A stretch of 64,000 bases of DNA. It comes from an uncultured Planctomycetaceae bacterium. GTDB lineage: Bacteria > Planctomycetota > Planctomycetia > Planctomycetales > Planctomycetaceae. The notes beneath the pieces are model-generated. The model saw nothing but the letters and a program-made list of their open reading frames with translations. It ran no database searches and had not been told where the DNA came from. The stretch spans positions 320,001-384,000 of the forward strand of contig CAWFGE010000020.1 in assembly GCA_963815195.1 (NCBI GenBank). Direction: 5' to 3'. A program made the position numbers and the translations under genes. Below are positions 1-64,000 of this stretch, in pieces. Numbering within the stretch: position 1 is the stretch's first letter; the number at the start of each line of letters is the position of its first letter.

Positions 1-858
1 ATACAGTTCGAACCGGAGAAGCTGGAAACCGAAGGTGCCGCGGTAATGCAGCAACTTGTCCCCGCTGATCTTGCCCCAATCGACCTCCGCGGAGACCAGG
101 AATGGGCGTTTCAAAAACAGGTCGGCTCCGTAGGTCAGGTTGTAGCCCAGGTCGAAGTCTTTATCGTAAAACCACGCGGCTCCGAGGCCGCCGCGCATGG
201 CGATGTATTGGGACCCCAGGCTGTAGACGAAGTTGGCATCGCCTGTCCAGAAGTCGCCCAGCGCTTGCGGGCGGGGGCGTTTATCCTGCCAGGAGTTCAC
301 GCTGACGTCCACGCCGACGTGCCCGTTGAAACTCCACAAAAGCTGCCCGCGGATGCGTGTGAGATCGTCGAAGTCGTTTCCATACTCGCCCCGCAGCCGC
401 CCGCGGGCCCCGAACAACGGCGGCGCACCTCCACGGACCAGCGTGACTCGATAATCCGCCGGGCCATCGCTAAAGGGCTGTGATTCCAGCCCGCCGTCGT
501 CCGCGCGGACGACGATCGGCTCGACCAGGCGGAGCGGTGGCTCGGGTTCTTTCGTTTTGATGAGCGACTCGATTTTGCCCAAAAATCTCCAGCGATGAGC
601 TTTGGGAGGCACAAGCGATACCGAGGCCGGGTCGATCGGTTCAAACATCGACCAGCGTTCGGACAGGAACTTTGGCCAGCCCCAGTACATCCGCGTTTCG
701 ACGGCCGGGAATTCTTTCGACCACAGCGATTCCGCGGAAAACGGATCACTCTGAGGCGGATCGGCGTGGACGGCGGCCGCGGCCCATAGCGCGACGGCCA
801 TCCACAAGCACAAAATTCGCCGCCACGCTGACCGGCGGAGGGAGTCACACAACGGCAT
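1..858 (-). CDS. Exported hypothetical protein with probable outer-membrane beta-barrel C-terminus (runs off the left edge; not in the ORF track)
   Basis: Manual translation from ATG at 858 is open to position 1: MPLCDSLRRSAWRRILCLWMAVALWAAAAVHA (signal-peptide-like) ...RLRGEYGNDFDDLTRIRGQLLWSFNGHVGVDVSVNSW...FWTGDANFVYSLG...GYNLTYGADLF... with an alternating aromatic beta-strand pattern. Confidence 0.7.
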   Translation of the reverse strand, partial: MPLCDSLRRSAWRRILCLWMAVALWAAAAVHADPPQSDPFSAESLWSKEFPAVETRMYWGWPKFLSERWSMFEPIDPASVSLVPPKAHRWRFLGKIESLIKTKEPEPPLRLVEPIVVRADDGGLESQPFSDGPADYRVTLVRGGAPPLFGARGRLRGEYGNDFDDLTRIRGQLLWSFNGHVGVDVSVNSWQDKRPRPQALGDFWTGDANFVYSLGSQYIAMRGGLGAAWFYDKDFDLGYNLTYGADLFLKRPFLVSAEVDWGKISGDKLLHYRGTFGFQLLRFELY

Positions 859-1144
859 CGGTTGGGTGCCCTTCGGAGTTCTGAAGAGATATTAAGAAAG
901 AAGCGAGTTTCGAAATCCAGCGCGGCTGGATCGGCGAGGAATTGGAGACGGTTTCGATGGATGAGAGAAGCGGAGAGGGCGGGAATGTATTTCAGATAGC
1001 AGCGGAGTGTCAATGGCGGGTCGAGAGCGGCGATTTGTAATTCCTACAATTCCGGGTCTCGTTTTGTCATTTTCCACGCCCGGCCACGCATGCGGTGCGA
1101 ACTCGATCGAATCCGGTATGGGGCGAATTCCCTGAAAATCCCGC

Positions 1145-1726
1145 TTGTTTCGGGGCAAAGGCACGGCGGGATCGGGATTCTCCGGCGTTCCTGGTCAGAA
1201 ATGGCATGGCATCTGCTTGGTTTTCGGCGGGGGCCAGGGAGATCCCCTTGCCGATGCGGTCCTCGCAACCGATAATGAAATTCCGCGGGATGGCTTTTCC
1301 ATCTCTGTTGAATCCTCAGTTGTCGGAGCGAAGAGCGTGGCGAGGGGTGGCCGCAAGGATCTGGACGATCTCTTCCAAAACTTCACTGAATCCGGATTGC
1401 TGATTCTGGGACTGGTGTTGGTGGTCGCGCTTGGGATTTGGGTCATTTCACGGATTCGATCCCGTTTGGCCGATGATGAGGGTTCTCAGGCGGGCGATCA
1501 CCGATTGTTGTCGCAATTGGCAGATCTGCACGAGCAAGGTGACCTGACGGAAGAAGAATACCGATCCATCAAAGGTCGGTTGGTAGAATGTATCGACGAC
1601 TCTATGCCCGCCAAGGGGGAGACTCCTCCCAGCCTCCACGCTTCCCAAACCGCCAAATCGAAGGATGCGGCCGAATGGGAAACCGGAGGGGAGGAATCCA
1701 AACCGCGGGACGCATCGGGCGGTTGA
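1145..1726 (+). CDS. Membrane protein with SHOCT-like domain (start uncertain)
   Basis: TM segment GLLILGLVLVVALGIWVI followed by LSQLADLHEQGDLTEEEYRSIKGRL (SHOCT pattern). Confidence 0.6.
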   Translation: MFRGKGTAGSGFSGVPGQKWHGICLVFGGGQGDPLADAVLATDNEIPRDGFSISVESSVVGAKSVARGGRKDLDDLFQNFTESGLLILGLVLVVALGIWVISRIRSRLADDEGSQAGDHRLLSQLADLHEQGDLTEEEYRSIKGRLVECIDDSMPAKGETPPSLHASQTAKSKDAAEWETGGEESKPRDASGG

Positions 1727-1898
1727 GCGCATCCATGCCGGCATTCAACTCGTCCGCGTCCGTTTCCGTGCCAGGCGCAGTCCGTTGGCGGGGAGTCAGC
1801 AGCAGTGAGGCCGTGGATTTAGGGTTTGCAGGGATGCGAACAAGGAACGGAGAGGACTTTTATTCCCCTGGCACAATCGGCAACGATGAAGGAAACGC

Positions 1899-3176
1899 AT
1901 GCCCTCCAATAACGACTTCAATCCCGGGAAACGCGGCTCAGGCAAAAAGAACGCCAACTGTTCCTTTTGCCGCAAAAGCTACCGAGAGGTCGGCCCGCTG
2001 GTCGAAGGACCAGACGACGTTTACATCTGCGGCGAATGCATCGAACTCTGCCAGTCCATCCTGGACCAGGAACGCAGACGCCGCGGACCGGCCAAACAAC
2101 TCTTCACCCAAGTCCCCACTCCGCGGGAAATCGTCACCCATCTCAACGACTACGTCATCGGCCAGGAGCACACCAAGAAAGTGCTCGCGGTCGCCGTCCA
2201 CAACCACTACAAACGCTTGATGCTCCGCGAAGATTCCAGCAGCGACGTGGAGATCGAAAAGTCCAACATCCTGTTTATCGGACCCACCGGCTGCGGGAAA
2301 ACCCTGCTGGCCCGCACATTGGCCCGGTATCTTCAGGTCCCGTTTGCCATCGGCGACGCCACGACGCTCACCGAAGCCGGCTACGTCGGCGAGGATGTGG
2401 AAAACCTGCTTTTGAAGCTCCTTCACGCCGCGGACTTCGACATCGAATCCGCCCAGCGCGGGATCTTGTTCATCGATGAAATCGACAAGATCGGCAAGAC
2501 CAGCCAGAACGTCTCGATCACCCGCGACGTGTCCGGCGAAGGCGTGCAGCAGGCCCTTCTGAAAATGCTCGAAGGCACCGTCGCCAACGTCCCGCCCCAA
2601 GGCGGCCGCAAGCATCCCGAGCAGCAATACATCCAGATCGACACGACCAACATCCTGTTCATCTGCGGCGGCACGTTTGTGGGCCTCGAAGACATTATCG
2701 CCAAACGGCTGGGCAAGAAGACGATCGGCTTCGGGCCGTCGGTCGGCGATTCGATGGCCGCCCGCGACCGCGAATTGCTTTCCCAAGCCGCGGTCGACGA
2801 TGTCCTCGAGTTCGGGTTGATTCCCGAACTCGTCGGCCGGCTGCCGGTGATCAGCGCCCTCACGCAGCTTTCCGTGGAGGATCTCGTTCGCATCCTGACG
2901 GAACCGAAGAACTCCCTCGTTCGGCAATATCAGAAATTCTTCGAGATGGAAGGGGCCGAACTGGACTTCACCGAAGGGGCCCTCCGGGAAATCGCCGAAA
3001 TCGCCAAACGCAAAGAAACCGGTGCCCGCGGCCTCCGCAGCGTGGTCGAAGAGACCATGTTCGAATTGATGTACGAACTCCCCGAGCAGGAAGCCGGCCG
3101 GAAATATGTGCTCACCCGCGAAATGATTCGCGGCGAGGAATCCATCTTCCCCAAGGGCGACTCCGCCGCCGCGTAG
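1899..3176 (+). CDS. clpX: ATP-dependent Clp protease ATP-binding subunit ClpX
   Basis: C4 zinc finger CSFC...ICGEC, Walker [34 protein letters not shown] loop, GARGLR. Confidence 0.98.
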
Positions 3177-3203
3177 TGCCTTCCTCGTTCGATTCCCTAT
3201 AAT

Positions 3204-3254
3204 AACCAGGACACGAAGTCGCCAAAGGCTTCGTGTCCTGGTTTTTGTTTTTTT
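3204..3254 (+). terminator. Intrinsic terminator-like hairpin after clpX
   Basis: 15-bp perfect inverted repeat AACCAGGACACGAAG (3204-3218) / CTTCGTGTCCTGGTT (3229-3243) followed by a T-rich tract. Confidence 0.7.
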
Positions 3255-3271
3255 CTCCATCGGGAAGCAGG

Positions 3272-6200
3272 ATGAGTCTGAAGAATTCGCCGAGCGAATT
3301 GTTGTCGGAATCCGTGCCGGAAGAGGACGCCCTGGCGCTCTTGCGGTCGGTGAATTTTGAGCGGCCGGAAGAGGCGCTCGGGCGGCTGCGGGGAATGCCT
3401 CAAGATGCCGCCGGCTTGAAGGCGCTCGGGGAATCCCTGCCCATGCTGCTGCATGCGCTGTCCGGCGCGGCCACGCCCGACGGCTCGCTGGTCAACTTCG
3501 AGCGGTTCGTGCAATGCGTCGAGGACCGCAACGGCCTGTTCCGATATCTGGCGGCCTATCCGCGGGCGGTCGAGATCTTGATCAAGCTGTTCGTGGGCAG
3601 CCAGTTTTTGACGGAAATCCTCCTGCGGAATCCGGAATATCTCGCCAAGCTCACCAACCACAAACGGCTCGCGGAATTCAAAAGCCGGGATCAGTTTTAC
3701 AGCGAAGCCCAAGCCGCCGCCGCGGAGTTCGCGGACATGCCCGACAAGCTGGACGCCCTCCGCCGCTGCCAGCATTGGGAACTCCTCCGCATCGGAGCCT
3801 GCGACGCGTTTGGGCTGTTGGATTTGAAGTCGGTCACCGTGCAGTTGTCGCTGCTCACCGACAGCATCGTGCAGGCGTGCCTGGCCTTGATGGCCGGCGA
3901 CCTCGAACTTTCGCTCGACGGATTTGTCGTGCTGGCGTTCGGGAAGCTGGGCGGGGAAGAACTCAATTACAGCTCCGACATCGATCTGGTGTTTCTCGCC
4001 GGCAGCGACGCCACCCGCTATTGGCCCTTAGGCCAGAAGCTGATCAAAGCCCTCACCGAAGCGACCGGCGAAGGGTTTTTGTACCGCGTGGACATGAGGC
4101 TTAGGCCGTGGGGCAAATCGGGGGCCCTCGTGAATACCGTCGATTCCCATTTGCAGTACCTGCAAAAGCACGGCCGGCATTGGGAAATGCAAGCCCTCCT
4201 CAAAGCCCGGCCGATCGCGGGGAACCTCGCCGTGGGCCGGGAGTTTCTGCTGCGCGTGCGGCCGTTGATGTTCGGCACGCCGATCGAGGAACTCCGCCAG
4301 AGTGTTCGCGGCATGAAGGACCGCATCGAAGCCGAGCTCAAAAAACAAGGCCGGAAATGGGGCGAGGTCAAAGCCGGCACCGGTTCGATTCGGGACGTGG
4401 AATTCACCACGCAGTTTCTCCAGCTCGCGCACGGCGGAAAGCATCCCGAAGTCCTCAGCTTCAACACCTTGGACGGCCTCGTGCGGCTTGCGGACTTTGG
4501 ATTCATCCAGGCCGATGAATACCGCCAACTGACCAGCGGCTATGTCTTTTTGCGGACGGTCGAGCATGCGTTGCAGCTCATGCACCACAAACAGACGCAT
4601 TCGCTCCCGGAAAGCCAGCGCGAATTGGCCTACCTGGCCCGCAGGCTGGATTATCCCAACGCGAAAGAGTTCTTGCTGCATTACGAACGCCACTGCACCG
4701 CGATCCGCCGGGTTTACGAACGCTACATCGGCGGTGTGGACCGCCCGCCCGAAAGCGAACTCCGGGCCCCGTCCGATCAACTGCTGAGCCACTTGGAGCA
4801 CATGGAGCCTTCGTATGTCGAGACCTTCTCAGAGAACGAAATCGCCCAGCATGCGAAAATGCTGGGTCGGCTTTCCCCGGACAACCTCATCGAAATCCAA
4901 GCCGAGGCGCTGAGCGACAAACTCTGGAAAGTCACGCTCGCGGGCTACGACTTGCCCGGCGACTTGTCCATGATCTGCGGCCTGTTTTTTGTGTATGGGT
5001 TTAATATCGTCGGCGGGAACGTCTTCACCGAAGAATCCTTCGTGGGCTCCGCCCACGCCCGGCGCCGGGCCGCGGGGGAATCAAACCTCAAAGGCGGTTT
5101 GTGAACGTGTTCTCGGTTCGGCCGCCGCTCGATCTCGTGTTGGACAAGGTCTGGCAGCGGTACCACGGCGACCTGGTGGAATTGCTCCACTTGATCGCCC
5201 AAGGCGAGCAGCGCAAAGCCCAGGGCAAGCTGGCCAAACGCATGGCCGTCGGACTGCGGTCGATCCCCAGTCCGCCGCCCGTGCTGTTTCCCGTCGATAT
5301 CGAAATCGACAACGACAGCTCCGAGAATTACACCGTGATGCACATCCGCGGCACGGACACCATCGGCTTTCTGTATGAGTTATCCAACGCCCTCAACCTC
5401 GCGGAAATCGACATCGCCCGCGTCATCATCAGTCTCGGTCGGGGACAGCGTGTTCGATACGCTGTACGTCACCGATCAGAACAAGCTCAAGATCACCGAT
5501 GAGAGCCGGCTCAAAGAACTCCGGGCGGCGGTCGTGCTCATCAAACACTTCACCCATTTGCTGCCCGGCTCTCCCAACCCCGAGACGGCACTACTCCAGT
5601 TTCGCGAGCTTTTGGAAGAGCTGTTCAAGCGCGAAAACTGGTACGAAGAGTTGTCTTCGCTCAACCGCTTCGACGTGCTCGACGCCCTGGCCCGTTTGCT
5701 CGGCGTGAGCACGTTTTTGTGGGAGGATTTTTTGCGGCTGCAGCACGAGAATCTGTTTCCCGTGGTCACCGACACCGAAGCCTTGGCCCACCGCAAACCC
5801 AAAGCCGACCTGGAACGGGAACTCGGCGCGCTTTTGGAAAAGGCCGGGGATTTCGACGCCCGCACCGCCGAGCTCAACGCCTTCAAGGACCGCGAAATGT
5901 TCCGCACCGACATGCGGCACATCATGGGCTACATCGGCGGGTTCGGGGAGTTCTCGGAAGAACTGGCGGACGTCGCTGACGCCGTCGTCGCCGGAGCCAC
6001 GCAGATTTGCAGCGTCGAATTGCAGAAACGCTTCGGTGTGCCGCGGTTGGAGAGCGGCGGCATCGCCCCCTTGTCCATTTGCGCCTTGGGCAAATGCGGC
6101 GGGCGGGAATTGGGATACGCTTCGGACATCGAATTGATGTTCCTTTACGAAGACGCCGGCTGGACCGACGGGGCAGAGTCCATCACCGTGGCGGAGTATT

Positions 6201-6925
6201 ATCAGCGGCTGGTGGAGCTGTTTCGGCAGACCATCAAAGCCCGGCAGGAGGGGATTTTTCAGGTGGACTTAAGGCTCAGACCCTACGGGCGGGCCGGGAG
6301 CCTGGCCGTCTCGCTCGATGCGTTCCAGCAATACTTCGGACCCGACGGAGCCGCCTGGCCTTACGAACGCCAGGCCCTCGTCAAGCTTCGCCCCGTCGCG
6401 GGCGATCGCAACTTCGGCGAACGGATCACCGCGATCCGCGATCAACTCATTTACACCGGCGAACCGTTCGACGTGGCCGCGATGCGCGGCATGCGGGAAA
6501 AGCAAGTCCTGCAACTCGTCAAAGCCGAGACGATCAACGCCAAGCTCAGCCCCGGCGGACTCGTGGACTGCGAATACCTCGTGCAAGGCCTGCAAATTAC
6601 GCACGGCCACCGCCATCCCGGCTTGAGAACCACGAATACTCTCAAAGCCCTCTCCGCGCTCGCGGACTTGGGAATCATTTCCGCCGTCGATTACGCCGAG
6701 CTTCGCGAAGCCTACATTTTTCTGAGGCGGCTGATCGACGGCCTCCGCATGGTCCGCGGGCACGCCAAAGACCTCACCGTCCCCCCGCCCGACAGCGAGG
6801 AGTTCGAATTCCTGGCCCGGAGGCTCGGCTACGGCAACGACGCCGCCCGCCTCAAACGCAACCTCGACCGCTCCACCGAATGCGTCCGCGAACTCAGCCT
6901 CCTCCTGGAACCCGCCGCCCCATAA
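3272..6925 (+). CDS. glnE: Bifunctional glutamine synthetase adenylyltransferase/deadenylase with internal ACT-like region; two apparent frameshifts (~5090, ~5432)
   Basis: Two nucleotidyltransferase modules (GKLGGEELNYSSDIDL...RVDMRLRPWG and GKCGGRELGYASDIEL...VDLRLRPYG) spread over ORFs 3233..5104, 5101..5502 and 5375..6925. Confidence 0.9.
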
Positions 6926-7103
6926 CAGCCGGAAACAGGAATCATAACCCACCCCGCATCTGTTCCCGGGTCGCGGAACGCAGCGGCCGTTCAAAGGGTG
7001 GGCAATACTCTTTACAAGTCGCAACGTTTCGATATATTGTAATAATGTCATCGATCGTCGAGACCCCAATTCGCCATCATCATCGAGCCACTGAGGATCA
7101 ACC

Positions 7104-7661
7104 ATGAAGCAGAATTATCGCCTGGGAGTTTTTGTCGCCTGTTTGGTTGCCGTTGTGATGGCCGCGGCCGCAAAGCCGAAATCCGACGACTCGGAATCGC
7201 CCCGGATCGAAGGGCACGGCCGGGTGACGCCGTTTCCCGATGCCCCGGAGCAACCCCGCGACGGCTCGAAGTTTGTCGTCGATCTCACCGCGGGCGGACC
7301 CCCCAAAGAACTCAGCAAAGGTCTGGACAAGGTCGCCCGGTTTGTGAACATCTACAGCCAGGCGGGAAAAAAGCCGGCCCGCGCCCGAATCAGCGTGGTG
7401 CTCCACGGCGATGCCACGAACTTGGCTTTGAACGATGCCGCTTACGCCGCCGCATTTCAAACCGAGGCCAATCCGAATTTGCCCTTGCTGCGGGAACTCC
7501 AGAAAGCCGGCGTCGAGTTTGTGGTGTGCGGCCAGGCGCTCACGCTCAAGGGTTATCAGCCCAAGCAAGCGGCTGAGGAAGTCCAAGTGGCCGTGTCCGG
7601 CTTGACGGCTCTCGTCAATCGCCAGGAGGACGGCTACGCCTATGTCCCGCTGACGAAGTAG
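7104..7661 (+). CDS. Secreted DsrE/DsrF-like family protein
   Basis: Signal peptide; VVLHG...NPNLPLLRELQKAGVEFVVCGQAL...QEDGYAYV; GAGGA RBS. Confidence 0.8.
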   Translation: MKQNYRLGVFVACLVAVVMAAAAKPKSDDSESPRIEGHGRVTPFPDAPEQPRDGSKFVVDLTAGGPPKELSKGLDKVARFVNIYSQAGKKPARARISVVLHGDATNLALNDAAYAAAFQTEANPNLPLLRELQKAGVEFVVCGQALTLKGYQPKQAAEEVQVAVSGLTALVNRQEDGYAYVPLTK

Positions 7662-7789
7662 CCTCGACCATCGGGACCCGGAGGCGACGGCATCGGCGCT
7701 CACATCACGGGGGGCAGTTTGTCGATTCAGCGGTTTCTGGATTCGACGCCATTCGCGACAAACTGACCCGCAAATTCGGCTTCAATGCA

Positions 7790-8688
7790 CTATTCGATGA
7801 TTTTGTTGATCGAGTATTCCACGATGCCCCGCGCGCCCGCGGCTTTGAGTTTGGGGATAATCGTGCGGACGAAGGACTCCGCCACGATCGCCGTGACATC
7901 CACCCAATCCGGATCGGACAGCGACGACACCGTAGGCGATTGAAGCGCGGGCAGTTGACCCAAAACTTCCTGCAGATTGTCCCGGCGGACGTTCATCATC
8001 AGCCCGACTTTGCCCTCCGCGGCGAGGCAGGATTCCAGCATGAGCGCGATGTTGTCCAGCTTTTCGCGAATCCAGGGGTCTTCGTAGGATTTTCTGTTGG
8101 CGATGAAGCGGGTCGTGCTTTGGATGACCTCGGCCACGATCCGCAGGTTGTTCGCCCGCAGCGAATTTCCGGTCTCGGTGACTTCCACGATCGCATCGGC
8201 CAATCGCGGCGGCTTGACTTCGGTCGCGCCCAGGAAAACTCCACCTTCGCGGTGACGCCGTGCTTTTCGAGGAAGCGCTTCGTAAGGCCCACGGCTTCCG
8301 TGGCGATCCGTTTTCCTTCCAGATCCTTCACGGTCTTCACTGGGGAATCTTCCGGCACGCAGAGCACCCACCGCACCGGGCGGCGGCTGACTTTCGAGAA
8401 CACCAGCTCGCAAATCTCATAAACGTCGGCTTCGGTTTCCAAGACCCAATCGTGCCCCGTGATCCCGGCATCCAAAATGCCTTCCTCGACGTACCGGGCC
8501 ATCTCCTGGGCGCGGATCAACAGGCATTCGATGTCCTCATCGTCGATGTCGGGATAATACGAGCGCGAGGAGAATTTGATCTTGTAACCCGCCCGGCGAA
8601 AAAGCTCCGCGGTCGCGTCCTGCAAGCTTCCCGCAGGAATCCCGAGCTTCAGCCGACGCTTAGTTTCTGTGGTTTCGGTGTCCGACAT
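7790..8688 (-). CDS. hisG: ATP phosphoribosyltransferase (long form); one frameshift at ~8230
   Basis: [10 protein letters not shown]...[10 protein letters not shown]...DAGITG then [29 protein letters not shown] and the C-terminal regulatory domain; adding one G to TGGG restores SWGATEVKP. Confidence 0.92.
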
Positions 8689-8703
8689 TGTGCTTTCTTA
8701 ACC

Positions 8704-8770
8704 AGTAGGGTGGGCACCGCCCACCAATGCAAAGCCAATTTGAAATCTGGTGGGCGGTGCCCACCCTACT
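8704..8770. repeat. REP doublet (REPIN-like), GTAG-type palindromes
   Basis: Perfect 23-bp inverted repeat AGTAGGGTGGGCACCGCCCACCA (8704-8726) / TGGTGGGCGGTGCCCACCCTACT (8748-8770); each arm is internally palindromic and starts with GTAG. Confidence 0.8.
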
Positions 8771-8843
8771 TTTACTTCGTTTCTGTGGTTTCGGTGTCCG
8801 ACATGGTTTCTCTTAGAAATTGCAGGTCCCAGATTCTTCGTTA

Positions 8844-9164
8844 TTAATCTTCGTCGGTATAGGAACCTTCGATGGAGTGCTTCTCGTCCGCGAGATTTTC
8901 AAGAAACTCCTGTCGGATCCTGGCGATAATCCAGCGCTCCGACCAATCATGGCTCTGATGTAAACCGTTGGCGACGTGACGAGCCAAATCAGCGAGCAGA
9001 TGCCCCCAGACCTCGGGTTCCTTTCTTCCATCGTCTTCCGAATCTTGCCGCAGGCCGCCCAACAATATTGAGACATGGAGTTCCCCATGGGCGAGCCAAA
9101 CGCGGATCATCTCCGTGGCATCGTCATCTCCCGCAATCTCCGGTGGCTTATCGAGTTCGTGCAT
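8844..9164 (-). CDS. DUF5076-like protein
   Basis: ATEMIRVWLAHGELHVSI...EPEVWGHLLADLARHVANGL pattern. Confidence 0.7.
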   Translation of the reverse strand: MHELDKPPEIAGDDDATEMIRVWLAHGELHVSILLGGLRQDSEDDGRKEPEVWGHLLADLARHVANGLHQSHDWSERWIIARIRQEFLENLADEKHSIEGSYTDED

Positions 9165-9172
9165 GCTGATCG

Positions 9173-9568
9173 TTACTTCTTGTTATAAACCGCCTTGGGA
9201 TCGAACACGCGTTCGCCGATGACGCTGATTTCCTTCGTCGCGGGGTCGATCTGGCGGAAGAAGCAGCTTTTGTAGCCTTCGTGGCAGGCGGCACCGCCGA
9301 CTTGCTCGACTTGGATCAACACCGTATCGCGGTCGCAGTCGAAATAAATGGCTTTGACGTTTTGGACGTTGCCGCTCTCTTCGCCTTTCCGCCAGAGCTT
9401 GTTTCGGCTGCGGCTATAGTAGCAGACTCTGCCCGTCTTGAGCGTTTCGTTCCAGGCTTCGCGGTTCATATACGCCAGCATCAATACGTCCCCGTTGCCG
9501 GCATCCTGGGCGATCACGGGAATCAGCGGCGACTTCTCAAAATCCGGCTCGTTTGCTTGCTCAGTCAC
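9173..9568 (-). CDS. hisI: Phosphoribosyl-AMP cyclohydrolase
   Basis: LIPVIAQD...LMLAYMN...[18 protein letters not shown]...DCDRD...[10 protein letters not shown]. Confidence 0.95.
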
Positions 9569-9809
9569 AATCAAAATCCTCGGTTGTTTTATCGCTGTTT
9601 CAATGCAATTCTTCGCGTCTTGGTGGTAAAGACGTTTTCGGGCATTCTCACTTCCCCCATTCGGCCCGTTCGCCTAGTATCTGCGCTATTGACGGAACTT
9701 GCAAGCACCCCTCGCCGGGGCTTTTTCCTGTTTTTTGAGATGCAGCCCGGCGAGCGCGGCGAATTTCAATCGAAAACTGAGAACCCGAACCGAAAGGAGT
9801 TTTTCTTCG

Positions 9810-10421
9810 ATGGCCGAACAAAAAGCAACCAACGTCACCTGGCACGAGCACCATGTTTCCAAGGCGGAACGTGAAAAACTCAACGGGCACCCGGGCAGCG
9901 TGCTGTGGTTCACGGGGTTGTCCGGCTGCGGCAAAAGCACCGTCGCCAACACCGTCGACCACATTTTGTACTCCCAAGGCAAACGCAGCTTCGTCCTCGA
10001 CGGCGACAATGTCCGCATGGGCCTGAACAAAAATCTGGGCTTCTCGCCGGAAGACCGGACCGAAAATATCCGCCGCATCGGCGAAGTCGCCAAGCTGTTC
10101 GCGAGTGCGGGGATCATCACGAGCACGGCGTTCATTTCCCCCTACAAAGCCGACCGCGACCTGGTCCGCGAACTTCTTCAGCCGGGCGAGTTCATTGAAA
10201 TCTACGTGAAGGCGTCGCTGGAAACCTGCGAAGCCCGCGATCCCAAGGGCCTTTATAAAAAAGCCCGCGCCGGGGAAATCAAAGGTTTTACGGGCATCGA
10301 CGCCCCCTACGAAGCCCCCGAAAGCCCGGAATTGGTCCTGGACTCCGACAGCAAAGGCATCGACGAACTGGCCCAGGAAGTCGTGGCGTACCTGGAAAGC
10401 CACAAACGGCTTTCGCTGTGA
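9810..10421 (+). CDS. cysC: Adenylyl-sulfate kinase
   Basis: [54 protein letters not shown]. Confidence 0.97.
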
Positions 10422-10436
10422 GTCGTTTCGGCCAAC

Positions 10437-11783
10437 TCACCATTCGATCCGCTCGAACAATCGCATCAACTTGGCTCCGCGACTGGGGTTGATCGCGGCT
10501 TGATAGGCGATCAATCCTTGCAAATGGGCTTGAAAGTGCGCGCGGCCGGAGCGGTTTTGTCTCTTGGGGCCGTGCCGAATGCAGTTGAACAGAATCGCCC
10601 GCAGGCGGTCGTAATCATCCCGGCGGAGGTTGGGCCGCTGATTGAGCACGAGGCCACAGGCTTCCTGCCGAGCGGCTTGGCTCATCACGCGGGTCTTTCG
10701 GTGGCGGATTTCAAACCCTTCATTGAGCACGATGGCGCAAACCGAAATGCGAAAGCGTCCCAGGCTCCGCCGAAAATCGCGGCCGCCGGAAAACACCAGA
10801 TCGTCGGCATATCGCGTGTAGTTCGCGCCGGCTTTGCGGGCCAATCCGCTGAGCCGGCAGTCCAAACGGTAAGCCGCGAGGTTGGCGAGCGTGGGCGAGG
10901 TCGGTGCTCCCTGAGGCAAGTGTGGATTGCCGTATTGTTCCGCCAACCGGCGGTACGGATCGAGATCCAGTGAGTCGTTCAGTTCCTCAACGATTTCGGA
11001 AGGGACCGAGTTCGTGCAAAGTCCGGTCAACAACTCGGCGACCGCTTCGGGATAACCGGTCCAGCGAAACAGCGAGCGAACGCGGGCCCTGTGAATCGAA
11101 GGAAAGAAATGCCGCAGGTCCAAATGCAGCACAACCTGCTGCCCGGCGTGCGGCTCGACATAAGTCAAAACCGAACGGCCGCTGCGAAACGCGTGCGCTG
11201 CTTCGTGGGCGGGGATGCGGCCGACGATTTCTTTGAGGATGCGGCGCTGGATGTTTTTTAAGAGCGGCTTGGGTTCTTCGATCAAGCGGTATCCGGGGCC
11301 GCGTTTGGGCAGCCAGCGGTAACGGTAATGCCTGAGTTTTTCATTTGGCCGAAAGCGCTCGCGCCCGAAGCAATCCGCCAGCCAATCCAGGCGGGAAGGA
11401 CTGACCGACAACCAATCCGCCAAATCGCCGGGCGTGACCAACTCCGGCAGGTTCCAACCGGCGGGAAGACCTCGGCCGGGAATCATCTGCGGCCGAGGAA
11501 CGGCCAAGGTATCGATTTCGAGCCCATCGTTGAGTTCGAGTTCGCAAATTTTCTCCCACAAGATTGGATCGTGATTCAGGAAATCCACAAGCAGTCGCTG
11601 GGGGGGCGGCAAGGCATTGGCATCAAAGCGAGCCAGGATTCTTCGCGCGAAGGGTGCGATCCACCGGGCCCTGGGATCGGGCTGCAATGCTTTCTTGAGC
11701 CGATCGATCAACGCGTCGATCGTCCACGGACCGGACAAAATCACGATTGCCAGCCGGCGACTGAAAACCTTGCGATGCGTCAT
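10437..11783 (-). CDS. Retron-type RNA-directed DNA polymerase (448 aa) with ~110-aa N-terminal extension
   Basis: RT motifs RLIEEPKPLLKNIQRRIL, AHAF, LDLRHFFPSI, LPQGAPTSPTLAN, YTRYADDLVFS, KTRVM...QEACGLVLN; no maturase/endonuclease domain. Confidence 0.92.
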   Translation of the reverse strand: MTHRKVFSRRLAIVILSGPWTIDALIDRLKKALQPDPRARWIAPFARRILARFDANALPPPQRLLVDFLNHDPILWEKICELELNDGLEIDTLAVPRPQMIPGRGLPAGWNLPELVTPGDLADWLSVSPSRLDWLADCFGRERFRPNEKLRHYRYRWLPKRGPGYRLIEEPKPLLKNIQRRILKEIVGRIPAHEAAHAFRSGRSVLTYVEPHAGQQVVLHLDLRHFFPSIHRARVRSLFRWTGYPEAVAELLTGLCTNSVPSEIVEELNDSLDLDPYRRLAEQYGNPHLPQGAPTSPTLANLAAYRLDCRLSGLARKAGANYTRYADDLVFSGGRDFRRSLGRFRISVCAIVLNEGFEIRHRKTRVMSQAARQEACGLVLNQRPNLRRDDYDRLRAILFNCIRHGPKRQNRSGRAHFQAHLQGLIAYQAAINPSRGAKLMRLFERIEW

Positions 11784-11804
11784 TGGGGAATTGGCGAAAA
11801 AAAA

Positions 11805-11969
11805 CGGGCGGCACGTCCCACCTGGTCTGGTCACGCGTGAATTATGCTCCACAACGTGGAGGGGCATTCACGCCACGGAACGGTTCGGTTGGAAACAATC
11901 CCCGGGGTTGCCCCGGAGAGGAAAACTTCACCCGCAGGCAAAATCTTCCCACTTGAGACGTGCCGCCCG
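11805..11969 (-). ncRNA. Predicted retron msr-msd non-coding RNA
   Basis: Terminal inverted repeat 11805-11817 / 11957-11969 (13 bp perfect, 16 bp with G-U), unpaired AG after the 5' arm (G at 11952), stem-loops 11920-11949 and 11900-11918, long hairpin 11835-11873; lies directly 5' of the RT on the same strand. Confidence 0.8.
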
Positions 11970-11975
11970 GTTTTG

Positions 11976-12004
11976 AATCTACGTCCACGATCGCAGCTTG
12001 TCAA
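11976..12004 (-). promoter_or_regulatory. Sigma70-type promoter for the retron ncRNA/RT
   Basis: Minus strand TTGACA (12004-11999), 17-nt spacer, TAGATT (11981-11976); predicted start ~11970 coincides with the 5' arm of the ncRNA. Confidence 0.75.
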
Positions 12005-12286
12005 TTTGCGCGATCGAAAGGTCGATTTGAGTCCTCACGGCCGGCGGGCACGCAAAAAGGCTGACTCTGTGGATTGTGCCACCAAGAAGGATTCTTTGGG
12101 CCAAAGGCCAAATCGCTTTCAGAAAACTCCGCCCCGGCCATGATGGACGCCGAGAATAAGTTATCGTACATTCCATTGCGGGTGAATCGGCGCTCGGCAT
12201 CCGTCCGAAAAGAAAGAAGAGCGGACCGCCGCCGGGCGATTTCCACCCCTCGAAGTCAAACGACACAACTCCCTGAACAGGCCAAT

Positions 12287-14473
12287 ATGCCTCCGGTTCA
12301 TCTTGCGATACTTTGGCATCAGCATCAGCCCTATTATCCCGACGATGTGAGCGGGGAAACCTTGATGCCCTGGGTTCGCCTGCACGGGACCAAAGACTAC
12401 TTCGGCATGGCCCGGCACCTTTTGGAAGTCCCGGAGTTCCGCTGCACGATCAACCTCGTGCCCAGCCTGCTCGTGCAGATTTTGAGATACACCGAACAGG
12501 GCGGCAGCGATCGGCATTTGGATTTGTCCCGCTTGCCCGCCGACAGCTTCACCGCTTCCGACCGGCGGGAACTGTTGTCGGCCGGTTTTATGGCCAACCC
12601 GGAAAGCATGATCCGACCGTATCCGCGGTATCAGGAACTTCTGCTCAAGCGCGGCGTCGATCCCGTGGAAAAAGCCGCCGCCCGCTTTTCCGAAGCGGAC
12701 CTCCGCGATCTTCAGTGCTGGAGCAATCTCACCTGGATTCATGAACTCGCTTTTGAAGACGATCCCGAACTCCGCGAGTTCCGCAAGAAAGGCAAAGGCT
12801 ACAGCGAAAGCGAAAAAGCCTGGCTTCTCGATCGGCAGATGGCGATTCTCCGGCAGGTGATTCCGCTCCACAAGAAGCTCGCGGAATCGGGGCAGGTGGA
12901 ACTCACGACCACGCCGTTTTATCATCCTATCCTGCCGCTCTTGTGGGACAAGACCTCGGCCCGGCAGGCCATGCCCGATTGCCCGCTGCCCCGGTACGTG
13001 GACCGCTACCCGGAAGATGCCCGCCGGCATCTGGGGCGGGGCGCGGCGTTTCACGAAAAGATTTTTGGGAAGCCGCCGCGGGGCCTGTGGCCTTCGGAAG
13101 GTTCAGTCTCACAGGACATCTTGGAGGCCATCACCGAAGTCGGCATCGAATGGATCGCCACCGATGAGGAAATCCTCGCCCACTCCACGGGCGGCCGGGT
13201 CGCGCGGGACGGGCAAGGCCACGCAACGCATCCCGAACTCTTGTATCGGCCCTGGAATGTCGAAGCCGGCACGAAGCCGTTGCAGATCGTGTTTCGCGAT
13301 CACGGTCTGAGCGATTTGATCGGCTTTCATTACCAGCGGAGCGAACCCCATCATGCGGTGCAGGACCTCATCGGCCGCGTGCTCGCCATCGGGCGGGCGG
13401 TCAGCGCCGAAGGCAGCCACCGGCCCGCCTTGGTGCCGATCATTCTGGACGGCGAGAACTGCTGGGAATACTACCCGGACGGCGGCGTGGATTTTCTCCG
13501 TCGGCTTTACCGCGACGCGGTCCGCAACGAACGCCTCCGCCCCGTGACGATCAGCGAGAGCCTCAAGGAGTTTCCCGCGACCGACACGATCGGCCGATTG
13601 TTCGCGGGCAGCTGGATTTCGCACAACTTCGCGATCTGGATCGGCCATCACGAAGACAACACCGCCTGGGATCTCCTGCACATGACCCGCGAGTTTTTGA
13701 AGGAAACCGCCGCCGCGGGCACGGCCGAGCCCGAGGCTTTGGAGAAAGCCCAGAACGAACTCGACATTGCCGAAGGCAGCGATTGGTTCTGGTGGTTCGG
13801 AGACGATCATTCGTCGGCCCAGGATGCGCTGTTCGATGAACTGTTTCGCCGGCATTTGAGCAACGTCTATCGGCTCTTGGGCAGCAATCCGCCCAACGCC
13901 CTTCGCCGGCCGATCACGCGGGCCGATCATCGGTTGCTCCACACGCAGCCAACGGGTTTGTTGCGGGTGAAGGTCACCGGGCGGGCCACGTATTTTGAAT
14001 GGATCAGCGCGGGGAAATACACGAGCGGCAGCGAGCGCGGCACGATGACGCTCGTCACCGAAGGATTGATCAAAGGGCTGCACTTCGGCTTCGACCCGGA
14101 GCGGCTGTTGATCCGGGCCGACACCAACGGCCGCGCGAAAGACGCGTTTCGCTCGGTGGACGAAGTGCGGGTGCGGTTCCAAGAGCCGGCCCAAACGGAG
14201 ATTCGCATCACCGGAGCGAACACCCGCCAGCCGGCCGCCGCACTGTTTCGCCAGCAGAAAGAAGTCAACAAAGCCAAGGTGGAAGCCGCGATCGACACGC
14301 TAGTCGAGATCGGCGTGTCGCGGGCCGATTTGAACGTCGACGTGGGGGACCGGGTTTCGTTCTTCGTGGATTGCCTGAGCAAAAACCGCAGCCTCGACCG
14401 GGCTCCCCAGGAAGGTTTGATCGAACTCACGGTCCCCTCGCCGGATTTTGAGTTGTTCATGTGGCAGGTGTGA
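12287..14473 (+). CDS. Glycoside hydrolase family 57 (amylopullulanase-like)
   Basis: [59 protein letters not shown]. Confidence 0.92.
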
Positions 14474-14654
14474 GCGGAGGAATATATTAGCCGGCACGCG
14501 CTCGCGTCCGGTCCAGCGAACGTCAGAGAAAATGGCAGAAACCGGCGGCGAGCTAGCGCCCTGCGGGGAATTTTTGGGAAAGCCACCAAAACTCAGCCGG
14601 TGAGCGGAGAGCCAAGAGCCGGAAGCAAACAGAAGCAAGAGACGAAGAATAGGT

Positions 14655-14867
14655 TTTTACCGCGAAGCGGTTATATGCCAAAGCCCAGGGTCGCGCAGCG
14701 CACCCTGGGTTGGTGATGTTTCATCAGTTCAATACGCCGAAGGCGTTGCACAATCGGTTTGTATAACGCCTTCGGCATAAGGCAATGTATTGTGCATCCA
14801 TACCCAGGGTGGCGCGGCTGCGCCGCTGACCCTGGGCTTTGAAATGTAACGCCTTCGGCGTAAAGAC
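14655..14867. repeat. Multi-palindrome REP-like/MITE-like element, copy 1
   Basis: Units ACGCCGAAGGCGT and CCCAGGGT...ACCCTGGG arranged as nested inverted repeats; related to 23529-23739 in opposite orientation. Confidence 0.8.
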
Positions 14868-14915
14868 AGAAATACGCTTGACCGGGACGTACATTAAGAC
14901 ATGGCAAATTCACGC

Positions 14916-15917
14916 ATGCCGGATTTACGCAAAGATCCCATTGTGGGCCGATGGGTGATTATCGCGCCCGACCGGGCCAAACGCCCGGAGGACTTCAGCC
15001 AGCAGTTCCGCGAGACCGCCGGCCGCTACGACCCGTTCGCCGAAGGCCACGAAGAGGCGACGCCCCCCGAAATCCTGGCGTACCGCACCCACGGCTCGGA
15101 ACCCAACGGACCCGGCTGGCGGGTCCGCGTCGTGCCCAACAAATTCCCCGCCCTCCAGGTCGAAGGCGAACTGCACAAGCGCGGCGACGGGATTTATGAC
15201 ATGATGAACGGCATCGGGGCGCACGAAGTCATCATCGAATGCCCCCAGACCGAAACCAGTATGGCCCGGTTGTCCGTCGAGAATATCCGCGAAGTGTTTT
15301 GGGCCTACCGCGATCGGCTGGTGGACTTGAAACGCGACCACCGCCTGTTGCACGGGCTGATCTTCAAGAACAAAGGAGCCGCGGCGGGGGCGTCGCTCGC
15401 GCACAGCCATTCCCAGTTGATCGTCACCTCGGTGGTGCCGATCTCGATTCGCGAAGAGATGACGGGCGCGCTCGACTTCTACAACTACCGCGGCCGGTGC
15501 ATTTACGACGACATGATCCACCAGGAACTGCGGACGGCGAAGCGGGTGGTTTTGGAGACGGAGCAGTTCGTCGCCCTGTGCCCGTTCGCCAGCCGGGTGC
15601 CGTTCGAGATGTGGATCCTGCCCAAGCAGCATTCGAGCCATTACGAGAACATCGGCAAACAAAGCCTGGAGGAATTGGGCGGCGTGATGAAAACCGTGCT
15701 CACCAAGTTGGAACTGGCCCTTGATGATCCGCCGTACAACTATATGATTCACACGGCCCCGTTTGATGTCGCCGAGTTGCCGCACTACCATTGGCATATC
15801 GAAATCCTGCCCCGCCTGACCCGCGTGGCGGGGTTCGAATGGGGCAGCGGGTTTTACATCAACCCCGTCACCCCGGAAGACGCCGCCGACTTCCTCCGCG
15901 GCATGGAAGCGGAGTAA
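14916..15917 (+). CDS. galT: Galactose-1-phosphate uridylyltransferase family (GalT / ADP-glucose phosphorylase-like)
   Basis: [68 protein letters not shown]. Confidence 0.9.
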
Positions 15918-15925
15918 ACGAGGCA

Positions 15926-16042
15926 ACCACGAAGGCACGAAGGACAAGGGCCGAAACCCCGAAGGAATTGAAAGATAAAATTCTGCGTCAATTGCGCGCA
16001 TTTTCATGGGGCTTTCTCAGTCTATGTTCGTGCCTTCGTGGT
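15926..16042. repeat. Short intergenic inverted-repeat pair
   Basis: ACCACGAAGGCACGAA (15926-15941) / TTCGTGCCTTCGTGGT (16027-16042), 16 bp perfect, 85 bp apart. Confidence 0.6.
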
Positions 16043-16259
16043 AAAATCTCTTCGGGGAATTCGTGTTCCCGGGACGGAACTTTAGGCGGTTTTTGAAGAT
16101 TGCGGGAAATTTGCGGATCAAATCATTCAGGCGGAAGGCGGTTGGGTTTGGATTTTGACAATTTCTGCCCGCGTTGGGAAAACTCCTGAGCGCTGCTTTC
16201 GCCATGCACCGAAAAAACACTGAGCCTTTATTTCATTCCGGAAGGAAAGGACGCTTTCC

Positions 16260-18452
16260 ATGAGCCAGATCCGTTTGGTTCTCGCCATTCACAATCACCA
16301 GCCCATCGGGAATTTCGAAAGCGTTTGCGAGCAATCCTTCCGCGACAGTTACGGGCCGTTTCTGGACGTGCTCGAAGACTATCCGGAGCTGCCGATTTCG
16401 CTGCACACGTCGGGGAGCCTGTTGGAATGGCTCGCGGTGGCGCATCCGGAATATATCGACCGGGTGCGGATGTTCGTCGAGCGCGGGCAGGTGGAGATTC
16501 TGGGCGGGCCGTTTTACGAGCCGATCTTGTCTTCGATTCCCCGCCGAGACCGCGTGGGGCAGATCGTGGCCTATTCCCGCTATTTGAAGCAAATGTTCGG
16601 AGCGGACGTTCGCGGGATGTGGGTGCCGGAACGCGTTTGGGAGCAGGCGTTTGCCTCCGACATCGCCCGCGCGGGCATCGAATACACAATTCTGGACGAC
16701 TACCACTTCCGCGGTGCGGGTCTCTCGTCCGATCAGCTTTGGAGCTATTACCTGACCGAAGATGAAGGCCGGCTTTTAAAGGTCTTCCCCGGCAGCGAAC
16801 GGCTGCGATATACGATCCCCTTCGAGGACCCGCAGGCGACGATCGACTACCTCCGCGAACTCGCGTACAAACACCCCAACTCGGTGTGCACGTTCGGCGA
16901 TGATGGCGAGAAATTCGGCACGTGGCCCAACACGAAAAAACACGTTTACGAAGATGGCTGGCTGCGGCGGTTTTTTGATGCTCTCCGGGCCAACGGGGAT
17001 TGGCTGAAAGTCGCCACGCTTTCGGAAGCCGTCGATCAAGTCGCTCCCGCGGGCGAGATTTATATTCCCGATTGCAGCTACCGCGAAATGAACGAATGGG
17101 CTTTGCCCACGGGCCGGCAGATCGAACTCAAATCGCTGCAAATCAAGAAGAAAGACGATCCCGATTGGACCGCGATCCGCAGTTTCATCCACGGCGGCTA
17201 CTGGCGGAATTTCCGCGTGAAATATCCGGAAGCCCACGAAATGTACGCCCGGATGCTGGGCATTAGCGAACGGCTGGAGTCGCTGACCAAAAACGGTTCC
17301 ATAACCAATGACGAAGCCGAGCCGCTCAACCAGGCCCGGACGGAACTCTACCGCGCCCAGTGCAATTGTTCGTACTGGCACGGAGCCTTTGGCGGGTTGT
17401 ATTTGCCGCACTTGCGAAACGCCGTGTATCGGCATTTGATCGCCGCCGACACGCTGCTCGAACAAGCGACCGGGCGGAGCGGATCCTGGCTGGAAATCAC
17501 CGCCGACGATTTCGACCGCGATGCCCGCAAGGAAGTCCGGCTGGCGAGCGACCGGTTCGCGGCGTGGCTGGCTCCCGCGCGGGGCGGACATCTCTACGAA
17601 CTCGATGTGCGATCCGCCCGGCACAATCTGCTCGCGACATTAAACCGCCGGCCCGAGCCTTATCATGAAGTCGTCCTCAAAGCCGGCCAGCAAAGGGACA
17701 ACGGCGAGCACCATGGGGATGGCGTCGCGAGCATTCACGACATGGTCCACTTCAAACAGCCCGACCTCGATAAGAAAATCGCCTACGACAACTGGCCGCG
17801 GAAGAGTCTGATCGATCACTTCCTGCAGCCGGGGTTGAGCCTCGAAGAGTTTCTGCAAAACCGCGGCGACGTTGGCGATTTTGTCCACGGAGTCTATGAA
17901 GCCACGCTCCGCCGCTCCGACAACCGGGTGGAAGCGGTGTTGGCCCGGCAAGGGAATGTGGGACCGTATTCGGTCAAGCTTTCCAAAACCGTGGCCTTGG
18001 GTGCCGAGAACCCCGGCCGCTTGGAAGTCGTGTATCGCCTTGAAAACCTGCCGCTGGATGTGCCGATCCACTTTGCGGTCGAGTTCAACTTCGCCGGCCT
18101 GCCCGCGGGCGCTCCGGATCGATATTATTACGATGCGAACCGCCAGCAACTCGGCCAGTTGGAGACGATTCAGTCTCTGCCCGAATCGCAAACGATCGGT
18201 TTGATGGATGAATGGCTCGGCATCGATGCGTCGCTCGATCTTTCACAGCCGGCGGAGATCTGGACGTTTCCGATCCAGACCATCAGCCAATCCGAAGGCG
18301 GGTTCGAGTTGGTGCATCAAAGCTCGGCGGTGGTTCCACATTGGCAGTTCACGGCCGACCCGTCCGGCCGCTGGGGCGTGCGGATTTCGCTGAATGTCGA
18401 CACCTCCAAAGCCCAGATTCGCCAACTCCACGAAGCCGCCGTGATGAGCTGA
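16260..18452 (+). CDS. GH57 alpha-amylase / 4-alpha-glucanotransferase (DUF1925/DUF1926-type)
   Basis: HNHQPIGNF, GGPFYEPIL, GMWVPERVWE, DDGEKFGTWP, QCNCSYWHGAFGGLYLPHLR, SQSEGGFE. Confidence 0.92.
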   Translation: MSQIRLVLAIHNHQPIGNFESVCEQSFRDSYGPFLDVLEDYPELPISLHTSGSLLEWLAVAHPEYIDRVRMFVERGQVEILGGPFYEPILSSIPRRDRVGQIVAYSRYLKQMFGADVRGMWVPERVWEQAFASDIARAGIEYTILDDYHFRGAGLSSDQLWSYYLTEDEGRLLKVFPGSERLRYTIPFEDPQATIDYLRELAYKHPNSVCTFGDDGEKFGTWPNTKKHVYEDGWLRRFFDALRANGDWLKVATLSEAVDQVAPAGEIYIPDCSYREMNEWALPTGRQIELKSLQIKKKDDPDWTAIRSFIHGGYWRNFRVKYPEAHEMYARMLGISERLESLTKNGSITNDEAEPLNQARTELYRAQCNCSYWHGAFGGLYLPHLRNAVYRHLIAADTLLEQATGRSGSWLEITADDFDRDARKEVRLASDRFAAWLAPARGGHLYELDVRSARHNLLATLNRRPEPYHEVVLKAGQQRDNGEHHGDGVASIHDMVHFKQPDLDKKIAYDNWPRKSLIDHFLQPGLSLEEFLQNRGDVGDFVHGVYEATLRRSDNRVEAVLARQGNVGPYSVKLSKTVALGAENPGRLEVVYRLENLPLDVPIHFAVEFNFAGLPAGAPDRYYYDANRQQLGQLETIQSLPESQTIGLMDEWLGIDASLDLSQPAEIWTFPIQTISQSEGGFELVHQSSAVVPHWQFTADPSGRWGVRISLNVDTSKAQIRQLHEAAVMS

Positions 18453-18537
18453 CGCGAGTCTTCCGCATCGGCGGCTTCCCAGCCCTCGCACGCTTTTGGA
18501 TCGTCAGACCGATCGAATCGGCGAACTCTCGCGAGGG

Positions 18538-19092
18538 TTACGGGCTGAAGGCTTTGTGGAGCCGTTCGAGGATGTCTTCTTCGAGCACGAAGTCCCGGCC
18601 TTGGGAAATCCAGCCCGGAGGCGTGATCTGGCCCGCAATCAGGTTCAGATCGCGCTCGAGCGGCGTGATGTCCTGGAACGTCGCGCCGCCGGGGGTGCCG
18701 CCCGACAGATCTTCCAGTTCCTTGTAGGCTTCGACGTTGATGAAGTAGCCGCCCTCCGCCGGCGTGATGTTCACAACGACCCGGCGGCGGATGGATTGCA
18801 GCGTGCTTTCCAGCCGTTGGTACGCCCCCACCGATTCCTTATGCCAAGGCTCCAATAGCCCCGAACCGGTTTTGTAGTCCGTTTCGATCACCCCGTCCAA
18901 ACGGTCTTCACGGCGGATGAAGAACGGATATTTGTGGAGCACATCGACCGTCCGCTCCCACACCGCGTTTTGGTTGTTCGACGCCACGAACAACGGTTGC
19001 CCGATCGGTCCCGGGGTGGCCTTGCGCAAATTGTGGCAGCCCCCGCACGCGAGCAGGCAGAATAAGATCAAGAGCAATCGGGAATGTCGCAT
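18538..19092 (-). CDS. Hypothetical lipoprotein
   Basis: MRHSRLLLILFCLLACGGC lipobox-like N-terminus; coherent 184-aa ORF. Confidence 0.7.
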   Translation of the reverse strand: MRHSRLLLILFCLLACGGCHNLRKATPGPIGQPLFVASNNQNAVWERTVDVLHKYPFFIRREDRLDGVIETDYKTGSGLLEPWHKESVGAYQRLESTLQSIRRRVVVNITPAEGGYFINVEAYKELEDLSGGTPGGATFQDITPLERDLNLIAGQITPPGWISQGRDFVLEEDILERLHKAFSP

Positions 19093-19379
19093 ACGTTCCC
19101 AACATTCGGCGGCGAGAGATCGGTGCAGACGGGCGTCGATCGGAAGAAGGGCAATTGAATTTCGAGGGAAAGTCGCGTAGTGTGCCAGCAACCGCCAAAG
19201 CCTGCAAGACCAGTTTTTTTCGGACCGAAAACCGGTCGGGCCGGGTAAGTCGTTTCACGAAAAATCGTGAGAGCCGCGGGTTCGTTGACACTTCCCGGCG
19301 GGGCGTTATCGTGGAATGAAGTCTCGCCCGCGTGCCGGCCCGAATTCCGGCTTTCGATTTCCCAGGAGAGCAAAAACCG

Positions 19380-22300
19380 ATGCAGATCCGTCCGATATTC
19401 TTGGCCCGTGGTGTTCTGGTTGTTTGTTCCCTGGGACTGCTCGGCGATTTTGCGTGTTCTGCCCCGGCGGCGGAACTCGATCACTCCGAACTTTTAACCT
19501 ACCAGGATGCGAACGGCGAAACGCGGCCCGTCAAATCGGCCAAGGACTGGGCCAAACGCCGGGAGCAAATCCTCGCCGGGATGCAAGAGGCGATGGGCAA
19601 GCTGCCCGACCGCAGCCATCTGCCGGCGTTCGACGCGAAGGTGCTCGCCCGGCAAACGGGCAACGGGTTTGAACGGCAGACGATTTCCTTCGTCGCCGAA
19701 AAAGGCGACCGCATCACCGCGTATTTGTACCTGCCGTTGTCGCGGAAAACCGACGACCGCCGGCCCGCGATGTTGGCGCTGCATCCCACGGGGCCGCAGG
19801 GGAAAGGCATCGTCGCCGGCGAAGGCCCGCTGGCCAACCGCGAGTACGGGCAAGAACTCGCCAAGCGCGGCTACGTCGTGATCTGCCCCGATTACCCGTC
19901 CTTCGGCGATGCCGCGGCTTACGATTTCAATGCTGACAACTACGAATCCGGCACCATGAAGGGCATCTTCAACCACATGCGCTGCGTGGACTATTTGATC
20001 TCCCGCGAGGAAGTCGATCCCGACCGCATCGGCGTCATCGGGCATTCGCTGGGCGGGCACAATGCGCTGTTTGTGGCGGCGTTCGACCCGCGGATCAAGG
20101 CGATCGTTTCCAGTTGCGGTTGGACGCCGTTCCACGATTACTACGGCGGCAAAATCGCCGGCTGGACCAGCGACCGCTACATGCCGCTCCTCAAAACGAA
20201 ATACAGCCTCGATCCCGACAAGGTCCCGTTCGATTTTTACGAAGTCGTGGCCGCGATGGCACCGCGGCCGTTCTTTTCCAATTCGCCGCTGCACGATTCC
20301 AACTTCGATGTGAACGGCGTCAAAAAGACCGAGCCCAAAGCCCGCGAGATTTATAAACTCTTAGGCGCCCCAGATAATCTTGTGTTCCGCTACCCGGATT
20401 GCGAGCACGATTTTCCCACGCCGGTGCGGAACGAAGTGTATGCCTTCCTCGATCGGCACTTCAAATTCTCCCCGGTGACTGGGAAGGACTTCAGTGCGGA
20501 GCTTCCGCGGATTCCGCCCCAATCGCCTAAGGACGCTCTCAGAACCTTCACCGTCTTGAAAGGTTTTCACATCGACCAGACCGCCGCCGAGCCGCTGGTG
20601 AACGATCCGGTGGCGATGGCCTTTGACGAAGACGGCCGCCTCTACGTCGTCGAGATGCGCGGGTATTCCGAGCAGGAGAACGACTTTTTGGGGCAGATTC
20701 GCGTCTTGGAAGACGCCGACGGCGATGGGCATTTCGACAAGAGCCATGTCTTCGCCGACAAACTTTCCTGGCCGACGGCGATTCTCTATTACGACGGCGG
20801 CGTGTTCGTGGCGGCTGCTCCGCATATTTACTATCTGAAAGACACCACCGGCGACGGCCAAGCCAACGAGCGGAAGGTCGTCTTCACCGGCTTCGGCCGC
20901 GGGAACGTGCAGGGGCTCTTGAACAGTTTTCGCTGGGGTCTGGACAACCGCATTCACGGGGCGACCAGCAGCTCCGGCGGCAACATCACCCGGCCCGATC
21001 AGCCCAAAGAACCCGCCGTCAATCTCCGCGGACGGGATTTCTCGTTCGATCCCAAGACCCTCGAAATGCGCCCCGAAAGCGGCGGGGCGCAGCACGGCAT
21101 GGACTTTGACCGTTGGGGCCATAAGTTCGTCTGCTCCAACAGCGACCACATCCAAGCCGTGATGATCGATGAACGCTACCTCGCCCGGAACCCCTACCTC
21201 GCCGTGCCCCGCTCGCGGATCAGCATCGCGGCGGACGGCCCGCAAGCCGAGGTCTATCGCAAAAGCCCCGTCGAGCCCTGGCGGCTCGTCCGCACCCGGC
21301 TCCGCGTCGCGGGTCTGGTGAAAGGTCCCGTCGAAGGCGGCGGACGCGCGGCGGGATACTTCACCGGCTCGACTGGCGTCACCATCTACCGCGGCAACGC
21401 CTGGCCGAAAGAGTATCAAGGTCAAGCCGTGATTGGCGACGTCGGCAGCAACATCATCCACCGCAAAGCCATCGAATGGCACGGCCTCGTTCCGATCGCC
21501 CGCCGGATCGATGAGAATCGCGAGTTCATCGCGTCCACGGACATCTGGTTCCGACCCGTGCAGTTCGCCAACGCTCCCGACGGGGCGCTGCACATTCTCG
21601 ACATGTACCGCGAAGTTATCGAACACCCCAAAAGCCTGCCACCGGAAATCAAAACACATCTCGATTTGACCAGCGGCCGCGACCGGGGCCGGCTGTATCG
21701 CATTCTGCCGGATGGATTCCAACAACCGAAACTCCGCAAACTCAGCACCCTGCCCACCGAGGAACTGGTCGCCGTTTTGGATCACCCCAACGCGTGGCAT
21801 CGGGAGACCGCAGCCCGGTTGCTCTACGAGCGCGGAGAACACACCGCCGTCCTGCCGCTCGCTGAACTCGTCAAGAAGGCCAAAACGCCAGAGGGCCGGA
21901 TGCACGCGCTGTATGTGCTCGCGGGATTAACTGCCCTCGACGAAGCGGAATTGCTGTTGGGATTGAATAACCAGCATCCCCAAGTCCGCCGGCATGCGGT
22001 GCGTTTGACGGAACAGGGCACGCTCAAATCGCCCGCCGTCCGCAAGAAGCTGTTGGAGATGGTCAGCGATCCCAATATCGAAGTGCGGTATCAACTCGCG
22101 CTGACCTTGGGTGATCTCCAATCCCCCCGGACCGCGGAGGCTCTCTCGAAATTGATCGTCCGGGACGTGGGCAGCCAGTGGATGGAGTGGGCGGTGTTGA
22201 GTTCCCTCAGCGAAAACGCGGGCGAGGTGTTTTCGCTGCTCGCCTCTGATGGGAAGTTCGCCAAGGACAAGCCGGGCCTGGCGTTTCTCCAGGAACTCGC

Positions 22301-23384
22301 CACGCTCATCGGCCGCAGTGGCCGGCAGGATGATGTGGCCCATGTGCTCAAATCCATCGAGCCGCTCTCGGCCCAATCGCAAACCACCGCAACCACCGTG
22401 GTGCAAAGCCTCGTGGCGGGGCTCTCCAAATCAAAATCCCAGTTGAAAGGATCCATCTCGACCGGGTCCAAAGCCGGCGAACTGATCGCCTCGCTGATCG
22501 AAAAGTCCCGCAAGCAGGCGAGCGATCCCAAAGCCCCCGCCGATGCCAGAGCCGAGGCGATCCGCACGCTGGCCTTGAGCGACTTCGCCAGCGAGAAAAC
22601 ACACCTCGTGCCTCTCCTGGATTACCGCCAACCGAAGACCGTGCAGTCGGCCGTGGTCTCGGCCCTCGGTCAATTCGCTGCTCCCCAAGTCGCCCCGGTG
22701 CTGCTTGCCCCGTGGTCGCGGTACAGCCCGGAACTTCGCAATCAGGCCCTGTCGGTGTTGCTCACCCGGCCCGCGTGGACGCTCGAACTTTTGGAAGCCG
22801 CGAAGAAAGGCACGATCCCGGCCACGCATCTGTCGCTCCCGCAACTCCGCCTCTTGGCCGACAGCCGGGATAACAAAGTGCAAAGTTTGGCGAAGGAGCT
22901 TTTGGAAGCCCGCAACGTGGGCCGGCGGAGCGATGTCGTCAAAAGCTATCAGAAATCGCTGGCACTTGCGGGCAACGTCGAAACCGGCCGGCAGTTGTTT
23001 AAGAAGAACTGCTCCGCATGCCATCGCGTGGAGAACTTCGGCCGGGAGATCGGCCCGAATCTGGCCGCGATGAAAAATCGAGGCCCCGAGACGATCCTGC
23101 TCAACGTGCTCGATCCCAACCGCGAACTCAACCCGGAGTTCACCGAATACATCGTCGCCACCGAGCAGGGTCAGGTGTTCTCCGGCTTGATCGCCGCCGA
23201 GACCGCCACGAGCATCACGCTGCGTCAAGGCGAGAACAAGGAAGACCGCGTGCTCCTTCGCGTGGACATCGAGGAAATGAAAAACTCCGGCCGGTCTTTG
23301 ATGCCCGAAGGCCTCGAAAAGACCATCGATCAACAAGCGATGGCCGACCTCATCGCGTATTTGACGTCGTTAAAAACGCCATGA
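19380..23384 (+). CDS. Alpha/beta-hydrolase fused to PVC-type heme-binding (beta-propeller, HEAT repeats, cytochrome c) protein
   Basis: GHSLGG nucleophile motif; AEPLVNDPVAMAFDEDGRLYVVEM...; WFRPVQFANAPDGAL; C-terminal CSACH, IGPNL, SLMPEGLE. Confidence 0.88.
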   Translation: MQIRPIFLARGVLVVCSLGLLGDFACSAPAAELDHSELLTYQDANGETRPVKSAKDWAKRREQILAGMQEAMGKLPDRSHLPAFDAKVLARQTGNGFERQTISFVAEKGDRITAYLYLPLSRKTDDRRPAMLALHPTGPQGKGIVAGEGPLANREYGQELAKRGYVVICPDYPSFGDAAAYDFNADNYESGTMKGIFNHMRCVDYLISREEVDPDRIGVIGHSLGGHNALFVAAFDPRIKAIVSSCGWTPFHDYYGGKIAGWTSDRYMPLLKTKYSLDPDKVPFDFYEVVAAMAPRPFFSNSPLHDSNFDVNGVKKTEPKAREIYKLLGAPDNLVFRYPDCEHDFPTPVRNEVYAFLDRHFKFSPVTGKDFSAELPRIPPQSPKDALRTFTVLKGFHIDQTAAEPLVNDPVAMAFDEDGRLYVVEMRGYSEQENDFLGQIRVLEDADGDGHFDKSHVFADKLSWPTAILYYDGGVFVAAAPHIYYLKDTTGDGQANERKVVFTGFGRGNVQGLLNSFRWGLDNRIHGATSSSGGNITRPDQPKEPAVNLRGRDFSFDPKTLEMRPESGGAQHGMDFDRWGHKFVCSNSDHIQAVMIDERYLARNPYLAVPRSRISIAADGPQAEVYRKSPVEPWRLVRTRLRVAGLVKGPVEGGGRAAGYFTGSTGVTIYRGNAWPKEYQGQAVIGDVGSNIIHRKAIEWHGLVPIARRIDENREFIASTDIWFRPVQFANAPDGALHILDMYREVIEHPKSLPPEIKTHLDLTSGRDRGRLYRILPDGFQQPKLRKLSTLPTEELVAVLDHPNAWHRETAARLLYERGEHTAVLPLAELVKKAKTPEGRMHALYVLAGLTALDEAELLLGLNNQHPQVRRHAVRLTEQGTLKSPAVRKKLLEMVSDPNIEVRYQLALTLGDLQSPRTAEALSKLIVRDVGSQWMEWAVLSSLSENAGEVFSLLASDGKFAKDKPGLAFLQELATLIGRSGRQDDVAHVLKSIEPLSAQSQTTATTVVQSLVAGLSKSKSQLKGSISTGSKAGELIASLIEKSRKQASDPKAPADARAEAIRTLALSDFASEKTHLVPLLDYRQPKTVQSAVVSALGQFAAPQVAPVLLAPWSRYSPELRNQALSVLLTRPAWTLELLEAAKKGTIPATHLSLPQLRLLADSRDNKVQSLAKELLEARNVGRRSDVVKSYQKSLALAGNVETGRQLFKKNCSACHRVENFGREIGPNLAAMKNRGPETILLNVLDPNRELNPEFTEYIVATEQGQVFSGLIAAETATSITLRQGENKEDRVLLRVDIEEMKNSGRSLMPEGLEKTIDQQAMADLIAYLTSLKTP

Positions 23385-23528
23385 TTGAGAAGAGGGGAAC
23401 CACGAATCAGACGAATAACACGAATAGTTTTTTAACTCGCGAATTTAGCTTGGAAGGCTTTGAACGGCAGCTCAATTCAACCCTTGGCCTACAACGTGAA
23501 ATCATCGATTTCGTTATCCATAGTTTTC

Positions 23529-23739
23529 GTCTTTACGCCGAAGGCGTTATATCTCAAAGCCCAGGGTCAGCGGCGCAGCCGCGCCACCCTGGGTTTCGAT
23601 GCAAAAATATAGCCATACGCCGAAGGCGTTATACAAAAGACTTGTATAACGCCTTCGGCGTAAGGAATACTTGGGAACCTGATCACCCAGAATGCGCTTC
23701 GCGATTCTGGGCTTTGTGATCTAACCGCTTCGCGGTAAA
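23529..23739. repeat. Multi-palindrome REP-like/MITE-like element, copy 2
   Basis: Reverse-complement relative of 14655-14867 (e.g. CAAAGCCCAGGGTCAGCGGCGCAGCCGCGCCACCCTGGGT). Confidence 0.8.
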
Positions 23740-23806
23740 TACTTCGCGGTCGTACTCCTTTCTCCGTTCCTCGAAAGTTTGCGCCCATAATCACGAGAGG
23801 TGTGTT

Positions 23807-25167
23807 ATGCGATTGACGGTCTTGGCGTTTGCGGCGAGCGTATTTTTGGCTTTGCCGGTGGAGGGCGGTTGGCAGGCGGGGGTGGCGAAAGCCGTCATCA
23901 CGCCGGACAAACCGACGTGGATGTCGGGCTATGCGGGCCGGAATCATCCCGCCGAGGGGACGCTGCATGACCTGTGGGCCAAGGCGTTGGTCTTGGAAGA
24001 TGAAGCCGGCACCCGGGCCGTGCTGATAACCCTCGACCTCGTGGGCATCGATCGGCAGACTTCGCAAACGATTTGCAACGAGATCGAAACCCGCCACAAG
24101 CTGCCGCGGGCCGCGATTGCGATTTGCACGTCCCACACGCACACCGGCCCCGTGGTGGGCACCAACCTGATGTCGATGTACCGGGAGAAACTGGGCGACG
24201 AACAAAAAAAGTCAATTGTCGATTACACCAAGACGCTCACGCAAAAGGTCACGGGCGTCGTGGCCGAGGCGATGAAGAACCTGGCCCCGGCGGAGTTGGC
24301 CGCGGGCAGCGGGCGGGCGACGTTTGCCGTCAACCGCCGCAACAACCGCGAAGCCGATGTCCCCAAGCTTCGCGAAGCCGGCGATCTCAAAGGCCCGATC
24401 GATCATGCCGTGCCGGTGCTCACCGTCCGCGACGGCGGCGGAAAACTCAAAGCGATTGTGGCGGGCTATGCCTGCCATGCGACGGTGTTGTCGTTTTATC
24501 AATGGTCCGGCGACTGGCCCGGCTTTGCCCAGATCGAAATCGAAAAAGACCACCCCGGCGCAGTCGCTCTCTATTGGTGCGGCTGCGGAGCCGATCAGAA
24601 TCCGCTCCCCCGCCGAACCGTCGAGTTGGCCCAGAATTACGGCCGGCAACTCGCGGACGCGGTGAAAGAAGTCGTCGCCGGCAAGATGGCACCGATCGAA
24701 GGTAAGCTGCATCTAAAATACACCGAGATCGATCTGCCGCTCGCCAAGCTGCCCACCGCGGAGGAACTGCAAACAGACACCGAATCCAAAAACGAATACA
24801 TCGCCGCCCGCGCAAAATGCTTTTGGAGCAACTGGCCAAAACCGGCAAGTTGTCCGAGACCTATCCCTATCCGATCCAGCTTTGGGAACTTGGCGATGCG
24901 GTGGATTTTGCGATTTTGGGCGGCGAAGTCGTTGTGGATTATGCGATCCGCCTCAAGACCCTATGGCCCGAAAACAACCTCTGGGTATCGGGCTATGCCA
25001 ACGATGTAATGGCCTACATCCCCTCCCGCCGGGTTCTCAAAGAAGGCGGCTACGAAGGGGCGAGCTCCATGATCTACTACGGCCTCCCCACCGTCTGGTC
25101 CCCGGAAGTTGAAGACATGATCGTCCAGACGCTGTTGACGTTGAAACGACAGAAATCGCAGAAGTAA
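23807..25167 (+). CDS. Neutral/alkaline ceramidase-like secreted protein; frameshift at ~24815
   Basis: WQAGVAKAVITP...MSGYAGR, SHTHTGP, YACHAT, GCGADQNP; second frame GGEVVVDY...GYANDVMAYIPS...EGGYEG. Confidence 0.8.
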
Positions 25168-25179
25168 CGCGAAGGAAAA

Positions 25180-25518
25180 ATGATGACCGAAGCCAAACCC
25201 ATTTCACCCGATGTGGGGACGCGGTTGTTGTTTGAGAACGACCGCGTTCGCGTGTGGGATCTGCGGTTGGAGCCGGGCGAGTCGATCCCGCTGCATCGGC
25301 ACGAGACCGATTATCTGTATGTCGTCATCGGCGACGGCGAGCTGCAAACGGTCTTCGCCGACGGTTCCCGCGATGAGCCGCGAAAAATGCAAGACGGCGA
25401 CGTGCGGTTCCGCAAGGTCGAAGGCGAAGCGGTTCACGAGGCCGTCAACGTCGGCAGCAAACCTTGGCGGAACATTGTGGTGGAACTGAAAGATCCTCGT
25501 CCTCAACAGGAGGCGTGA
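25180..25518 (+). CDS. Cupin domain protein
   Basis: LLFENDRVRVWDLRLEPGE...HRHETDY...HEAVNVG; AAGGA RBS. Confidence 0.85.
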   Translation: MMTEAKPISPDVGTRLLFENDRVRVWDLRLEPGESIPLHRHETDYLYVVIGDGELQTVFADGSRDEPRKMQDGDVRFRKVEGEAVHEAVNVGSKPWRNIVVELKDPRPQQEA

Positions 25519-26666
25519 TGGCTGGCTCTCGGGAATTTGGTTTGCTGTTGATCGCGGGGTCGCATACGCATCAAGAGAATTATGCGCGGGCGTTTGGGGC
25601 GGATCCGCGCTGCCGATTGGTGGGATTGACCGATGAGGCGGAGATTTCGCCCCGGCGGAAGGAACTCAATCAGCGGTTGGCGCGGGAACTTGAGATCCCC
25701 TGGCTGCCGGATTTCGAGGAGGCGGTTTCGCGGAAGGATGTCGATCTGGTGAGCGTCTGCCCAGAACCGGAACGCCGGGCGGATTTGGCGGTTAGGTGTG
25801 CGAAGGCGGGGAAGCATCTTTACGTGGACAAGCCGCTCGCGACGAGTTCCCAAGCGGCCCGGCAAGTCGTGGAAGCGGTTCGGGACGCGAACGTTCACAG
25901 CCAGGTTTTCAGCCTGGTCCGCATGTCGATGGCTCAGCGGGCCAAGGCGATTTTGGAATCCGGGGAACTGGGCGATCTGTTGGGACTGCACTCTGAACTG
26001 TTGTTTGCCAAGGGCATCTCCGGGACGGCGGATTTGTCAAAGCCCCGCCGCGAAACAGCCGAGGCCGGGCGGTTCACGTTTCTGGATTCCAAGCGGGAAC
26101 TCTACTGCGTGGGCTGGTATCCGCTGATTCTGTTTGGGTGGTTGACGGGTTTCCGGTTCACGAGCGTGGCGGGAACGACGGCGAACTATTTCTTTGCCGA
26201 GCATCAGAAAAATGATGTCGAGGATTTCGCCTGCTTAATGCTCGGGATGGAACAGAACATCGAAGCCACGATCACCGTGGGCCGCAGCGGTTGGTCGAGC
26301 CATCCCACGCATGGCGTCCATCAACTGCATCTCGTGGGCACGAAAGGCTCCGTCACGTTGGATGCTTACGAGCCGCGCTTCGAAGTCTGGAGCGATGCCC
26401 CGCCTTGGACGCAGCCGGAAAAACCCCACCCCGAAGACCCGATGGGGTTCTGGTCGAGCACCCAAGCCGAGGGCGGCGTCCGGCCGAAGAAGAACTGGTT
26501 TCCGGTCGATCCTCTGGCGGTTGCCGACGCCGCGTGTTTTCTCGATTGCCTGGAACAAGACCGGGACAGCGATGTGCCCGTGTCCCGCGCAGCCCATGCG
26601 GTCGATGTGATCCTCGCCGGCTACCGCGCCGCCGCTACGGGGGAAACGATCGATTTGGAATCGTAA
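25518..26666 (+). CDS. Gfo/Idh/MocA family oxidoreductase
   Basis: TGATG overlap with the cupin gene, GGAGG RBS; VDLVSVC...AGKHLYVDKPLA. Confidence 0.85.
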   Translation: MAGSREFGLLLIAGSHTHQENYARAFGADPRCRLVGLTDEAEISPRRKELNQRLARELEIPWLPDFEEAVSRKDVDLVSVCPEPERRADLAVRCAKAGKHLYVDKPLATSSQAARQVVEAVRDANVHSQVFSLVRMSMAQRAKAILESGELGDLLGLHSELLFAKGISGTADLSKPRRETAEAGRFTFLDSKRELYCVGWYPLILFGWLTGFRFTSVAGTTANYFFAEHQKNDVEDFACLMLGMEQNIEATITVGRSGWSSHPTHGVHQLHLVGTKGSVTLDAYEPRFEVWSDAPPWTQPEKPHPEDPMGFWSSTQAEGGVRPKKNWFPVDPLAVADAACFLDCLEQDRDSDVPVSRAAHAVDVILAGYRAAATGETIDLES

Positions 26667-26682
26667 TCCAAACGGCGGCGGT

Positions 26683-28215
26683 TCATCTTTGACCGAAGTT
26701 TTCGGCCGGGCTGGATTGGTTCCATTCAGGCGGAACGTTTCGTGCGGCCGGCTCCGAAGGCATTGAGCCTTGGCTTTGCGGTGGAACGGCGGGCGTCACT
26801 GGTCCTGGTTCAGAGAAGGGCGTGCCGGGGGGCGATTCTTGCCAAGTGGGGAACATGGCTCCCGGGCCGGCGGCCATGCCGATCTGGGCCGCCTTTTCGG
26901 CCGCCGACTGCGCGGCCGCCGTCTTCGCCCGATTCGGCACGTCGTGCGTAAAGCTGGCTTGCTCAATCCCGGACGGCGACGAGGCGGACGCCGAAACCGC
27001 CGGCGAAGTTTGCGGCCAGGCTTGGGGCAGCGTATTCCACTCGGGTGCCTCGGCTTTTTGGTTTCCGGCGTTCCATTCCGGCGGCTGCGGCTGTTGATCG
27101 AGCGTGTTCCACTCGGCGTTGATCACGGCCGACGGCGGGACTTGCGACGAGCGGTTCGCCGTCATGCCCGCCGGACGAGGTTGGGGATCCTGATTGCGAT
27201 CCGCCTGTCCCGCGGCGACGAAGGCATCGGTGATTTCCGCTTTGGGAAACGGACGCGGCACGACGCGGACTTCCGTTTCGGTAGGAGACTGTCGGGGATA
27301 ATTCGGCAAACCCGCCCGCGCGCCCGCGATCGACGCGGCCGATTCGGAGCGAAGGCTCGGTTCGCGGTGCCGGCGGTCGGTGAGGTTTTGCAAGCGGGTG
27401 AGTTCCATTTTCTCCTGGAGTGAGTCCAGGTTGTCGGGCGTCAACTGGGCGGTTTGTTTCCCCGTGTCCGCGGAAAGATTCGCCGGCCGGCGCGGTTGGC
27501 GAGCGAAATCGGCGGCGGAATCCGCTCCCCCGGGATCGTTCGGGAACAAACGAGCCAGCGTCGTTTGCGCCTGGCGGGGAGGCATCAGGTTCGACAAAAC
27601 CCGCTCGGCCCGGACGGGATCGGAAAGCAGCGACAAATTTTCCTCGACGTGCGGGTGCTTGGGATCGACATCGAGGGCCCGTTCGAGACAGAGTTGGCTT
27701 TCACGGGCCCGGCCTTGCAGAAAATACGAATAGCCCAAATCGTTGAGCAGGTCGGCATCGGTCGGTTTCCCGCGGAGGGCGATTCGGTAATGTTTCTCCG
27801 CGGCGGAATATTCGCCCGCCCGGTCCGCGAGAATCGCCAGGCGGTGATGGGCTTCCGGATGGTTGGGCTGTTCGGAAAGGACTTGCTCGTAAGCGTGTTT
27901 TGCCTCCAAAACGCGGCCGTGGGCGTCGGCATCATAACCGCGTTTAAGCAGCCGCTCGAGGGACGCGTCGGAACGCCGGGCCTGCTGCAATTCGTCCCCG
28001 TCGCGGCGGCCCGGTTCGGATCCGCGCAACGCGAAAGCTCCGTGGCCGTTTCCCAATCCGGCGGGATCGTCGTTCGAGAACGAAAACGGCGTCTCGAAGC
28101 TTTCCCGGCCGGTCCGCTCGCCGAATTGCTCGCGCCGGTTGAACAGCGGACTCTGGCATCCCCAAACGGGCAAGAGGCCGGCGAACAAACAGAATTGAAT
28201 CAAACGCACCATCAT
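26683..28215 (-). CDS. TPR-containing lipoprotein with low-complexity C-terminus
   Basis: Lipobox-like LPVWGC; TPR region AHHRLAILADRAGEYSAAEKHYRIAL...LLNDLGYSYFLQGR. Confidence 0.75.
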   Translation of the reverse strand: MMVRLIQFCLFAGLLPVWGCQSPLFNRREQFGERTGRESFETPFSFSNDDPAGLGNGHGAFALRGSEPGRRDGDELQQARRSDASLERLLKRGYDADAHGRVLEAKHAYEQVLSEQPNHPEAHHRLAILADRAGEYSAAEKHYRIALRGKPTDADLLNDLGYSYFLQGRARESQLCLERALDVDPKHPHVEENLSLLSDPVRAERVLSNLMPPRQAQTTLARLFPNDPGGADSAADFARQPRRPANLSADTGKQTAQLTPDNLDSLQEKMELTRLQNLTDRRHREPSLRSESAASIAGARAGLPNYPRQSPTETEVRVVPRPFPKAEITDAFVAAGQADRNQDPQPRPAGMTANRSSQVPPSAVINAEWNTLDQQPQPPEWNAGNQKAEAPEWNTLPQAWPQTSPAVSASASSPSGIEQASFTHDVPNRAKTAAAQSAAEKAAQIGMAAGPGAMFPTWQESPPGTPFSEPGPVTPAVPPQSQGSMPSEPAARNVPPEWNQSSPAENFGQR

Positions 28216-28470
28216 GGCAAATCCGCCTTCCGCGCACCATGCCCATCGCCTCAGTGAAGCTGAAGCGCAACGGCACATGGGCACCATGCCGCCCGGTTTT
28301 CGTTCGTCCAAAGGCGAAGAAACAAAGCGGCAAAACGAGAATTGAGGAGTTATTTGGGTGAGAGATTGAGAAGAGCGGGGAAATCTAGCGGCGTTCGGCG
28401 ATTCTGTCGAGATGAGAATTCCCAACTTTTTTGAGCTTGCAGGAGGGGTTTTGTCCAGATCGGACGTTTC

Positions 28471-29650
28471 TCACTGTGCCTCGGCGACCATCAATTGGGT
28501 CCAGGGGCCTTGATTGACGTTGTAATAGATGCGCTTTCCGTCCGCGCTGAAGGCGGGGTGCGGATGGTTGTGCCGCCAGGTCTTGGCTCCCTGCGTGTTG
28601 TCAAAGACATCGAGCACGACGTATTCATCCTTGATCATCGAGCCGACCGCGATTGCCCAATGGCCGGGTTTTCCAAACGGGCGTTTCGTCACGTCCGCAT
28701 CGGTCACGAACACCCGACCGTCCGGCGATACCGAGGGGTGGTTGGAGATGCAGGACCGGGCGTGGCGGGTGGTGTTTCCCGTTTTAAGATCGATCGTGAT
28801 GTTGCCGATCTCAAACAGCGACTTTCCGCCCGGAGTCCAGGAAGGATGTCCCCACTTCTCGAATAGTCGAATCAGCTTGCCCTGTTCGAGATCGTAGACG
28901 ATCTTCCCCGCGCAGGCTGGCCGACTTGGAGCGAAAGTTGTTTCCGCCGCCGGGCCGCGAGAGTTTAAAGAAGACTTTTTTCTCGTCGGCGCTCAGGATG
29001 GGAAAGAAGATGGAGATGTCCTTGGTCCCGAATGTTTCCGCGATCCAATCGCCGTGCTCCCGCACCACGTCCTCGACTTTGACGGCGGTCTTGAGTTCGC
29101 CGGTGACGACATCGACCAGTTCCAGATCACGGTGCGGCCCCGGGTTCCAATGGCAGCCATAGATCGGGGCCAATTTCCCCGTCGGGGAGCCGAACCCCAG
29201 TTGCCGATCTTCCGCGAGAACCCGCTCCTCCCCGGTCGCAATATCCACTGCGATAACCGTCCATCGCCCGTCCCGGCAATCGTGGTACAGCACGATCTTG
29301 CCGCCGTTGCTCCACTGCTGGCAGGCCGCGCGGTGGGCATCTTCGGCGGTGATCTCGCGGGCGATGATCGTTTCCCGCCCGGTCGCGCGTTCCTGAATCC
29401 GAAGATCCCCTTTTTCGCCGTCGCGGGTCCCGGAGGTGTAATACAACACATATTTGCCGTCGGGACTTTCGGGGCTGGTGTTGAAATACGAATGGATGAC
29501 ATGCCGATCCCCCAAGTCCGCCACGGGATGAATCCGCGGCGATTTCCACCCCTGCAAAGCCGGGTCCGACTGGGCCCAGAGCGGCGAGAGAAAGAAGAAA
29601 CTCGCCACTAACGCCGCGGCGATCGGTTTGTGCAGGGCGGTTTTCTGCAT
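28471..29650 (-). CDS. Secreted TolB/oligogalacturonate-lyase-like beta-propeller protein; frameshift at ~28908
   Basis: HSYFNTSPESPDGKYVLY; after a 1-nt shift the frame continues GKIVYDLEQG...NHPSVSPDGRVFVTD...HPHPAFSADGKRIYYN to the stop at 28471. Confidence 0.75.
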
Positions 29651-29739
29651 CGGAGCGGGTACCTTGTGCTGGAATTCGCGGAGGGTGGACATCGCGTGCC
29701 CATTGATTGCCATTTGCAGATTGGCGGGAAATGCCCGCT

Positions 29740-30264
29740 TCACTCTTCCTTCTTTTCAAAGCGATCCAGCCCCGCAAGGTGAGCCAAACGCCTTCCCAGT
29801 TCGTACACTTCCGCGCCACTTCCATCCGCCATGCTCCCAGTGTGCCGATAGACTTTGTGGTAACGGTCGTCTCGGTAGCCTTCGATGGACCAGCAGTCGC
29901 CATCCATCACCGGGCGTGCGGCGTCGCGGGTCGGCTGTTTCCAAAAACCGAATTCCACCCACGCACTCATCTGCTCCCATTGGAGATGCGTGAGGGGCCT
30001 CTCGAGCGTCTGGGCCGGTTCCCAATTTCCTCGCTCGTCCCATCCGAAGACATGGCTTTTAATCTCAGAGCGGTCGCGATAGTGATCAATGCGAACTGTG
30101 AGTTGTTCTCGAACGACGCCGCGTGCCTGCCAGTTCGCAACATAGGACTCGACAATCGCGGTCCGCCGTGCCAAGTTCCGGAACTCGCGAAGAGCCGTGT
30201 CGGCGCTCACGGCGTCGCATTCCTCCCTCCACTGCTTCAAAAGCTCGCGACGCGGATCACCCAT
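29740..30264 (-). CDS. Hypothetical protein
   Basis: 174-aa ORF with GGAGG RBS; DGDCWSIEGY motif; no family recognised. Confidence 0.55.
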   Translation of the reverse strand: MGDPRRELLKQWREECDAVSADTALREFRNLARRTAIVESYVANWQARGVVREQLTVRIDHYRDRSEIKSHVFGWDERGNWEPAQTLERPLTHLQWEQMSAWVEFGFWKQPTRDAARPVMDGDCWSIEGYRDDRYHKVYRHTGSMADGSGAEVYELGRRLAHLAGLDRFEKKEE

Positions 30265-30341
30265 CGTCCCTTCCTCCCACTTTTTGGCGATTCGCAGAGT
30301 CCGCTGTGCAGAGCCTACGGAACTGTGCGGATCCTACGCGG

Positions 30342-30482
30342 TTACCCCTGGCGGTCCAGTTCGGCGAACAGCTCGCGAAGCGGCAGTGCGAAGCCCGGCA
30401 GCACCGAACCGCCGTCGAGCGTGTCGTTCTCGTTTAGGATACCATGATCATCGACATCGGTGTAGACGGTCACGGTCGGCGG
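30342..30482 (-). pseudogene. C-terminal remnant of a Uma2-family (DUF820) endonuclease
   Basis: TVTVYT...LNENDTLDGGSVLPGFALPLRELFAEL is the typical Uma2 C-terminus; no N-terminal part in frame. Confidence 0.7.
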
Positions 30483-30843
30483 GCATGCGGTGTTCGACGA
30501 AGTCAGGCGACGTCTTCTCATCGCGATGGATGCCAAAAACAAAAGCCGAGCGTCGCAGTATTCTTTTGACGAGTTATGCTGTCAGGCCCTCTAGAATGCC
30601 ACGGATCCGCCGGACCCTTTCGATTCCTCGTCGCCGTTCTTTGTCGTGCCGGCTGCTTTCCGCTTGGCGCGGGCGGTCGGCATTACGGTCGAGACGATCG
30701 CGACCGTATTCGGTTCCTAAAAAACGGGCTTCTTGCTGTGGGGATGAAACCGCTCTGGCTCTGCGCAAGTTAACACTGGTGCAATCCCAGCATTGTATGC
30801 ATGATGGAGGTGCGTGACTTGATCCACAAACCAGCGAGCCGCC

Positions 30844-33819
30844 ATGCGACAAACCCTCGAAAGCCTTCGCAGATCCGCCCGGCTGGCGCTGATCGGTCTT
30901 CTTGTTCCCGGTCTGGCTGAAGCGGCCGATGCCGGGCAGAGTCTCGAAGCGTCGTTCAAAGCCCAGGTGCAGCCGTTCTTCAAAGAATACTGCGTGCATT
31001 GCCACAACGCGGACGATGCGACCTCCGGCGTGCGGGTCGATCATCTGAACCCGGCCCTCGAAGACCCGCAGATCAAGTTGTGGGAAGCCGTTCGCCGGCA
31101 ACTGGGCAAACACAACATGCCGCCCAAAGACGAGCTCCAGCCGTCCCAGGCGGACCGGCAGCGAATGCTCGACTGGATCGACGAGGCCTTGAAAACCGCC
31201 CGCGCGCGGCCGGTCCCCAAGAACGGCGGAGCGCGGCGGCTGACCGTTTCGCAGTACCGCAACACCCTCCGCGAGTTGTTGCTCCTGAAAGATGATCTGA
31301 CCGATGCCCTGCCGCCGGACGCGGTGTCGAAAGACGGCTTTGTGAACAACCGCGAAACGTTGGGGCTCTCGCCGCTGTTGTTGGAAGCCTATTTCGACAT
31401 CGCCGAGAAATCGCTCGATCGCTCGATCGTCGACCCGACGTCGAAGCCCAGGATTCAAAACTTCCGCGTCGAATTGGGGCGGGGCATCAATTCCGACCCG
31501 TGCCCCGACAACCTGATCCTGGGAGCGAACAGTTTGCTCTTGGAGAACGAGGACTTCACCGTCACGCAGTTGACGCCCGAAAAGCCGTTCGACTTCGAGC
31601 CGATGGCCATGCGGACGAAGTACCGCTTCATCGAGGGCTATCAGGGCAACGCGACCGTGCGCGGCTGGCGGGATTACGACAGCATCTACCACGCGGTCTT
31701 CGCCTGCATGCGGGGCGCCCGCGGCTATCCCAAGGGGGAGCCTTACGGCACGGTTCCCGAAGGGCTGCTGCTCCGGCCCGCGATTCCCAGTGCCGAGGTC
31801 TTCGGCGTCGACAGCACCTACGGACCGCAGGCGAATTTTAAAATCTCTCTCAGGGAACTTCCCGACGCCGGAAGTTTTCGTGTGACCGTCACCGCGGCAA
31901 AATACGACGACGGCTTGCTGCTCGATCCCGGCACGTCTTCGCAACCTGACGATGCGGCCGGCCGCGTGGTTTATCGCGATCCAAAAGACTCGCAAGCGGT
32001 GCAAATTCCCAAGCCCGGCATTTATCAGGTGGATGTCTATCCGGCATCGCCTGAAAATGCGAAACAGCGCAACAACAATCCCGAAGTCACGCTCGCCTTG
32101 GGGAAGCGGGAGTTCCGCGGGACGTTGAGGCAGCCGGCGTTTTTGGTCGTTCGCTTGCCGGCGGGGAAACTTGCGATCAAGGCGCAACTCTCCGGTCCAT
32201 TCGAGTTGGATCAAATCGTCTTGACGCCGCTGTTGGCGGAGCACGATTTGGCGCGGCGGTTTTTGGCCTTTGAAAAGCGCTTGCCGCGGCTGGGCGTGCA
32301 TTTGGGATTCCGGCGGGATTGCGGCAGCACGCTCGCGCAAGTCGGGCCCGCGCAAACCGTAGCCGGTGAGCCGCTCGCGCGTTATGTGTTTGAAGGAGCC
32401 ATCGGCAATTATCCCAACCCCGACGTGGAACAGGACAACGTGAACTACCTCGCGGGCGTTCGCGAGATCGGCGTTCGCAGCGAATACACCGACGGCCGGG
32501 ACATGCCGCGGCTGTTGCTTCGCTCCGTGGAATTTGAAGGGCCGTTTTATGCATCCTGGCCGCCCGCGGCGCATCGAAACATCTTCATCGACTCCGACCG
32601 CAAAGACGATCCGCCGGCTTATGCGCGGGAGATCATTCGCGACTTCGCGACCCGCGCCTACCGCCGGCCCGTCACGCCCGCGGAAGAAGCGACCCTGACG
32701 AAAGTCTTCCACGACTCCTGCGCCGACGGCCGGGGTTTTTATGACAGCGTGCGAGACGCGTTGTTGGTGGTGCTCACGTCGCCCCAGTTTCTGTTCTTGA
32801 TCGAGAACAGTGCTTCTCCCGCGCCCGAGCCGCTCGACGATTACGAACTGGCCTCGAAACTGTCCTACTTTCTTTGGAACGGTCCGCCGGACCGGGAATT
32901 GTTGGACCTCGCCGCCGCGGGCACGCTGCGGGGGGAGTTGGACGCTCAGACCAGGCGGCTGATCGACGATGCCCGCTTCGCGAATTTTACGAGAGAGTTC
33001 ACGTCGCAATGGCTCGCGCTCGAGAAGTTCGACGTGCTCGAGCCGGACCGCGAACGCTTTCCCGACCTCACCCGCGAGGCCCGCAAACATCTCCGCCAGC
33101 AGCCGATCGAGTTTTTCCAATACCTGGTCCGGGAAAACCTGCCCGTCAAGAATCTGATCGACGCCGATTTTGTCGTCGCGAACGAAGTGGTCGCGAGCTA
33201 TTACGATCTGAGGGACAAACCCGAGAGCGGGTTTCGATTTGTCGCCGTTCCGCGGGAACGCGGCGAGTTGGGCGGCGTGCTCGCGCAGGCGGCGATCATG
33301 GCGGGATTGTCCGACGGCCGCGAATCGAACCCGGTGAAGCGCGGGGCCTGGCTCGCGCGGAAGATCATCGCCGAGCCTCCCGAGCCTCCGCCGCCCAATG
33401 TGCCCGCTTTGGAAGAATCGACCGAGCATTTGACGCTGCGGGAACGGCTGGAAAGGCATCGCAATCAGCCGGGCTGCCTGCAGTGTCATTCCAAGATCGA
33501 TCCTTGGGGCGTTCCCTTTGAAGAATATGACGCCGGCGGCCGATTGAAACGTCAGGCGGTCGATGCCCGTTCCACATTGCCCGACAAAACCGAGGTCGCC
33601 GGCGTGGAGGATTTGAAGCGACACCTCGCGGAAGATCGGCTCGATCAGGTCGCCTTCAGCGTGCTCAAACATTTGACAATCTACGCCGCCGGGCGAAGCC
33701 TGACGTACAATGAGCTTGAGTCCTTGAGGCAAAACGGGGTAAAACTTAAACCCAAGGGTTACCGGATGCGGGACTTGATCCGCTTTGTGGTCGAGAGTCC
33801 GATGTTCCTCGAAAAATAA
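30844..33819 (+). CDS. Planctomycete PSD/DUF1592-DUF1588 domain cytochrome c protein
   Basis: [57 protein letters not shown]. Confidence 0.9.
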
Positions 33820-33833
33820 CGATCGGAAGAACC

Positions 33834-35165
33834 ATGAGCAGTGCAGTGAAAATCGACCGCCGGGCGTTTCTGCGAGGCGTGGGCGGGGCGGCGTTGGCCT
33901 TGCCGGTGCTCGATGCGATGGGCGCGGACGTGGCCGAGCAAATCCCCCGCCGATTCTGCGCCCTCTACACCGCCAACGGCATGTCGCTACCCAAGAAACA
34001 GCACGAGATCGAGGAATGGAGTTGGTTCCCCACGGCCGAACAGAGCGGCCAATTTGTGTTCGGCAAATCGACCGAACCGCTCGGCCCGTTTCGTGGTCAG
34101 TTGAGTTTTCTCGGCGGGCTCTATCATCCCAGCGGCCCCAAAGCCGACCCGCACGTCTGCTCGGACATGTGGCTCACCGGGGCGCCGCTGCATAATCCGA
34201 AGCCGGGCACTTACAACTCGGTCGGGCTCGATCAAGTCATCGCGCTTCACACGCGGCAACACTGCCGGCAGCCGTCGCTGGTGTTGTCGATCGATGCCGG
34301 AACGGGGTTTCTCTCCCGCACGGGGACGATTTCCTACAACATCGAGGGCAAACCGATCCCCGCCGAGAACAATCCCCGCCGGGTGTTTAACCGCTTGTTT
34401 CGCGGCGACCGCGTGTCGCTGAAGTCCGAACGCGAAGCCCTCAAACGGCGGATCAAGCTGGTCGATGCCGTGGCGAAAAATGCCCAGGCCCTCAGCAAGC
34501 GGCTCGGCCAGTCCGACCGCGTGCGGATGGACCAATATTTGACTTCGCTCAACGAAGTCGAATCGCGGCTTCTGGCTTCGGAGCGTTGGATCGATGTGCC
34601 GCTGAAAAAGCAGGACTATTCGCATCTCGATCTGGACGTGACCAACGAAGACGAGCCCGCGAAATACTACCAGAACATGTTCGACCTGATCGCGCTCGCG
34701 TTCGATGCCGACATCACCCGCTCGGTGACGTTTATGCTCAACCGCGAAGACGGGATGGGCATCAGCGATACGTTCCCGCTCAAGCTGGGACTCCCGCGGA
34801 CGCACCACAACCTGTCCCACGCCGGCGACAAGGACGGGCAACTCGCGTTCGCCAAGTACGACTTGTTCCTCAGCGAGCAATTGGCCCACTTCTTCGGGCG
34901 GCTCAACGAATACAAGGACCGCAGCGGCCGCGTGCTCGACAACACGATCGTGCTCTTCGGCAGCGGGGCCAGCACCACGCACAATCCCCGCAACCTGCCC
35001 ACGCTGATCGCGGGCGGGGCGAACATGGGCCTCAAGCACGGCGCGTATTGGCGGAGCGAGGAAACGCGAATGTCCAATGTCTATCTCAGCATCCTGCATT
35101 CGCTGGGCATCGAGCAGAGGGCCTTCGCCGACAGCACCGGCACCCTCAGCGGCTCGATCTTTTAG
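33834..35165 (+). CDS. DUF1552 domain protein (Tat signal)
   Basis: [40 protein letters not shown]; usual partner of DUF1592 genes. Confidence 0.9.
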
Positions 35166-35184
35166 CGAGTCCAAGAACTCCTGG

Positions 35185-35245
35185 CCGGCGGCTCGCGCCG
35201 TGCCGCTCGCTTTCCATGACCGGCGGCTCGCGCCGCGCCGCTCAC
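35185..35245. repeat. Two 26-bp direct REP-like repeats between convergent genes
   Basis: CCGGCGGCTCGCGCCGTGCCGCTCGC (35185-35210) and CCGGCGGCTCGCGCCGCGCCGCTCAC (35220-35245). Confidence 0.65.
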
Positions 35246-35253
35246 GTTGTCGG

Positions 35254-36771
35254 TCAAGTGGATTCGGCTCGGATGATCGCCTGGAACAAGCCGGGCCAGG
35301 TGTGTTCGGTCGCTTCGGCGTGCACGGGAAGGCCGGCCTCGGTTGCGGCGGCGGTGGTCACCGGGCTGATCGTGGCAATCTTGGAGCGGCTTCCCAGATG
35401 AGCGCAGGCTTTCGGGCCGATGAGGTCTTTCAAATGGCGGGCGATGGAGGGGCTGCTGAGGGCGATCCAATCGACCTGCCCTTCCTCGAGCAGCGACCGG
35501 GTTTCGGGCGGAAGCTCCGTCGCATCCCGGTTTCGATAGACGACGAGCTTCTCCACATGGGCTCCGGCGCTTGCGAGTTCCGCGGGCAGCACCTCCCGGC
35601 CGCGATCGGCTCCGGCCCATAAAACCTGCTGCCCGGAGACGAGAGGTTTGAGCGCCTCCGCCAAGGCTTCGGCGCGGTAGCAATCGGGCACCACGTCGGC
35701 TCGGAGTTGATGGCGCTGCAATGTCTCGGCGGTCGCGGGGCCAATGGCAGCCAGCTTCAAATGCCCGAGCGCGCGGGCGTCCTTCCCCTGGCTCCACAGC
35801 CGATTTAACAGCGAATCGACGCCATTGGCGCTGGTGAAAATCAACCAATCGTAATCCGCGAGCCGCGATAACGCCTCGTCGATCGGTTCCCAAGACTCCG
35901 GCGGCAGGATTTCGATCGTGGGCAAGAGCACGGGCTGTGCGCCCAGTTCGAGCGCTTGCGAAATCGCCTCATCGGCTTGATGGATCGGCCGGGTGATCGC
36001 AATCGATTTGCCGAACAGCGGGCGATGCTCGAACCACGAGATTTTTTCCCGCTGAGTGACGCATTCGCCGACGATGATCAGCGAGGGGGCATGAAGGTCG
36101 GCGGCGGCGACGGCTTCGGGCAAATCGGCGAGCGGAGCGGTCACGGTTCGCTGGAGCGGCGTCGTCGCCCGGCTGATGACGCACGCGGGCGTCCGGGGAT
36201 CCTTACCCGCCGCGATCAGCGATTCGGCGATCTTCGCCAGTCGGTGCAAACCCATGTAGAACACGAGCGTTCCCGCGAAGCCGGCGAGGTTCTGATAGTC
36301 CACGCGGCTGCCGGGCTTGGTCGGATCTTCGTGCCCGGTGACAAACGCGACCGCCGAGGACTGCTCGCGGTGCGTGAGCGAAATCCCCGCGTATTCTCCC
36401 GCGGCGACGGCGGCGGTCACGCCGGGCACGACTTCAAATGGAATCCCCGCCTCCGCGAGCGCCGCTGCTTCTTCGCTGCCGCGCCCGAAGATAAACGGGT
36501 CGCCCCCCTTGAGTCGAACCACGGTCTTGCCCGCGCGGGCGCCGTCAATCAGCCGGGCGTTGATCTCGGCCTGATCGAGCACCCGCCCTTCCGGTGCCAT
36601 CGTGCGGCAGGTTCGCTCGGCGTGGGCCTCGGTGTGTCTTAGGAGGAGCGGATTGACCAGCCCGTCGTAAAGGACCACGTCCGCCTTCGCGAGACACTCT
36701 CGCCCCTTGAGCGACAACAACCCCGGATCCCCAGGCCCCGCTCCGACGAGATAAACTTTACCTAGCCCCAC
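35254..36771 (-). CDS. cobA: Uroporphyrinogen-III C-methyltransferase / uroporphyrinogen-III synthase fusion (CobA-HemD)
   Basis: [29 protein letters not shown]; HemD half [13 protein letters not shown]...[10 protein letters not shown]...AAIGPATA. Confidence 0.93.
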
Positions 36772-36899
36772 ATTCGCGGCGATGGTGCTTGATCCTTTGT
36801 GTCTTTTTGCATTTTTCGTAGCGGCGGCATCTTGCCGCCGTGGATCGATCTCGGCGGCTGGAAGCCGCCGCGACGCGGGCGAGCGGCTTTCCCGTGCAT

Positions 36900-37943
36900 C
36901 TATTTCCAATACACCTTGAGCACGTACCAGACGACGATGGGCGGGATGATAAGCGTGAGGAAAAACGGGAGGAACGACAAAATCGGGAGCCAGCTCGACA
37001 CGAGCAGGGCTTTGGGAAGCAAAAAGTTGTCCACGACGACGGAACCGACGATGGCCCCGTTGATCATGAGAATTCCCATTTGCTTCCGCTCGCGCTTGTC
37101 CTCCTCGGAAAGCTTGGACATGGGCTGGCCCGCCGACGCCTTTTTTTTGCCGGCTTTCGTTTTTTTGCCCCCCGTGGCAACGGCGGTCTCTTCGACTTCA
37201 TCCCGCATGCCGGGCTTGTAGTATTCGGCGATTCCTTGATTCACCGCCCGCGGCGTGGCCATCACGATCCGCATCGGGACGCCCATGCGAAGCTGCAGCT
37301 CCTCTTCCAAATCGGGCGTGGGTTCGTGGGCGCAGGCAACGAGCAGCATCTCGTCATCGATGAACAGCGGCAGAATCGCGTTCCGTTTGACGGTGCTCCG
37401 CGGAATCTTGTCGAGCACCGAATCGTCGGGAACCATCTGGGCCAAATCGACGTACGGCCGGCCTAACTCCTGGGCGTAGGCCTCGGTCGCGGTTTCCCAA
37501 TCCGTGAGCTTCAACTGCACGACGGCGTCCCGCATGGAAAGGCCGCGGGCCTCCGCGAACTCCTCGGCTTCCTTGGCTTGCTCTTTCGTCATCACGCCCC
37601 GCTCGACCAGCACCCGCTCCATCGGCTTTTGGCCGTCGGCCTGAGCGGATTCCTCGAACTCCCGGCCCAGGCTCTCATCGTAATCCCGCTTGCGTTCCGG
37701 GTCCGTGAGACAGAGCATCGCCCGCGCCAGCTCGTTCAAGAGATCTTGCGATTCCTTTTGATATTGCCCGCTGGCGTATTTGCGAACGTGCTCGTTGAGC
37801 TTCTTGTAATTCTTTTGAATCTTGGACGGATCGTCCTCGAACTGTTTCAAGCGCAACAGTTGATAATGGTCCGGCGGACGCGGACCTTCGGGGATTCCCA
37901 ACCAGTCTTTATAAACATCCAAAGGCACGGCGTTCTCTACCAA
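36900..37943 (-). CDS. J-domain-like plus GspE-N/MshEN-like membrane protein
   Basis: [10 protein letters not shown]...PDHYQLL...[14 protein letters not shown] (J-like, no HPD); [23 protein letters not shown]...AILPL (T2SSE N-terminal-like); C-terminal TM helices. Confidence 0.7.
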
Positions 37944-38074
37944 TCTACCTGCGATTTCTTTGCCAACAAATCCGGCGAGCGGCGGGCGTCAGCCGGCTGA
38001 TTGTGTTGAAAAAAGACAACGTTCACTTCACTGCGAACGATCATGGGGCTTACGCCCCACGCTCGCCTCGGAGT

Positions 38075-39652
38075 TTACTCGACGTGATACTCGGAAGCCA
38101 GCGTTTGGAAGTTCATCAAACCATCGTCGCTGAGGCCCGAATCGCGGACGATTTGGGTCTCGGCGATTTTGTTGCTGGTCAGTTCCTTCGCGGCGGCGTG
38201 AATCCGCCCCATCGCATCGTAGCGATAGGTCACTTCCACCGGCGACCCCTTGGGCAAATTGGGCGGGAGATCCGTCACGCGGAAATCGCCGATCAGCGTG
38301 CAAGCCGCCGGGTCGCGGGCTTCGCCTTCGAGAATCTCGACGTGGATCCGTTTCTGGTTGTCCGAGGTCGTCACGAACCGCTGGCTCACGCTTTTGGGGA
38401 TCTCGGTGTTCCGGGGAATCATGATGTGGTTCATCTTTCGCGACTTGTTTTCCGGGTCGGTGACCTTGACGCCCAGGGAGTGCGAATTGACGTCGGCGGT
38501 TTGCACCGCGCGGAGCCGCTTCAAAACCGCCTGGGCCAATCGCCCTTCCGAACCGGTCGCGCGGGATTCCAAGATCGCGGCGTGAATGGCCGCCCCCTGG
38601 GCCACGGCTTTTTCGGGCTCCAACTCGCGGGACGGAACGCCCTTGGTCACGTCGCGGAGCATCTGCTCGACGACCGGCATGTAGGTCGAACCGCCGACCA
38701 GCAGGACTTCATCGAGCGTCCCCGGTGCGACGCCGGCTTGCCGCATCACGAGTTCCGTGGTGTCCTTGGTCCGCTGCAGGAGGTCGCCCGTCATCCGCTC
38801 GAAATCGCCGCGGGTCAGGCTGACCGTGAGGGTTTTCCCTTTGTGATAGACGTTGATGGGCACCTGTCCCTTGCGGCTGAGTTCGCGCTTGGCGTCTTCG
38901 CATTCCTGCTCGAAGGCTTTGAGCGACTCGGGATCCTCGCGGGGGTCTTCGCCGAACTTCCGGCGGAACTGCTCGGCCACGTGGTCGACGAGGCGCCGGC
39001 TCCAATCCAGTCCCCCGAGCATCACGTCCCCGTCGGTGGCGAGCACGCGGAACTGCGTCGGGGTGTAGCGGACGACGGTCACGTCGAACGTCCCGCCGCC
39101 CAGGTCGTAAACCAGGATCGTTTTCTCTTTCATGTGCAAATCGGTGCGGCCGAGCTCGTTGCGGTTCCACGCGTAGGCCAACGTCGCGGCGGTCGGCTCG
39201 TTGATGATGTCGATTACATTCAGCCCCGCAATGCGTCCCGCGTCCTGCGTGGCCTTGCGGCGGACATCGTTGAAGTAATAAGGCACCGTGATGACGGCGT
39301 TCGCGATCGGGCCGATGCGTTTTTCCGCGTCCTGCTTGAGCTTCTTCAAGATCAAGGCCGACACGAACTCGGACGTGAGCTTTTTGTTGCGGTACACCAC
39401 ATAGTAGTCTTTGTTCCCCATCTGGCGTTTGACGGCTTCGACGATCTTGCTGGGATCTTCAATCGAGGCCCGTTCCGGCGATGGGCCGACGATGACTTGC
39501 CCCTCATCGCCCAAGAGCACCACCGAAGGCGTGATCGGGCGGTCATCCGCATTGTCGATCAACACCGCCTGCCCTTCGTCGTCGAGCTGGGAGATGGCGG
39601 AATAAGTCGTTCCCAAATCGATGCCGACGGTCTGTCCTTCCAAGAATTGCAT
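38075..39652 (-). CDS. Hsp70-family chaperone (non-canonical DnaK paralogue, no helical lid)
   Basis: VGIDLGTTYS, AVITVPYYF, INEPTAA, VYDLGGGTFDVT, LLVGGSTYMP; only 525 aa. Confidence 0.92.
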   Translation of the reverse strand: MQFLEGQTVGIDLGTTYSAISQLDDEGQAVLIDNADDRPITPSVVLLGDEGQVIVGPSPERASIEDPSKIVEAVKRQMGNKDYYVVYRNKKLTSEFVSALILKKLKQDAEKRIGPIANAVITVPYYFNDVRRKATQDAGRIAGLNVIDIINEPTAATLAYAWNRNELGRTDLHMKEKTILVYDLGGGTFDVTVVRYTPTQFRVLATDGDVMLGGLDWSRRLVDHVAEQFRRKFGEDPREDPESLKAFEQECEDAKRELSRKGQVPINVYHKGKTLTVSLTRGDFERMTGDLLQRTKDTTELVMRQAGVAPGTLDEVLLVGGSTYMPVVEQMLRDVTKGVPSRELEPEKAVAQGAAIHAAILESRATGSEGRLAQAVLKRLRAVQTADVNSHSLGVKVTDPENKSRKMNHIMIPRNTEIPKSVSQRFVTTSDNQKRIHVEILEGEARDPAACTLIGDFRVTDLPPNLPKGSPVEVTYRYDAMGRIHAAAKELTSNKIAETQIVRDSGLSDDGLMNFQTLASEYHVE

Positions 39653-39943
39653 AACTTCGCCTTTTTTACGATTGCTGACTCAAAGGGGTTCCATACGAAG
39701 AAGTTTGAAGCGTTTGTCGATGTTTGAAGGTTTGGCGGGTTTGTGAGGAAAACCCGCCCGGAAAGAAGGGAGGATCCGGGTGCCTTTATTGTGACACTGG
39801 CCCCCAGGAGTTGCAAGCGGCCAAAACCGCGGACCCCGGATTCAGCCTGTGCCTCGAGCAACGGATGAACCAGAGATTAGACAAAACGTATTCCGGAGCG
39901 TCAATCAACACCATTAAGGGATGATTAACTCGCGGCGTGCCGA

Positions 39944-41554
39944 TTATTTTTGGCGGGCTGCCCATACGGGCTCGCGGCAGGGGATGGCCACCGCGCGTCG
40001 GCGAACCGAAGGGAGCGCCGCCGATGCGGGGGTGACGACCGGTTCGGGAGCCGTGGGCGGCTCGAGGAGTTGTGGCGGCGGTTCGGCAGGCGTCTGGACC
40101 GGCCGTTCGCCGTGCATCTCTTGGCACGATTCGCACCAGAATCCCTCGTGTCCGGGCAGTCCGCAGCCGGCTCCCACGGTGCCCTGGGCGGTCCAGAGTT
40201 GGACTTCCGCCTGCCGCCAGGCGAACGCCGCTTTCAGGCGGTCGGATTCGGCTTCGAGCCTCCCCAGCCGAGCCCGGGACAGATCGAACGCCGTGATCGT
40301 CTCCTCCACGGGTTGCCGTTGTTTCAGGCGGTCGAGCTGTTCGCGCCAACTCGCCACCCGCTGGTCGGCAAGTTCCCATTCGCGGGCCGCCTTTCGCCAG
40401 GCGATGAGGGCGGCGTCCACCTCGGCCGCGACGGCGGCTTCCCGCTGGGCGAGCAGTTTCATCAGTTGCATCCGCCGAACTTCCACCTCGCGGACTTGCG
40501 ACGGCAGCGGGCACTTGTCGGCTCCCCAAAACAGCAGCGAACTCAAAACCTGATGGACTTTCACGACGACGCCCGCAGGTTCCACAGTGCCCAAGGCTCC
40601 GTCGTATTGTTGCAAGACCGCGCGGGCCAAAGGCAGCGTGGCGGGCCTGATGCGGCAGATCACCGTTCGCAGGGTCTTGAGTTCCGGCCGCATTTCTATC
40701 GCCGTCTGCACCGCCTCGCCGCGGTCCGGCGGCGGCGGCGGTTGCCCGGTTTCGCTTTGAAATCTCGGCACCTCGGCGAACGAGCCGTTCGCCCCCAACA
40801 GCACCTCTAACTTTGCCCAACCTTGAGCCAGCCCCGCATCCAAGACCTGACGTTGCTCTTCGTTGGCGAGCTTCTGCCGGTCCAACACGCCCGGCTCCAG
40901 GTCCACGTTGAGTTGGCTGTTCTTCAGCTCTTGATAATTCGCCAGCATCGCCGCGATTTCGTCCCGGCTGTTTTCCAACAGGACCTGCTGCCGTTGGGCC
41001 TCGGCGAGTTGATAAAACGCTTCCAAAGCTCCCGCCGCCGCGTCGTTGCCGTGCTTCGCCGTTCGCAACACCAGAAGCTCTTGCTGCAAGGCTTTCATAT
41101 TGGCGGGCACGCAGGGATTCCCGCCATAAAACTCCGCCGCGAGTCCGCGTTCGATCTCGGTCAACTCCCCCAGGACCGCGGCAGCCGCGGCTTGGCAGCG
41201 AACCTGCTCCGCGGTCAAAAAAACATCGTCCGCGACCACTTGCTCCGCATGAGCCGCGCGAAGCCCCATCTTGCGAACCGGAAAGTACGCGTTCGACGCT
41301 TCGGCGGGCAAAACCACGGGCCGAACGGACGCACCGGATATGTCTTTGAGGTCGCCGGCTTGCCAGGCGGAACGAAATTGATCTAATTGCCAGATCGGTC
41401 CGCTCGCACAGCCCGGTAACAATGCTCCGGCCAGCATAAAGCTGGCGATCATCGCCTTCCATCGGGACGCGAGCGAAATCCGCGGAGAGTCTGGCGGAGT
41501 CTGAACCATCGTTTCCTGATTCCCGGACAAACAAGAAGGTTGCTCATCAGTCAT
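39944..41554 (-). CDS. TolC-like outer-membrane lipoprotein (start uncertain)
   Basis: Lipobox-like ALLPGC; long helical repeats, AVQTAIEMRPEL. Confidence 0.5.
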   Translation of the reverse strand: MTDEQPSCLSGNQETMVQTPPDSPRISLASRWKAMIASFMLAGALLPGCASGPIWQLDQFRSAWQAGDLKDISGASVRPVVLPAEASNAYFPVRKMGLRAAHAEQVVADDVFLTAEQVRCQAAAAAVLGELTEIERGLAAEFYGGNPCVPANMKALQQELLVLRTAKHGNDAAAGALEAFYQLAEAQRQQVLLENSRDEIAAMLANYQELKNSQLNVDLEPGVLDRQKLANEEQRQVLDAGLAQGWAKLEVLLGANGSFAEVPRFQSETGQPPPPPDRGEAVQTAIEMRPELKTLRTVICRIRPATLPLARAVLQQYDGALGTVEPAGVVVKVHQVLSSLLFWGADKCPLPSQVREVEVRRMQLMKLLAQREAAVAAEVDAALIAWRKAAREWELADQRVASWREQLDRLKQRQPVEETITAFDLSRARLGRLEAESDRLKAAFAWRQAEVQLWTAQGTVGAGCGLPGHEGFWCESCQEMHGERPVQTPAEPPPQLLEPPTAPEPVVTPASAALPSVRRRAVAIPCREPVWAARQK

Positions 41555-41752
41555 CGGTGCCGAGAGCGGGGTTTCACCACAATCGATTCATCAACACCAA
41601 CTGGTTCAATCAATCCGAAAACCGCCTTCCGCAACGTTTGCCCGAACTTCCTGGTTTACCACGGCACAGCCGGTCGATTTGCATCCGCGTCCCGACTTCG
41701 ACCACAATGGCTTTCTGGAGACCTCTGAAACCACGCGGAAAAGGAGGGCGGC

Positions 41753-43315
41753 ATGAGCGGGCTTTATGATGTCATCGTGGTCGGCGGCGGCGGAAGCGGA
41801 CTGGCGGCGGCGGTCTCGGCGGCGGAACGCGGCCTGGCGGTGTTTGTGCTCGAAAAGAATCCCCAGCCCGGCGGGACGACCGGGATCGCGATCGGCTCGT
41901 TCACATCGAACCGCACCTCGCTGCAAATGGCCGCGGGCATTGGGGATTCCGCCGACGACCACGAGGCCGACGCGGGCCAGTTCGCCCCGCCGGACATCGA
42001 GGCCCGCAACTGTGAAACCCTGCGGGCGTGGTTCTTGTCGCAGTCGGCGGAGACGTTCGAATGGCTGAGGACGCTCGGCGTCTCGTTCCACGGCCCCAAC
42101 CCCGAACCGCCCAACCGCGTGCCGAGGATGCACAACGTCGTCCCGAATGCCAAAGCCTACATCCACGCCCTTTCGGCCCGGCTCAAAAAACTCGGCGGCA
42201 CGCTGCAATGTGACGCCCGCGTTCAAAAGCTGCTCGTTGAAGATGATCGAATCCAAGGCGTATCCGTTCGCATCGGCGCCGCGTCTCTCGCCTGCAAAGC
42301 CCGGCTGGGCGTGATTCTCGCCACGGGGGATTATGCGAACTCGCCTGAGATTCTCGCACGCTGGAAGGGGGAAAAATTCGCCGAGATTGAAGGCATCAAC
42401 CGCACCGCGACGGGCGAGGGGCATGTCCTCGCCGAGGACGCCGGGGCAGAGATGGTCAACATGGACATCACCTACGGCCCGGAACTCCGCTTCGTGCCGC
42501 CGCCGGCGAACAGCCTTTTCAGCCGGTTGCCCGCGAAAGGGATCTGGCCGCAGCTGGCGGGGAAGCTGTCGCCGCTCGTTCCGAAGTTTCTCCAAACCGC
42601 CATCGCCAAACGGCTGCTCGTGACCTGGCAGCATCCCGAGAATTCGCTGTTTGACGATGGGGCGATCCTCGTCAACAATCGGGGCGAACGGTTTTGCAAC
42701 GAAAAACAATCGCCGGAACGCGAAATCGCCCTCGCCCGCCAACCGGACAAATTGGGCTACATCCTGCTGGACGAGCGGTTGATCGAACGCTACTCGCGGT
42801 GGCCGAACTTCGTTTCCACCGCTCCGGAAATCGCTTATGCGTACGTCAAGGACTATTTGAAACTCCGCCCCGACGTGGCCTGCCGCGGGAAGACGCTCGC
42901 GGAGGTCGCGGACAAGCGGGGCGTTCCGCGGTTCAATTTGGAACGCACGGTCGATGCCTTCAACCGCCGGGTCCAGGGCTCCCATCATGCCGACCCTTGG
43001 GACCGCGAGGGCGATGACTTTCCCCTCGAAGGCAATCGCTGGGTGCTCTTCGGACCGGCGAAAGCCTACTTCACAACCACCGAAGGCGGCGCGCGGGTGA
43101 ATTTCGATCTCGAAGTTTTGGACGCCGGCGGAAATCCGATCCCGGGCCTGTATGCCGTCGGCCAGGTGGGGCTCGGCGGCCAAATCCTCTGGGGCCACGG
43201 CCTGCACATCGCCTGGGCCCTGACCAGCGGCCGGCTCGCGGGACAAGCCATCGGCCGCGAGGCACCCGACGCCGCGCGTCAAAAAGACGCCAAAGCCGAG
43301 TTGCCCTTGACATAG
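41753..43315 (+). CDS. FAD-dependent oxidoreductase (FAD_binding_2; fumarate reductase/3-ketosteroid dehydrogenase-like)
   Basis: DVIVVGGGGSGLAAA, GVILATGDY, TTEGGARVN...IPGLYAVGQ; AGGAGG RBS. Confidence 0.88.
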   Translation: MSGLYDVIVVGGGGSGLAAAVSAAERGLAVFVLEKNPQPGGTTGIAIGSFTSNRTSLQMAAGIGDSADDHEADAGQFAPPDIEARNCETLRAWFLSQSAETFEWLRTLGVSFHGPNPEPPNRVPRMHNVVPNAKAYIHALSARLKKLGGTLQCDARVQKLLVEDDRIQGVSVRIGAASLACKARLGVILATGDYANSPEILARWKGEKFAEIEGINRTATGEGHVLAEDAGAEMVNMDITYGPELRFVPPPANSLFSRLPAKGIWPQLAGKLSPLVPKFLQTAIAKRLLVTWQHPENSLFDDGAILVNNRGERFCNEKQSPEREIALARQPDKLGYILLDERLIERYSRWPNFVSTAPEIAYAYVKDYLKLRPDVACRGKTLAEVADKRGVPRFNLERTVDAFNRRVQGSHHADPWDREGDDFPLEGNRWVLFGPAKAYFTTTEGGARVNFDLEVLDAGGNPIPGLYAVGQVGLGGQILWGHGLHIAWALTSGRLAGQAIGREAPDAARQKDAKAELPLT

Positions 43316-43552
43316 TCAAATGGAAAGCATCGGCGCTCACCGCCAGTTCGGTCTTCCCCAGAGTCCGGGGCCGACTTCCAGCGGTCTTGTCGTTCCCGTC
43401 GCAATCTCGACAAGGAACGGGCGCGGTCCATTCGGGCCGCCATTCCTCGGTTTCCTGGCCCTCAAACAGGATCCGTTCGAGCGGCCCCAAAACGGCCGGT
43501 CTGTCGCCTTTGCGGATTGGCGTGAGGTTCCCTGTCAAATCCCTGCGGCAAG

Positions 43553-45940
43553 TCAAGGCTTGGCGATCTCCTCGAAGGTCGCGTTGCCGATGCGATACCG
43601 TTTCCAATCCTTGTCGTCGAAGTGCCACCATTCGTATTCGTAGACCGTAAAGCCCTCGGCTTCCATCGTCCGCCGGAGCAGGTCCCGATGCCACCGCTGC
43701 CGGGCGGTTCCGCCGGGATAAAGGGGAAACGAGCGCGGCGAGAACTCGTCATAGCCTGCGACCATGGGAACCGCTTTGCCGGTCTGCAAATCGTAAAGCG
43801 TGAGGTCCACCGCGCAGCCGCGATTGTGGCGGGAGCCGTGCGCGGGACTGGCGACGAAGTTTTTCAGATTATCCGGCGTGGCGTCCCAGAACATCTTCGT
43901 CACATGCCACGGGCGGTAGGCATCGTGAATCAGCAATCCCAAGCCGCGGTTTTTCAGGCGTTGATTCGCCCGGACCACGGCATCCGCGGCGGGCCGCTGC
44001 ATGAAGGCGCGGGCGGTTTTGTAACACACCGCTCCGGTGAAGTTGTTGTTCGTCGCGTAGCGAATGTCCCGGCGAATCGTCGGATCGAGCGAAGTCAACT
44101 CCACAAGATCCGCTTCGCGAAAGTCGCCCGGCTCCCGGGGCGGCTTCGCTGCCAACGCCGCGGCGCGAAGCTCGTCGATCGGCTTCACGGGCCGGATCTT
44201 GAAGGTCTCCCCGTCTTTGGTGCCGACTTCGCGGCGCACGAACCGGACTTCCGCCGCGACCACGTCCCTGGCGACGCCCTCGGCATTGCGGGAGAACTTC
44301 AGATGCTCCCCGTGATAGAGGCCATAGTCCGGAAACTCGAACACATCCTCGCGGACTTCCTGCAATGGATAGTAATAGAACCACTCGATCAAAGCATACA
44401 GCCGCCCGTCCTCTTCCAGAATGTAGAGCGTGTTGTGGTCCCAGCCGTATTCCCCGATCAGGCCTTTCCAGCGATCGGGAACTTCCGCCGGCGGCACGTC
44501 GGGCAAACGGTCAAACTCAATGCCGTCGACAATCAGCCGGTCTCCGTCCTCAAGTTTGACTTCCATGCCGAACCCCGTCGGATCGTCGGTGAGGATCACG
44601 CCGTCATCCGCGGCCGCGCGAAGATCGTAGCGGAACACGCCGCGCTGCATGAAGAGATTGCCATTTAGCTCATTGATTCGCGTAAACCGCCGGCCGCCGG
44701 CTTCCCGGTATTTGCCAATCAGCTCTTTCGCCCGCGAAGGCGGAACGGGGCCGGTCATGCGATAAGCGGGCAATGGTTTTCCGTCTTTCGCGGCGATCAA
44801 GAGTCGCAGCGCGTAATCCGCGAGCCGGCGAACCACCCCATTGCTGCCGTCCAGCGAAGACACCGCGGCCACGCCGACCTGCCGATCGGGAATCGCTTCG
44901 AGTTGCGTCGAGAACCCATACACTGCCCCGCCGTGGCCGATTTTTTTATAGCCGTCGAGATCCTGCACGTGAAACCCCAACCCGAATTCCTGCGGTTTCC
45001 CGTCGGCGTCGTTGAGGGCGGTCGTCATCTGGCGGAAGGTTTCGGGTTTCAAGATCCGGCCGGTTTCGGTTTTCCCCTCGTGGAACAGACATACGAGAAA
45101 CTTCGAGAGATCGAGCACGCTGGAGTAGAGATTCCCCGCCGGCCCGGTCCCCAAGAGAAACGTCGGCGCTTCGAATCGCCGGCCGTCGTACGTCCGCATC
45201 CAACCCGTCGCCAGTTTCGGTTTGACGGCGGGCGTGACGACAAAGCTGCTCCCGGTCATCTTCAGCGGATCGAGAATCGTCCGCCTCACGCGCTCCGGGT
45301 GCGACACGTCCAATTGCTTTTCCAGCACCGCTCCCACGACGGCGATCGCGGCGTTGGAGTATTTGGTTTTGGTCTCGGGCTTGTAGATGAGCGAGGTTTG
45401 ATTGAGGCTCGCCACGGTGTCCGCGAGGCTGGGTTCGTCGGGATCGAAATAATGGCCGACGGGCGATTCCCGCACCAGGCCCGAACGATGGGACATCAAC
45501 TGCCGGAGCGTGATGGGTATGCCGTGGGGATTCTTCGGCCGGAACTCCGGCAGATAGGTTTGGACCGGCGCATCCAGATCGAGTTTTCCGTCTTCCGCCG
45601 ATTGCATCACCGCGATGTCGGTGAACAACTTCGAGACCGACCCCACGCGGTACACCGTCTCCGCCGTCGCGGGGACTTTGCGGTTCGCATCCTGAAAACC
45701 AAATCCCTCCGCCCAAACGATGCGGTCCTTGTCCACGAGCGAAATCGAAAACGCGGGAAGCTGCTTTTGCTCCACTTCGTAACGGACCGCCGTTTTGAGC
45801 TTCTCAATCACAGGGGCATAATCCGCCGGGGCGTCCGCGGCTTGGGTGGGAGGCGAAACAGGGTCGGCCATCAAGGGGATTCCTTGCAATAAGATCACGA
45901 CTGCCCCACCCAGCACGGCCTGTCGGATTTTCATGGTCAT
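43553..45940 (-). CDS. Serine hydrolase (beta-lactamase family) fused to M15 D-Ala-D-Ala dipeptidase (VanX-like)
   Basis: SVSK, YSN and HGG motifs; C-terminal DAYRP, SRHNRGCAVD, EWWHF. Confidence 0.9.
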   Translation of the reverse strand: MTMKIRQAVLGGAVVILLQGIPLMADPVSPPTQAADAPADYAPVIEKLKTAVRYEVEQKQLPAFSISLVDKDRIVWAEGFGFQDANRKVPATAETVYRVGSVSKLFTDIAVMQSAEDGKLDLDAPVQTYLPEFRPKNPHGIPITLRQLMSHRSGLVRESPVGHYFDPDEPSLADTVASLNQTSLIYKPETKTKYSNAAIAVVGAVLEKQLDVSHPERVRRTILDPLKMTGSSFVVTPAVKPKLATGWMRTYDGRRFEAPTFLLGTGPAGNLYSSVLDLSKFLVCLFHEGKTETGRILKPETFRQMTTALNDADGKPQEFGLGFHVQDLDGYKKIGHGGAVYGFSTQLEAIPDRQVGVAAVSSLDGSNGVVRRLADYALRLLIAAKDGKPLPAYRMTGPVPPSRAKELIGKYREAGGRRFTRINELNGNLFMQRGVFRYDLRAAADDGVILTDDPTGFGMEVKLEDGDRLIVDGIEFDRLPDVPPAEVPDRWKGLIGEYGWDHNTLYILEEDGRLYALIEWFYYYPLQEVREDVFEFPDYGLYHGEHLKFSRNAEGVARDVVAAEVRFVRREVGTKDGETFKIRPVKPIDELRAAALAAKPPREPGDFREADLVELTSLDPTIRRDIRYATNNNFTGAVCYKTARAFMQRPAADAVVRANQRLKNRGLGLLIHDAYRPWHVTKMFWDATPDNLKNFVASPAHGSRHNRGCAVDLTLYDLQTGKAVPMVAGYDEFSPRSFPLYPGGTARQRWHRDLLRRTMEAEGFTVYEYEWWHFDDKDWKRYRIGNATFEEIAKP

Positions 45941-46145
45941 TCGCTTTCCCCGTCAAAAACTCTGAATCGAGGCGGTGCAAGAAAATTCGCCGCAGGGCGC
46001 TAGCCGCGCTAGCCCCGGTTGATGTGGTTTTCCCGGTCTTTCGTTCCGGCTGATCAATGCAGTCATCTTACAGATTGGGTCTCGGATCAAAGACATGCTT
46101 TCCAAGACGATACCACTCCTCACGCCGCGCGACAACAAGCGGCGG

Positions 46146-48029
46146 CTACTCGGCGAGTTCTTCCAGCGATTCCCAGCGGGCATAGACTCCCGCGAGCTCG
46201 GCTTGGAGCGCTTCAAAGCGGGCTTTGACTTCTGCGATTTCCTGCCCGTCCTGGCGATAGAATTCCGGATCGGCGAGCGCGGCTTCGAGTTCCGCCTGCT
46301 CGGTTTCCAGCTTTTCAATCCGGGCGGGAAGCTCGGCGAGTTCCCGCTGCTCGTTGTAGGACAGCTTGCGCGGCCGATCCGCGCCTCGGCGGGGTTTTTC
46401 CGGTTTGGCGGCCGGTTTCCCGGCTTCGATATTTGCGGACCGGGTGCGGAGCCAATCATCGTATCCGCCGTCGTACTCTTTGAAGGTCCCATCGCCTTCA
46501 TAAGCCAGCGTGCTGGTGACGACGTTGTTCAAAAACGCCCGGTCGTGGCTGACCAACAGCAGCGTGCCTTGGTATTCCCCCAACAACTCTTCGAGGAGTT
46601 CCAAAGTCTCGGTGTCGAGATCGTTGGTGGGTTCGTCGAGCACGAGCACATTCGAAGGTTTGGTCAACAGCTTCGCAAATAGAAGGCGATTGCGTTCGCC
46701 GCCGGAGAGAAACCGCACGAGGCTGCGGGCCCGTTCCGGGGTGAACAGAAAATCCTGAAGATAGCCCAGCACGTGCCGGCGCTGGCCGTTGATGAGAATC
46801 TGCTCGCTGCCGTCGCCGACGTTTTCCTGGGCGGTTTTGTCCTCGTCCAGTTGGGCGCGGAGTTGGTCGAAATAGGCGACTTGCAGATTGGTGCCGATCC
46901 GGAGCGTGCCGGAGTCCGGCTCGAGTTCACCGAGCAACAGCCTGAGGAGCGTCGTCTTGCCGCAGCCGTTGGGACCGATGAGCCCCACGCGGTCGCCGCG
47001 AATGAGCGTCAGCGAAAGATCCCGCACGATCGGCCGGCCGGCATAGGCAAAGTTGACGTTCTCGGCTTCCAGGATCAATTGCCCCGACCGCTCGGCGGCT
47101 TGGGCCTGCATCCGCACGTTGCCGACTTTCGTCTTTCGCTGCCGGCGTTCTTCGCGGAGCTTTTGAAGCGCCCGCACCCGGCCTTCGTTCCGCGTGCGGC
47201 GGGCTTTGATGCCCTGGCGAATCCAGCGTTCCTCCTCGGCGAGCTTTTTGTCGAAGAGATCCTCCTGCCGGGCCTCGGCTTCGAGGAATTCCTCCTTGCG
47301 TTTGAGGAACGTCTGATAATCGCAGCTCCAATCGAACAGCCGGCCGCGTTCGATTTCGATAATCCGCGTTGCGAGCCTTTGCAAGAAAACGCGATCGTGC
47401 GTCACGAAAATCAGCGCGCCCGGATATTTCGCCAAAAAGTCCTCGAGCCACGTGATGGACTCGATGTCCAAATGGTTGGTCGGCTCGTCGAGCAAGAGAA
47501 TTTCCGGCTCCAAGACCAAAGCTTGGGCCAAGAGCACCCGGCGTTTCATCCCAGACGAAAGCGATTTGAAAAGGGCGTCGGCGTTCAAACTCATGCGGGA
47601 CAAAATGCGGTCCACGAGTTGATGGCTGTCCCAGCCGCCCGAGGTGTCCAGTTCGTGCTGCAAGCGGTCGAGCCGATTCGCCAGGCGGTCGTCTGGCGTC
47701 TGGGCGTATTGCTGGGTGAGATGATGATAGGCCGCAAGCCGCTCGCCGACATCCCCCAAACCGGCCGCGACGACATCATAGATCGATCCATGTTCGCCGG
47801 CGGGCACTTCCTGCGTGAGCCGAGCGGTCCGCAGTCCGGGCTGCCTTTGGAATTCGCCGTCGTCGGGGTCCATCTCGCCGGCGATAACTTTCATCAACGT
47901 CGATTTGCCCGCACCGTTTCGCCCCAACAGCCCGATCCGCTCTCCCGGTTCAATAATGAGGGAAATGCCGTCGAGCAAAGGCGGCCCGCCGTAACCGATT
48001 TTCGCATCCTTGAGACTGACGAGGGGCAT
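46146..48029 (-). CDS. uup: ABC-F family ATPase Uup
   Basis: Two ABC domains (GRNGAGKST, GPNGCGKTT), WIRQGIKARRTRNEGRVRAL linker, C-terminal KLSYNEQRELAELP coiled coil. Confidence 0.92.
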   Translation of the reverse strand: MPLVSLKDAKIGYGGPPLLDGISLIIEPGERIGLLGRNGAGKSTLMKVIAGEMDPDDGEFQRQPGLRTARLTQEVPAGEHGSIYDVVAAGLGDVGERLAAYHHLTQQYAQTPDDRLANRLDRLQHELDTSGGWDSHQLVDRILSRMSLNADALFKSLSSGMKRRVLLAQALVLEPEILLLDEPTNHLDIESITWLEDFLAKYPGALIFVTHDRVFLQRLATRIIEIERGRLFDWSCDYQTFLKRKEEFLEAEARQEDLFDKKLAEEERWIRQGIKARRTRNEGRVRALQKLREERRQRKTKVGNVRMQAQAAERSGQLILEAENVNFAYAGRPIVRDLSLTLIRGDRVGLIGPNGCGKTTLLRLLLGELEPDSGTLRIGTNLQVAYFDQLRAQLDEDKTAQENVGDGSEQILINGQRRHVLGYLQDFLFTPERARSLVRFLSGGERNRLLFAKLLTKPSNVLVLDEPTNDLDTETLELLEELLGEYQGTLLLVSHDRAFLNNVVTSTLAYEGDGTFKEYDGGYDDWLRTRSANIEAGKPAAKPEKPRRGADRPRKLSYNEQRELAELPARIEKLETEQAELEAALADPEFYRQDGQEIAEVKARFEALQAELAGVYARWESLEELAE

Positions 48030-48322
48030 GTTTTTTTTGGGGAGGAGCAAAGGCCACACAGGCCACAAAGAGGCAAAGGGAAGGATAGGGGGAATCATAG
48101 GAGATGGAATTGCCGACGGCTACCGTCGATGGGAAAGCGGAATACGGCTACTGGTGTTGCGTGGGGAGTTTCGGTAGGATTCTGTCAGACGGCGAAGATC
48201 CCCGGCGGCGGTTTTTGCGTTGGGGAGAAACAGGCCGCTCGATTCAGGCGGAGCGGTCGGATCGTTCTCGCAAGTTCTCAGAAAACAGGGAGACCCACGT
48301 GATTGCACCGGGAGTTTTCGAA

Positions 48323-50269
48323 ATGTCGTTTTTGATGTTGATGTTTGGTGGAATGTTCGGCGGGGGCGTGTTGGGATTGCCGCCCGGAGAACGGGACGCC
48401 GCCTTCGTGCAGTGCCCGCCCAAAGATGTAATTCTCTATACCGAATGGGCCTCGCGCGGGAAAGGCAAGCCGGGGGCCGCGGGAATCGACGGCTTCGCGG
48501 CCGACCCGGAGGTGCTCGCGTTCATCGCCGCCATCGACAAAGCCATCCACGACACGATCGACGCCATGCCAGGCGACCAAAAGGTGCTCGGGCAGAACAT
48601 CCCGCCTCTGGTGAAGCTCCTCTTAAACCGTCCGGGCTGCGTGTATGTGGACGTGGACGCGAAGTCGGCGGTGAAGCTGATGGCCGAACCGCCGAAGCTC
48701 CCGCCGTTCATACCGCCGCAATTCGGAATGCTCCCCGCCGCGCAGGCGACCGTGATCTTCAATGGCGGGGACGACGCCGACGCGATTGCCAAGCATCTCC
48801 AAGCCCTGTGCAAATTGCTTCCCGAATCGCAGCGGGCCGAGAACCTCAAGCATCAAAAGTTCCCGACGCCCCTCGAAGGCGCGAGCATGGAACTGCACCG
48901 CCACAAAAACTATTTCATCCTGGGATGGGGCAAAGACACCGTGGACGCGGCGATCAAGGGACTTTCCGGCGAATCGCAGGGCCTCAAGGACAATCCCCGC
49001 TTTGAATCCGCGATGGAAAAAGTCACCCTGGAGCGCACCGCGAGCGTGACTTGGATCGATATGAAAAGCCTGGTGAAAAAAGCCGTGGAAGGCCTGGGCC
49101 CGCAGGGCCTGGTGGTCGCCGCGGTGATGCAGCAGTTGGGGGCCGAGTCCATCGAATCGCTCGCCGTCTGCACAGGCATCGTGGACGGGCAGATGCATTC
49201 GCGGGCCTTTCTTTATACCGGCGGCAAGACCGAAGGCATTTTGGCCCTCGCCGCGGGCCGGCCGCTCAAAGCCTCCGACTTTGCCCAGGTGCCCGAAGAT
49301 GCCGACCTCGCCCTCGGCTTCAGCCTCGACGCGGCAAAGGTGCTCGAGACCGCGCAGAGAATCGTCGGCCAGGCCGACCCGCAATCGAAGCAGGTGTTCG
49401 ATCAGATCATCGCCGAGTTGGAAAAAGAACTCGGCCTGAGCTTCAATGACGACATCTTCCAAGCCTTCGGCAACGCCTGGGTGCTTTACGATTCGCCCTC
49501 GAACGGCGGCATCCTGGCGACGGCTCCCGTGTTGGGCTGGGAAGTCACCGACCACGCCAAGGCCCAGGTCGCGTTTGAAAAATTCATGGAGGTCCTCAAA
49601 CGCGCTTTGCCGCCGATGAGCGAGGGCCGGTTCCCCCGCGGCGTGAAGCTGACGAAAAAGACGTTTCTCGATCACGACATTTACTTCATCAATTCCGTGG
49701 GCCGGGTCGACGCGCCCTTCGCCCCCGCGTTCACTTTGACCAAAAACCAACTGCTCGTCGCCCTCTTTCCGCAGACGCTCAAATCGCATTTGCGGTTCTT
49801 GAACTCGAAGCAGGGCCGGTTCGAGGCGAAATTCGACGAAAAAATCAAAAACGGCGGCGGCGAATTGTTCGCGGTGAGCTACAGCCGGCCCGAATTGTTC
49901 TCCCGGTACGTCGTGACGGTTCTGCCGATGATGGGCACCGCCATGTTTGCCGAAATGCAGCGCGAGGTGCAGGGCTTGGACCTGTTTGAAATGCCCTCGG
50001 CCCGCGCCATCCTGCCTTACGTCGGCGAAGGACTCATCACCAAGGAACGCACCGAAGACGGCATCCTCGTGAATTACCGGCACGGCATTCCCATCCCGGG
50101 CGTGTCTTCGATGATGCTCACGATGCCCGTCTTCGGTTGGGCAAGTTTTCGGGTCCGGCGAATGGAGGCTCCGAGGGCCGTGCCCGCAATTCAGATCAAC
50201 CAGCACGTCCCCCAGTCCCCGCCGAAAGAAATCCGCCGCGGAAAAATCCCCCGAGCAACGGCCTCCTGA
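48323..50269 (+). CDS. Conserved hypothetical protein (DUF3352-like)
   Basis: Long ORF with host-like codon usage; family call tentative. Confidence 0.6.
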   Translation: MSFLMLMFGGMFGGGVLGLPPGERDAAFVQCPPKDVILYTEWASRGKGKPGAAGIDGFAADPEVLAFIAAIDKAIHDTIDAMPGDQKVLGQNIPPLVKLLLNRPGCVYVDVDAKSAVKLMAEPPKLPPFIPPQFGMLPAAQATVIFNGGDDADAIAKHLQALCKLLPESQRAENLKHQKFPTPLEGASMELHRHKNYFILGWGKDTVDAAIKGLSGESQGLKDNPRFESAMEKVTLERTASVTWIDMKSLVKKAVEGLGPQGLVVAAVMQQLGAESIESLAVCTGIVDGQMHSRAFLYTGGKTEGILALAAGRPLKASDFAQVPEDADLALGFSLDAAKVLETAQRIVGQADPQSKQVFDQIIAELEKELGLSFNDDIFQAFGNAWVLYDSPSNGGILATAPVLGWEVTDHAKAQVAFEKFMEVLKRALPPMSEGRFPRGVKLTKKTFLDHDIYFINSVGRVDAPFAPAFTLTKNQLLVALFPQTLKSHLRFLNSKQGRFEAKFDEKIKNGGGELFAVSYSRPELFSRYVVTVLPMMGTAMFAEMQREVQGLDLFEMPSARAILPYVGEGLITKERTEDGILVNYRHGIPIPGVSSMMLTMPVFGWASFRVRRMEAPRAVPAIQINQHVPQSPPKEIRRGKIPRATAS

Positions 50270-50289
50270 GCATCCCAGAGAAACGACCC

Positions 50290-51592
50290 ATGCCGGAGAC
50301 GCCTGCCGATCGACTCAGCCGCGCGGAACTCGAAGCCGGGCAGTTGGCCCGGCTTCGGGATTTGCTGGCGGAACTGCTGCCGGCCAATCCGTTTTGGACG
50401 CAGAAATTTCGCGCGGCTGACGATCGAAGCGGGCGACGTGCGGACGATGGAGGACTTCCGCCGACTGCCTTTCGTCACCAAAACGGAACTGGTGGACGAT
50501 CAAGCTGCCCATCCTCCGTACGGCACGAACCTGACGTATCCGCTCGTCGGCTATTCCCGGTTGCATCAAACCTCCGGCACGACCACCGGGCAACCCATGC
50601 GCTGGCTCGACACCCCGGCGAGCTGGAACTGGCTGATGCACTCTTGGGCGGAAATCTTTCGCCTGATTGAACTTGCGTCCGAAGACCGGCTGGCGTTTCC
50701 ATTTTCCTTCGGGCCGTTCATCGGGTTTTGGGCAGCGTTCGAGGGCGCGAATCGGCTGGGCAATTTGTGTCTTTCCGGCGGCGGCATGAGCAGCCAGGCT
50801 CGCCTCCGGCTCATCGAGGACAACCAAGCCACAATCGTTTGCTGCACCCCGACTTACGCCCTGCGATTGGCCGAGGTCGCTGCGGGAGAAGGGATCGATT
50901 TGGCCAGCGGTCCCGTGCGCGGGTTGGTGGTCGCGGGCGAACCGGGCGGGAGCATTCCCGCCACGCGATCCCGCATCGAAACCGCATGGGGTGCCAGGGT
51001 TTACGACCACTGGGGCATGACAGAACTCGGTGCGATCGCCGTCGAACCACACAACCGGCCCGGCGGATTGACGGTGCTGGAAAGCGAAGTCATCGCGGAG
51101 ATCCTCGACCCCGAAACGTCCAAGCCCGTCGAACCGGGCCGGGAAGGGGAACTGGTCGTCACCAACCTGGGCCGGCTCGGTTCGCCTTTGATTCGCTACC
51201 GCACCGGCGATCTGGTCCGGGCCGCGACTGTTGCGTCTCCGACCGGTCGCACCTGGCTGCACCTCGAAGGCGGGATTTTGGGTCGAGCCGACGACATGCT
51301 GACGATCCGGGGCAACAATGTCTTCCCCTCGAGCCTGGAAGCGATTCTGCGGCAGTTTGACGAAGTGGCGGAGTATCGCATCGAAGTCCGCACCGAACGC
51401 GAAATGCACCGCCTCAAACTGGAAATCGAACCCTCTCCCCAAGCGGCAGACCGGGTGGAAAACCTCCTTGCCCGCATCCGCCGGACGATCAAGGACCGCT
51501 TGAATTTCCAGCCCGACGTGGCGGCGGTCGCCCCCGGCAGCCTGCCCCGCTTCGAACTCAAAGGCCGCCGCTTCTTCCGCGCCCCCGATTAA
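50290..51592 (+). CDS. Phenylacetate-CoA ligase family protein; frameshift at ~50417
   Basis: MPETPADRLSRAELEAGQLARL... then LPFVTKTEL, HQTSGTTTG, DHWGMTE, IRYRTGD, GRADDML. Confidence 0.85.
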
Positions 51593-51804
51593 AAAAACGC
51601 GAAATGAGGACTTTTTGAAATTTTCCCCAATTTCGGCGGATTAAGTTGCATATTGCCCGGGAAATTGCGACAATTCTTCCATCACCCTCGTACGCTTGGG
51701 ATTTTGGTGCGAGTGGTGATTTCGTTTTGCCCCCCCAGCCTCGTCGGGTTCTCCGCATTTTTGCCCGGCGAGGCATCTTTTATTTCATGCCCACTTAAGC
51801 GACA

Positions 51805-52458
51805 TCACTCCCCAATCCGCACCCGCGGCCCCGCAATGGTGAGTCTCCCTTCGGCGAAGAGTTGGACGCAGGCGGGATAAAGCGCACACTCCGCCGCAAA
51901 GACCCTGGCCGCTAGGGTTTCCGGCGTGTCATCCTCCAAGACCGGCACGCAGCGCTGTTGGATGATCGGCCCGTGATCATAGACGTTGTCCGCAAAATGC
52001 ACCGTGCAACCGCTGACTTTGACGCCCCGCGCGAGGACCGCCTCGTGCACACGTCGCCCGTAAAACCCCTGCCCCGAAAACGCGGGCACGAGGGCGGGGT
52101 GAATATTCAGCACGCGAAACCGAAAATCGTCGGGAATCTCGATCAGCGACAAAAACCCGCTGAGCGCGACGAGATCCACCTGGGCATCCCGCAAATGATC
52201 GAAAATCGCCCGGCTGAACGTGCGAGTTTCCGCAAAGTCCCGCCGGGCCGCGACTTCGCACCGCAGTCCCGCCGCCCGCGCTTTGGCCACTCCGCCGCAA
52301 TCGGAGCGGCTGGCGATGACCACGGCGACCTCCGCCGAGAGCCGGCCGTCTTCGATGGATTTCAGAAAATTCGTCAGCGTCGTGCCGCCGCCGGAAATCA
52401 ACACCCCCAAACGCAGGGGCCGATCGAAAGCGGTCTCGAGGGGGCGGATTTCAGCCAT
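51805..52458 (-). CDS. purN: Phosphoribosylglycinamide formyltransferase
   Basis: LGVLISGGGTTL, LNIHPALVPAF, SGCTVHFADNVYDHGPII. Confidence 0.95.
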   Translation of the reverse strand: MAEIRPLETAFDRPLRLGVLISGGGTTLTNFLKSIEDGRLSAEVAVVIASRSDCGGVAKARAAGLRCEVAARRDFAETRTFSRAIFDHLRDAQVDLVALSGFLSLIEIPDDFRFRVLNIHPALVPAFSGQGFYGRRVHEAVLARGVKVSGCTVHFADNVYDHGPIIQQRCVPVLEDDTPETLAARVFAAECALYPACVQLFAEGRLTIAGPRVRIGE

Positions 52459-52485
52459 CGGAGGATCGAACTTTAGAGTCGGCGG

Positions 52486-52797
52486 TCAGAGCAGGACAAT
52501 CAATCCCGCCATGCTAGCGATCCGCCGGTAAACCGCCAAGACTTGCTCGGCAGTTTCGACGACCGGTTCCAGCGTCACCGAGATATGCCGGCCGCTCGCC
52601 GTTTGGCAAAACCGGTGCGGCGGATCGATTTCCTGCCGCAATTCTTCGCGGACCCCGGCCACCACGCGGGCGGCAAAACCCCCGTCCACCCGTCCGATGG
52701 CTTTGAAGACATAGGCACAAGGAAACCGATGCGTGCGATTGAGCAACTCCACGGGAGGCAAATTCGATTTCAAAGACCAGCTCCTATTAAAAAGCAT
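52486..52797 (-). CDS. DUF493/YbeD-like protein (start uncertain)
   Basis: HRFPCAYVFKAIG...TASGRHISVTL...EQVLAVYRRI. Confidence 0.75.
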   Translation of the reverse strand: MLFNRSWSLKSNLPPVELLNRTHRFPCAYVFKAIGRVDGGFAARVVAGVREELRQEIDPPHRFCQTASGRHISVTLEPVVETAEQVLAVYRRIASMAGLIVLL

Positions 52798-52985
52798 CAA
52801 GCAAAAAGCCGCTCCTTCCATCCTCTCAGGCAGCCTCGCACTTATCAAGCACCCATTTCCGAGAGCCCGCCGCTTCCGGAACTTCCGTCCCAAAACAGTG
52901 GCAGGACACCTGGGACATCGCGCCCCGCGGCATCAGGTTTTTCCGTCCCGTCCCCCACCCGCGAAGGAGTTGCGGCATGCGGAAA

Positions 52986-53085
52986 ACAATTCCGCACGGA
53001 AGCACTTTGTCGAGGCGCGGCGACAATTCCGCACGGAAGCACTTTGTCGAGGCGCGGCGACAATTCCGCACGGAAGGAATTTGTC
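52986..53085. repeat. 37-bp tandem repeat, ~2.7 copies
   Basis: ACAATTCCGCACGGAAGCACTTTGTCGAGGCGCGGCG at 52986 and 53023, partial copy at 53060. Confidence 0.85.
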
Positions 53086-53109
53086 AACGCCTCGCCCGGC
53101 TGTTAAAAT
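53081..53109 (+). promoter_or_regulatory. Sigma70-type promoter of tRNA-Leu
   Basis: TTGTCA (53081-53086), 17 nt, TAAAAT (53104-53109), 10 nt before the tRNA. Confidence 0.7.
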
Positions 53110-53118
53110 CACCCCACC

Positions 53119-53182
<64 letters not shown>

Positions 53183-53201
<19 letters not shown>

Positions 53202-53488
53202 TTGGGCCCCCGAAGCCCCTGTTTTAGAGGGTTTCGGGGGTTTTTGCTTTTCCGGGGCGGAATCCTCCATCTTGCCGGGATTGCCAGATTTCGGCACAGG
53301 GCGGCATTGTTCGGCACCAGGCGCGGCGCATAGGCGCTGCAGTTTTCCGGAGCGGTCGCCGGTTTGCCGTCGGTCCCGGTCGCTTGGGCGGCTTCCTTCG
53401 GCTTCGGCAGAGAGGGCAGTTTGCACACCGAACGCGACAGGTCGGAAACCGACTGATGCGTGTCATGGTTTGCGGTCAGCCGTTTCAT
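53183..53488 (-). pseudogene. Possible C-terminal remnant of a tyrosine integrase pointing at the tRNA 3' end
   Basis: RLTANHDTHQSVSDLSRSVCKLP...AAQATGTDG resembles the LTxxxYTH...DLxxAVxxLP...ATGTD tail of planctomycete integrases (recalled pattern; catalytic Tyr absent). Confidence 0.4.
53207..53251 (+). terminator. Intrinsic terminator after tRNA-Leu
   Basis: CCCCCGAAGCCCCT...AGGGGTTTCGGGGG-type hairpin followed by TTTTTGCTTTT. Confidence 0.65.
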
Positions 53489-53778
53489 CTCGCGATTCCG
53501 TCACATCGGCTGAACGGCCCGGCCACTCGTACCGTCTATGAGCCGACTCGCCGTGTTATGTAGGAGAGACAATTGGCGATGCCGCAGGATCGCTGCGGGC
53601 CAGTGGATTTTTCCTGGGACGTGGCGAACTTGGTTTCGGCGATTTTCTGGGGAATTTCCGGGGCCATTCTTGGTAGACTATGGACATTGGCCATTCGCAC
53701 AACGGCGCGGCTTTTGGCGCTCGTTTGTAAAGAGGAGTGACTGATCGGTTTACCTGTCGAGAGCGCATTGGTGAAAGA

Positions 53779-56700
53779 ATGGGGATCGGGAAGAACTCGC
53801 CGTCGCAAGAACCAGCTGCGGACCGCATCCGCTGGCTCTGCGATCAGTTCAAACAGGCCTGGCAAAGCGGGAATCAGCCTCGGATCGAGGACTACCTGGT
53901 TCAAGTTGACGAGTCCATCCGCTCGCCTTTGTTGACGGAACTTTTGAGGATCGAATTCGACCACCACAAACAAGCAGGCCAGGCGATCCATCGCAGCGAC
54001 TACGCCGGGCGGTTTCCCAGTTATGGACGCGAGTTGAATGCCGTCTTCGGCACGGGCGAAAGCAGCGAGACGCAGGATCTTTCCCTCCGAGACTTTTCCT
54101 CGACCGTGGTGTCCCCGGACAGGGTCGTTTGCGGTTCTGAAGAGACGATTGAAGGGAGCGGATTCGCGGTTGACGTGGCGCGCGGGCCCAACCTGGGAAC
54201 GTTCGGCGCGTATGAGATTTTGGCCGAACTCGGCCGGGGCGGGATGGGCGTGGTTTATAAGGCCCGGCAAAATACTGCGGACCGGCTCGTGGCTCTCAAG
54301 GTCATCCGCGCGGACCGCTTCGGCGGCGAGAACGACCCCGGCCGGCAGGAAGCGGTGGAACGCTTCCGCGTCGAAGCCAAAGCCGCCGCGCGTTTGCAGC
54401 ACGACAATCTGGTCACAGTCTACGAGGTTGGCGAAGTGGGCGGCCAGCCGTTTTTTTCGATGCGTTACATCGAAGGCCAAAGCCTCAAGTCGCTGCTCAA
54501 GGACGGCCCGCTGGACAACCGCCGGGCCGCGGCGATTCTGCTCGACGTTGCCCAGGGCGTCTCTGCCGCCCACCAGCATGGCATCCTGCACCGGGATCTC
54601 AAGCCGGACAACGTGTTAATCGAGACGGCATCCGGGCGGGCGATGGTCGCGGATTTTGGTTTGGCCAAACTCGCGGAAGAGCACGGGATGACGTTAACGG
54701 GCGTCGGCATTGGCACGCCGCAATATATGCCTCCCGAACAGGCGTCCGACGCGGCGACCGTCACCGTCGCCAGCGACATCTATTCGCTGGGGGCGACGTT
54801 GTATCATCTCCTCACCGGGCGGCCGCCGTTCCGCGGGGAATTGTATGAAGTCCTGCGGAAGATCAAGGAGGAGATTCCCGCGCCGCCCCGGCAACTCAAT
54901 CCTCGCTGCGATGCCGACCTCGAAACACTTTGCCTGAAATGCCTGGAGAAACAGCCAGCCAAGCGTTTTTCCGCGGTCCAAGAATTGATCGACGAACTCG
55001 AGCGTTACCTGGACCGCCGGCCGATTCTGAGCCGGCCCATCGGAAAAACCGAGCGTCTCTGGCGCTGGTGCAAGCGAAAACCGCTGGCGGCAGCTTTCAG
55101 CGCGGCGGTGGTTGTTCTGGCGATGGTGATTGCTCTCGCCGTGGGACTGGCCCGGCACGCGACCGAATCCAATCGGTTGGCCGAGCTAAACCGGCAATTC
55201 GAAGTCGGATTGGATCGTCCCGAACTCTCGGCCGCCTACCTGGGCCAAATGGACCGGCTGATCGGCGAACTGCGACGTTTTTCGCCCGAAAAGGCTGACG
55301 AAGCCAATCAAAGGTTGAATGCGGAGTTTGTCCAGACGGCGGACAAGAGTCTCCGCAGGCCGCGGCTGTCCGAGGCGGATGTCGCGGAGATCCGCTCGGC
55401 GATCGAATTGCTCGCGGAGCGCGCTCCCGACTCCGCCCAGTCTCTGCAAAACGACTTGACGGCCCGGCTCACGGATTGGCAAACACTGCTCGCGTTCAGC
55501 CCGCCGATGAAGGACGTTCAAACGGTCTTCGCTCAAAATGCCATGCGGGTCAATCGCGACGGCCTGCTCGAACCCGTTGCCAAAAAACAAGGGCCCATTA
55601 CCCTCAATCCTTGGCTGCCTCCAGAGATGCAGAGCGAACGGCTCTTTGCCCCGCGAATCGAATCGCGGGTGAGCTGCGCGCACGATGTGCAATGGCTGGT
55701 GAGATTCGATCCCTCTTGGGAAAAGGCGCATGAGGTGGGGCTGTCGCTGAACGCCTCCGGGAAGGCCGGATATGATTTCGTCCTCCGCGTGCTTTCGCCT
55801 TTGCCCCCGCCAACCGAAACCACTCCGCTGAAACCGGAGGACATCCGCTTCCGTTCCCTGGGGACGGCTCGGGCCGAGAACGGTGAGTTCGTGATGGAAA
55901 TCCGCCGCAATGGGATTCCCCTGGTCCGGCAGCCACTGTCGGAGAAAGAGATTCCGTCCGGTCCTTTGCGATTTTTCGCCGCCCGAGAAAAAGGCCAGCT
56001 CAGGATGCAAATCAATTGGCTCAAGCCTCTGGAAATCTACGATCCATTCCAGATCAGCGGAGGACGGCCCGGCGTGTTCGCCTTACGGTTGACGGGAGAG
56101 GTCGCCATCCGCGAGTTGAAAGCCGAGAGCCGCCGGCAAGCCGCGAGCGCCAGCGGTTTGGAGCGGGGCGACGAGTTGTTCAACCAGGAGCAGTATGATC
56201 TGGCCTTGGAGGAATACCGCCGGCAGGCGCTGGTGGCGGAGGATCCGCTGTTCCGCCAGGAAGCCCGCTACAAACAAGGCCGCTGCCTGATGGAACAGGG
56301 ACGCCGGGACGAGGCGCAGCCGATCTTTGAAAAACTGTTCGCGGTATCCGGCGAACGCTGGTCGCCTCTGGCGGGGCTGCAGCTTTGGCTGATTTTGATC
56401 CGCAAGGACGAGCACAAACAGGCCAACGAGTTGTTTCAACTGCTGTCTTCCCGCTACCGCTTCGAGCAGCTTGCGGCCTTGGTTCCCAGCCAGGTCCGCG
56501 AGGAGATCATCGCATTCTCCACAAAGCCCGATGGATTGTTTCGCACCATGCTCATGCCCCGGCCCGACTACGTGCGCGACATGGAACGCGCGGCCGCCAT
56601 CGACCGGTACCTCAGTTACGACGGCAACGGCACGCTCGATCGCCAACTCGATCTCGGGTTAGCCTACATGGTGGTCGGGAAAAACCAAACCGCCGCCGAG

Positions 56701-57969
56701 ATTCTCGGCCCCATCGCGGAACGGCGGCCGGTGACCCGAGCCATCCGCCACTATGTGCGGGCCCTCAGACACACCGGGCGACTCCACGAAGCCTACCTCG
56801 CCATCAACCAGGCGATCGACGCCGTCGATCCCGACAAGCCGGCGGGCACCTTGCACTTATTGATCGACCGGGCCCGAGTCCTCGTCGCGGTGAAAGACTA
56901 CGCCAAGGCGGAGCAGGACGTGCTAAAAGTCCTGTCTTTCAAAGACCCCAACCGGGACCCGGCGACGTACGCCCGCCTGATCCACGGCTTTCTGCTGGAA
57001 CAGCGGGGCGATGCAGCAGGAGCCGTCGCCTGCTGGCGGGACGGCTATCGCGAATCCCGCTCCTTTCTGGCCGCCTCCGCCCGCGTCACCTCGACCGAAG
57101 CCCTGAATATTTTGATCATGGGCTCTTTGAGCGGCGAAATGACTCAGCAGGATGCGCTGCCCGTTGCGGAGAAATTGCTGGCCCAGTCGAATAATCCGCT
57201 GTTTAATGTGTTCCGGTCGGCCGTGTCCCCGAATACGTTCGCGTCGGTCTTCTGCGAGATGTGGCGCACGCCCAGGGGCCGCGACATCGCCCGGGGCTTT
57301 GCCTACGAGAGCCTCTCCTTTCAGGACCGAACCCGCCTCCCCTTGCTGCTGGGCGCGGCGACCTACGTCCAGCAGTCGGCGGTGGGCAAATCGCTGACGC
57401 CCGAAGACGAGGCGTTGGTCTGGCAGGTTCTCGAGACGCAGTTTGATCAGTTTTTCCGAGAGTCCCGCATCACGTCCGCCCAAGCCGTCCAACTGGGGCT
57501 TGCCTGGAAGGGCACGTCGGGTTTTTTGGGATGGGGCGGGGTCGCGCCGCAGTTGGAACGGGAACTGCGGGCGCAGCTCGCCTACATCATGGGCCATCGC
57601 TACATCCGCCTCGGCCAAACCTCGCAAGCGGCCAAATTCTTCGAGACCTCCCAACGAGATGCGCCGGCGGATTCTTTGACCGCTCAACTCGCCGCAAAAG
57701 CCGGTCAGCTGCTGAAGGCTGGCCGAGGCCGGCTCGTCTGCGAGCCGAAAACAAAGGCAAAACCGTTGGTCGTCCACGTTCTCCAAAACAAAAAACGGAT
57801 CGCCACGCTTCGCCTGCCCGACCAGTCGGAAGTCGCGCTGGAACCCGGAACCTATCAGGTCAAACTCGATCCCGAAGATCCCGGCATCCAACTCTCCCCG
57901 GACAACCTTACCATTCGGCTCGCCGGAACCACCCTGCTCACCGCTGACGCCGGCCGGACTGGGAAGTGA
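53779..57969 (+). CDS. Hanks-type Ser/Thr protein kinase with TM segment and TPR-containing C-terminal region
   Basis: LGRGGMGVVYKA, VALKVI, HRDLKPDN, DFGLAK, GTPQYMPPEQ, SDIYSLG; TM AAAFSAAVVVLAMVIALAVGL. Confidence 0.93.
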   Translation: MGIGKNSPSQEPAADRIRWLCDQFKQAWQSGNQPRIEDYLVQVDESIRSPLLTELLRIEFDHHKQAGQAIHRSDYAGRFPSYGRELNAVFGTGESSETQDLSLRDFSSTVVSPDRVVCGSEETIEGSGFAVDVARGPNLGTFGAYEILAELGRGGMGVVYKARQNTADRLVALKVIRADRFGGENDPGRQEAVERFRVEAKAAARLQHDNLVTVYEVGEVGGQPFFSMRYIEGQSLKSLLKDGPLDNRRAAAILLDVAQGVSAAHQHGILHRDLKPDNVLIETASGRAMVADFGLAKLAEEHGMTLTGVGIGTPQYMPPEQASDAATVTVASDIYSLGATLYHLLTGRPPFRGELYEVLRKIKEEIPAPPRQLNPRCDADLETLCLKCLEKQPAKRFSAVQELIDELERYLDRRPILSRPIGKTERLWRWCKRKPLAAAFSAAVVVLAMVIALAVGLARHATESNRLAELNRQFEVGLDRPELSAAYLGQMDRLIGELRRFSPEKADEANQRLNAEFVQTADKSLRRPRLSEADVAEIRSAIELLAERAPDSAQSLQNDLTARLTDWQTLLAFSPPMKDVQTVFAQNAMRVNRDGLLEPVAKKQGPITLNPWLPPEMQSERLFAPRIESRVSCAHDVQWLVRFDPSWEKAHEVGLSLNASGKAGYDFVLRVLSPLPPPTETTPLKPEDIRFRSLGTARAENGEFVMEIRRNGIPLVRQPLSEKEIPSGPLRFFAAREKGQLRMQINWLKPLEIYDPFQISGGRPGVFALRLTGEVAIRELKAESRRQAASASGLERGDELFNQEQYDLALEEYRRQALVAEDPLFRQEARYKQGRCLMEQGRRDEAQPIFEKLFAVSGERWSPLAGLQLWLILIRKDEHKQANELFQLLSSRYRFEQLAALVPSQVREEIIAFSTKPDGLFRTMLMPRPDYVRDMERAAAIDRYLSYDGNGTLDRQLDLGLAYMVVGKNQTAAEILGPIAERRPVTRAIRHYVRALRHTGRLHEAYLAINQAIDAVDPDKPAGTLHLLIDRARVLVAVKDYAKAEQDVLKVLSFKDPNRDPATYARLIHGFLLEQRGDAAGAVACWRDGYRESRSFLAASARVTSTEALNILIMGSLSGEMTQQDALPVAEKLLAQSNNPLFNVFRSAVSPNTFASVFCEMWRTPRGRDIARGFAYESLSFQDRTRLPLLLGAATYVQQSAVGKSLTPEDEALVWQVLETQFDQFFRESRITSAQAVQLGLAWKGTSGFLGWGGVAPQLERELRAQLAYIMGHRYIRLGQTSQAAKFFETSQRDAPADSLTAQLAAKAGQLLKAGRGRLVCEPKTKAKPLVVHVLQNKKRIATLRLPDQSEVALEPGTYQVKLDPEDPGIQLSPDNLTIRLAGTTLLTADAGRTGK

Positions 57970-57979
57970 TGCGAAACCC

Positions 57980-58945
57980 TCACGGCCCGTCTTGAAAAAG
58001 CGGGCACTCGTCTAGACGTCTGCGGATTTCCTGTTGCAACCGCCGAAATCCTGGCCCGTTCAATCCTCCATACTGCGTTTTCAAGTTTTCTGCGGAAATC
58101 CCCTCAGGCAGGCCGTCCAGCGCGGGCATGTATGCCTCCGTCACAGGGGATTTTAGAAATCGACGCTGGAAACCTTCCGCAGACGGATCGTCTCGCGCCG
58201 CGTTGACGCCGAACCGTGATCCCGCCTGGTCCGCCAGGAGATCGACAAATGAAAACCCACTGCCGCCCTTCTCCATGTCGGCCTGTTCTTTCATTTGCCC
58301 GATCAGTTGGCTTAACGTCTCATGCGAAAGAGCGGCCAATGCGGCACTGATGCAGAAATGTTGAGCAAGGTCCCGGCGGCCGCGCAATCGCACACTACTG
58401 CCCAGCCGCCAAATATCGCGTTTCGTTTTTTCATCGGGAACAAAACCTGCAAACCAGGCGAAGCGGGAATGGCCGACAACAATGCCCAACGCGGCGAGAG
58501 CCGCCATGTTTTCTTGCTTTGAACCAGATCGTTGCGATCGTGTCTGGGCAAACGAAATGCTGGATTGCATGACCGTGGAAAGGTCAATCGTTGTGTTTTC
58601 CTGATTGCGGTGATGCGAATCCAGAAAACCGATCAGGTGATTGACGTGCGATTCGATGGCCCTTTTGGAAGGACCGTCCATTGTTTCCGTTTGATGATCA
58701 CGAATGTCACGGATCGCCTTGCTCCGCCTTCGCTTTGAAGATTCCGCATTTTGGTGCTTCTGGATGTGTGGTCTCTGGCGGAGGCTTGGCTTTTCCGCGC
58801 TCTTTTTCTTCAGTGCCAGCCGTGGAACATCCCGCGAACGCCACAATTGAAACGCATAAAACGCAAAAAACGCCAAACTCACCAGACATTTCGTTTCCCA
58901 AAAAACACAGAGGATTCTCCAGAATTTCCGCCTGGACCCCAGCAA
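57980..58945 (-). CDS. Hypothetical protein, possibly 5'-degraded
   Basis: Protein-like C-terminal half RDLAQHFCISAAL...KEQAD...GGSGFSFVDLLADQAG; N-terminal part looks less protein-like. Confidence 0.55.
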   Translation of the reverse strand: MLGSRRKFWRILCVFWETKCLVSLAFFAFYAFQLWRSRDVPRLALKKKSAEKPSLRQRPHIQKHQNAESSKRRRSKAIRDIRDHQTETMDGPSKRAIESHVNHLIGFLDSHHRNQENTTIDLSTVMQSSISFAQTRSQRSGSKQENMAALAALGIVVGHSRFAWFAGFVPDEKTKRDIWRLGSSVRLRGRRDLAQHFCISAALAALSHETLSQLIGQMKEQADMEKGGSGFSFVDLLADQAGSRFGVNAARDDPSAEGFQRRFLKSPVTEAYMPALDGLPEGISAENLKTQYGGLNGPGFRRLQQEIRRRLDECPLFQDGP

Positions 58946-59069
58946 ACTCTCCCCAAATAATCACCCACTCAACAAGATGAATTTCACGGTTCGCTTTGCC
59001 CCTTGGCCTCCCCGTCGCTCAGGTCGACCGAATGCCCACCGGGTTTGCAGCCACCTTATGGATCGGCTG

Positions 59070-60854
59070 TTACTCAACAAATTCCAGCCACCCGAAACGT
59101 TCCGGTGCATGAAACGTGCCCTTCAGGGTGGGTGACATGGCGAGGAATCCTTTGTCGGCTTTATCGTGTCGGTAGAGGTTCAGTTTCCAGCGAGTTCCCG
59201 CCTTCGGCATTGTTTCACTGAGGGCCGTCAGCGGGATGCGAGCTTCGACACGCCAGACTTTCGCGGTTTCGTCCACGACGACCGCGGATTCGCCGCCGGC
59301 GGTCCATTCGAAATCCTTGGCAGGCAAGTCGAGCTTCAGGTCCAGCGTCTCACCGGAAGGTGCCCATTCGAATTCCGTGTATCGGGTGATGTGTTCCGGA
59401 TCAGAACCTATGAACGCTTCGACAACGTCGTACTCCCACAAACCCAGTCGCTCTGTCTTTGATGCGGGCAGCCATCTGCTGACTTCCCGAAACGGACATT
59501 CGTAGCTCAGATACAGAAACTTGTCCGACCAGAGCAGCCGAACCGGCGTACTCAAGTCCGGCCGAGCGGTGCTGTCGATGGACTGATATTCCAGCCGACA
59601 GGGAATGGCTTTCTTCCATTCGGCTTCGTTTAACTTACCGTCGGGCACAAAGTCATGGTCAATCTTCTGTGCTCGAACCACGGGTAACGGAATGGACCTG
59701 GCGAACACGCGTCGCGCGTTGTCAAAGTAGATCTTGCGGCAGACTTGGGGAGACAGATTGATGCTGCTGATCAGCCAGTTGCCCTGAATCGGCGTCATGT
59801 GAGCCCAATCGCGATCATCCGTTTCCAACCATCGCCGGCACTTCATGAAAAAGACGACGGCATCGTCGTCGGTCGGATTTTCCGCATCTCCCCCGGAGCC
59901 CAAAATTAACTTGTTGTAAACCATAAAGTCTGTCGCAAACAGAATCCGGTCCTGATACTTTTCAAACAGGCCTCGCACCTTGGCCGGATCGTGTCGACCG
60001 AGTTCAGGAATTCGTGCCGCAAGATCGACATACATGTTCGGATAACGTTTCAATGCCGCGTCGACCCAGTCCAGGTCTTCGGGATTATTTGCGAAGTGGA
60101 CACGAACAAACGTGGTCCGAGGATGACGTTCAATGACTCGATTCAACGCTTCAAGCAGTTCCATGCGGGGGGGATATTTGGCTGGATCGCCAAACCACCA
60201 ACTGCGGTGATCCTTGAGTTCCGTCCAACGCTCATTTGTCTTGTTGTACGGAAGCCAGAACGCCTTCGGATCACCCACGTGAATGCTGACTGGCATGTGG
60301 AGTTCACCGCATCGTCGCCAAACGGGATCAAGTTTCTCATCATCGATGCGAATGAGTTTCCCGCTGCCATCCTTCAGGAACAGCCCGAGCCGTTTGAATT
60401 CTTTCAATCCGGCTGCGCCCAAACGATGGCCGTCCTCGATTTGCTTGACCGCCCGCTCACTCCAGTCCGCATCATCCCAGCCTGCATAGTCCAGAAGCAT
60501 GTGGTGCATGAACCGGCCGGGGTAAAGTTTTTCCGATCGCTCGCGCGCCTTCTGGAAACTCGACGGTTTGCCGTCTTTCGACGTCACTGTGCCTGCCCCA
60601 AGAATCACGCCCATGCCAACGCCAGATCGATCCAGAATCCCAATCGCACGTTTCAACCGCTCCGGCCTGTCTTCGATGTGTTGATGCACGTCGATGATGC
60701 GGTGCTCCCGCCGCCAGACATCCGACGATAGCGTGTCTGCTCTCGGGTCCGGCAGCGTCGCTGTCTGAGCCATAATGCTCGAAGAGGTCAGCAGAAGATT
60801 GAACAGGAATCCGTAGCGAAGCGAATGCAGCAAAATGCAATTGAAAATGGTCAC
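59070..60854 (-). CDS. Amidohydrolase_2 family protein fused to a CBM9-like sugar-binding domain
   Basis: IIDVHQH, PVSIHVGDP, RILFATD; C-terminal PDGKLNEAEW...LLWSDKFLY...DVVEAFI...VEARIP. Confidence 0.85.
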   Translation of the reverse strand: MTIFNCILLHSLRYGFLFNLLLTSSSIMAQTATLPDPRADTLSSDVWRREHRIIDVHQHIEDRPERLKRAIGILDRSGVGMGVILGAGTVTSKDGKPSSFQKARERSEKLYPGRFMHHMLLDYAGWDDADWSERAVKQIEDGHRLGAAGLKEFKRLGLFLKDGSGKLIRIDDEKLDPVWRRCGELHMPVSIHVGDPKAFWLPYNKTNERWTELKDHRSWWFGDPAKYPPRMELLEALNRVIERHPRTTFVRVHFANNPEDLDWVDAALKRYPNMYVDLAARIPELGRHDPAKVRGLFEKYQDRILFATDFMVYNKLILGSGGDAENPTDDDAVVFFMKCRRWLETDDRDWAHMTPIQGNWLISSINLSPQVCRKIYFDNARRVFARSIPLPVVRAQKIDHDFVPDGKLNEAEWKKAIPCRLEYQSIDSTARPDLSTPVRLLWSDKFLYLSYECPFREVSRWLPASKTERLGLWEYDVVEAFIGSDPEHITRYTEFEWAPSGETLDLKLDLPAKDFEWTAGGESAVVVDETAKVWRVEARIPLTALSETMPKAGTRWKLNLYRHDKADKGFLAMSPTLKGTFHAPERFGWLEFVE

Positions 60855-61040
60855 AGGACTTGGCCCTCCCGTAAAAATGGGACATTCAGCAGAAGTTGAG
60901 AATGAGGAGTTCGATCATCATCCTACTTCGGAAACCGCGATTGCGAAACAATGGCGAGAAACCATTTGGCGAACTGTTCTTCGTCCGTCAAAACAATCGG
61001 CCAACCGAACGCGGCACGGGCCAATCTTACGCCACGTGTG

Positions 61041-61225
61041 GCGAACTTGCGGGTCGTGATTGTCGACGAAATCCATGCCTTTGCCGGGGATGATCGTGGC
61101 TGGCATCTCTGCGACGGTGGGAAACCCGGAAACCCTCTCGAATTGGCCGGCCGGTTCTTGTGAGGGACCGCGCGGTATCTTCCTACCACCCGCATTCGGA
61201 AGTGGAGAAGCCGACGTGCAACGGT
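61041..61225 (+). pseudogene. Internal fragment of an Lhr-like DEAD/DEAH helicase
   Basis: LRVVIVDEIHAFAGDDRGWHL (motif II) joined out of frame to SATVGNPE (motif III); no Walker A and no C-terminus. Confidence 0.75.
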
Positions 61226-61397
61226 TCCAGACAGAAATCGCGTCGGTCGATGTGACCGCTGCGACTCGGGAAGTCACCTGGCCGGGGGATAGCAACCTCA
61301 GCGTACCGTTCCCCAAGTCCCATGATGGTTGACTGAGTCCGAGCGGGCGGGGGGGCGGCGACTATTTTCAGCCATAGAAAATCTCTCAATTCGACGA

Positions 61398-61448
61398 TTG
61401 ACGACATGTGTCGACAATGATACGATGGCTTGTAACGACGCATGTCGG
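61398..61448 (+). promoter_or_regulatory. Promoter and two palindromic operators of the BlaI/BlaR1 pair
   Basis: TTGACG (61398-61403), 17 nt, TACGAT (61421-61426); dyads ACGACATGTGTCGA (61401-61414) and ACGACGCATGTCGG (61435-61448). Confidence 0.7.
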
Positions 61449-61481
61449 CGCTCGGTCATCGGCACATTTGGGAGACACACT

Positions 61482-61889
61482 ATGGGAACGCCCGAAGGAA
61501 AACTGACCCCGGTCCAGTTCGAGATTATGCAACTGATCTGGGACTCGGCCCAGGGGCTGACGATCGGGGAAATCTGGGAGGCGATTCGCGCGGGCCGCGA
61601 TGTCAGCCGGACCACCGTGTTCAATCTTGTCGATCGTCTGGCAAAGCGCGCCTGGCTGAATCGCGGCAAAGATCAAGGGGTGTATCGGTATGCCGCGGCT
61701 GTCCCTCGCCCGTCGGCCGAAGCGCAGTTGGCGGCGGAGTTTCTCGAGGAGTTCTTCGACGGATCGGCGGCGAATCTGGTGATGAGTCTTCTCGGTTCCC
61801 AGCGGATTTCCCAGTCGGATATCAAACGGCTGAAGCGCCTGATTCACGAGAAAGAAACGGGATCGACATCCAAAAGAGGAGAATCGTAA
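61482..61889 (+). CDS. BlaI/MecI/CopY family transcriptional repressor
   Basis: LTPVQFEIMQLIW...SRTTVFNLVDRLAKRAWL...YRY...FFDGSAANLVMSLL; GGAGA RBS. Confidence 0.92.
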   Translation: MGTPEGKLTPVQFEIMQLIWDSAQGLTIGEIWEAIRAGRDVSRTTVFNLVDRLAKRAWLNRGKDQGVYRYAAAVPRPSAEAQLAAEFLEEFFDGSAANLVMSLLGSQRISQSDIKRLKRLIHEKETGSTSKRGES

Positions 61890-64000
61890 TGTCCTCATTT
61901 TCAGACCTGTTGGTATCCACGCCGTTTCTTGTTCGATGTTTGAATGCGGCCCTCGCATCGGCGGCGGCATGCGCCCTCGCGATCCTGTTGAGTCGCCGCC
62001 GCACCTGGTCCCTGCCTGCCCGTCATGCGGTGCTGGTCGCGGCAATCGTCATCAGCCTTCTGGCTCCTCTTGTCGTTCCCTTGTTTCACCCTCCCGCGAT
62101 TTGGGCTTTCGGAGTTTCGGCGACCGCGGATCGGGTGGAGCCAACAGCCGGCTCGCAGCCAAATCGCCTGATTCCCTCAGCAAACAGCCAGGAATCGCCG
62201 GCGTCAAATCCGATCCCCATTCCGGTGGCTGACACCAATCCCAACCGGCCGGTGGTTGCCGAACCTCCCGTCGTCCGGCGAGTCGCAGCGGTTCCCGATT
62301 CGCCCCCGCGATCACCCGCCCACGAAGAGCCTACAGTCACTGCCGCGGACTGGGTGCGAATGCTGGGCAGCCTGCTGTGCGGTATCTGGTTCGTCGGCAT
62401 TGCGGTTGGCGGCTTGCGTTTTATACTGAGCCTCGTTCGCTTGAAGGTCTGGAGGCAAACGCTCACCGCCTCGGACAGTCCGCTTTTGGCTGTCGCGGCG
62501 CGCTGGGCCGCAAAGGAAATGGGGTTGCGCAAGGAAGTCGGCGTCCAGTGTTCGAACTGTTTGCCGACCCCAGTGACGGTCGGCCTGATTCACCCTCGGA
62601 TCGTCGTACCGGCAGGCATCGAATCGAGCCTGTCGAAGGAGCAATGGCGCGCGGTCCTGCTGCACGAAATGGCCCACATTGCGCGGCGAGATTTGTGGAT
62701 CAGTCTGCTTCAGCAAATCGCGCAAATCGGTTATTGGTGGAATCCGCTCGTGTGCCTCGTGAACCGTCAACTCGCCGACTTGCGCGAGCAGATTTGCGAC
62801 GACATTGCGCTTCGGGAACACATCGATCCAGGAAACTACGCGGCCACGTTGATTTCGATCGCGGAGCGAGCCGCTGAGGGGCCGCCCGTGCCGGCGACGC
62901 TCGGCATCGGTTCGTCGCCCGCCCGACAACTGGAGAGACGCATCCAACGAATCCTTGCGCCGCCGGCCTCCAAGCGGCTTTGGTTGACCCCGCATGCGCT
63001 GATCGGAGTGGCCGTGGCTTCGCTGTTGATGACGGCGACGGTTCTCTTCGCCCAGGTTCAAGTCAAAACGTCCGATAGACCAACCGGCGATTCACCGCGG
63101 AGCGCCGCCGTGAGACCCGCAATCGCCGAGACCAGGCCGGCTCCAGCCAACCCGACGCTGCACGACCTGATTCAGGAAATGGCGGCCTACGAGCAGAGGT
63201 ACTTCCCGTTCGAGGTCCAGGTCATGGAGACGTTTCGCTTCCCCGACGATCTGACTCCTCAGGAGAAGGCGCGGAACCTCAGGGCGGACGGGCGGAAGCA
63301 TCAAAAGCTAATGGAATACGCCCAGCTCGCAAAACGGATTTGGAGGAGTAAGGAAACGATCTTCGTGGACGATGAACTCGAACAAGGTCCGTACGAACGG
63401 TTCAGCGATGGCCAGCAGATCGTTCAGAGATCGCCGAGTTCGGTGACCATCAACGGCGTCACGGACACGGAATACTACATCAACAACCGGCAGAACGACA
63501 TCTTCAACTATTTATCCGCCGAGCCGCTGCTTGGTGTGCTCTGCCTCTCGATGTATGGCAGGGGGGAACTGTTTTCGGAGGCCTTCAAAGAGGACGAAGA
63601 GGCGGTGGATCTGGCCTGGGACAACGGCGACGCGAAGCTGACGTTTGTGTTTGGAAAACCGCACTGGAACACACAGTATGTCCTGTGGCTGAGCCGTGCC
63701 CATGCCTGGCAGCCCATCCGGCTGCAACGGTATATGGATGCGAAAGACAAGTTTTGGTTCGACGAATGGGAAGTCACGAAGTTCGTCCCGCACGGAAAGC
63801 TGTGGCGCGTCGCCGAAGGAACACACCGCTACCGGGATTGGAGGGACAAGGAAATCGCGGACCCGAAAATCAAGTATTCCATGGATTTTAAGGTTCTCTC
63901 GGAGAAATACGGCCGCGACGTTGACGAGAAGCAATTTCACATTGAAATTCCCAAGGGGGCCAAAGTTCGCGTGCAAGGTCAAGCGGAAGCCGAGCCTCCG
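61889..64000 (+). CDS. BlaR1/M56 family metallopeptidase sensor (runs off the right edge; not in the ORF track)
   Basis: TAATG coupling to the BlaI gene; manual translation MSSFSDLLVSTPF... gives TM helices, PVTVGLIHPRIVVP, VLLHEMAHIARRD, WWNPLV, REQICDD; open to 64000. Confidence 0.9.
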   Translation, partial: MSSFSDLLVSTPFLVRCLNAALASAAACALAILLSRRRTWSLPARHAVLVAAIVISLLAPLVVPLFHPPAIWAFGVSATADRVEPTAGSQPNRLIPSANSQESPASNPIPIPVADTNPNRPVVAEPPVVRRVAAVPDSPPRSPAHEEPTVTAADWVRMLGSLLCGIWFVGIAVGGLRFILSLVRLKVWRQTLTASDSPLLAVAARWAAKEMGLRKEVGVQCSNCLPTPVTVGLIHPRIVVPAGIESSLSKEQWRAVLLHEMAHIARRDLWISLLQQIAQIGYWWNPLVCLVNRQLADLREQICDDIALREHIDPGNYAATLISIAERAAEGPPVPATLGIGSSPARQLERRIQRILAPPASKRLWLTPHALIGVAVASLLMTATVLFAQVQVKTSDRPTGDSPRSAAVRPAIAETRPAPANPTLHDLIQEMAAYEQRYFPFEVQVMETFRFPDDLTPQEKARNLRADGRKHQKLMEYAQLAKRIWRSKETIFVDDELEQGPYERFSDGQQIVQRSPSSVTINGVTDTEYYINNRQNDIFNYLSAEPLLGVLCLSMYGRGELFSEAFKEDEEAVDLAWDNGDAKLTFVFGKPHWNTQYVLWLSRAHAWQPIRLQRYMDAKDKFWFDEWEVTKFVPHGKLWRVAEGTHRYRDWRDKEIADPKIKYSMDFKVLSEKYGRDVDEKQFHIEIPKGAKVRVQGQAEAEPP

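Follow-up and report, generated by a model that had tools for sequence, protein, structure and literature searches.

A retron comprises a small folded RNA and a reverse transcriptase (RT) that copies this RNA into DNA. The passages of Mestre et al. 2020 considered here (PMC7736814) describe clade 11 as stand-alone (msr-msd)-RT cassettes of unknown function, which are essentially actinobacterial, and raise an effector encoded in trans and a non-defence role as options. The SPIRE table, in the part of PMC13712802 considered, ties the name 'Outgroup' to clade 11, lists no accessory domain for clade11-A/B and OutgroupA/B, and records members in Planctomycetota and Acidobacteriota. Clade-11 retrons are also among those covered by the Khan census, which in the section considered assigns 'intermediate' msDNA production to clades other than 2, 9, 10, 3 and 4. 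Fused effectors are listed for types I-C, VII-A1, XI and XII, all at the C-terminus (Table 1 of PMC7736814, as far as consulted). The kind of retron reported here has thus been catalogued since 2020, and the locus is ordinary for its lineage; the interest lies in what effector-less retrons do. Added here are a 4x4-nt bubble in the msd hairpin and its tie to the presence of an N-terminal domain (NTD) of the RT. Neither the NTD nor the bubble is discussed in the passages of PMC7736814 and PMC13712802 considered, to which the supplementary consensus RNA structures do not belong.

Organization of the retron locus

The window is a 64,000-nt stretch of DNA from an uncultured Planctomycetaceae bacterium. 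It contains an intact retron RT gene (10437-11783, minus strand, 448 aa), with the N-terminus as quoted in the preliminary description, and this gene forms a unit with a promoter plus a non-coding RNA (ncRNA) between a convergent cysC gene and a divergent GH57 gene (Table 1). The preliminary description had placed the RT stop 15 nt from that of cysC and the divergent GH57 gene upstream of the promoter, and the coordinates agree on both counts: the distance is exactly 15 nt, and the GH57 gene starts at 12287 on the opposite strand. Further left of cysC lie hisI and a DUF5076 gene. As also described, no partner or mobility gene adjoins the retron; no toxin, nuclease, integrase or transposase was seen among the five proteins scanned for families or in the ORF list of positions 4000-18000, which was read only.

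Table 1. Features of the retron locus, with positions counted from the first letter of the window.
Feature	Position	Strand	Remarks
cysC (adenylylsulfate kinase / APS kinase)	9810..10421	+	E 5e-68; convergent; outside the system
Linker and retron RT core, residues 87-448	10437..11525	-	HEAAH 193-197, YADD 325-328, ACG 375-377
RT N-terminal domain, residues 1-86	11526..11783	-	five helices; no family or fold match
Retron ncRNA (msr-msd), about 180 nt	11796..11978	-	inverted repeat, folding, covariation, covariance-model match
a1/a2 inverted repeat, 3' arm	11800..11825	-	26-nt terminal inverted repeat
msd hairpin	11835..11873	-	8-bp lower stem, 4x4-nt bubble, 6-bp upper stem, 3-nt loop
Two msr hairpins	11899..11948	-	second is GGGG-loop-CCCC
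a1/a2 inverted repeat, 5' arm	11949..11974	-	26 nt, 85% complementary
Sigma70-type promoter, TTGACA-17 nt-TAGATT	11976..12004	-	directly upstream of the ncRNA; 10/12 matches
GH57 glycoside hydrolase	12287..14473	+	E 3e-55; divergent; not part of the system

The promoter search returned one site against 0.6 expected, which alone is not significant; both hexamers are retained in the congener G001. The DNA common to the window and G001 stops at 12007, and the common unit is exactly promoter, ncRNA and RT, with neither cysC nor the GH57 gene adjoining the retron in G001. Among the sequencing runs listed as containing the sequence none is of RNA, and the DNA contigs showed no joint skipping the retron; no empty site was evident, as the congeners lose synteny at both neighbours. 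A recent horizontal insertion was considered and rejected; synonymous divergence and local GC bear no foreign sign.

The ncRNA and its conserved msd bubble

The ncRNA adjoins the RT and shows the a1/a2 repeat, the msr hairpins and the long msd hairpin of a retron. It matches the covariance model with 127.6 bits (its own sequence being in the training set), has a folding z of -5.6 with none of 200 shuffles equally stable, and, in an alignment of 46 homologues, shows covariation at 27 of 34 pairs, a level reached by none of 500 shuffles. The ncRNA is single-copy in the genome and matches no Rfam family. Of the 99 sources searched, 95 contain it, 46 of them being training sequences; at 74 of 80 loci it ends between -5 and +30 nt from the start of the RT. 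Conservation in the family is highest in the second msr hairpin (helix 2 paired in 99.7% of cells). From its position, the G at 11952 is the candidate branching G; of 95 ncRNAs, 78 have a YMAG word in their 5' region. Type VI retrons have a conserved small toxin ORF in or behind the ncRNA together with an HTH gene. Here, clustering of ORFs of at least 30 aa and a look at short translations gave as recurring only hairpin-derived ones, in several frames and on both strands, but a closed ATG ORF of at least 20 aa is present in 44 of 88 ncRNA windows.

Within the msd hairpin, 4 nt on either side (11843-11846 opposite 11862-11865) are unpaired. This 4x4 bubble is present in 45 of 46 aligned ncRNAs of NTD-bearing retrons; its opposed positions are Watson-Crick in 11 of 184 cases, versus 22% by chance, and the flanking base pairs are retained in 34-46 of the 46. 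Judged at the sequence level, it is the shape of the bubble that is conserved, not its sequence. Folded as DNA, the msd hairpin alone is not significant (z -1.5). Across the NTD-type ncRNAs the bubble is exactly 4x4 in 62 of 97 and at least 3x3 in 80 of 97, whereas in the NTD-less sister lineage a 4x4 bubble occurs in 0 of 15 and one of at least 3x3 in 3 of 15, an association that represents one phylogenetic contrast, scored by our own rule with an ncRNA model trained on NTD-type RNAs. The co-occurrence turns the question of function into specific tests, for which the sister lineage is a natural control lacking both elements. An effector caged by msDNA would produce the same co-occurrence.

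The RT core and family assignment

The RT core matches RVT_1 (E 5e-19), and retron RTs are the top matches in both fold searches. The best solved structure, Retron-Eco1 (Ec86; 7v9x), superposes on the core with Z 28.6 and an rmsd of 2.5 over 303 residues. The catalytic YADD at residue 325 is retained in 116 of 117 aligned homologues. Region X reads HEAAH as against NAxxH, in which H is the most conserved; its His is retained and the Asn is replaced by His; the six commonest variants in the family all start with H (97/117), and Asn substitutions in this region are known (PMC6868368, in the part considered). Region Y reads ACG as against VTG, in which G is the most conserved, and the family has AAG (66), VAG (24) or VTG (11) among 117 sequences, with G377 invariant. 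The RT fold and motifs are directly evident, and the msDNA is predicted. The protein finishes with the RT thumb at residue 448, and a C-terminal TOPRIM, DUF3800, protease or TIR domain is absent. A model of the full-length RT (pTM 0.90, pLDDT 93.6) is consistent with a docked NTD.

PADLOC RT_outgroup matches the RT over its full length, NTD included (467 bits; residues 7-448; model positions 7-407 of 407), and leads the other named types by 150 bits; the untyped RT_other, of which the make-up is not given, scores higher at 493 bits. Clade-11 stand-alone and RT_outgroup retrons have the same arrangement, with the ncRNA directly upstream of the RT and no associated protein. The locus is very probably a stand-alone clade-11-type retron, as assigned by profile rather than on the Mestre reference tree.

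Type XIII (clade 10; Mx162, Mx65, Sa163, Ne144) is the nearest outside lineage by score (317 bits). Its RTs too have N-terminal extensions of unknown function (PMC6868368, same part); however, the one sequence tested fails to align with the NTD of the window's RT. Type XIII retrons have a linked SWIM/DEDE protein and ARM-repeat genes, both lacking beside the window's retron, the neighbours of which are cysC and GH57; their loci show no match to the retron ncRNA model, and their RTs lie on a separate branch (100/100). The retron thus falls outside clade 10. Retron-Eco5 (Ec107, clade 2), in the description considered, is likewise stand-alone, intergenic and free of mobility genes, but its RT belongs to a different clade (191 bits over a partial match) and has no such NTD in the matched region. 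The Retron-Eco1 RT (314 aa) has essentially nothing matching residues 1-95 and works with a separate NDT effector.

Search for a partner gene

The preliminary description had proposed a survey of homologous neighbourhoods for a conserved partner. Across about 100 related loci no partner gene recurs, in keeping with the lack of an associated protein in clade 11. A single one of 107 non-RT flanking ORFs matches PADLOC, which indicates that the loci avoid defence genes, and none of 108 flanking ORFs of homologues is a SWIM/DEDE or ARM-repeat gene.

A dedicated effector of a toxin-antitoxin retron could lie elsewhere in the genome, as Mestre et al. put forward (PMC7736814, passages considered), and operons of the genus are so heavily reshuffled that it could have been parted from the retron; the genome itself encodes two type XIII-like RTs and four weak SWIM matches. 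An ancestral partner should nevertheless sometimes still adjoin the RT in about 100 loci of several lineages, the SWIM model also matches in 13 of 14 control genomes, and according to the same passages homologues of known effectors are missing from most hosts of orphan retrons. The sole candidate found, a membrane protein of roughly 260 aa encoded behind the RT of the sister lineage at 8 of 18 loci, was rejected as the effector of this retron: it was not found in the four genomes of the genus, and it stays by mutL or the M50 protease gene in genomes (G009, G011, G016, G023, G028) in which no sister RT was found. A dedicated effector in trans is therefore considered unlikely.

The same survey bears on the possibility of a decaying remnant that has recently lost an adjacent effector, a doubt raised in the preliminary description. 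Nothing specific favours it beyond one type XIII-like RT of this genome, which looks N-terminally broken and lies next to IS genes. The retron in the window retains its frame, motifs, promoter and RNA, its RT has a dN/dS of 0.19, its homologues equally lack a consistent effector, and the unit in common with G001 is exactly promoter, ncRNA and RT; a remnant is hence most improbable.

The N-terminal domain and a proposed function

The roughly 110 extra N-terminal residues reported in the preliminary description are borne out by solved retron RTs, which superpose only from about residue 95-116. The effector reading would fail, as that description noted, were the extension an ordinary structural part of its RT clade, and this is largely the case: of 120 homologues listed, 117 cover 95% or more of the query, and the extension already lies within the PADLOC outgroup model. 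NTD and RT share one ORF in 85 of 102 loci, and NTD segments alone match RT_outgroup in 13 of 68 cases. The fold search suggested earlier gave no match with Foldseek (best E 3.5 in PDB, 1.5 in BFVD); the best VIA-align Z was 5.4, and for helical bundles values below 8 count as background. The ESM Atlas returned one unnamed cluster at 0.78, under the useful range. Pfam and NCBIfam hold no family for the query NTD, and the best Pfam count among 68 members was 2. A missing fold match does not show that the fold is new. The NTD profile does not align with the N-terminus of a Tsukamurella RT, so that in divergent actinobacterial members a homologous NTD is at most putative.

The NTD is basic (+7 over the first 80 residues; mean +7.2 among members), but the RT core is as basic in places, which makes charge weak evidence. 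At least 90% conserved are L11, A12, G18, R28 and W41. Helices 2-4 are amphipathic (moments 0.60-0.68), and a hydrophobic window of 1.6 or more occurs in just 1 of 68 members. The NTD is probably a structural or nucleic-acid-binding part of the RT.

We propose that one promoter drives a transcript of ncRNA followed by RT, and that the RT, priming from a G where the a1/a2 stem ends, would copy the msd into branched msDNA some 60-80 nt long, by homology with other retrons. The msDNA hairpin would carry the fixed 4x4-nt bubble, and the five-helix NTD may act as a built-in arm that holds or presents the bubble stem. Lacking a toxin of its own, the RT-msDNA particle would most likely serve as a standing bait for some structure-specific DNA-processing protein, which it would bind or titrate and which would be encoded elsewhere, either by the host (repair, recombination) or by an invader; this is the weakest step. 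As a precedent, mismatched msDNA stems titrate MutS, but about 100-fold overexpression was needed (PMC6868368, part considered). We give this mechanism as a whole, with the NTD holding a bubble-bearing msDNA that acts as bait, a probability of about 0.5. If it is true, pull-downs would name the target.

The preliminary description offered a two-component retron with the NTD as a possible effector; the two-component reading stands, and the effector reading found no positive support. In that reading the NTD would be a cationic amphipathic helical bundle, fused in cis and caged by the msDNA bubble, which would be released when a phage protein attacks the msDNA, for instance an enzyme binding or cutting the bubble, and could, for example, damage membranes. 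The joint occurrence of NTD and bubble is what effector and cage would give, the amphipathic helices bear conserved Trp and Arg, saposin-like proteins and a circular bacteriocin stand among the weak fold matches (Z 3.4-4.0), the sister lineage starts with a short hydrophobic or amphipathic helix at the same place, and fused effectors are known. However, those fused effectors are all C-terminal, the fold scores fall within background, and the NTD has no conserved catalytic motif and no transmembrane helix. The NTD was seen on no non-RT protein: among 159 matches examined, 107 run on into the linker or core of an RT, 31 stop within 25 aa, and the different tails of the other 21 mostly resemble frameshifted RT genes. 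Of 936 matches in a 50%-representative search the best 150 were examined, and a search for stand-alone NTD proteins gave nine matches that read as RT fragments. The near absence of PADLOC matches beside the loci also speaks against an effector, as do loci L033 and L114, in which NTD and core lie in different frames (possibly assembly errors). An NTD effector is accordingly improbable, and that clade-11 retrons are one-gene toxin-antitoxin systems with a membrane-active, msDNA-caged NTD is just as doubtful; if true, a toxic NTD would define a new retron type with an N-terminally fused, non-enzymatic effector and explain a large orphan lineage. Holding the retron's own DNA is a likelier role for the NTD than toxicity.

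Distribution and selection

The NTD profile is present in 11 of 401 genomes of the phylum, and NTD-type RTs in 14 of 61 relatives, including the window's genome, and in 1 of 3 congeners; a scan of genome contigs returned one locus. In an IQ-TREE run with 50 of 122 RT cores, the RT groups with RTs of its own family (96/87), and the actinobacterial Tsukamurella RT, from a plasmid record, lies inside the same clade. FastTree suggested that the sister lineage is nested within the NTD clade, which IQ-TREE did not uphold. Phage records yielded six distant partial RT matches, none over the NTD.

The patchy presence and arbitrary neighbours would suit a near-neutral or selfish passenger, in which RT and RNA sustain just one another and the host gains nothing. 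Against this, mobility genes and signs are lacking, and the dS to G001 of the RT (0.65) is near those of cysC (0.51) and GH57 (0.49). Together with the tree grouping, this points to a long vertical history under purifying selection, for which the host must benefit; nor does reverse transcription obviously require the conserved unpaired bubble. A passenger thus seems unlikely. Comparison with G001 gives a dN/dS of 0.21 in the NTD and of 0.19 over the whole RT, and by these ratios the RT gene, NTD included, is under purifying selection. In most close pairs the NTD evolves faster than the RT core, which fits a role in conflict equally well.

Anatomy and family placement of the retron

The retron locus comprises an RT gene, a promoter and a folded ncRNA, the last with a 26-nt inverted repeat at its ends that encloses two msr hairpins and one msd hairpin. 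The preliminary description, which had the retron without an adjacent effector between a close cysC and a divergent GH57 gene, is borne out at the locus: cysC ends 15 nt from the RT stop, the GH57 gene, on the strand opposite to the RT, has its start at 12287, and no co-oriented partner gene is seen there.

Features of the retron locus
Feature	Position	Strand	Evidence or location
Retron RT gene, intact, 448 aa	10437-11783	minus	ORF
Sigma70-like promoter	12004-11976		between RT and GH57
Folded ncRNA, ~180 nt			between RT and GH57; folding z -5.6

Among the PADLOC models, RT_other scores 493 bits and RT_XIII 317 bits against the query RT; RT_outgroup scores 467 bits, with residues 7-448 of the query aligned to positions 7-407 of the 407-position model. 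In a tree built from 50 of 122 RT cores, with bootstrap values incompletely settled, the RTs with the N-terminal domain (NTD; 95/87), a sister lineage (100/96) and the type XIII-like RTs (100/100) each form a separate group. Regions X and Y of the query RT are the non-canonical HEAAH and ACG, and the key His of X and key Gly of Y are kept throughout the RT family. Stand-alone retron cassettes were assigned by Mestre et al. to clade 11 and one branch of clade 2 (PMC7736814). In the SPIRE survey, clade11-A and -B are matched to the RNA models OutgroupA and OutgroupB, have no listed accessory domain and are ranked low priority (PMC13712802). The retrons built in the Khan census included clade 11 members (PMC10849725).

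The N-terminal extension is a feature of the RT clade

The homologue search returned 4314 matches in 8000 candidates, and query coverage is at least 95% in 117 of 120 among the matches listed. The NTD profile is found in the RT ORF at 85 of 102 loci, a share biased upward because the loci were ranked by whole-protein similarity; the loci missed lie at contig ends, are frameshifted, score weakly, or belong to the sister lineage or to type XIII. Thus, the N-terminal extension is a feature of the RT clade. Isolated NTD segments match RT_outgroup in 13 of 68 cases and RT_other in 20 of 68, and the query's own segment matches neither PADLOC model.

AlphaFold predicts five helices for the NTD alone (residues 2-86, pLDDT 82.5) and the same five in the full-length RT (pLDDT 93.6, pTM 0.90), and superposition of solved retron RTs on the query begins at about residue 95-116. 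The NTD is basic (mean charge +7.2), its columns conserved to at least 90% are L, A, G, R and W, and no transmembrane stretch was found in it. Family and fold searches with the NTD returned no match. Among 159 NTD matches examined, 107 run on into RT sequence, 31 stop directly after the NTD and 21 have other tails, which by eye are mostly frameshifted RT. That the NTD is itself the effector is, in our estimate, rather improbable. At the homologous loci L033 and L114, the NTD and RT core lie in different frames, through a true frameshift or an assembly error.

Homologous loci share the ncRNA and no partner gene

All 8410 ORFs flanking the 102 loci were compared all-against-all. Two clusters stand out, with 24 loci apiece, and both are translated ncRNA; kinases follow with 8 loci and ABC ATPases with 7, at varying distance and orientation. 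All clusters of more than 4 loci were covered. In the 66 loci with room, mechanical ORF calls place the nearest downstream ORF in the same orientation as the RT 36 times and convergent to it 30 times. PADLOC matches in same-strand flanking ORFs (2 of 108) are a frameshifted RT piece and one mad2-like gene, and Pfam matches in downstream ORFs (19 of 52) spread over 17 different families, mostly housekeeping, with one PIN domain. The proposed survey of homologous neighborhoods, by flanking-ORF clustering and PADLOC/Pfam matches, thus found no conserved partner in the 102 loci, and it is very improbable that the present copy is a remnant. In contrast to any partner, the ncRNA is present in 95 of 99 sources, a count that includes 46 training sequences and excludes 5 loci without upstream DNA. 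Type VI retrons, in which a small toxin ORF is tied to the ncRNA, were used for comparison (10.1101/2025.10.22.683967). For stand-alone cassettes, Mestre et al. left both effectors in trans and another function possible (PMC7736814); we consider an effector encoded in trans unlikely here.

An unpaired bubble in the msd stem accompanies the NTD

The msd stem carries a 4x4-nt unpaired internal loop (the bubble) in 45 of 46 aligned RNAs. Its opposed bases are Watson-Crick at 11 of 184 positions versus 22% by chance, and the pairs flanking it covary. The sister lineage, seen only in the genome's family f1 (loci L014, L017-L028, L046, L048-L051 and L161-L173), is without the NTD; at the N-terminus its RTs have a short helix, hydrophobic or amphipathic (longer and hydrophobic in L161), and a low-complexity linker. 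Its RNA matches the same ncRNA model weakly and has a nearly perfect msd stem, with the 4x4 loop in 0 of 15 RNAs versus 62 of 97 NTD-type RNAs. This single contrast suggests that the NTD and bubble act together, with the NTD either presenting the bubble or caged by it. Alongside the observed anatomy, conservation, absence of a partner and selection, we favor, with a probability of about 0.5, a structural NTD with a bait role. The RT would copy the msd into msDNA, the NTD would contact the msDNA, and the RT-msDNA complex would serve as bait. A precedent for baiting is reported for mismatched msDNA, which titrates MutS when ~100-fold overexpressed (PMC6868368). The NTD-bubble link is testable and gives the locus its interest; in the literature, covered in part, we found no paper on the NTD or bubble, and the supplementary RNA figures of Mestre et al. 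may show the loop.

The sister lineage often occupies one site, where a divergent M50 protease is followed by the ncRNA-RT, a membrane gene, mutL and a shikimate-pathway gene, and appears to be a domesticated retron with vertical inheritance. Of 18 sister-lineage loci, 6 have mutL downstream, an adjacency that, though suggestive, is explained by old synteny. The membrane protein (~260 aa; L163:6020-6832 and homologues), often upstream of mutL, has no Pfam family. Among 36 family f1 genomes, 26 have it, and a search of 24 further genomes from the class found it in none. It accompanies the sister RT in ~19 of 20 genomes, not necessarily as a neighbor, and is also present where that RT is not.

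History and selection

In the congener G001 the retron cassette lies at a different site, and the DNA in common is exactly window 10437-12007, from the RT stop to the -35 box. The different site need not mean mobility, because operons are generally reshuffled in the genus. Across the genome holding the window, synteny with congeners breaks at most operon ends, and short intergenic palindromic repeats common to congeners are present in many copies. dS for the RT (0.65) is comparable to that for cysC (0.51) and GH57 (0.49); dN/dS is 0.19 for the RT overall and 0.21 for the NTD, and that the retron is a passenger appears unlikely. The query RT clusters with RTs of its own family, and the NTD profile has a patchy presence (11 of 401 phylum genomes), which agrees with vertical retention over a long time and repeated loss, many times over, rather than with decay.

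Other genes in the window and genome

A gene at 7790-8688, presumably hisG-like (ATP phosphoribosyltransferase, labeled from sequence), spans two overlapping frames (7999-8688 and 7790-8413), which suggests a frameshift or assembly error. At 8667-8807 the hisG 5' end is directly duplicated (~8667-8690 and ~8785-8807) around a palindromic repeat (~8706-8770). The gene at 3233-6925, which we take to be glutamine synthetase adenylyltransferase-like, occupies consecutive frames (3233-5104, 5101-5502 and 5375-6925) and is possibly frameshifted.

The genome also holds two type XIII-like RTs. The first (L044, G000:C13:1180387-1181349; 509 bits) begins with a short hydrophobic helix; its neighbors, as given by mechanical ORF calls, look like housekeeping genes, with no obvious SWIM or ARM gene beside it. 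The second (L045, G000:C23:234510-235454) has an apparently broken N-terminus and lies near insertion-sequence genes, with a weak SWIM match ~10 kb away (C23:245337).

Follow-up and report, generated by a model that had tools for sequence, protein, structure and literature searches.

The window, by which we mean the whole 64,000-nucleotide stretch of planctomycete DNA under analysis, carries on its minus strand a retron unit of ~1.57 kb that runs from a promoter through an msr-msd non-coding RNA (ncRNA) to a reverse transcriptase (RT) gene. All six elements named in the original prediction (promoter, paired arms, an AG at the branching site, two msr stem-loops, msd hairpin and RT start codon) were found in the proposed minus-strand order, each where it had been placed. 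The RT gene (10437–11783, minus strand) is intact and encodes 448 amino acids, with its ATG at 11783 and its stop at 10437. It is convergent with an adenylyl-sulfate kinase gene (cysC) across a gap of 15 nt and divergent from a GH57 gene; hisI lies nearby, and no effector gene fits inside the unit. The GC content of the unit (0.599) is close to that of the window (0.604). Elsewhere in the window (7790–8688), an ATP phosphoribosyltransferase-like gene, named from its translation and presumably hisG, seems to be split between two minus-strand ORFs (7999–8688 and 7790–8413), which suggests a frameshift or an assembly error.

The ncRNA, also on the minus strand, opens with a 5′ inverted-repeat arm (11954–11969) that pairs with a 3′ arm (11805–11820) to form the closing stem. 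Directly after the 5′ arm come A11953 and G11952, the latter being the predicted branching G whose 2′-OH would serve as the primer. These are followed by msr stem-loop 1 (11920–11949), which varies in length and sequence among relatives, by msr stem-loop 2 (11900–11918; GGGG-3 nt-CCCC), which is the most conserved element, and by an msd hairpin (11835–11873) consisting of a basal stem, an internal loop and an apical stem. A second G, at 11822, opposes the branching G. Most relatives keep the final base pair of the closing stem, where the window has either an A-G mismatch or a bulged A, and a run of eight U (11797–11804) directly follows this stem. The RT start codon lies 21 nt past the 3′ arm, as had been predicted. 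An in-frame ATG further upstream (11867), which would open a 476-aa ORF, was rejected as the RT start, since it falls within the msd hairpin and the start codons of relatives align with 11783. The stretch ahead of the start codon (11784–11804) is without a Shine-Dalgarno-like purine run; in many relatives, the ATG stands within about 5–10 nt of the 3′ arm.

Folding of 11790–11980 with RNAfold reproduced the structure that had been drawn by hand, at −93.4 kcal/mol (z −5.72), and none of 200 shuffled sequences was equally stable. The upstream regions of 24 sequences were then aligned, comprising the window, 22 loci from the host family and L001. Left out of this alignment were L012, which nearly duplicates L009; L008 and L027, in which stem-loop 1 is longer; L013, where no RNA could be recognised; L003–L004, with type XIII-like RTs; and L031–L033 of the sister lineage (see below). 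The boundaries of L015, L021 and L023 were adjusted by eye. The RNAalifold consensus recovered the arms, stem-loop 2 and the msd hairpin; stem-loop 1 forms a hairpin in most single-sequence folds of relatives and is absent from the consensus. Compensatory changes on both sides were seen in 26 of 31 pairs, and 92.4% of the alignment cells are paired. Within the arm helix, 10/10 consensus pairs had changed on both sides. Stem-loop 2 is paired in 100% of its cells with both-side changes in six of its eight pairs, and the msd hairpin is paired in 92.7% and 95% of cells. Not one of 500 shuffles reached any of the five measures used, and slid controls were 37–53% paired.

Because this structure was derived from the same 24 sequences on which it was scored, a model built on them (R1) was applied to independent metagenome loci. 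R1 found the RNA upstream of the RT, on the RT strand, in 69 of 80 loci; of the 11 loci missed, six offer hardly any upstream sequence and five are real misses. The model also matches L008 and L027, which had been left out of the alignment, as well as one locus from Burkholderia and, with a weak score (E 0.0008), the Dietzia locus; a search of the Tsukamurella locus with R1 gave no match. The arms and hairpins drawn for the window are conserved and covary upstream of its RT homologues. Relative to a copy of the unit in a genome of the same genus (G070), the ncRNA is identical at 153 of 169 positions, while 43% of synonymous sites differ. Stem-loop 2 and the base of the msd stem are conserved in sequence beyond pairing, which suggests that they may be recognised by a protein, and stem-loop 2 is likely to be the hairpin that the RT recognises. 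An Rfam scan of the window returned only a tRNA and no match for the ncRNA, and no second copy of the ncRNA was found in the same genome among the 150 of 2910 candidates that were scored.

For the priming site, a further alignment with 34 rows was used (31 of the better-scoring metagenome matches, the window, and the Dietzia and Burkholderia loci). G11952, which had been singled out as the branching G, occupies a near-invariant column (G in 32/34 rows) and faces G11822, whose column holds a G in 33/34 rows. In Ec86, the opposing G is not copied. Taking G11822 to be uncopied as well, msDNA synthesis would start at 11823, and the register of the nearest planctomycete relatives gives 11822. A pair of opposing Gs at the end of the arm duplex has been described for retrons (Mestre et al., 2020; PMC7736814). 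The original prediction of an msDNA of at most about 80 nt starting at ~11821 is best amended in both respects, since this G-G register makes a 5′ end at 11823 or 11822 more likely and the predicted msDNA (11823–11897, plus strand) would be ~75 nt at most, with a 3′ end that is not predictable from sequence. Folded as DNA, this molecule reaches −13.9 kcal/mol. By analogy with known retrons, it is highly probable that the unit is both a retron and a producer of msDNA. In the survey of Khan et al., RT-DNA was obtained from 62 of 98 new retrons, about a third being without detectable RT-DNA in E. coli, and yields were intermediate for clades other than 2, 9, 10, 3 and 4 (PMC10849725).

The promoter consists of a sigma70-type −35 box, TTGACA (11999–12004, minus strand), and a −10 box, TAGATT (11976–11981, minus strand), separated by a 17-nt spacer. 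The proposed TTGACA-N17-TAGATT motif is therefore present, but its consensus score is not above chance; it is the single sigma70-like site in 8000–14000, where 1.7 are expected by chance, so that the motif alone proves nothing. What supports the promoter is its conserved position, as 25 of 90 related loci have a TTGAC 22–46 nt ahead of the 5′ arm, compared with 275 of 18,400 random windows. Given the usual promoter spacing, transcription would start at ~11970–11969, the first base of the 5′ arm. Across 92 loci, the 10 nt that follow the 3′ arm have a mean T fraction of 0.33 against a background of 0.19, with at least five T in only 18 of the 92. The U-run at 11797–11804 is possibly, if speculatively, a pause or attenuation site, and attenuation of read-through could leave the ncRNA in excess of the RT mRNA.

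The only Pfam family found in the RT is RVT_1. PADLOC ranks RT_other (493 bits) and RT_outgroup (467 bits) first, with all other types scoring well below these two, including RT_XIII (317 bits) and RT_Ec107-like (191 bits). NCBIfam retron models score 160–178 bits, under every curated cut-off, and group II intron and DRT models reach 38.5 of 300, 31.3 of 390 and 19.8 of 200 bits (score against cut-off). Whether compared by sequence or by predicted fold, the nearest solved structures belong to retron RTs, with Ec86 first. The catalytic YADD motif (10800–10811, minus strand) is intact and is kept in 97 of 98 aligned homologues. Retron RTs are characterised by region X (NAxxH, with H most conserved) and region Y (VTG, with G most conserved; PMC7736814). 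In the window RT, these read HEAAH (11193–11207, minus strand) and ACG (10653–10661, minus strand), so that the key H and G are kept and the rest deviates. The same 98 rows give a family consensus of HxAAH for region X (HEAAH in 37, HDAAH in 29) and of xAG for region Y (AAG in 55, VAG in 21, VTG in 8), in which G377 is invariant. The ratio dN/dS against the same-genus copy is 0.19 for the whole RT gene and 0.21 for the 90 N-terminal residues, and the RT is under purifying selection.

A tree of 62 RT cores, a quick LG+G4 run in which the chosen outgroup was not monophyletic, groups the RT of the window with RTs from Tsukamurella, Dietzia, Burkholderia and metagenomes in a clade of 38 rows (SH-aLRT 99). 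The sister of this clade is formed by planctomycete RTs whose N-terminus differs, and a second analysis gives the same picture for the planctomycete sequences. Profile, structure and tree all identify the enzyme as a retron RT, as the original prediction had proposed. Two further RTs in the same genome (G000:C13:1180387-1181349, L003/L079; G000:C23:234510-235454, L004/L080) best match RT_XIII, with 509 and 486 bits against 345 and 303, the reverse of the order seen for the window RT, and both fall outside the 38-row clade. The open frame of the C23 copy is only 369 aa long, its N-terminal part seemingly lying in another frame, and a weak SWIM match is found ~10 kb away.

The RT begins with a five-helix domain (residues 1–90; 11514–11783, minus strand) that is predicted with a pLDDT of 88.8; 97 of the 130 loci searched carry this domain at the start of their RT. 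Its 88 aligned sequences share no invariant residue; only A12 and G18 reach 90%, and the conserved positions are mainly hydrophobic and basic. The domain matched no Pfam family at E 10 and nothing in Foldseek at E 0.001, a search of the Atlas gave no usable match, and the best VIA-align hit (Z 4.9, rmsd 3.0, 76 aligned) is within noise for helical bundles. Such absence of a family or fold match shows neither a new fold nor a function. Nineteen short homologues, mostly on small contigs, are probably RT fragments. The Tsukamurella and Dietzia loci were not matched in the N-terminal profile search, from which the domain appears to be divergent or lineage-specific.

The copy in G070 occupies another site, and the match spans exactly promoter to stop (window 10437–12007). 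This copy is 81% identical to that of the window, and the flanking genes are 84–91% identical. The unit was not found in G130, the second of the two other genomes of the genus, which is 90% complete. Recent mobility, considered on account of this exact match in a different neighbourhood, was not shown: synteny breaks every few genes in these genomes, and a changed neighbourhood is therefore no proof of transposition. No gene family recurs as a neighbour in more than three of 33 loci with 1.5-kb flanks. In a larger set of 86 loci, taken with longer flanks and in 41 cases reaching 1.5 kb on each side, no family exceeds five loci, the most frequent neighbours being large common families such as ABC ATPases. 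None of the best 80 matches in viral contigs is full length, with identities of at most 36%, and phage records hold nothing closer than 37%. Another retron of the clade, L243, has the same RNA layout and is located between merA and a transposase on the 47-kb Dietzia plasmid NZ_CP046569.1, so the lineage can ride on mobile DNA.

Within the host family, the window lineage is patchy (31/151 genomes), the sister lineage is present in about 101/151, and 18 genomes hold both, as counted by hand from 150 listed rows, with 11 weaker rows outside and class judged by match start. Members of the sister lineage (L031–L033, L040–L053, L055) possess a related ncRNA, and their RT often opens with a short amphipathic helix, for which the strict pattern is seen in 11 of 18 and a visible one in more. 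The sister gene was not found in the genome of the window (G000), in G070 or in G130. For a retron to come so close to being a core gene is unusual, which makes the sister lineage a better lead than the window lineage. Several loci show apparent decay: L013 (G026) has an intact RT and no ncRNA match, and a single internal TAA interrupts the N-terminal part of the RT in both L015 (G103) and L024 (G039). At L056 (G230:C3:181426-184041), two outgroup-type RTs form a tandem pair.

These features fit a stand-alone clade 11 retron, of subgroup A or B. The label, a probable one, is taken from the name of the PADLOC model, whose ‘outgroup’ we take to be used in the same sense as the clade 11 Outgroup, and from the grouping with two Mycobacteriales RTs (Tsukamurella and Dietzia). 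Clade 11 was described as stand-alone (msr-msd)-RT cassettes, essentially actinobacterial and of undetermined function (Mestre et al., 2020; PMC7736814). In a survey of SPIRE, clade11-A/B are tied to the OutgroupA/B RNA models (Table 1, PMC13712802); clade11-B is enriched in Mycobacteriales, its low-confidence members are 86% Planctomycetota, and clade 11 is given low novelty (PMC13712802). The table of Khan et al. lists 18 clade 11 retrons, 17 from Actinobacteria, one from Myxococcus and 0 from planctomycetes, and nine of the 18 had an RT-DNA test vector (PMC10849725). The family of this retron has thus already been described, and the unit is a new example of a catalogued, effector-less lineage that has been noted in Planctomycetota.

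The anatomy suggests how this chromosomal, two-part retron, probably of clade 11 and with its own promoter, would operate. A single transcript beginning at the 5′ arm would contain the msr-msd RNA followed by the RT message, and pairing of the arms would set G11952 opposite G11822. The RT, bound at stem-loop 2, would prime from the 2′-OH of G11952, copy from ~11823 through the msd hairpin and stop in the single-stranded linker before stem-loop 2. The product would be a 2′-5′ branched RNA-DNA whose DNA part is ~75 nt at most. One speculative possibility is that a protein of the host or of a phage is bound by the base of the msd stem, whose sequence is conserved, together with the lineage-specific helical domain at the RT N-terminus.

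As to its role, we tentatively favour, at somewhat less than an even chance, the speculative reading that the particle of RT, msDNA and RNA acts without a dedicated toxin, as a DNA decoy or sensor by way of such binding. It is hardly credible that the unit makes no msDNA at all, the RT being of another class (group II intron or DRT/UG) or an inactive relic accompanied by chance hairpins: non-canonical regions X and Y, scores below every NCBIfam retron cut-off and the lack of an Rfam match would accord with it, but group II and DRT models reach 20–39 bits against 160–178 for retron models, and a covarying retron-type RNA, the intact YADD and a dN/dS of 0.19 argue against it. Rather unlikely is a tripartite defence retron of which the unit supplies the sensor or antitoxin half, with the effector encoded elsewhere in the genome. 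Mestre et al. leave effectors in trans possible for orphan retrons, yet they also describe most orphan-retron hosts as being without homologues of known effectors (PMC7736814). The patchy presence (31/151) and the decayed copies resemble accessory defence genes, whereas the housekeeping neighbours (cysC, hisI, GH57), cassette neighbourhoods that differ even within the genus and the best 80 viral-contig matches, none a full-length relative, speak against such a role. Two RTs resembling type XIII are indeed encoded at other places in the genome, as are SWIM proteins, but SWIM matches also occur in 11 of 14 control genomes and are uninformative.

Unlikely, too, is a domesticated, non-defence retron with a regulatory or stress role and mainly vertical inheritance; domestication has been suggested by Mestre et al. 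for restricted clades (PMC7736814). The housekeeping context, a GC content (0.599) near that of the window (0.604), the 81% identity to the same-genus copy, near the 84–91% of its flanking genes, and the sister lineage in about 101/151 family genomes are in keeping with domestication, but the window lineage itself is patchy (31/151) and was not found in the 90% complete G130, and no target or partner was identified. A special case of the self-contained particle that we tentatively favour would have the N-terminal helical domain as a built-in effector, making a single-gene defence retron like the RT-Toprim, RT-TIR and RT-protease fusions. Its presence in 97/130 loci, the pLDDT of 88.8, purifying selection and the sister lineage, in which another, amphipathic N-terminus sits on a similar RT core and suggests a swappable module, are all compatible with this. 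We nevertheless consider it very unlikely, since 88 sequences without an invariant residue are unlike an enzyme, hydrophobic and basic conserved positions are as in a nucleic-acid-binding or structural module, and type XIII-like RTs with separate effectors also have N-terminal extensions. A broader joint claim, which we regard as quite doubtful, is that clade 11 and its planctomycete sister are complete single-gene systems whose function would reside in an N-terminal RT module that can be swapped, a five-helix domain here and a membrane-seeking amphipathic helix in the sister. If true, no separate toxin would be needed, the function could possibly lie outside phage defence, and the question of what orphan retrons do would be answered.

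The catalogue value of the unit is small, the lineage having been described and already noted in Planctomycetota. With its own promoter, defined RNA and intact RT, it offers a clean and compact 1.57-kb test case for the role of effector-less retrons, and its GC-rich RT-ncRNA pair is a candidate for producing ssDNA with retrons. Specialists might wish to follow up the conserved N-terminal domain and the widely distributed sister lineage.

Amongst solved structures, the best relative is Retron-Eco1 (Ec86; PDB 7V9U/7V9X), with E 7e-30 by sequence and E 4e-21 by fold, and its RNA has the same layout of arms, G, msr hairpins and msd hairpin. Ec86 is only 26% identical to the window RT, is without the 110-residue N-terminal part and has a linked effector, which is also named in the title of 7V9X. 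The Retron-Eco5 (Ec107) branch of clade 2 is the other described effector-less retron branch (PMC7736814), but its RT is distant from that of the window (RT_Ec107-like 191 against RT_outgroup 467 bits). Type XIII retrons (clade 10: Mx162, Mx65, Sa163, Ne144) share a long RT with an N-terminal extension and supply the next-best PADLOC type. Assignment of the window unit to type XIII was rejected, as RT_XIII gives 317 bits only, no SWIM or HEAT/ARM partner adjoins the RT, and in the tree the RT stands apart from the type XIII-like RTs of its own genome. The closest likeness is to the stand-alone retrons of clade 11. Although the clade of Mestre et al. is essentially actinobacterial and the window retron is planctomycete, both consist of an ncRNA and an RT with no linked effector, the best PADLOC models are RT_other and RT_outgroup, the same RNA architecture is found in the Dietzia locus, and the RT groups with those of Mycobacteriales.
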